From the IMG/VR virus record IMGVR_UViG_3300046003_003664: a stretch of DNA of 20,000 nucleotides; one strand, 5' to 3'. Numbering within the stretch: the stretch's first letter is position 1; the number at the start of each line of letters is the position of its first letter. Below are positions 1 through 20,000 of the stretch, piece by piece. Source of the stretch: an uncultured virus (IMG/VR IMGVR_UViG_3300046003_003664) (Duplodnaviria > Heunggongvirae > Uroviricota > Caudoviricetes). Both the position numbers and the translations under genes were made by a program. Under the pieces are notes generated by a model. That model had not been told where the DNA came from. It ran no database searches and saw nothing but the letters and a program-made list of their open reading frames with translations.

Positions 1-926
1 CAACATCTGGTCAACTTTCAATTCGGTATTCACAGAAATCTATAAATGATTATTTAAATTCTGTTTTGAAAACTGATAATAAAGATTACGTCTCATATGT
101 TGACACTGACTCTAACTATGTGAATATGGCCCCACTTGTTGAAAAGATATTTGGAACTACAAAGATTACACGTGAACAAGGTGAAAAGTTCCTTGATGCA
201 GTTTCAAAGGAAAAACTAGAACCTGCCATCCAAGAGGGTTATGAAAAACTTGCATGGATGATGGGTGCATACCGTAATGCAATGTCCATGAAACGTGAAA
301 AGATTACGGACAAGACTATCTTTATTGCCAAGAAGCGCTATATCATGAATGTTTTAAACTCTGAAGGCGTTCACTATGCAAAACCAAAAATTGCAGTTAC
401 AGGTGTTGAATCTGTTCGGTCTTCTACTCCAGAAGTCTGCCGAAATAAAATGGAAGATGCATTCAAAGTGTTCTTGAACGGAACCGAAACTGATGCACAG
501 GATTTTATTGAAGGTTTCCGTCGTGAATTTTCATCACTTCCCGCCGCAGAAGTTGCTAAGACATCTGGAACCGATGATATCGGCAAATTCATGGACAAGC
601 AAGGTTGGTATACAAAAGGTTGTCCAATTCACGTCCGAGGCGCGATACTTTACAATAAGTATCTTTCCGATAAAGATCTAAATAACAAATATGAAACAAT
701 CAGATCAGGTGATAAAGTAAAATTTGTTTATTTGAAACTTCCCAACCCCGTCCGTGAAAATGTGATTGCATTTCCTGGATATCTTCCAACTGAACTCGGT
801 ATTGACCGATATGTGGATTATGACACACAATTCGATAAGGTATTCTTGAAACCTCTCGAAATCGTGCTGCATGCAATGGGTTGGACTTCCAAAAAAGTTG
901 ACACGCTTGAAAGTTTTTTTGGTTGA
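1..926 (+). CDS. gp43: Family B DNA polymerase (T4 gp43-like), C-terminal part; the gene begins before the window
   Basis: Frame is open from position 3 (TSGQLSIRY...). Contains YVDTDSNY (motif C), KKRY, G-ESVRSSTP, PIHVRG and GDKVKFVYLK-PNP. C-terminus TLESFFG resembles a clamp-binding motif. Confidence 0.97.
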   Translation, partial: TSGQLSIRYSQKSINDYLNSVLKTDNKDYVSYVDTDSNYVNMAPLVEKIFGTTKITREQGEKFLDAVSKEKLEPAIQEGYEKLAWMMGAYRNAMSMKREKITDKTIFIAKKRYIMNVLNSEGVHYAKPKIAVTGVESVRSSTPEVCRNKMEDAFKVFLNGTETDAQDFIEGFRREFSSLPAAEVAKTSGTDDIGKFMDKQGWYTKGCPIHVRGAILYNKYLSDKDLNNKYETIRSGDKVKFVYLKLPNPVRENVIAFPGYLPTELGIDRYVDYDTQFDKVFLKPLEIVLHAMGWTSKKVDTLESFFG

Positions 927-950
927 CATATGCATAACTTGTGTTAAAGT
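917..950 (+). promoter_or_regulatory. Sigma70-like (early/middle) promoter for the accessory block
   Basis: TTGACA (923-928), 16-bp spacer, TG-n-TAAAGT (942-950). Shares TTTTGGTTGAC with the element at 9786. Confidence 0.6.
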
Positions 951-981
951 TATCTAAATAGATTTATTTTAGGAGTAAAGT

Positions 982-1299
982 ATGAAAGAACAAGTCAGGG
1001 ATACTTCAAAAGACTATGATGATATGGTCGATTATGTAGCCGAAGAAAATATCAATAAAGGATCATTAAATGAGTTTCTTGGTGAAACACCAAAAGAATA
1101 TAAACCAGAAGTCAAGAAAAAAGAACGTGATAATGAATTTCCAGAAGATTGGCAGAGACTAATGGTAAACTTTCATTCCGAAAAAGACTATATTGAGTTT
1201 ATGAACAAAATCGGAAGTAAACCTGTTCCGAAATTAAAGGGGTTTATCTATGAAACACCAGGTGAAAAATCAGCATTTTCTGACTTCTTTGGAGATTAA
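982..1299 (+). CDS. Small acidic hypothetical protein, paralog of the next ORF
   Basis: AGGAG RBS at 971-975; 105 aa; W-x6-F-x4-D-x3-F-x4-G pattern shared with 1302-1625; ends FSDFFGD. Confidence 0.8.
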   Translation: MKEQVRDTSKDYDDMVDYVAEENINKGSLNEFLGETPKEYKPEVKKKERDNEFPEDWQRLMVNFHSEKDYIEFMNKIGSKPVPKLKGFIYETPGEKSAFSDFFGD

Positions 1300-1301
1300 A
1301 T

Positions 1302-1625
1302 ATGAGCACATTAATTGAAATTAATACAGTAGAAGAATTACAAAATCACTGGCGCGATCATTATCTTCAATGGTGGGCTGCAGGCATGCCGAGTTTTAGA
1401 CAACCATCCAAAGACCCGTGGAAACAAATTGTAATTAAATTTAAGAATAAAGAAGATCGTGAACATTTTGGACAATTATTCGGATACAAATTGACAGATC
1501 GAACTGATGTGGTATCATATCCAGATAGACCGCGCGATCCAAATATGATGAGTCGATATGTTGAAGAAGGATATGAACAAGATAAAATTGAAGGAATTAG
1601 TGAAGATGACGACACAGATGAATGA
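1302..1625 (+). CDS. Small hypothetical protein associated with the downstream glycosyltransferase
   Basis: GGAG RBS; 107 aa; WxxxGMPxFxQ and F-x4-D-x3-F motifs; overlaps the start of the GT gene. Confidence 0.8.
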   Translation: MSTLIEINTVEELQNHWRDHYLQWWAAGMPSFRQPSKDPWKQIVIKFKNKEDREHFGQLFGYKLTDRTDVVSYPDRPRDPNMMSRYVEEGYEQDKIEGISEDDDTDE

Positions 1626-2562
1626 TAATCCTCGATACCCCATCTATGTGATATCGAAAGGCCGCTGGGAATCAAGACACACAGCAAGAACTCTGGACAA
1701 GATGGGTGTTCCGTATTATCTTGCTGTTGAACCACAAGAATATGATAACTATGTAAATGCAGTGGGCAAAGAAAAAGTTTTGGCTCTACCTTTCAGCAAC
1801 CATGGGCTAGGTTCTGGACCTGCTAGAAATTGGTGTTGGGAACATTCAAAGGCAACTGGTTTCAAGCGGCATTGGCTTATGGATGATAATATGCTCGACT
1901 TCTATCGTCTACATAATAACAAGCGTTACCGCGTAGATAAAGGTTCCGCAATTTTCCGTGCCGCAGAAGATTTTGTTGATCGGTTTGAAAATATTGCACT
2001 TTCAGGTTTTCAATACAAATTCTTTGCAATTGATGATTGTGCATACCCTCCATATATTTTAAATACACGCATAATGTCTTGTTTCCTTATTGATAATGAC
2101 TGCCCTGTAATGTGGCGCGGTAAGTATAATGAAGACGTTGATCTTTCAATTAGAGTTTTGAAAGAAGGTCTTTGCACTATGTTATTCTATTCGTTCCTTT
2201 GTGGGAAACTCCGGACTGGTACGGTTAAAGGTGGTAATACTACCGAAATCTATAACAACTATCAGGAAGATGCATCATATAATAAGTCCAAGATGCTTTA
2301 TGAAATGCATCCAGACTGTGTTGAACTTGTAGAAAAATATGGTAGAGCACACCACCATGTAAACCTTGATAAAATCATAAATAAGTTCGGCCAACCTGCT
2401 AGACAAAATGTTCCAATCTTGAAAAAAGATGTTGACATAGTCAATAAAGTAGATAATTATGGTATGGAATTATACCGTAACTATGGGTCAAATAACACAT
2501 TTTCAGATCCTACATTCAGTTTAAATGAATACCCCAAGGGGAGACTTTCTAATCATGCATAA
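1606..2562 (+). CDS. GT-A fold glycosyltransferase, GREB1/TET-associated (TAGT)-like phage family; candidate DNA-base glycosyltransferase
   Basis: [35 protein letters not shown] (metal-binding acidic pair), [20 protein letters not shown]. Start is more likely ATG 1606 (AAGGA upstream) or 1618 than the track's 1558. Confidence 0.75.
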
Positions 2563-3412
2563 TATTCTTGTCACAGGTGGTGCTGGTTTTGTCGGCAGCC
2601 ACCTGTGTGAACGTCTTGTATCACTGGGGCATAATGTTACATCACTTGATAATTATTTTACTGGCTCAAGTGATAATCATATTTCGGGTGTAACTTATAT
2701 TAACGGAAGTACTGAAGATATACTGTCTTTACTTTACAGTGAAACTTTTGAATATGTTTATCACCTTGGTGAATATTCACGAGTAGAACAATCATTTGAT
2801 GATATGGAACTTGTATGGAATTTTAATAAAGTAGGAACATATGAAGTTCTTAAATATGTAAAACAATGTAATGCAAAATTAATTTATGCTGGTTCATCAA
2901 CCAAATTTGCAAAAGTTGATGTTATAAGTCCATATCAATGGTCGAAAGCATCCAATACAGATTTTGTAAATCAATATTGTTCATGGCATTCTATTGACTA
3001 TGCTATTACGTATTTCTATAATGTTTATGGTAAACGTGAAATCAAAGACGGAAAATATGCTACACTTATTGCTAAATACAAGTCATTAATGAAACAAGGC
3101 AAAAAACTTCCTATTGTAATGCCAGGTATCCAACAGAGAAATTTTACACACATTGATGATATTGTCGATGCTTTAATTCTTGTTGGTTTCGGTGGACAAG
3201 GCGACGAATACGGTATTGGAAATCCAAATTCGTATTCAATTCAAGAAGTTGCCGAAATGTTTGGTGGTGAAATTGAATATTTACCAGAACGAAAAGGTAA
3301 TCGCCTAAGTGCAGAGGTTAAGAGTGAAAAAACTATAGAATTGGGGTGGAAACCTCAGAAAGAATTAACTAAATATATCGAATTGTTAAAATATAATGGA
3401 TGGTGTGACTAA
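2555..3412 (+). CDS. NAD-dependent nucleotide-sugar epimerase/dehydratase/decarboxylase (extended SDR)
   Basis: [14 protein letters not shown]ossmann motif, LDNYFTG, YQWSK (YxxxK), [24 protein letters not shown] precedes ATG 2555. Confidence 0.93.
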
Positions 3413-3413
3413 T

Positions 3414-4259
3414 ATGAAAAAGTTAAGAATGGCTATTGTGGGGCACGGGTTTGTCGGTGCAGCAGTAGATTATGGGTTTCCGAATGGTAACTGTAATAAA
3501 ACAATCATTGATCCGAAATATGGAACTCAAGTCTCTGATTTAATGGAATCTGATGTTGAAGTGTCATTTGTTTGTGTTCCAACTCCGATGGGGCAAGATG
3601 CAAGCATTGATGCTTCAATTCTAGTTTCTACTGTAACTGATTTGCTTGCATACACGTCTGGTATGATTGTGATTAAATCAACAGTCATTCCGAGTATTGT
3701 CGGTGAACTTGCAAAAGATCCAAGAGTCATTTACAATCCAGAATTTTTGACCGAAAAGTCTGCAAATGAAGATTTTGTCAATCCGATCATGCACGTGTTC
3801 GGTGGAGATTCTGAACAAACAGAAAAACTTGAAAAGATCTACACTAGATATAGTGCATGTAAACCATGTGCTGTTTACCACATGACCGCCGAAGAAGCAA
3901 GTTTTGTCAAATATGGTATGAATTCATTTTTAATGACAAAGGTATTATTTTTCAACCAACTTTTTGATTTAATTGAAAAGAACGGTTCTAATTTTAGTAT
4001 TATACAAAAGGCAATCACTACGGATCCTAGGATAGGCAGTTCACATACTATGGTACCTGGACATGACGGTCGCAAAGGTGCCGCGGGGGCATGTTTTGCA
4101 AAAGACGGACCTGCATTTGTTATGTATGCAAAAAAAGAAAAAAACCACTTTACTATATTAGAAGAAGTTATAAGAACAAATCAAAAATATAGAAATTCTT
4201 ATGGTGAGCCTCTACCAAGAGAGAAAGAACAACATATTAATTTCAATTATGATATCTGA
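3414..4259 (+). CDS. ugd: UDP-glucose/GDP-mannose dehydrogenase family protein (short form lacking the usual C-terminal domain)
   Basis: IVGHGFVG, VCVPTP, IKSTVIP, YNPEFL, VKYGMNSFL, DPRIG, GAAGACFAKD (catalytic Cys motif). Confidence 0.9.
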   Translation: MKKLRMAIVGHGFVGAAVDYGFPNGNCNKTIIDPKYGTQVSDLMESDVEVSFVCVPTPMGQDASIDASILVSTVTDLLAYTSGMIVIKSTVIPSIVGELAKDPRVIYNPEFLTEKSANEDFVNPIMHVFGGDSEQTEKLEKIYTRYSACKPCAVYHMTAEEASFVKYGMNSFLMTKVLFFNQLFDLIEKNGSNFSIIQKAITTDPRIGSSHTMVPGHDGRKGAAGACFAKDGPAFVMYAKKEKNHFTILEEVIRTNQKYRNSYGEPLPREKEQHINFNYDI

Positions 4260-5281
4260 TCTTTCGCAATTACGGAAAAACCTATTTCTCTATAGGTTTT
4301 TCCCACTATATTATTAAAAAAATTAGTTTGCAAGAAAATACTATTCCTATAAACTCTCAATGATATTTTTCTATCACATTTTATGCACCATGTTTTCATT
4401 TTTTCACGAGAAATACCCATATCTATTAAACTTGATGCAGAATCAAATATTCCTATGGGTGTTGAATAAAAATACTTATGTTTATGATGATTTATCCCAG
4501 ACATTTTTTCGGAAATTTTATCTTTAGTTTCATTTGATACTATTTTTCCTTTCTGTGATTTAGACATTTTTTCTCTAGTTTCATCAGACCTTTTTAGACC
4601 AAGTTGCCCCTTTCCTATATTTTCTTTATGAGTTTCCGAAAGTAATCTGCCTGTTAATGCTTTCCTAACTTTTTCTGTGTGCTCACTGCTTTTCTTTTTA
4701 CCTCGTAAACCAGAGGATATATTATTTTTATGAGCTGTTGTTTTGCGTACTCCTTTACTTGTATTTGAAATTTTGTGTTTATGATCATCCTTTAATGATA
4801 TACCTTTTAAAATTGGAATATAATTGCCGTTTAGATAATTGTGATCGTCTATATTTGATTTAAAATATATCTCTGGATTATTTTTGTCATATACAACAAC
4901 TTTATTTTTGTTTCTTTTAGAAATATTTGTTACTGCTTCTACTCTAAGTTTATCGTAAATTCTGGAGTTCATAAATGTTTTTCTCCTGCATTTCATACCC
5001 CATATTGCATCTACACAAGAATAACTTTTTGGATAAGCTTTCCAAAGTAATAAGTGTGCAATAAAATGTTGGCGATGTGTTAAAAATGCTTTATTCCAAG
5101 GATAAATTAAAAATGATTTATATTCTGGAAACATGTCATTTGCTTTCGGGCAAATATGGTGTTTTTCAATATTACCATTATAATTAGTATTTTTAAGTTG
5201 ACATTTTTGAATAAATGTTATATACTTATTCAAATAATGTGAATTGTGCGGCTTACTTGCCAAAATGGAATAAATATCCAT
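4247..5281 (-). mobile_element. Free-standing HNH homing endonuclease with NUMOD3-type DNA-binding repeats
   Basis: EKHHICPK...N...LTHRQHFIAHLLL nuclease motif, followed by repeated basic units (HKHKISNTSKG, HKNNISSGLRG, SEHTEKVRKALTG, SETHKENIGKG, SDETREKMSKSQKG, SNETKDKISEKMSG). Antisense to its neighbours, very AT-rich, AAGGA RBS. Confidence 0.88.
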
Positions 5282-5346
5282 GCTGCGTTCCTTTTAAAAT
5301 TATCAACGTAGAGTAGATGGGACTGGTACTCCGTGATCTACACTAT

Positions 5347-5354
5347 TATTTATA
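5347..5354 (-). promoter_or_regulatory. T4-type late promoter driving the homing endonuclease
   Basis: TATTTATA on + is TATAAATA on -, about 65 nt upstream of the endonuclease ATG. Confidence 0.75.
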
Positions 5355-5399
5355 AAGTTGTTTACCTAAAGACAAATATATCATGAGTGAGGTTTGACT

Positions 5400-5726
5400 A
5401 TGACATCTGAAAATTTCAATAACTTAACACCAGCAGAAACAGAACGGCTTGCTATGCTTGCCGAAGAGTGCGCAGAAGTAATCCAAGTAGTAGGAAAAAT
5501 ACTTCGGCATGGCTATGACAGTAGTAATCCTACAATACCGAAAGAACACGGTGTTTTTATTCCTACCAACTTTGGTGATCTCATCAAAGAGTTAAGAGAC
5601 ATACAAGGTGTTATCTATGGCATGGTTCAAGCACGTGACTTGCCACGTGACTTTCTTGAAAATGAAGAACCAGAAAATGTATGGCAAAAGAAACTAAAAT
5701 GGACTCACCACCAGGATAAAAATTAA
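5400..5726 (+). CDS. MazG-like all-alpha NTP pyrophosphohydrolase
   Basis: LAEECAEVIQVVGKILRHG ... LIKELRDI (ExxE...ExxD). GAGG RBS precedes ATG 5400. Confidence 0.75.
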   Translation: MTSENFNNLTPAETERLAMLAEECAEVIQVVGKILRHGYDSSNPTIPKEHGVFIPTNFGDLIKELRDIQGVIYGMVQARDLPRDFLENEEPENVWQKKLKWTHHQDKN

Positions 5727-6217
5727 TGCCAAAAGTTAATTCAAAATGGGATGCTCGGTTCATGAAATTAGCCCGAGAAATTTCAACATGGTCTAAAGAT
5801 CCAAGCTCAAAGATTGGTGCAGTCATTGTCAATGACGAGCGCAGAATACTTGCCACTGGTTACAACGGGTTTCCAAAAGGTATTGAAGATACCGAAGAGA
5901 GATTAAATGACCGTGAACAAAAGTATCCTAGAATTGTGCACGCAGAAATGAACTCATTGATGCATGCGCTACACAGTGGTGTGTCGGTAAAAGGTGCTAC
6001 AATTTATGTTTATGGACTTCCAGTCTGCCCTGAATGTACAAAATCTATAATTCAAGCTGGTATTAAAAGAGTTGTCATGTCACCAGATCCATATGTCTAT
6101 ATCACACCATGGACAGAAAAGTGGGATAAAGTTTCAAAACAAATGATTGTAGAAGTCGGTGACATTGGCATTACATATACAAATTCAGATAAATTGGATT
6201 GGACAGTGAATGGCTAA
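5726..6217 (+). CDS. cd: dCMP deaminase
   Basis: SKDPSSKIGAVIV, GYNGFP, HAEMN and PVCPEC zinc-deaminase motifs. Confidence 0.93.
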   Translation: MPKVNSKWDARFMKLAREISTWSKDPSSKIGAVIVNDERRILATGYNGFPKGIEDTEERLNDREQKYPRIVHAEMNSLMHALHSGVSVKGATIYVYGLPVCPECTKSIIQAGIKRVVMSPDPYVYITPWTEKWDKVSKQMIVEVGDIGITYTNSDKLDWTVNG

Positions 6218-6857
6218 AAATCTCAAAGATATATACGTCGGTGTGAAAAAAGATGATGAAAATCGGAATGAAAATGATCTTTATCCAACACCGCCAATAG
6301 CAACATATATACTTCAGAAATATGTTGATTTACCGAAGAATATTATTGAACCATGTGCTGGGCGCGGTAATATTTCTATTGAACTAATTCGGAATGGGTT
6401 TAATGTTAAATCATTCGATATGCACGAATATCCAGATCAATTATGTTCTATTCAAACTGGACAAGATGTTTTAACTCTTCCAAAACAAGTTGATTATGAT
6501 GCTTTTGTGACAAATCCACCATATTTTCAGGATTTACCTCGTAAAATAGCAGAAAAGGGTGTGTCCGAATATGCAGTGACCGCTTTATTTGTTCGTTTGA
6601 CATATCTAGAAGGCAAAAAACGAAATAAACTATTTACAAAAAATGTTCCAAGTGATATAATTATCCTCTCGGATCGTATTAGATTTGGAGCCGGGTATCC
6701 TGAAGCTATAAATAAAAATGAGCAACTTGGCGGTATGATTGCATATATGTGGATTATTTGGGATAAACGGAAAGATAATTCATCTACAAAACTTCGTTGG
6801 GTTCTTTTAGAAGATGAATATGATGAATGGAGACAACATTATGAGGATACTAAATGA
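6210..6857 (+). CDS. DNA amino-methyltransferase (N6-adenine or N4-cytosine)
   Basis: DLYPTP, IIEPCAGRGNI (SAM-binding motif I), VTNPPY (catalytic motif IV), RIRF, YMWIIWDK. Confidence 0.85.
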   Translation: MAKNLKDIYVGVKKDDENRNENDLYPTPPIATYILQKYVDLPKNIIEPCAGRGNISIELIRNGFNVKSFDMHEYPDQLCSIQTGQDVLTLPKQVDYDAFVTNPPYFQDLPRKIAEKGVSEYAVTALFVRLTYLEGKKRNKLFTKNVPSDIIILSDRIRFGAGYPEAINKNEQLGGMIAYMWIIWDKRKDNSSTKLRWVLLEDEYDEWRQHYEDTK

Positions 6858-7927
6858 CTAAAATTGTAATGCCTTTCTTAATGAATGATGAAAACGATTT
6901 AGATTCACCAAGAGTTTCTGGCGGACTAGAACGATTCTCGCAGTTTATTTACAAATATGCAAATGCGGAAGTAATTCCGTTCTATTATAACCGAGATGAT
7001 CGCAAAAATAGAACTGTAACGCCAAAGTTACTTGCATTTATACATAACCATAAACCTGACCTTGTTATTTCAAATCAAGATTCGGGAACTATTACAACTA
7101 ATATCCAAAAAATGGTTGATGTACCTATGATGTGGATATCACATACAGCATCTGGTGGTATTTTTAAAATCCCTCAACTTGATATGATGAAAGAGTTTGT
7201 CGACAACGGTGGTACTCTTGCTATGGTTAGTCAATGGCAATATGATGGTATGAATGATCTGTCCAAGAGAGTTCGGAGCAGAGAACTTGAATTAAATGGT
7301 GGTCTAATTAATTCTGCATTCTGCAATGGAGATGAACAAGTTTCTATGCAGATTGATTATGATTGTGTCACCATTGGCAGAGTTGACAAGGAAAAAGATC
7401 CATTTCTTTTACATAAACTTGCAGGTAAGAGTGACTTGAAATCATTGGTTCTTACCTCTGCGTATGAATTACTTCCAGTTCAACAAGAATACCTTGACAA
7501 GAATAACCATTGGGAAAGCCCAAAGGAAACCATGTTTAATCTAAAACACGTCGAAGTTATGGATCACCTATCAAGATCTGGTGTTTATCTTTCCACTTGT
7601 GCCAGAGAGACCTGGGGTATTACTGCACTTGAAGCATTTGCTCGTGGTGTACCAGTAGTTTTATTCAGAATTGGCGCTAATAAAAACAAACACGCTTCTG
7701 AGGATATTGCACCAGGACCAGAGTATTTTGAAGCAATGACTAATAAAACTGAGAAGGACTTCAAATTAGCAGTTGACAAATTACTAAAAGTTGATAGAAT
7801 GGAACTATCACAAAAGACCAAAGAGAAACATTCCAAAGAAAATTGGGTGCAAACTCTTAATAATCTTATTGATAAAGCAATCGAAAATAAAAAGCAACAT
7901 CAGAAACCTGTATCATGGTTTGATTAA
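6854..7927 (+). CDS. GT-B fold glycosyltransferase (GT4-like)
   Basis: N-terminal SGGLERF, IGRVDKEKDP, ETWGITALEAFARGVPVV (E-x7-E motif). Confidence 0.88.
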   Translation: MTKIVMPFLMNDENDLDSPRVSGGLERFSQFIYKYANAEVIPFYYNRDDRKNRTVTPKLLAFIHNHKPDLVISNQDSGTITTNIQKMVDVPMMWISHTASGGIFKIPQLDMMKEFVDNGGTLAMVSQWQYDGMNDLSKRVRSRELELNGGLINSAFCNGDEQVSMQIDYDCVTIGRVDKEKDPFLLHKLAGKSDLKSLVLTSAYELLPVQQEYLDKNNHWESPKETMFNLKHVEVMDHLSRSGVYLSTCARETWGITALEAFARGVPVVLFRIGANKNKHASEDIAPGPEYFEAMTNKTEKDFKLAVDKLLKVDRMELSQKTKEKHSKENWVQTLNNLIDKAIENKKQHQKPVSWFD

Positions 7928-7938
7928 GAAAGTATATT

Positions 7939-8574
7939 ATGAAATTAATCTTTATAGATTTTGAAACAATGGGCGATGATGTGCTCGAACCTTGTGCCGC
8001 AGTAGACATGGCTATACTTGTCGCCGATACGGATAAAATGTTGTCTGACAATCCTTATTCTTGTAGAGACGTTACCCTTTCAAAGAAGTTTAAATTGTCA
8101 GTGAAAGATCAAGTCACGAATTATGGGTTTATTGTCCAAGATACTGCGCTTAAATTTTGGCAAGAAGTATCACCAGAAGCTCGTAAACATGTCAAACCTT
8201 CCCCCGATGATCTTACCGTAGATCAGTTTATCAATCAACTGATTACACATATGAATACAATTGGTAAGTTTGACTATTGGTTCTCACGTGGTAATACTTT
8301 TGATCCAATTATTCTCCAAAGACTATTTAAAGTAGTTGGCAAAACTTACACCTTTAAGGAATATTTCCGATTTAATAGAGTGCAAGATATGCGAACTCAT
8401 ATTAATGCTAAATTGAATAATCCCGTTACTACAAATATTACCCCAATCCAAGACGAAGAATTTTGGAAATCAGTTTTTGTAGAGCACGACAGCGCGTGGG
8501 ATATTCTTGCCGATATGCTGCGGTATCAAACAATCCTTAGACTAGAAAATGATTTAGAACAACCGAAAAGGTGA
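7939..8574 (+). CDS. dexA: DexA-like 3'-5' exonuclease (DEDD)
   Basis: IFIDFETMG, WFSRGNTFDPIIL, QDMRT, HDSAWDILAD. Confidence 0.85.
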   Translation: MKLIFIDFETMGDDVLEPCAAVDMAILVADTDKMLSDNPYSCRDVTLSKKFKLSVKDQVTNYGFIVQDTALKFWQEVSPEARKHVKPSPDDLTVDQFINQLITHMNTIGKFDYWFSRGNTFDPIILQRLFKVVGKTYTFKEYFRFNRVQDMRTHINAKLNNPVTTNITPIQDEEFWKSVFVEHDSAWDILADMLRYQTILRLENDLEQPKR

Positions 8575-8577
8575 TAA

Positions 8578-9444
8578 ATGAAACTTGAAATAACTACAGA
8601 AGACTTACGAAAGTATTCCATATTCCTCGGCACTCCTATGTATGGAGGTAATTGCGCAGGTCTTTTTTGTAAATCTACAAATGATCTTTTTAAACTTTGT
8701 GCTACACATGGAATTGAGGTTAAAGAATATTTTCTTTTTAACGAGAGTTTAGTTCAACGTGCAAGAAATTATGTTGTTGATGAATTTTTGCGATCAGATT
8801 GTACACATTTGATGTTTGTTGATGCTGATATTGGATTTAATCCTAAAGATGTATTAATGCTATTAGCACTGCAAATATCAGATCCGGTAAAATATCAGAT
8901 TGTTACTGGTCCATATCCTAAGAAAACAATTGCATGGGAAAAAGTAAAATCTGCTGTTAAAAATGGCAAAGCAGAAAATCCTTCCGATCTTGCCTTTTAT
9001 TCTGCAGATTATGTATTTAATCCTGCAAGAGAAGTTCAATCATTTAAAATTGACGAGCCAGTTGAAGTTGCCGAAGGTGGTACTGGGTTTATGCTTATTC
9101 CTAGAACTGTGCTAGAAAAATATTCTGCAGCATATCCAGAGTATAGTTATAAACCAGACCATGTAAGATCTGAAAATTTTAACGGTGATAGAGAAATCAC
9201 TGCATTCTTTGATTGTGGAATTGATCCAGAAACAAAGCGGTATCTATCTGAGGATTATTTCTTCTGTAAAAATGCTCGTAAGATAGGTATTACAATTCAT
9301 ATGTGTCCATGGATGCAATTACAACATGTTGGAACTTATGTCTTCCGCGGCTCGATGGCAGCAATCGCATCTATTGGAGCGTCTCCTACAGCAGGAGCCG
9401 ATGCAAAAGCAAAGAAAAAGAATAAATTAGGGACAAGACCATGA
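8578..9444 (+). CDS. GT-A fold (GT2-like) glycosyltransferase of the type found in T4-like phages
   Basis: LGTPMYGG, ESLVQRARN, THLMFVDADIGF (DxD), GPYPKK, GTGFMLI, YLSEDYFFC, LQHVG. Confidence 0.82.
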   Translation: MKLEITTEDLRKYSIFLGTPMYGGNCAGLFCKSTNDLFKLCATHGIEVKEYFLFNESLVQRARNYVVDEFLRSDCTHLMFVDADIGFNPKDVLMLLALQISDPVKYQIVTGPYPKKTIAWEKVKSAVKNGKAENPSDLAFYSADYVFNPAREVQSFKIDEPVEVAEGGTGFMLIPRTVLEKYSAAYPEYSYKPDHVRSENFNGDREITAFFDCGIDPETKRYLSEDYFFCKNARKIGITIHMCPWMQLQHVGTYVFRGSMAAIASIGASPTAGADAKAKKKNKLGTRP

Positions 9445-9785
9445 CAGACTCATTTTTGACACAACTACGACAAAAGAATAATCAGCGCCAGACTATGTGG
9501 ACTGGCGCTGAAAATGTTGATATTTTATTTCGAGCAGTAGAATTTGCTGGTGAAGCGGGTGAACTTGCAAATGCCGTAAAGAAAGTTTATAGAGCACGGA
9601 ATGGGATTATCGGCAATAACAAAGACATTAATGATCTTATGGAAAATCTAGTCGAGGAAATTGGTGATGTTCTCATCACTATCGACTTGCTTGCAAATGA
9701 ATTTAACATCGACCTAGAGCAAGCGGTCAAGTCAAAGTTTAACAAAACATCCGAAAAAGTCAGTATTCCAGTATTTCTGGAGTAA
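9441..9785 (+). CDS. MazG-like NTP pyrophosphohydrolase
   Basis: AGEAGELANAVKK ... LVEEIGDVLI ... IDLEQAVKSKFNK. Confidence 0.88.
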   Translation: MTDSFLTQLRQKNNQRQTMWTGAENVDILFRAVEFAGEAGELANAVKKVYRARNGIIGNNKDINDLMENLVEEIGDVLITIDLLANEFNIDLEQAVKSKFNKTSEKVSIPVFLE

Positions 9786-9819
9786 TTTTGGTTGACTTTT
9801 TCCCACATTATGATATATT
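9786..9819 (+). promoter_or_regulatory. Sigma70-like promoter for the gp45-gp44-gp62-regA operon
   Basis: TTGACT (9792-9797), 16-bp spacer, TG-n-TATATT (9811-9819); same layout as 917-950. Confidence 0.6.
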
Positions 9820-9855
9820 CAATCTATTATATGACACTCATTGAAAGGAATTACT

Positions 9856-10518
9856 ATGAAATTTTCTGAACGCACACTCACAGTTCTCAAGAATTTTGCG
9901 ACAATTAACCCATCCATTATCTTTAAACCCGGCAAACAACTGCGCACTATCAGTCCACAAAAGACTGTAATGGCTATTGCAAATATTGAGGACGAGATTC
10001 CTTCAGAAGCCTGTGTTTATGACATGTCTCGTTTCCTATCTACTTATGGACTATTCGGTGAACCAGATGTTCAATTTGAAAGTAATCATTTCACGATGGC
10101 TCAAGGTAAAACAAAGACCCGATATTACTTTGCTGACAAATCTATGATTATCGCCCCGCCAGAAAAAGAAATCACTATTCCATCCAATGATGTTGAAGTT
10201 GAAATTGACTGGAATGATCTTCAATCTGTAATTAAAGCTGCTGGTGTTCTTCAACTACCAGAAGTTGCATTCGTTGGTGATGGCGATACTTGTTCACTGA
10301 AGGCAATCGACTCAAATAATACAACTGCTGATACTTTCGGTGTGGAACTTGGTTCCACTGGTGATAAATTTCAATTGATTATCAAGACTGAAAATCTGAA
10401 ACTAATTCCGCAGAAGTATAAGGTTACACTATGCTCAAAAGGTATTTCAAAGTTTGTATGTGATCAAGTTACATACTTCATTGCTATTGAATCCAAATCA
10501 ACATACAAGAAAGGCTAA
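9856..10518 (+). CDS. gp45: DNA polymerase sliding clamp
   Basis: MKFSERTLTVLKNFATINPSI, YDMSRFL, AAGVLQLP, ENLKLIP, YFIAIE. AAGGA RBS precedes ATG 9856; synteny with gp44 and gp62. Confidence 0.95.
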   Translation: MKFSERTLTVLKNFATINPSIIFKPGKQLRTISPQKTVMAIANIEDEIPSEACVYDMSRFLSTYGLFGEPDVQFESNHFTMAQGKTKTRYYFADKSMIIAPPEKEITIPSNDVEVEIDWNDLQSVIKAAGVLQLPEVAFVGDGDTCSLKAIDSNNTTADTFGVELGSTGDKFQLIIKTENLKLIPQKYKVTLCSKGISKFVCDQVTYFIAIESKSTYKKG

Positions 10519-10520
10519 TA

Positions 10521-10706
10521 ATGGAAACAAATATTAATTTAAGTGATATGATTACTATGGTAAATATCATTGATGCTTGCACAGAACGTGGGGCATTCAA
10601 AGGTAACGAGTTGATAACTGTAGGAACACTACGTGAAAAAATTGCAAATTTTGTTCGTGAAAATCAATCACAACAAGAACCTGTTACTAAGGAAAGTGCT
10701 GAATAA
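10521..10706 (+). CDS. Small hypothetical protein between gp45 and gp44
   Basis: 61 aa, IIDACTERGAFKGNEL; AAGG RBS; tight packing with gp45. Confidence 0.75.
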   Translation: METNINLSDMITMVNIIDACTERGAFKGNELITVGTLREKIANFVRENQSQQEPVTKESAE

Positions 10707-10715
10707 GCACTTTCC
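10691..10715 (+). other. Perfect 10-bp stem-loop overlapping the stop codon of the 61-aa ORF
   Basis: GGAAAGTGCT-GAATA-AGCACTTTCC; no U-tract follows. Confidence 0.6.
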
Positions 10716-10754
10716 CATATTCGTATTGAAATTTTTGAAAAGGAATACTATATA

Positions 10755-11705
10755 ATGTCTCTTGATGTGAAATCCGACGAACTTCTATGGGTTCAAAAGT
10801 ATCGTCCGCAAAAAGTCGATGATACAATTCTGCCTGTATTGACTAAAACTGCATTTCAGAAATTCATTAATACCAGCAACATTCCAAATCTTCTTCTTGC
10901 TGGTTCACCGGGAACTGGTAAAACAACCGCAGCAAAAGCAATGCTTGAAGAAATGGCTTGCGATTACATTATCATCAATGCTGCATTAAACCGCGGCATT
11001 GATACTGTTCGCAGTGAAATCTCAACCTTTGCATCTTCGATCTCTCTTACAGGTGGTCGCAAATACATCATCCTAGACGAAGCTGATTATCTTACTCCTG
11101 ATGCTCAAGCATCCATGCGTAACCTAATTGAAACCTTCTCTAAAAACTGTGGTTTTATCTTTACTTGTAACTTTAAAAATCGCATCATTGCTCCACTTCG
11201 TTCTCGTCTTTCTGAGGTTGACTTCGCGATTGAAAAAACCGAAAAACCAAAGCTTGCCGCACAATTTTTCAAGCGCACACTTGCAATTCTTAATTCTGAA
11301 AATGTTGACTATGAACCAAAAGTTGTGGCAAAAGTCATTGAAAAATATTTCCCAGACTTCCGCCGAATCCTAAATGAACTTCAAAAATATGCTGGTAACG
11401 GTCGTATTGATGAAGGCATCTTTGCTGACTTCAAACAAGAGTCTATTGATGAACTCTTTTTACTCTTGAAGGAGAAAAACTTCACCGGTATGCGTAAATG
11501 GTGTGCAGATAATTCTGACCAAGATGCAAATGAAATCTTCCGTAAAATCTATGACACTGCGTCTGACAAACTTGAATTGAAAAGTATGCCATCTTTTGTC
11601 GTGTCTCTTGCGGACTATATGTATAAATCTGCATTTGTCGCTGATCAAGAAATCAACCTTGTCGCTTTCCTTACTGAAATTATGATGGAAACGAGTTTCC
11701 GCTAA
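10755..11705 (+). CDS. gp44: Clamp loader large subunit (AAA+, RFC-like)
   Basis: LWVQKYRP, GSPGTGKTT (Walker A), ILDEAD (Walker B), PLRSR, FPDFRRILNELQ. Confidence 0.97.
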   Translation: MSLDVKSDELLWVQKYRPQKVDDTILPVLTKTAFQKFINTSNIPNLLLAGSPGTGKTTAAKAMLEEMACDYIIINAALNRGIDTVRSEISTFASSISLTGGRKYIILDEADYLTPDAQASMRNLIETFSKNCGFIFTCNFKNRIIAPLRSRLSEVDFAIEKTEKPKLAAQFFKRTLAILNSENVDYEPKVVAKVIEKYFPDFRRILNELQKYAGNGRIDEGIFADFKQESIDELFLLLKEKNFTGMRKWCADNSDQDANEIFRKIYDTASDKLELKSMPSFVVSLADYMYKSAFVADQEINLVAFLTEIMMETSFR

Positions 11706-11905
11706 TGCTATCCGGTCTGTTCAAGAAAAAAAATACAAATGTAACTTGTCACTTCTGCAAAATAGATATTGACAAAAGTGTTGCATTTGTGTTAAAATAT
11801 AAAGCAGCGGATGGAAGTGGGTCGATGAATGTTTGCACAGAATGTTCACATTATCTCAACAATATTATAGATACATGGGAAAGCCTCAATGAAAAAGACG
11901 ACTAA
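11705..11905 (+). CDS. Small putative zinc-binding protein
   Basis: 66 aa with CHFC...CTEC; overlaps the gp44 stop (TAATG) and the gp62 start. Confidence 0.65.
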   Translation: MLSGLFKKKNTNVTCHFCKIDIDKSVAFVLKYKAADGSGSMNVCTECSHYLNNIIDTWESLNEKDD

Positions 11906-12419
11906 AAAAACCGCAGTGGTCCAACAAAAACTTTCTGCTAGAGATGATGACTTCCAGGAATTTAACTATTTTGGTCTTGGTAAACCAGAAGAACTTGAGG
12001 AGATTGATCTTTCCGAACTCAAAGAGGAAAACATGACCTTCAAGTTTGTTGAAGCTGTCTCTAAATCCAAGAAGGATCTTATTAGAGATGCTGAAATCCC
12101 CGAGGAGATGGAACGGAAATACAATCCATACATTACCAATAAAGCATTTTCATTCTACATTGATACAATACTTCATGCAAATGAAATGAATGGTAAACAC
12201 TGGGTATTTAAAGATGCCCAATTCCGATATTATCTTGGTGCCCTGCGGCCTCGTTACCGGAAAGGTGAATGGTTTAAAGCTAAAAAGGACTCTGATCTAG
12301 ACAATATCCAACAAGTCTATCAATGTAATAGAACTGTCGCCAAACAATACTTGAAAGTACTTTCAAAGGAGAACCTTGAATTGATAAATAATAGGGTCTC
12401 CAAAGGAGGCAACTCATAG
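11889..12419 (+). CDS. gp62: Clamp loader small subunit
   Basis: YNPYITNKAFS, DTILHANEMN, QFRYYL, RPRYRKGEWFK; lies between gp44 and regA. Alternative start at 12033. Confidence 0.9.
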   Translation: MKKTTKKTAVVQQKLSARDDDFQEFNYFGLGKPEELEEIDLSELKEENMTFKFVEAVSKSKKDLIRDAEIPEEMERKYNPYITNKAFSFYIDTILHANEMNGKHWVFKDAQFRYYLGALRPRYRKGEWFKAKKDSDLDNIQQVYQCNRTVAKQYLKVLSKENLELINNRVSKGGNS

Positions 12420-12453
12420 TAATGAATAACAATAATAATAAAGGTGACCTTAT

Positions 12454-12858
12454 ATGGAAGACATTTTTCACGGTGTTGGAGTTGAAATAGAACTACCTAT
12501 ACCAGAGAATTTCTTAAAAGTAAAAGAAACTCTCACACGAATTGGAATTGCATCTAGAAAAGATAAGAAACTATATCAGTCTTGTCATATTTTACATAAA
12601 CAAGGCAGATATGTAATTCTTCACTTCAAAGAACTTTTCATCCTAGATGGCAAGGAAAATAACTTTACAGAAGAAGATAAAGGTAGACGAAACACTATTG
12701 TAAATCTACTTGAAGAATGGGATTTGGTCAAAGTACTAAATTCTGAAAAAGTTCAAGATCCCGTGGCACCATTAAGCCATATTAAGGTCTTATCGCATAA
12801 AGAAAAGAATCAATGGGAATTGACAAGTAAATATAATATCGGCAAAAAGAAAGGTTGA
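12454..12858 (+). CDS. regA: Translational repressor RegA
   Basis: FLKVKETLTRIGIAS, LYQSCHILHKQGRYVILHFKELF, RRNTIVNLLEEW, WELTSKYNIG. Confidence 0.97.
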   Translation: MEDIFHGVGVEIELPIPENFLKVKETLTRIGIASRKDKKLYQSCHILHKQGRYVILHFKELFILDGKENNFTEEDKGRRNTIVNLLEEWDLVKVLNSEKVQDPVAPLSHIKVLSHKEKNQWELTSKYNIGKKKG

Positions 12859-12865
12859 TTACATA

Positions 12866-13378
12866 ATGAAAATATTTCGTTTAAATGACGCAGCAGAACT
12901 ACCAGTTTTTGCAACAGAAGGTTCTGCTTGCTTTGATGTGAAAGTATGTCTTACCGCAGAAACAAGACTAAAAACCTACAGTCCACACAATAAAGAAATT
13001 ATTGTGCCTACAAAATTTGCATCAGACGGTCGTGCAGTAACTGTATTGCATCCGCAATTTCGTACACTAGTTCCAACTGGTCTGATTTTTGATATTCCAA
13101 AGAATCATGTACTCAAAGTATTCCCAAGATCAAGTATGGCAGTTAAATATGGCATAGGTCTTGCAAATTCCACTGGTATCATTGATTATGATTATGTTGA
13201 AGAACTATTCATCCCAATATATAACATGGGTGATACACCAGTCAGTATCTACCACGGCGATCGTATTGCGCAGGGTATGCTAGAAGAAATTAAACAATAC
13301 ACGCTCGTAGAACGGAAGAGCCGCCCTGAACAAAAGACAGAGCGTGTGGGTGGAATCGGCTCAACCGGCACTAACTAA
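12866..13378 (+). CDS. dut: Trimeric dUTPase
   Basis: GSACFD, LVPTGL, PRSSMA, NSTGIIDYDY, GDRIAQ, RVGGIGSTG. Confidence 0.95.
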   Translation: MKIFRLNDAAELPVFATEGSACFDVKVCLTAETRLKTYSPHNKEIIVPTKFASDGRAVTVLHPQFRTLVPTGLIFDIPKNHVLKVFPRSSMAVKYGIGLANSTGIIDYDYVEELFIPIYNMGDTPVSIYHGDRIAQGMLEEIKQYTLVERKSRPEQKTERVGGIGSTGTN

Positions 13379-13410
13379 CTTTATTTTACACATAGACACG
13401 GAGAAAACAA

Positions 13411-13656
13411 ATGAATAAGAACGGTTTTGAAATTCGTCTTGAAGTCCTCAAGATGGCAAAAGAAATGATGGATCAGCAGTATAGTGAAGCTTCCAATGCC
13501 TACTGGTCTGCCTGCTCAACTCTAGCAGAAAACTGGAATAAATCTGCTGCCGAACTAATTGAGCAGACTCAATCCATGAAGCCTGTTATGTATACACCTC
13601 AGGATATCATGACAAAGGCGCAAGAACTTTACGGATTTGTGGTCAAGAAAGACTAA
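13411..13656 (+). CDS. Small helical hypothetical protein
   Basis: GGAG RBS; 81 aa; KNGFEIRLEVLKMAKE...DIMTKAQELYGFV. Confidence 0.8.
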   Translation: MNKNGFEIRLEVLKMAKEMMDQQYSEASNAYWSACSTLAENWNKSAAELIEQTQSMKPVMYTPQDIMTKAQELYGFVVKKD

Positions 13657-13670
13657 TCATAATATAAATG

Positions 13671-13759
13671 AAGTGGGGATGCCTTATGGGTCCCCACTTT
13701 TAAACAGCCGGTTAGATGACGGCTATTACTAAAACTCGCTTAATAAGGAGAAACAAATG
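13671..13759 (+). promoter_or_regulatory. Structured 5' leader of hsp20, ROSE-like RNA thermometer candidate
   Basis: Three hairpins; the last pairs CTC-G-CTT (13735-13741) with the SD AAGGAG (13745-13750), leaving a bulged G. Confidence 0.65.
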
Positions 13760-14200
13760 ACTATTGAACAATTACTTCGTAACGATCCACTTTTTGTAGG
13801 TTTTGATCGTATTTTCGACCGCATGAATGCAGGAGCAAAACTTGCACCCATTCAAAAGTACCCACCATACAATATCGTAAAAACGGATGAGAATGATTAT
13901 CTCATCGAGCTAGCTGTTGCTGGTTTCGGTCCCAATGATATTGATATTGAGTTACACAACGGTGTTCTAACTATCACTGGCAATATAGAAACTTCATCTG
14001 AAGATAAGTATGTTTATAAGGGTATTGCAAATAGATCCTTTGAGAGACGATTCACTCTCGCCGATACAGTTCAAGTTGAGGGTGTTGATCTGAATCAAGG
14101 TATTCTTACAGTCAAACTGAAGAACGTAATACCAGAAGAAAAGAAACCTCGAAAAATTCCTATTGGTAAACCAACAGAGAAACAGTTACTTACTGAGTAA
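13757..14200 (+). CDS. hsp20: Small heat shock protein Hsp20 (IbpA-like)
   Basis: VGFDRIFD, YPPYNIVK, IELAVAGF, YKGIANRSFERRFTLAD, GILTVKL, PEEKKPRKIPI. Confidence 0.96.
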   Translation: MTIEQLLRNDPLFVGFDRIFDRMNAGAKLAPIQKYPPYNIVKTDENDYLIELAVAGFGPNDIDIELHNGVLTITGNIETSSEDKYVYKGIANRSFERRFTLADTVQVEGVDLNQGILTVKLKNVIPEEKKPRKIPIGKPTEKQLLTE

Positions 14201-14202
14201 CA

Positions 14203-14235
14203 AGAAGGGGAGCTTTTAGCTCCCCTTCTAATTTT
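14203..14235. terminator. Bidirectional intrinsic terminator between convergent transcription units
   Basis: AGAAGGGGAGCT-TTT-AGCTCCCCTTCT (12-bp stem), located between the hsp20 stop and the stop of the minus-strand 780-aa gene. Confidence 0.85.
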
Positions 14236-16576
14236 ACATAGCAGATCCGAAACTTAATTCGGAATCGGAATTCGACATGTTATTAATGTATGTCGGACCG
14301 CCAACATATGTTGCAGCTCTAGCATCAGTAGGAGCATATGTAGGTGCATTTATGCTAGCAGCTGCTTGTGCAGAAGCCGCCGTTCTTCTTTCAATTTCTG
14401 CTTCAAGTCTAGCACTTCGTTCCTGTTCTTGTTGTATTCTTGTACTAGTTTCTCTAATCGCGCCGTCCATCGGGATATTGCCTTGAGCACCTGTTAAATT
14501 AGATTCGGCAGTTGCCGATGCAGCACTCTGCTGCACATTTGGATTTACATTTGATTTTCCTAATACAAAGTTTACCTTTGCTATTGCATCAGCCATCTCA
14601 TCTAATTGAAGTGATGGGTTTAATAAACCTTTTGGAAAATTAATATCTTCTCCCCACCAACTGCCAGACCCTTCTACAGGACCGCCGTGGGCCAGCGCAT
14701 CCAAGAATGGAATTGCTCTACCTAAATCTATAGCTAATTGTTTAAAATCAAGATTAATTCCACTAATTTTAATATCTGCAAATTTACTTAAAGCAGACGT
14801 AATTTTTTCTAATGCTTCTCCGCCTTTTACCAAGCCATCCGCATTATCAGCAATTTTCATAATTTGATCAAATGCACTTTCGCCAGTAAAAAATGCAATA
14901 ATTGCTGCCCCAGCTTGCCCCAAACCACTAATTATAGAACCAACACCAAATGCTGCCAAGCCAGCAGAAACGGAAATTAGACCAGCACCAAGTCCTACTA
15001 AATCAATACCATCCAGTTCTTTTGCGGCGGCGACACCTTGGAACACATTAGTAAATAGTGCTTTTAATCCAGCACCTGGTTCACCACCAGTTCCCATTGC
15101 TATTAATTGAGTAATACCATCACCGACTGCAAGTGCTGACATAAAACCTGCTATACCAACACCAATTAAAGGTAGACCTACAGCTATGGTTGCCCCTCCG
15201 ACACCGGTCGCTGCGACTGCCATCAGTACACCAAGTGCTGTCATAGCTTCTGTACTTAACGATAAAATTATGTCATTAAACATTTTAAACGCAGAAACTA
15301 AACCTTCGCCACTTCCTGAAGGTATTCCATCAAGCCATGATAAGCCCTTATCTGCTAGAACAAGCCCACCCAAGAATCCTGCAATACCAGCACTAATACC
15401 AAACATATTTTTTGCAATAGTTGCAGGATTGATAGTAAATTTAGATGCAATACCTAGTAATCCTCCAAGTATAGCAACACTTTCTACAGAAAGACCTGTC
15501 ACAGAATCATTAAACAATTTAAATGCGCCATTTAAATCAGAACCATCTGTTCCAGATATTCCTGTAATCCAATCAAGACCTATATCTGTTAAAACAAGAC
15601 CACCTAAAAAGCCTGCAATACCAGCGCTAACTCCAAACATATTTTTGGCAGTCCTTTTTGGATCTGCATCAAATTTAGTTGCAACTGCTGCTAAACCACC
15701 CAGCACTAATAAACTTTCAGGTGAAAGACTTCCTACTGAATCACTGAACATTTTAAATACCGTGCTTAGACCAGAACCATCTGCCCCAGATATTCCTGTA
15801 ATCCAATCAAGACCTATATCTGTTAAAACAAGACCACCTAAAAAGCCTGCAATACCAGCAGCAACACCTGTCATATTTTTTGCTAAACTTTTTGCATCTC
15901 CGCCGAACGCTTGATTTGCTATAGCTATAGCAGCTACACCAGCAAATAAAGTCACTGCCCCAGTAGTAAGATTACCTATAGCTTCACTAAATGAAGCTAG
16001 CGCGCCGCCGACAGCAGAATAATCATTTCCAACCCAACTTAGTCCAATTTCACCAATAGAAAGACCTACTAAAAATCCACTAATGCCGGCGCCAAGTCCT
16101 GTCATCCCACTTGCAGTACCAAGACCATAAAGATTTTTAAGAGAAGCAGTTCCCGCCGCGATTGCCGCGGCGCCAGCTAATGCAGTCATTGCAGCTGGCG
16201 ATAGATTTTCCATTGCATCACTAAACGACGCAAACGCAGTACTTAGTCCGCTATAATCGTTGCCAAGCCAGTCTAATCCTACACTTCCTATTGAAAGCGC
16301 TGCCATAAATCCTGCTATGCCAGCACCCATACCTATGAGACCCCCGGCTCCGCTAGCAGCAGCACCTATACCAGCACCAACACCCGGCGCAGCTGCTTGA
16401 CCTATAGATTGTCCCTGAGCGGCCTGCGCGGCAGGAGAAACAATATCAGTACCAGTACTAGAAAGACGATCTCTAGTTGCTTGAGCAGTAAGCATATTGA
16501 CCAATAACGTTTTTTGATCAGTCATTGTCTTATCAATAGATTTTAAAACATCCTGGAGATCGTCTAATGTTGCCAT
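14234..16576 (-). CDS. Probable tape measure / baseplate hub protein (gp29-like) with ~78-aa Gly/Ala-rich repeats
   Basis: 780 aa, helical and hydrophobic, six GIAGF-type repeats; lies directly after the gp26 and gp51-like genes in a late tail operon. Confidence 0.65.
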   Translation of the reverse strand: MATLDDLQDVLKSIDKTMTDQKTLLVNMLTAQATRDRLSSTGTDIVSPAAQAAQGQSIGQAAAPGVGAGIGAAASGAGGLIGMGAGIAGFMAALSIGSVGLDWLGNDYSGLSTAFASFSDAMENLSPAAMTALAGAAAIAAGTASLKNLYGLGTASGMTGLGAGISGFLVGLSIGEIGLSWVGNDYSAVGGALASFSEAIGNLTTGAVTLFAGVAAIAIANQAFGGDAKSLAKNMTGVAAGIAGFLGGLVLTDIGLDWITGISGADGSGLSTVFKMFSDSVGSLSPESLLVLGGLAAVATKFDADPKRTAKNMFGVSAGIAGFLGGLVLTDIGLDWITGISGTDGSDLNGAFKLFNDSVTGLSVESVAILGGLLGIASKFTINPATIAKNMFGISAGIAGFLGGLVLADKGLSWLDGIPSGSGEGLVSAFKMFNDIILSLSTEAMTALGVLMAVAATGVGGATIAVGLPLIGVGIAGFMSALAVGDGITQLIAMGTGGEPGAGLKALFTNVFQGVAAAKELDGIDLVGLGAGLISVSAGLAAFGVGSIISGLGQAGAAIIAFFTGESAFDQIMKIADNADGLVKGGEALEKITSALSKFADIKISGINLDFKQLAIDLGRAIPFLDALAHGGPVEGSGSWWGEDINFPKGLLNPSLQLDEMADAIAKVNFVLGKSNVNPNVQQSAASATAESNLTGAQGNIPMDGAIRETSTRIQQEQERSARLEAEIERRTAASAQAAASINAPTYAPTDARAATYVGGPTYINNMSNSDSELSFGSAM
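15552..15859. repeat. 74-bp perfect direct repeat (15552-15625 and 15786-15859), 234-bp period
   Basis: CCAGATATTCCTGTAATCCAATCAAGACCTATATCTGTTAAAACAAGACCACCTAAAAAGCCTGCAATACCAGC occurs twice; it encodes AGIAGFLGGLVLTDIGLDWITGISG. Confidence 0.95.
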
Positions 16577-16762
16577 TTATCTAGTTCTTTCTTTCTCGTT
16601 TTGACTTTGAATATATTCAATTAACATATCAAAATATAAATCTCTTTCATATGGTAATAAATTTTCAATATCAGATATACTATATTTATGGTGTTGAGCC
16701 ATTCCAAATACTTTTTGGTAGTATACAAAAAGATTAGTGTGACTCGTGATTATATAAAAAAA
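16577..16762 (-). CDS. gp51-like baseplate hub assembly segment, absent from the ORF track; probably the -1 frame extension of gp26 (minimal ATG ORF 16577-16702, 41 aa)
   Basis: Reads FFYIITSHTNLFVYYQKVFGMAQHHKYSISDIENLLPYERDLYFDMLIEYIQSQNEKERTR*. QHHKYS..IEN..P.ER..Y is typical of the small ORF that follows gp26 in T4-like phages. Its stop abuts the tape-measure ATG. Confidence 0.8.
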   Translation of the reverse strand, partial: FFYIITSHTNLFVYYQKVFGMAQHHKYSISDIENLLPYERDLYFDMLIEYIQSQNEKERTR

Positions 16763-17451
16763 CTTTGAGTACCTTGTATTGTAAATACCTTATCTTTACC
16801 TTTAGAATTTTTATATGGCATCTCGTGTCTTACTTTTGGCATTGTATCAAAAAATGTCTTAATCTTCTTTATGACATCAGCGTGCAAACTTTCAATAAAT
16901 TCATCAACCTGTTTCTTTGTAAAATCTTTGAAGTTATATACTTCATTTTCTGATGCTAACATGTCAATGCATGAAATTAGAATTTCATAACTTTTCTCTG
17001 GTGATAAATCTTGTTTATCTAAAATTTCTGTAAAATCATCTATAGAAGGATATTTTAGAAAAATTGTATATTTTTCATCTAATGATATTTTATTTGTATG
17101 CTTTTCATCTCTATAGACTTTTACATTTTGAAGATCTAAAGTCAATTTTATTTTTTCTTGTGTATCTGGATCGTCAATTTCAAATTCTACATTATTATCA
17201 ACAGATCTTGATCTGATATTAATAAGTAAATACTCAAGATCAAATAGTGCTAATTTATCTACATCATAATCTTGTATACAATTATTTACAATTTGTTTAA
17301 TTGCCATAATAATCTGTTCTGGATCTTTAGATTGCTGCGCAGTCAAAAGAATTTTTTCTTCTTTGACAGTGAATGGTCTATATTGAACTTTCTTTCCATT
17401 AGAAGGAAGTATTAATTCATAAAGTGGTAACTCAATTTTTGGTAGTGACAT
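16750..17451 (-). CDS. gp26: Baseplate hub assembly protein (T4 gp26-like)
   Basis: MSLPKIELPLYELILPSNGKKVQYRPFTVKEEKILL, FDLEYLLINIRSRSV, LKYPS, FFDTMPK; GGAG RBS. Confidence 0.88.
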   Translation of the reverse strand: MSLPKIELPLYELILPSNGKKVQYRPFTVKEEKILLTAQQSKDPEQIIMAIKQIVNNCIQDYDVDKLALFDLEYLLINIRSRSVDNNVEFEIDDPDTQEKIKLTLDLQNVKVYRDEKHTNKISLDEKYTIFLKYPSIDDFTEILDKQDLSPEKSYEILISCIDMLASENEVYNFKDFTKKQVDEFIESLHADVIKKIKTFFDTMPKVRHEMPYKNSKGKDKVFTIQGTQSFFI

Positions 17452-17464
17452 TTATCTCTCCATG

Positions 17465-18265
17465 TTAAAATAGCCCGCGAAATGTATTAAAGGTATTTTT
17501 TATAGCATTAAAATCATTTCGGACTGTTGTAAAAGTATTTATTGCATCTTGTACTGTTGTTGGTAAGTTTCTTTGTTGGGTATTTTGGCCTCTAAATCCC
17601 ACACTATTTAGTAATTCAAGAGTTCCATTTCCTCTTGATAGATCTGATATTGTAGTACCTGGGTCTGTAGCAGTGAAATCAAACGCGGTGGCATTAAAGG
17701 TTACACCTAATGTTTGGATAGAATCATTAGGAGCCCATGAAAGATTTTTTCCTCCAACTTCTGTTGGAAATACATTAGCAAAATTATAAATATATGTATC
17801 TCCTAATTTGCCATCTGCATTAGTTTTAAAATGATGTATTTCCATTGTACCACAAGCATAGTCTTCCTTATATCCTATTTCATATGGTAGGTGATCCCCG
17901 TTGACCTGTGATAAAGAACCACCATAAATAGTGTTATAATTTATTATCTCTTGCATCCAAGAATGAAAGAATGAAAGTACTCTATGTTCAGAATCTAGCA
18001 TGAACGTGCAATTTATATTAACTGAGGATAAGTTTAGTGGCATTGCTTCAGGTATACCTATTGTATTAGGAGTGTATGATGCAGAATTTATATTCAAAGC
18101 TGGTATTGATACTTCAGAACAAAAGAATCTAAGATCAAATTTATCAATAAAATCAATTTTACGAGTTGGCTTAGACTGTGTTCCAAGTGATACAACAAAT
18201 AAATTTGATTTTGCAGGGCCGCCATACTTATTCATTACTGACTTAAATTCGTTAATATTGAACAT
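17465..18265 (-). CDS. Tail-tube-fold baseplate protein (gp54-like tail tube initiator / gp19 homolog)
   Basis: GGPAKSNLFVV, FCSEVSIP, FFHSWMQEI, YNFANVFPTEVG..LSW, LGVTF; position between gp2 and gp26. Confidence 0.7.
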   Translation of the reverse strand: MFNINEFKSVMNKYGGPAKSNLFVVSLGTQSKPTRKIDFIDKFDLRFFCSEVSIPALNINSASYTPNTIGIPEAMPLNLSSVNINCTFMLDSEHRVLSFFHSWMQEIINYNTIYGGSLSQVNGDHLPYEIGYKEDYACGTMEIHHFKTNADGKLGDTYIYNFANVFPTEVGGKNLSWAPNDSIQTLGVTFNATAFDFTATDPGTTISDLSRGNGTLELLNSVGFRGQNTQQRNLPTTVQDAINTFTTVRNDFNAIKNTFNTFRGLF

Positions 18266-18874
18266 TTATTTTGTTCCTCTTATAATTTTCTGCGAGTCTT
18301 CCCAGACTTTAGTTTGTGTAGCACCTTCAAATCTAGCAATATTCAAGAATAACGCCACATCCCATTCGGATGGGTTTACATAAAGTAATCTACTGCGAAC
18401 ATGACCGAATAGATAATGTTTTACCGCAGGTCTAAATTCTTTGTATTGTGAACTTGCGTTTAAAATATTATATGAAATTTTCATTTTAGTAGTTTCATCA
18501 TATTTATCATTTGATGCTGTATCATAAATGTTATCCATTAATTTAGCTCTCATCTTCAAAGGTAAGTAGTGAAAGTTAATTCCTAGGAATCCACCTTTTG
18601 CTCTATTGATAGGAAATATGAGAGGTACTCTGTCATAATATGGAAGTGTATCTTTATGCTTTGGATCATAATAGAACATATACATTGACCCAATTTGAAA
18701 TTGACCGCTATTTCTAAATCTGTCAGCATCTGCAGTTCTAAAAAATGAAGTCTCATTTACTTTACCGACTTCTTTAGCCTTTTCTCGATACCATACTCGT
18801 GCGGTACTATTACGAGAAGGCATTTGCCCTGCTCGAATACCTTTTAGTAGAATATCATCAAATATTTTAGCCAA
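18266..18874 (-). CDS. gp2: DNA end protector protein
   Basis: GSMYMFYYDPKHKDTLPYYDRVPLIFPI, GFLGINFHYLP, KHYLFGHVRS; TTG start. Confidence 0.92.
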   Translation of the reverse strand: MAKIFDDILLKGIRAGQMPSRNSTARVWYREKAKEVGKVNETSFFRTADADRFRNSGQFQIGSMYMFYYDPKHKDTLPYYDRVPLIFPINRAKGGFLGINFHYLPLKMRAKLMDNIYDTASNDKYDETTKMKISYNILNASSQYKEFRPAVKHYLFGHVRSRLLYVNPSEWDVALFLNIARFEGATQTKVWEDSQKIIRGTK

Positions 18875-18878
18875 GTTC

Positions 18879-19337
18879 TTACCTTATGTTTAAATGTTTT
18901 TCGGTCATTATCTGGAAAATCCAGCCATGAGAACCACAATATTGTCTAGCAGCTTTCCATTTTGCATCATTAATACCAAATGTTTTAACTTCGTTTATGT
19001 ACCGTCTAGAAATTCTACCAGTTGGTGTTTTATTCTTTTTACTTATATCAGGTGGTAGTGTCTGCTTTTCAGGTTTTATCTCAATCATAATAGTTTCAAA
19101 CTTATCAGGACCTACCTTTTTATTTAATATCACATCAGGAAAATATCTATGCATCCTACCGTCAATTGGCGATAAATAAGGAATGGCTAATTCTTCTGAT
19201 TGCCACCAAATTACATCAGGGTGTAAGTCAATAAATTTGAAAAACTTAAGTTCCCATAATGATCTGTATACTATATTGCTCGGATCACCCCGGTATTTTT
19301 GCGGATTAGCCGGTCTAAATCGTCCTTTGTATGCCAT
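18879..19337 (-). CDS. gp4: Head completion protein (TnsA-like nuclease fold)
   Basis: MAYKGRFRPANPQKYRGD, YRSLWELKFF, WQSEE..IPY, HRYFPD, IEIKP, NDAKWKAA, FQIMTE. Start taken as ATG 19337. Confidence 0.95.
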   Translation of the reverse strand: MAYKGRFRPANPQKYRGDPSNIVYRSLWELKFFKFIDLHPDVIWWQSEELAIPYLSPIDGRMHRYFPDVILNKKVGPDKFETIMIEIKPEKQTLPPDISKKNKTPTGRISRRYINEVKTFGINDAKWKAARQYCGSHGWIFQIMTEKHLNIR

Positions 19338-19350
19338 GCCCAACTTTTAA

Positions 19351-19358
19351 TATAAATA
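19351..19358 (+). promoter_or_regulatory. T4-type late promoter for gp48
   Basis: Exact TATAAATA upstream of GTG 19394. Confidence 0.85.
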
Positions 19359-19373
19359 GGTTAAACTCAATTG

Positions 19374-19381
19374 TATTTATA
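19374..19381 (-). promoter_or_regulatory. T4-type late promoter for the gp4-gp2-gp54-gp26-tape measure operon
   Basis: TATTTATA on + is TATAAATA on -. Confidence 0.85.
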
Positions 19382-19393
19382 AGGGATTTCAAG

Positions 19394-20000
19394 GTGACCA
19401 CACCAAGAGAAGAAATACTAAGAAAGAAAGAAGATCTGAATGGAATGTCTGTATTGACATTTCCAAAAAAAGATCAATCTGCGCATTCAATGTTACTTAT
19501 CTTTAAAAAGTATAAGTATCAAAGCCCAGGTACCAGAGGGATAAACAGTGTAGCAGAAAATAATTTCAGCATAGAAGAAATAAGTGGAAATGCTCTCTTA
19601 TTACCTTTGCCTAAAGAAATTAGTGATTCATTTAGAGTCAATATAGGTGAATTTAGTCAAGGTGTATTTGGCGATGCTGTAAGTCAAAGTGCAAGTTATA
19701 TGCTAAATGGGGGTGCTACTCCAAGTTTAGGTGGAATTGCAGAAAATATGGGAGTACCTAGCACACAAACAATGGTAAAGGGGGTTGGTTCAGCTATTGG
19801 TGGAACTCTTGCTTTCTTATCTAGAGGAGCTGGCAAGGCGGGCAAAGCTGGTAAAGGTGCTTCTAGGCTTCAAGATACAGCTGCAGGTAGTTTTATAGGT
19901 TCACAAATAGATGCAGGACAGCTTACAAGTTCGTTGGAGGCAGGTGCGGGTGCTACTGTAAATCCAAAACAAGCACTTCAATTCAAAGGAATTGAAATCC
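19394..20000 (+). CDS. gp48: Baseplate tail tube cap (gp48-like), 5' part; runs off the window and is absent from the ORF track
   Basis: Open frame from GTG 19394: MTTPREEILRKKEDLNGMSVLTFPKK...LLLPLPKEISDSF...GATVNPKQALQFKGIEI. LPLP and NP...F.G motifs; divergent from gp4. Confidence 0.8.
   Translation, partial: MTTPREEILRKKEDLNGMSVLTFPKKDQSAHSMLLIFKKYKYQSPGTRGINSVAENNFSIEEISGNALLLPLPKEISDSFRVNIGEFSQGVFGDAVSQSASYMLNGGATPSLGGIAENMGVPSTQTMVKGVGSAIGGTLAFLSRGAGKAGKAGKGASRLQDTAAGSFIGSQIDAGQLTSSLEAGAGATVNPKQALQFKGIEI

Follow-up and report, generated by a model that had tools for sequence, protein, structure and literature searches.

A TAGT-family glycosyltransferase module beside the DNA polymerase gene of a T4-like phage and its possible role in clamp-tethered DNA glycosylation

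Gene order at the locus

The window, a stretch of 20,000 nucleotides from an uncultured virus (IMG/VR record IMGVR_UViG_3300046003_003664), belongs to the genome of a large aquatic T4-like phage. Five ORFs, all on the plus strand and abutting, lie directly 3' of the gp43 stop at position 926, so that the tightly coupled run after gp43 noted in a preliminary description of this DNA is present with all its members. These ORFs and the other genes considered in this work are listed below by their positions in the window.

66..926, plus strand: C-terminal part of the gp43 DNA polymerase gene; the 845 aa gene begins upstream of the window, and the protein ends in TLESFFG
982..1299, plus strand: w1, 105 aa; distant paralog of w2 with a gp43-like C-terminal tail (FSDFFGD); predicted clamp adaptor
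1302..1625, plus strand: w2, 107 aa; WxGMPxF and a beta-alpha-beta domain; N-terminal domain of the glycosyltransferase (GT), here encoded as a separate gene
1606..2562, plus strand: GT, 318 aa; TAGT-family (PF20691) GT-A glycosyltransferase with conserved SKGR, DDN and NED motifs
2555..3412, plus strand: SDR of type A; extended SDR with HLGEYSRV and S..YxxxK, without the UXS glutamate
3414..4259, plus strand: shortened enzyme of the UDP-glucose dehydrogenase (UGD) family, 281 aa; GACFAKD Cys motif, no C-terminal domain
6854-7927: GT-B; candidate first-step enzyme in one alternative reading
8578..9444, plus strand: second GT-A-like protein, phrog_1574, located before gp45; possible partner enzyme
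9841..10518, plus strand: gp45 sliding clamp; predicted docking site of w1

Among 80 loci anchored on w1, many of which are near-duplicate contigs, w2 is the next gene in every one. Of the loci with enough sequence, 73 of 74 have the GT within 900 nt and 64 of 64 an SDR downstream. The order w1-w2-GT-SDR is kept across related T4-like contigs, and the arrangement is real and conserved, not a product of chance. In the 55 loci that reach gp45, a count that includes the window and near-duplicates, the SDR follows the GT in every case and UGD is present in 41, which bears out the earlier proposal that the GT is coupled to its own nucleotide-sugar genes. Five of the 14 loci from which UGD is missing carry the second SDR type (type B) described below.

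The glycosyltransferase and its N-terminal domain

The GT matches the full length of the Pfam TAGT profile (E 9.9e-46; 156.7 bits against a cut-off of 27.5) as well as phrog_842 (E 1.8e-50), and its R, DxD-like and ED motifs are kept in 108-110 of 110 GTs. A fused relative (408 aa) was modelled with AlphaFold (pLDDT 88); the model has strong matches among the TAGT-domain proteins of BFVD, aligns with the model of the beta-alpha-GT (E 2.9e-10, 13% identity) and, in the PDB, finds GT-A enzymes of mixed acceptors, all of them weak matches (Foldseek, best E 2.2e-5). The profile match above the curated cut-off, the motifs and the model agree, and the family assignment first made from the letters alone (TAGT, GT-A) holds. 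A Pfam match of the same protein to PDDEXK_14 (E 5.5e-4) lies below its cut-off and was dismissed. The search for homologs returned 7,461 GTs, an identical copy on a contig of 192 kb among them; the five cultured carriers compared here are Aeh1, 65, POP12, PTm1 and Vibrio 1.076.O. The family was reportedly defined by Iyer in 2013.

The small protein w2 matches the N-termini of longer GTs from Aeh1, POP12, PTm1, Kuja and Vibrio 1.076.O (E 2e-5 to 2e-3 in a set of 25 sequences), and a w2-like domain is also fused to the GT of phage 65. The first 70 related loci include 21 ORFs in which it is joined to the GT and 29 cases in which it is separate; w2 is thus the GT's N-terminal domain, split off as a gene of its own. 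When w2 was searched against longer proteins, two fused GTs and nothing else were recovered, tblastn with w2 alone matched no cultured phage, and the ESM Atlas matches of w1 and w2 were unnamed viral clusters only.

The pairing of a TAGT with this small unit extends well beyond the relatives of the window. With the phage 65 protein as query, 80 of approximately 595 loci were taken, mostly from unrelated phages, and 72 of them hold a w2-like unit, as a separate gene in 64 and fused in 8. Other neighbours recur in at most 14 of these loci, and the sugar genes are not conserved. In distant fused GTs the small unit is doubled and nested, which fits the w1/w2 pair. At one locus (L076) it forms the end of a ParB-like protein (NCBIfam E 1.7e-4 and 6.5e-3; no Pfam match) that precedes a GT and terminase; a ParB dimerisation domain, suggested by this single fusion, is a speculative identity for the small unit.

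A polymerase-like tail on w1

The preliminary description had called w1 and w2 small paralogs. This relation is not visible by BLASTP (E 7.5) and emerges at the profile level, where hhalign gives a probability of 64.8% and an E value of 6.2e-5 over 39 columns.

The C-terminus of w1 carries an LxxFF or LDFLF-like motif as in gp45 clamp-binding proteins, and a second, internal LxxFLG-like stretch is also present. With a pattern picked after the tails had been seen, a hydrophobic-x-x-aromatic-hydrophobic end, the gp43-type tail is found in 22 of 23 distinct w1 tails and 13 of 15 gp43 tails, compared with 25 of 602 other tails; both gp43 misses are N-halves of split genes. In the w1-anchored set, 32 of 34 distinct w1 tails are of this type. 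Two other gene clusters fit the pattern as well (5/5 and 4/4), and a stricter version is matched by 6 of the 341 ORFs of the phage, w1 and gp43 included. The gp45-binding motif of T4 is LDFLF (PMC6212786), and gp45 co-purifies with the T4 alpha-GT (PMC13216743). From its tail, w1 is predicted to be a clamp adaptor with gp45 as its docking site, which adds to the case of the preliminary description a further argument for DNA as the target.

The nucleotide-sugar genes

The SDR of the window matches the Epimerase family with an E value of 2.2e-34. Two types occupy this slot in the 55 loci that reach gp45, type A, that of the window, in 37 and type B in 18, and they are about 26% identical to each other (range 23-31%). 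Two loci (L015 and L016) have GTs 94% and 92% identical to that of the window, yet their SDR is of type B. Matches of this type are 5U4Q (E 7e-79) and 6ZL6 (E 7e-51), both UDP-glucuronate 4-epimerases, and it contains the motifs HLAAxAGVR and GPWGRPDM, which are absent from the type A protein of the window. By these resemblances, type B is UDP-glucuronate-4-epimerase-like.

For type A, the closest enzyme by score is human UXS1. The glutamate of the STSE motif is catalytic in UXS; the window's SDR has SSTK at this place and is missing the loop that follows, and its identification as a UXS was rejected on these grounds. Type A also falls below all NCBIfam cut-offs and has no assignable substrate; it is likely a nucleotide-sugar 4-epimerase. 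The gene had been described as an epimerase/decarboxylase: the first half of this label is backed by the family match, while the second is not supported, the glutamate being missing. For the same reason a pentose, one of the two DNA decorations proposed from the sequence, is unlikely for the SDR type of the window. The other, a uronic acid, is plausible, since the SDR at this place is UDP-glucuronate-4-epimerase-like in 18 of the 55 loci.

The dehydrogenase matches the N-terminal and central domains of UGD (E 1.4e-11 and 1.8e-14) with the C-terminal domain unmatched, and it scores below every NCBIfam cut-off; in an alignment with solved UGDs, its Cys motif (GACFAKD) and Lys/Asn helix fall in register. 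The proposed UDP-glucose dehydrogenase is thus recognisable in two domains and shortened by the third. At two distant TAGT loci, which lie next to terminase genes, the SDR is of the UXS type, and one of them also has a full UGD. The recurrence of type B SDR, UXS-type SDR and UGD therefore makes UDP-glucuronate a recurring theme, and a uronic acid, galacturonate or glucuronate, is a plausible donor sugar for the module. A phage with a UGD of its own and glucuronate on its DNA is already known in SP-15 (PMC5977210).

The search for an acceptor base

Contigs of the same phage were recognised by their overlaps (G004, 99.99-100%; G006, 100%; G011, 99.9% to G006) and sum to approximately 260 kb, with a gap among the tail genes. 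In thymidylate synthases, an Asn form is dUMP-specific and an Asp form is of the hydroxymethylase type. The approximately 260 kb hold one ThyA (E 2.5e-103), of the Asn form and located beside DHFR; the phage also encodes a dUTPase and a dCMP deaminase. In the same sequence a divergent ThyA query found no match (best E 0.05) and ThyX was not found. The Tet_JBP profile, for which there was no positive control, matched none of five records, and ORF scans of G000 found no such gene either. Pfam and PHROG scans of ORFs of at least 90 aa, outside the structural extension of G004 and with 148 ORFs compared with PHROGs alone at 1e-5, named no alpha- or beta-GT, dCTPase, denB or alc.

The statement that no hydroxymethylase or TET/JBP gene is visible in the window can accordingly be extended to approximately 260 kb of the phage, and the search of the remaining genome proposed in the preliminary description came back negative. 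Because neither a hydroxymethylase-type ThyA nor TET/JBP was found, T4-like glycosylation of hmC is not the route, and to judge from the gene content of this stretch the hmC/hmU/hoC route appears to be missing in this phage.

In its relatives G001 (170 kb) and G005, ThyX is present and ThyA absent; G001 also encodes one 2OG-FeII_Oxy_3 protein. One ThyA each is found in the cultured carriers Aeh1, 65 and POP12 and none in Vibrio 1.076.O. The same Tet_JBP profile, again without a positive control, gave 0/5 for the cultured TAGT carriers and 0/5 for five further records, three of them from the set found with the phage 65 protein. The carrier PTm1 has a second, divergent ThyA homolog of the Asp type, which argues against a general rule. 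Table 4 of PMC2993671 lists no gene 42 for Aeh1 or 65. In the literature that was examined, all glycosylated phage bases begin from a hydroxylated pyrimidine.

Proposed function and alternative explanations

We give a little under an even chance to the explanation that best accounts for the locus, namely clamp-tethered, post-replicative glycosylation of nascent phage DNA, with the phage's own uronate supply and an acceptor that needs no known hydroxylase. In this mechanism, w1 would dock on the gp45 sliding clamp through its polymerase-like tail and pair with w2, the N-terminal domain of the GT, and the TAGT would thereby follow the replication fork. The neighbouring dehydrogenase and epimerase would make the sugar, probably from UDP-glucuronate, and the TAGT would move it onto newly replicated phage DNA, presumably shielding it from host nucleases; the anti-restriction or anti-CRISPR role proposed in the preliminary description may apply. 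Since the phage appears to make dTMP in the ordinary way and genes for base replacement were not found, the modification would come after replication and affect only part of the bases. Our single best guess for the acceptor is the exocyclic amine of a canonical base; a base hydroxylated by an unrecognised enzyme would be the alternative. Those phage TAGT/GT-A enzymes that have been characterised target DNA (PMC13216743; Pyle, bioRxiv 2023.12.21.572611). GT contigs without 5mYOX or ThyS, approximately 65%, are deemed less likely DNA modifiers in the latter work.

A broader proposal, which we consider fairly unlikely, is that a very widespread clade of TAGTs with small partners attaches a sugar straight to a canonical DNA base that has not been hydroxylated first, and that in the T4-like phages of this study the enzyme rides the clamp by means of a tailed paralog of its N-domain, puts an acidic uronate on the DNA and changes its sugar through exchange of the SDR gene. 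Solitary TAGTs, found in 288 of 753 GT-bearing genomes, are noted as unexplained (PMC13216743). Direct glycosylation of a canonical base, if true, would be a new route of DNA hypermodification and would explain hundreds of them. The module makes this question testable, since it offers a predicted tether and a source of sugar and has relatives in culture (Aeh1, 65 and POP12), and the outcome would be informative either way, as a new modified base or as the first phage TAGT shown to have a non-DNA target.

That the GT glycosylates proteins, of phage replication and transcription or of the host, with the clamp tail merely localising it, is in our judgement unlikely. GREB1, of the same family, is reported to O-GlcNAcylate ERalpha (PMC7968844), the acceptor-base pathway was not found in approximately 260 kb of the phage, and the Foldseek matches include protein and peptide glycosyltransferases, which are as weak as all other GT-A matches. 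However, the phage members characterised in the literature examined all act on DNA, and a clamp tether would be most useful with a processive DNA substrate.

Also quite improbable is a role of the GT and its sugars in virion or host-surface glycans, in which case proximity to gp43 and gp45 would reflect the timing of expression only. This explanation leaves the conserved polymerase-like tail of w1 without a purpose, and the module does not adjoin structural genes in this clade; in its favour, GT genes of this phage are also clustered next to the tail-fibre and neck genes and close to the helicase, and glycosylated virions are known from mycobacteriophages (cited in PMC12619734).

We see a decidedly small probability that the TAGT is a second-step enzyme that extends a first sugar set on DNA by the phrog_1574 GT-A or by the GT-B. 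The T2/T6 member does add glucose onto glucose (PMC13216743; PMC2993671), and phrog_1574 is found ahead of gp45 in 58 of 71 loci, while Cr30, phiM12, DLP6 and OC have it without a TAGT. Against this, the TAGT carriers Aeh1, 65, POP12 and Vibrio 1.076.O are absent among the phrog_1574 matches listed (60 of 62), and the base problem would persist. The phrog_1574 GT-A may be a first-step enzyme or may be unrelated.

Ordinary hydroxypyrimidine glycosylation, by a hydroxymethylase or dioxygenase too divergent to recognise or encoded in the unsequenced gap, is very improbable: PTm1 with its Asp-type homolog, the 2OG-FeII_Oxy_3 gene of G001 and the uncontrolled Tet_JBP searches speak for it, but the profile search that caught the PTm1 homolog found a single ThyA in this phage, the gap falls among tail genes, and gene 42 is unlisted for Aeh1 and 65 in the table cited above.

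Several observations weigh against glycosylation of nascent DNA, the explanation we prefer. There is no known acceptor base, the UGD is shortened and is missing in 14 of 55 loci, the type A SDR can be assigned no substrate, most of the distant loci with w2 and a TAGT belong to unrelated phages in which sugar genes are not conserved, and the phage's two other glycan clusters could consume the sugars. The choice of the tail pattern after inspection of the tails, the protein target reported for GREB1 and the view of Pyle and colleagues on GT contigs without 5mYOX or ThyS count on the same side.

Comparison with known systems

The module is a new variant among TAGT systems, of which solitary members were already known. 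The small domain, the tailed adaptor and the SDR swap are undescribed in the literature searched, which comprised few subscription papers and no supplements.

A close comparison is the beta-glucosyl-HMC-alpha-glucosyltransferase of T2/T6, which, like the GT of the module, is a TAGT (PF20691/phrog_842) of GT-A fold encoded among replication genes. The T4 alpha-GT is reported to bind gp45, and w1 is predicted to do likewise. Identity to the beta-alpha-GT model is 13%, measured on the model of the fused relative; no gp42 was found in this phage, the Pfam and PHROG scans named no alpha/beta-GT, and the module adds the small domain, the tailed adaptor and its own SDR and UGD.

The GT-A clusters associated with 5mYOX/TET and the trypanosome JGT share the R..DD..ED motifs with the GT of the module, and epimerase and ParB-like neighbours are reported for the former (Pyle, bioRxiv 2023.12.21.572611). 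In contrast to these clusters, no TET/JBP or C5 methyltransferase was detected in this phage, and the motifs of the module's GT read DDN and EDV instead of DDD and EDY/F.

RB69 and DLP3 (arabinosyl-5hoC) and RL38J1 (galactosyl-5hoC) likewise have a phage-encoded nucleotide-sugar supply and a DNA sugar other than glucose (PMC13326640). Their pathways rely on GT-B-like enzymes together with a 5hodCMP synthase of the ThyA type and replace the base fully; neither was found here.

GREB1 is a eukaryotic, cytoplasmic protein. The work that describes it aligns its GT domain to those of phage TAGTs and to the J-base GT, and reports protein Ser/Thr as its acceptor (PMC7968844). SP-15 is not among the matches of the module's GT; it carries phosphoglucuronate on a hypermodified uracil (DHPU) by means of a ten-gene cluster (PMC5977210), and its UGD is 28% identical to that of the module.

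Related gene arrangements in other phages

Besides the arrangement in the window, related gene runs occur elsewhere:

L010:7178-10924, post-gp43 run of phage C48C1: Dam-like methylase, then type B (UDP-glucuronate-4-epimerase-like) SDR, then shortened UGD
L076:2341-3892, L077:380-2950 and L079:421-4234, ParB-like protein and TAGT, in some of them also UXS-type SDR and UGD, adjoining terminase genes

The Dam-like methylase of C48C1 has the C-terminal end ...TLDAFFG, and the TAGT search found no match anywhere in the genome of this phage. Two TAGTs lie in tandem in Vibrio phage Kuja, an Ackermannviridae genome (L007:7581-10269), and the module of the 170-kb relative G001 holds a second, divergent TAGT (L085:6301-7215). 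The loci adjoining the terminase genes show the same design as the module predicted to be clamp-tethered, with the ParB-like protein as a different candidate DNA tether.

Genes between UGD and the sliding clamp

The region of the window that follows UGD carries additional genes:

4247-5281, minus strand, homing endonuclease (phrog_655), inserted after UGD and overlapping its stop
6210-7927, amino-methyltransferase-like gene (phrog_799, NPPY), then GT4/GT-B gene
8578-9444, phrog_1574 GT-A, directly upstream of gp45

L015 and L016, which are close relatives, lack the endonuclease at this site. The amino-methyltransferase-like gene is present in 10 of the 71 loci and the GT-B gene in 9; the latter ends in ...VSWFD in the window and in ...IERFFGT in L024-L027, possibly a clamp-type tail. 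Among the matches listed, the phrog_1574 GT-A is also kept in Cr30, phiM12/M7/M19/N3, DLP6, OC and Synechococcus ACG-2014f, and a similar domain forms the end of a 1123-aa multi-GT protein in G011, an overlapping contig of the same phage.

Other glycan clusters and possible host

The phage carries further glycan genes:

G011:C1:9138-20206 (L205, L206), some ten genes of the glycosyltransferase, methyltransferase and sugar-nucleotide classes, with tail-fibre genes on one side and neck genes on the other; may serve to glycosylate the virion
L196:2392-8904, second cluster, in which three short GT-like genes resembling one another are joined by a DegT-type aminotransferase, an oxidoreductase and an acetyltransferase
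L197:8031-8813, KDO8P-synthase-like gene

Gene names in the last two entries were assigned by eye, except for the DegT-type aminotransferase. A bilin reductase and heme-oxygenase-like pair, together with PstS-like and DUF1127-like genes (L197:2801-4037, 5241-6203 and L196:9222-9563; partly named by eye), suggests an aquatic alphaproteobacterium as host.

In Tenacibaculum phage PTm1 (L220), which may modify cytosine, a divergent Asp-type ThyA homolog at about 123.2-123.9 kb adjoins an aminoglycoside-kinase-like ORF, named by eye.

Follow-up and report, generated by a model that had tools for sequence, protein, structure and literature searches.

The genes encoding tail assembly chaperones in T4-like phages were reportedly identified by Vladimirov, Gautam and Davidson (Virology 2022) as genes 26 and 51, in what is said to be a bioinformatic assignment. 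Passages of later papers credit that work with poly-T −1 frameshift signals in "TAC-N genes of T4-like phages" (PMC12846349) and with T4-like phages that have a short gene and a separate, fused long gene (PMC10885494). The window analyzed here, a 20,000-nucleotide stretch of DNA from an uncultured virus, adds a further, uncultured T4-like phage to that system. A first-pass annotation of the window implied that a frameshift in a T4-like phage would be new; this was wrong, as the gp26/gp51 frameshift idea was published in 2022 and is already covered by the work that PMC12846349 and PMC10885494 cite. Phage lambda produces gpG and gpGT in a similar way, by −1 frameshifting at a low level close to the 3′ end of a chaperone gene beside the tape measure gene; the tape measure protein is bound by the G part and the major tail protein by the T part, at about 30:1, according to passages of a 2016 review that still lists T4 as an exception to the conserved tail-gene −1 frameshift (PMC5009743). 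T4 gp26 and gp51 themselves appear as hub assembly chaperones in another source (PMC3004832).

The locus in the window has the following parts:

16750..17451, minus strand: gp26-like gene, putative short tail assembly chaperone (TAC-N, the G equivalent), 233 aa; based on PF12322, phrog_150, and the fold model
16756..16762, minus strand: slippery heptamer U UUU UUU, formed by the last base of Ser230 and by Phe231 and Phe232; based on sequence and conservation
16577..16762, minus strand: −1 frame without a start of its own, putative gp51-like C-terminal domain (TAC-C, the T equivalent); based on phrog_634, the alignment with T4 gp51, and invariant residues
14234..16576, minus strand: probable tape measure gene, 780 aa, directly after the −1-frame stop; based on repeats and position

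On the minus strand, the 3′ end of the gp26 gene reads AGT TTT TTT ATA TAA, the seven T's being the A7 at 16756-16762. An open −1 frame extends from 16789 to 16577 (70 aa from stop to stop; 61 aa counted from the heptamer). It has a stop ten codons 5′ of the heptamer, and its first ATG, GTG, or TTG is the ATG at 16702, which lacks a usable Shine-Dalgarno (SD) sequence (duplex of −0.4 kcal/mol, compared with −6.4 kcal/mol for the gp26 start). The TAA of the −1 frame (16579-16577) adjoins the ATG at 16576 of the 780-aa open reading frame (ORF), and a slipped ribosome would produce a fusion of 230 + 61 = 291 aa. On all of this the first-pass annotation was accurate: its coordinates and lengths for a gp26 end with T TTT TTT one codon before the stop are correct, and the 61-codon −1 frame running up to the ATG of the next gene, the upstream stop, and the lack of a start before 16702 and of an SD at that position are borne out.

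A T7 run is by itself not rare in the window, which has eight runs of at least seven A or T at 36% GC; what stands above chance is the conservation of this one. Contigs of three out of four further sequencing runs bridge it without a gap or another letter, and those of the fourth break beside it. Since three of the four bridge it unchanged, the T run is not an assembly error. Nor is it a terminator tail, because no terminator-like site was found in 16400-17600. Sigma-70-like sites occur at chance level, and an Rfam search gave only a chance match, below the gathering score. All 24 of the listed datasets with this DNA are lake water metagenomes; no RNA dataset is among those listed for this stretch, and the list is uninformative on expression.

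The 233-aa ORF is gp26, as indicated by its matches to PF12322 (E value, 1e-59; 202 bits with a cutoff of 24.5) and phrog_150 (E value, 1.5e-63). An AlphaFold2 model of gp26, made from 42 sequences (pLDDT, 84), was aligned to 48,161 solved chains. The top three were 3FGX (Z, 7.4; rmsd, 3.6; 84 aligned residues), 2OB9 (Z, 7.3; rmsd, 3.8; 83 residues), and 3KLU (Z, 6.4; rmsd, 3.9; 84 residues), all of which are named as tail assembly chaperones in passages of PMC9603447; 2OB9 is the tail assembly chaperone of HK97 (gp13). The fourth chain is an uncharacterized protein (Z, 5.1), and the rest score 3.6 or less. A Z score below 8 is in the range where a match may reflect a common arrangement; despite this, the appearance of three members of the chaperone family at the top is a specific result for the model. 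The predicted N-terminal fold shared with HK97 gp13 and its kin spans residues about 1-90 of 233, and the remaining about 140 residues have no clear structural match. By these residues beyond the chaperone fold, and by the contractile T4-type tail, the system described here differs from that of lambda. A Foldseek search of the PDB with the gp26 model gave no match (best E value, 0.15), and none of gp26, the −1 frame, and the 780-aa protein has a family in NCBIfam.

The −1 frame matches phrog_634 ("baseplate hub assembly catalyst," gp51-like) with an E value of 3.3e-19 over residues 9-68 of its 70 aa, that is, from the two Phe residues on, and also matches the last 48 positions of phrog_150 (E value, 0.0013). 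T4 gp51 (249 aa) matches phrog_150 over residues 3-248 and phrog_634 over residues 147-246, and for T4 gp26 (208 aa) the match to phrog_150 is confined to the N-terminal 235 positions of the profile. Judged by these profiles, T4 gp51 consists of a gp26-like body and the C-terminal domain found here as the −1 frame, i.e., it is the fused form of the window pair. We draw this link from PHROG profiles; direct comparisons are weak: from the Phe pair on, the −1 frame can be aligned with residues 200-244 of T4 gp51 at 22% identity (E value, 7e-4), hhalign gives the two a probability of 15%, and window gp26 shows no significant similarity to T4 gp51, also when the gp26 alignment is compared with the single gp51 sequence by hhalign. 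Window gp26 and T4 gp26 match with an E value of 1e-7. The two proteins belong to the same family (phrog_150). T4 (NC_000866) has two divergently transcribed genes with no heptamer at the end of gene 26, where Phe-Phe is still kept, whereas the window has one gene and a −1 frame. The first-pass proposal that the 233-aa gp26 and a 291-aa fusion are the equivalents of G and GT gains support from the chaperone-fold model and from the fused T4 gp51.

For conservation analysis, the best 80 of 577 viral stretches encoding a gp26 relative were taken. The gp26 stop is reached in 79 of these loci; L007 ends before it and was left out. The representative set comprises 35 relatives with less than 80% identity to each other, and loci cut downstream were left out of the counts that need that part (n = 34, 33, or 48). 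In addition, 16 named phages with 24-44% identity were picked for spread from 562 phage records.

Our analysis shows that the heptamer is conserved. It is T7 in 77, T6C in 2, and GT6 in 1 of the 80 sequences formed by the 79 loci that reach the stop and the window; among the 35 representatives, the corresponding numbers are 33, 1, and 1, so that all 35 are slippery. Phe231 is encoded by TTT in all 35 and Phe232 in 34, and the base before the Phe pair is T in 34, across AGT, ACT, and TCT codons. Elsewhere in the gp26 genes of the representatives, 76% of the Phe codons are TTT (327/428), and at nine other conserved Phe columns only 18-29 of 32-35 sequences use TTT. As the Phe codons and the preceding T are fixed at synonymous sites, it is the DNA, not the protein, that is under selection. 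The layout is kept in 79/79 loci that reach the gp26 stop. In the more distant named phages, T7 (5 phages) or T6C (10 phages) is present in 15 of 16, and the −1 frame is open for 161-188 nt beyond the gp26 stop in all 16. Conservation of the slippery heptamer and of the −1 frame relation had been suggested as checks, and both are found. The sixteenth phage, Cygsa01, has C ATT TTC instead of the slippery heptamer.

Despite this C ATT TTC, the −1 frame of Pseudomonas phage Cygsa01 (L094) is open, and an ATG stands right after its gp26 stop. A single-tRNA slip or a switch to coupled initiation is possible at this junction.

Downstream of the slip site, the −1 frame is 57-62 codons long in 47 of 48 complete junctions; the other one (L075) has 88 codons and was left out of the −1-frame protein alignment. 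In the complete junctions, the third frame runs for only 6-32 codons, and upstream the −1 frame meets a stop after 0-20 codons. Residues L11, Y15, and F19 of the −1 frame are invariant in the 42 aligned sequences, and H8 and Y14 are nearly so. All of these lie before the internal Met (Met21), where residue conservation was to be looked for according to the first-pass annotation. The codon-position entropy before Met21 is 0.73/0.63/1.32, i.e., variation is mostly at third positions, and therefore the coding pattern extends upstream of Met21.

These data bear on the alternative that the gp51-like frame is a separate small gene, translated by coupled reinitiation after the gp26 stop (at an ATG, a GTG, or a near-cognate codon) or from the ATG at 16702. 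In its favor, GenBank records annotate a gp51 of its own in S-PM2, phiM12, Cr30, P-SSM5, and others, and 17 of 35 relatives have ATG as the codon that follows the gp26 stop. However, this codon is GTG in 4 and a non-start codon in 14 relatives and is ATC in the window, Met21 is replaced by Leu in 10 of 34 representatives, and an SD of −4 kcal/mol or better exists in 0/34 cases at Met21 and in 2/35 at the codon after the gp26 stop. Because Met21 is not kept, the post-stop codon is variable, and an SD is lacking, separate initiation cannot be the conserved route. The annotated starts disagree with each other (57 aa in S-PM2, 45 aa in HTVC008M, and 43 aa in Syn1), and four records annotate no gp51 at all. 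In the 15 annotated records examined, gp26 and gp51 are nowhere joined; these records have a short, separate "gp51" with inconsistent starts or none. Moreover, a separate gene leaves both the fixation of the heptamer at synonymous sites and the fused T4 gp51 unexplained. We regard it as highly improbable, while separate initiation may add to a frameshift in those relatives, about half, that have an ATG after the gp26 stop.

Two candidate stimulators of the proposed −1 frameshift flank the heptamer:

16696..16745, minus strand: predicted 3′ hairpin, candidate stimulator; based on −14.5 kcal/mol, a z score of −3.56, and covariation
16771..16775, minus strand: weak SD-like element AAGGU, candidate 5′ stimulator; based on anti-SD pairing

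The 76 nt 3′ of the heptamer are predicted to fold as one long hairpin (0/200 shuffles), in whose outer stem two bases of the internal AUG (16702) are paired. For the 60 nt after the gp26 stop, z is below −2 in 30 of 34 representatives (mean, −3.6); in a subset of 17, thirteen other windows along the locus average −1.2 to +0.5, in contrast to −3.4 at the hairpin. RNAalifold predicts eight pairs, four of them with double changes. A 12-pair helix, read from the alignment used for RNAalifold, has 28 double-change cells versus 12.3 in shuffles (0/500) and shows 86% pairing, compared with 25-51% when it is slid; the number of its pairs with a double change is not significant (55/500 shuffles). One pair of the helix is U-A in 13 sequences, C-G in 13, and U-G in 4, and its changes are synonymous on both sides (Leu TTG/CTG with Gln CAA/CAG). 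The protein tree shows C-G in one main clade and, apart from it, in L010 and L048, which implies at least three changes (the tree was read by eye). The window sequence is mismatched at this covarying pair. Only 5 of the 16 named phages have a strong downstream fold (z below −2.5), and theirs is a different helix; the hairpin is therefore a feature of the clade.

The SD-like AAGGU lies 8-9 nt before the heptamer and is weak in the window (−3.9 kcal/mol). In the 35 relatives, anti-SD pairing just before the heptamer averages −5.9 kcal/mol, versus −0.7 kcal/mol across the gene, and the Gly codon at this site is GGA in 23/35 cases, compared with 21/131 Gly codons elsewhere; the element overlaps the invariant Gly227, with which it is confounded. 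Upstream of the heptamer, no conserved structure was found (mean z, −0.66). A second anti-SD peak is seen in the 35 representatives about 30 nt 5′ of the heptamer (window about 16791-16805; mean, −4.3 kcal/mol). The −1 frameshift cassettes of Escherichia coli dnaX and of IS elements likewise have an SD-like element upstream and a stem-loop downstream of the heptamer, the former 9-14 nt from the slip site according to passages of the 2016 review (PMC5009743); in the window, the spacing is about 8-9 nt, the element is weak, and both stimulators are candidates. A more far-reaching reading, which we put forward tentatively and consider somewhat doubtful as a whole, is that, in addition to the published slip site, the clade carries a full three-part recoding cassette of bacterial type (SD-like element, U7, and a long-loop hairpin maintained through compensatory changes at synonymous sites) that sets the chaperone ratio and masks the internal AUG, and that gp26 is a true lambda-G-fold chaperone whose about 140 extra residues are adapted to baseplate hub assembly.

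Because of the heptamer, the residue conservation before Met21, the fusion in T4 gp51, the modeled fold, the hairpin, and the SD-like element, a programmed −1 frameshift yielding chaperones of 233 aa and 291 aa is very likely. Most ribosomes would read gp26 to its stop and produce the 233-aa short chaperone. On U UUU UUU, with two tRNA-Phe bound, a smaller share would slip back by one base, run through the gp26 stop, and continue into the gp51-like domain; the resulting long form would have 291 aa and finish immediately before the tape measure start. The hairpin, 6-10 nt downstream, and the upstream SD-like element probably make the ribosome stall and thereby determine the ratio of the two forms; the hairpin would also cover the internal AUG. 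On the model of lambda G/GT, the tape measure protein might be coated by many short copies, and a few long copies might recruit the tube-fold subunit or the hub, so that binding would be divided between the short-form and C-terminal parts as in lambda. Since T4 gp26 and gp51 are listed as hub assembly chaperones, the partner of the C-terminal domain could be the hub or a tube-initiator protein. The analysis shows the layout, its conservation, the coding constraint before Met21, the correspondence to T4 gp26 and gp51, a predicted chaperone fold, and covariation in the hairpin; from these we infer that slippage takes place, how often it does so, what the two stimulators do, and which proteins are bound. 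The slip site of lambda contains Lys, whereas U UUU UUU in the window would be read by tRNA-Phe; passages of the review describe U UUU UUU as a comparatively weak shifter in E. coli (PMC5009743).

The long form could also result from transcriptional slippage, in which RNA polymerase adds one U in the T run and translation is normal. A one-base insertion gives the same frame, and the run is a homopolymeric T7 in 33 of 35 close relatives. However, efficient slippage of bacterial polymerase is described for runs of nine A or T in passages of PMC5009743, and T6C, which shortens the run and keeps tRNA-Phe re-pairing, is common (10 of 16 named phages); for these two reasons transcriptional slippage is disfavored. 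In addition, the codon phase of the run is kept in all cases, and the SD-like element and the hairpin are placed where ribosomal stimulators act. We think this route very unlikely to be the source of the long form. Least credible of all is that the T run is an assembly artifact or a by-product of Phe-Phe in an AT-rich genome and that the −1 frame is not reached from gp26: the base composition and the eight long A or T runs of the window would suit it, as would the Phe-Phe kept in T4 gp26 without a heptamer, but other conserved Phe columns use TTC freely, the conservation at synonymous sites refutes it, most further runs bridge the site unchanged, and the layout is kept in every locus that reaches the stop.

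The −1 frameshift signal of the window is real and very probably functional, and it is another example of a known arrangement, here correctly rediscovered, with a correction to annotation as a result. The fold match, the SD-like element, and the covarying hairpin may be additions to the 2022 paper, provided that they are absent from it. The hairpin and the chaperone-fold match tie the "hub assembly" proteins gp26 and gp51 of T4 to the lambda G/GT scheme.

Upstream of the gp26/−1-frame pair are the following features:

17465..18265, minus strand: gene for a tail-tube-fold protein (gp54-like), directly upstream of gp26; based on PF23849 and phrog_45
19374..19381, minus strand: match to the consensus of T4-type late promoters, upstream of the run gp4 - gp2 - tube - gp26 - tape measure; based on motif match

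A PHROG search identified gp4, gp2, and the tube-fold gene upstream of gp26, and a tube-fold homolog is found at this place in 51/51 distinct loci; it is gp54-like, and identity with the major tube protein is not implied. No obvious sheath or major tube gene was seen in a rough ORF listing, made without profiles, of the 59.6-kb contig. The T4-type late promoter motif has five matches in the window, with 2.6 expected, and a late promoter upstream of the gene run is suggestive only. Two such motifs lie on opposite strands at 19351-19381, between the divergent gp4 and gp48 genes.

The 780-aa gene had been called the tape measure gene. Its position and repeats fit this, and a family match to back the name was not obtained: searches of Pfam, PHROG, and NCBIfam gave none, nor did tblastn against 50,697 phage records. 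The protein contains 31% Ala plus Gly and has repeats of 77-78 residues, with Trp at 103, 181, 258, 336, and 414. It is a feature look-alike of PF25671 (T4_Tape_measure) at 0.90, which is a lead only, and the quality of its Atlas model (pTM, 0.24) does not allow a comparison. The gene is probably that of the tape measure, judged solely by where it lies and by its repeats. Six copies of a motif can be discerned in the protein at intervals of 77-78 residues, which are also the intervals between the Trp residues. In L100 (1344-3534), a copy of the gene that is otherwise identical is missing about 149 nt and has a frame that ends at 151 aa; this deletion is probably an assembly error in the repeats.

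Some relatives (L059, L060, L062, and L072) have a short ORF after the gp51-like frame, which is 92 aa long in three of them and cut off in L059. Likewise, phiM12, Cr30, HTVC008M, and DLP6 have a short ORF before the long gene. Such an ORF is absent from most relatives and from the window. Elsewhere in the window, a 344-aa ORF (4247-5281, minus strand) lies on the strand opposite to that of its neighbors and has Lys/His-rich repeats; by eye, it looks like a homing endonuclease.
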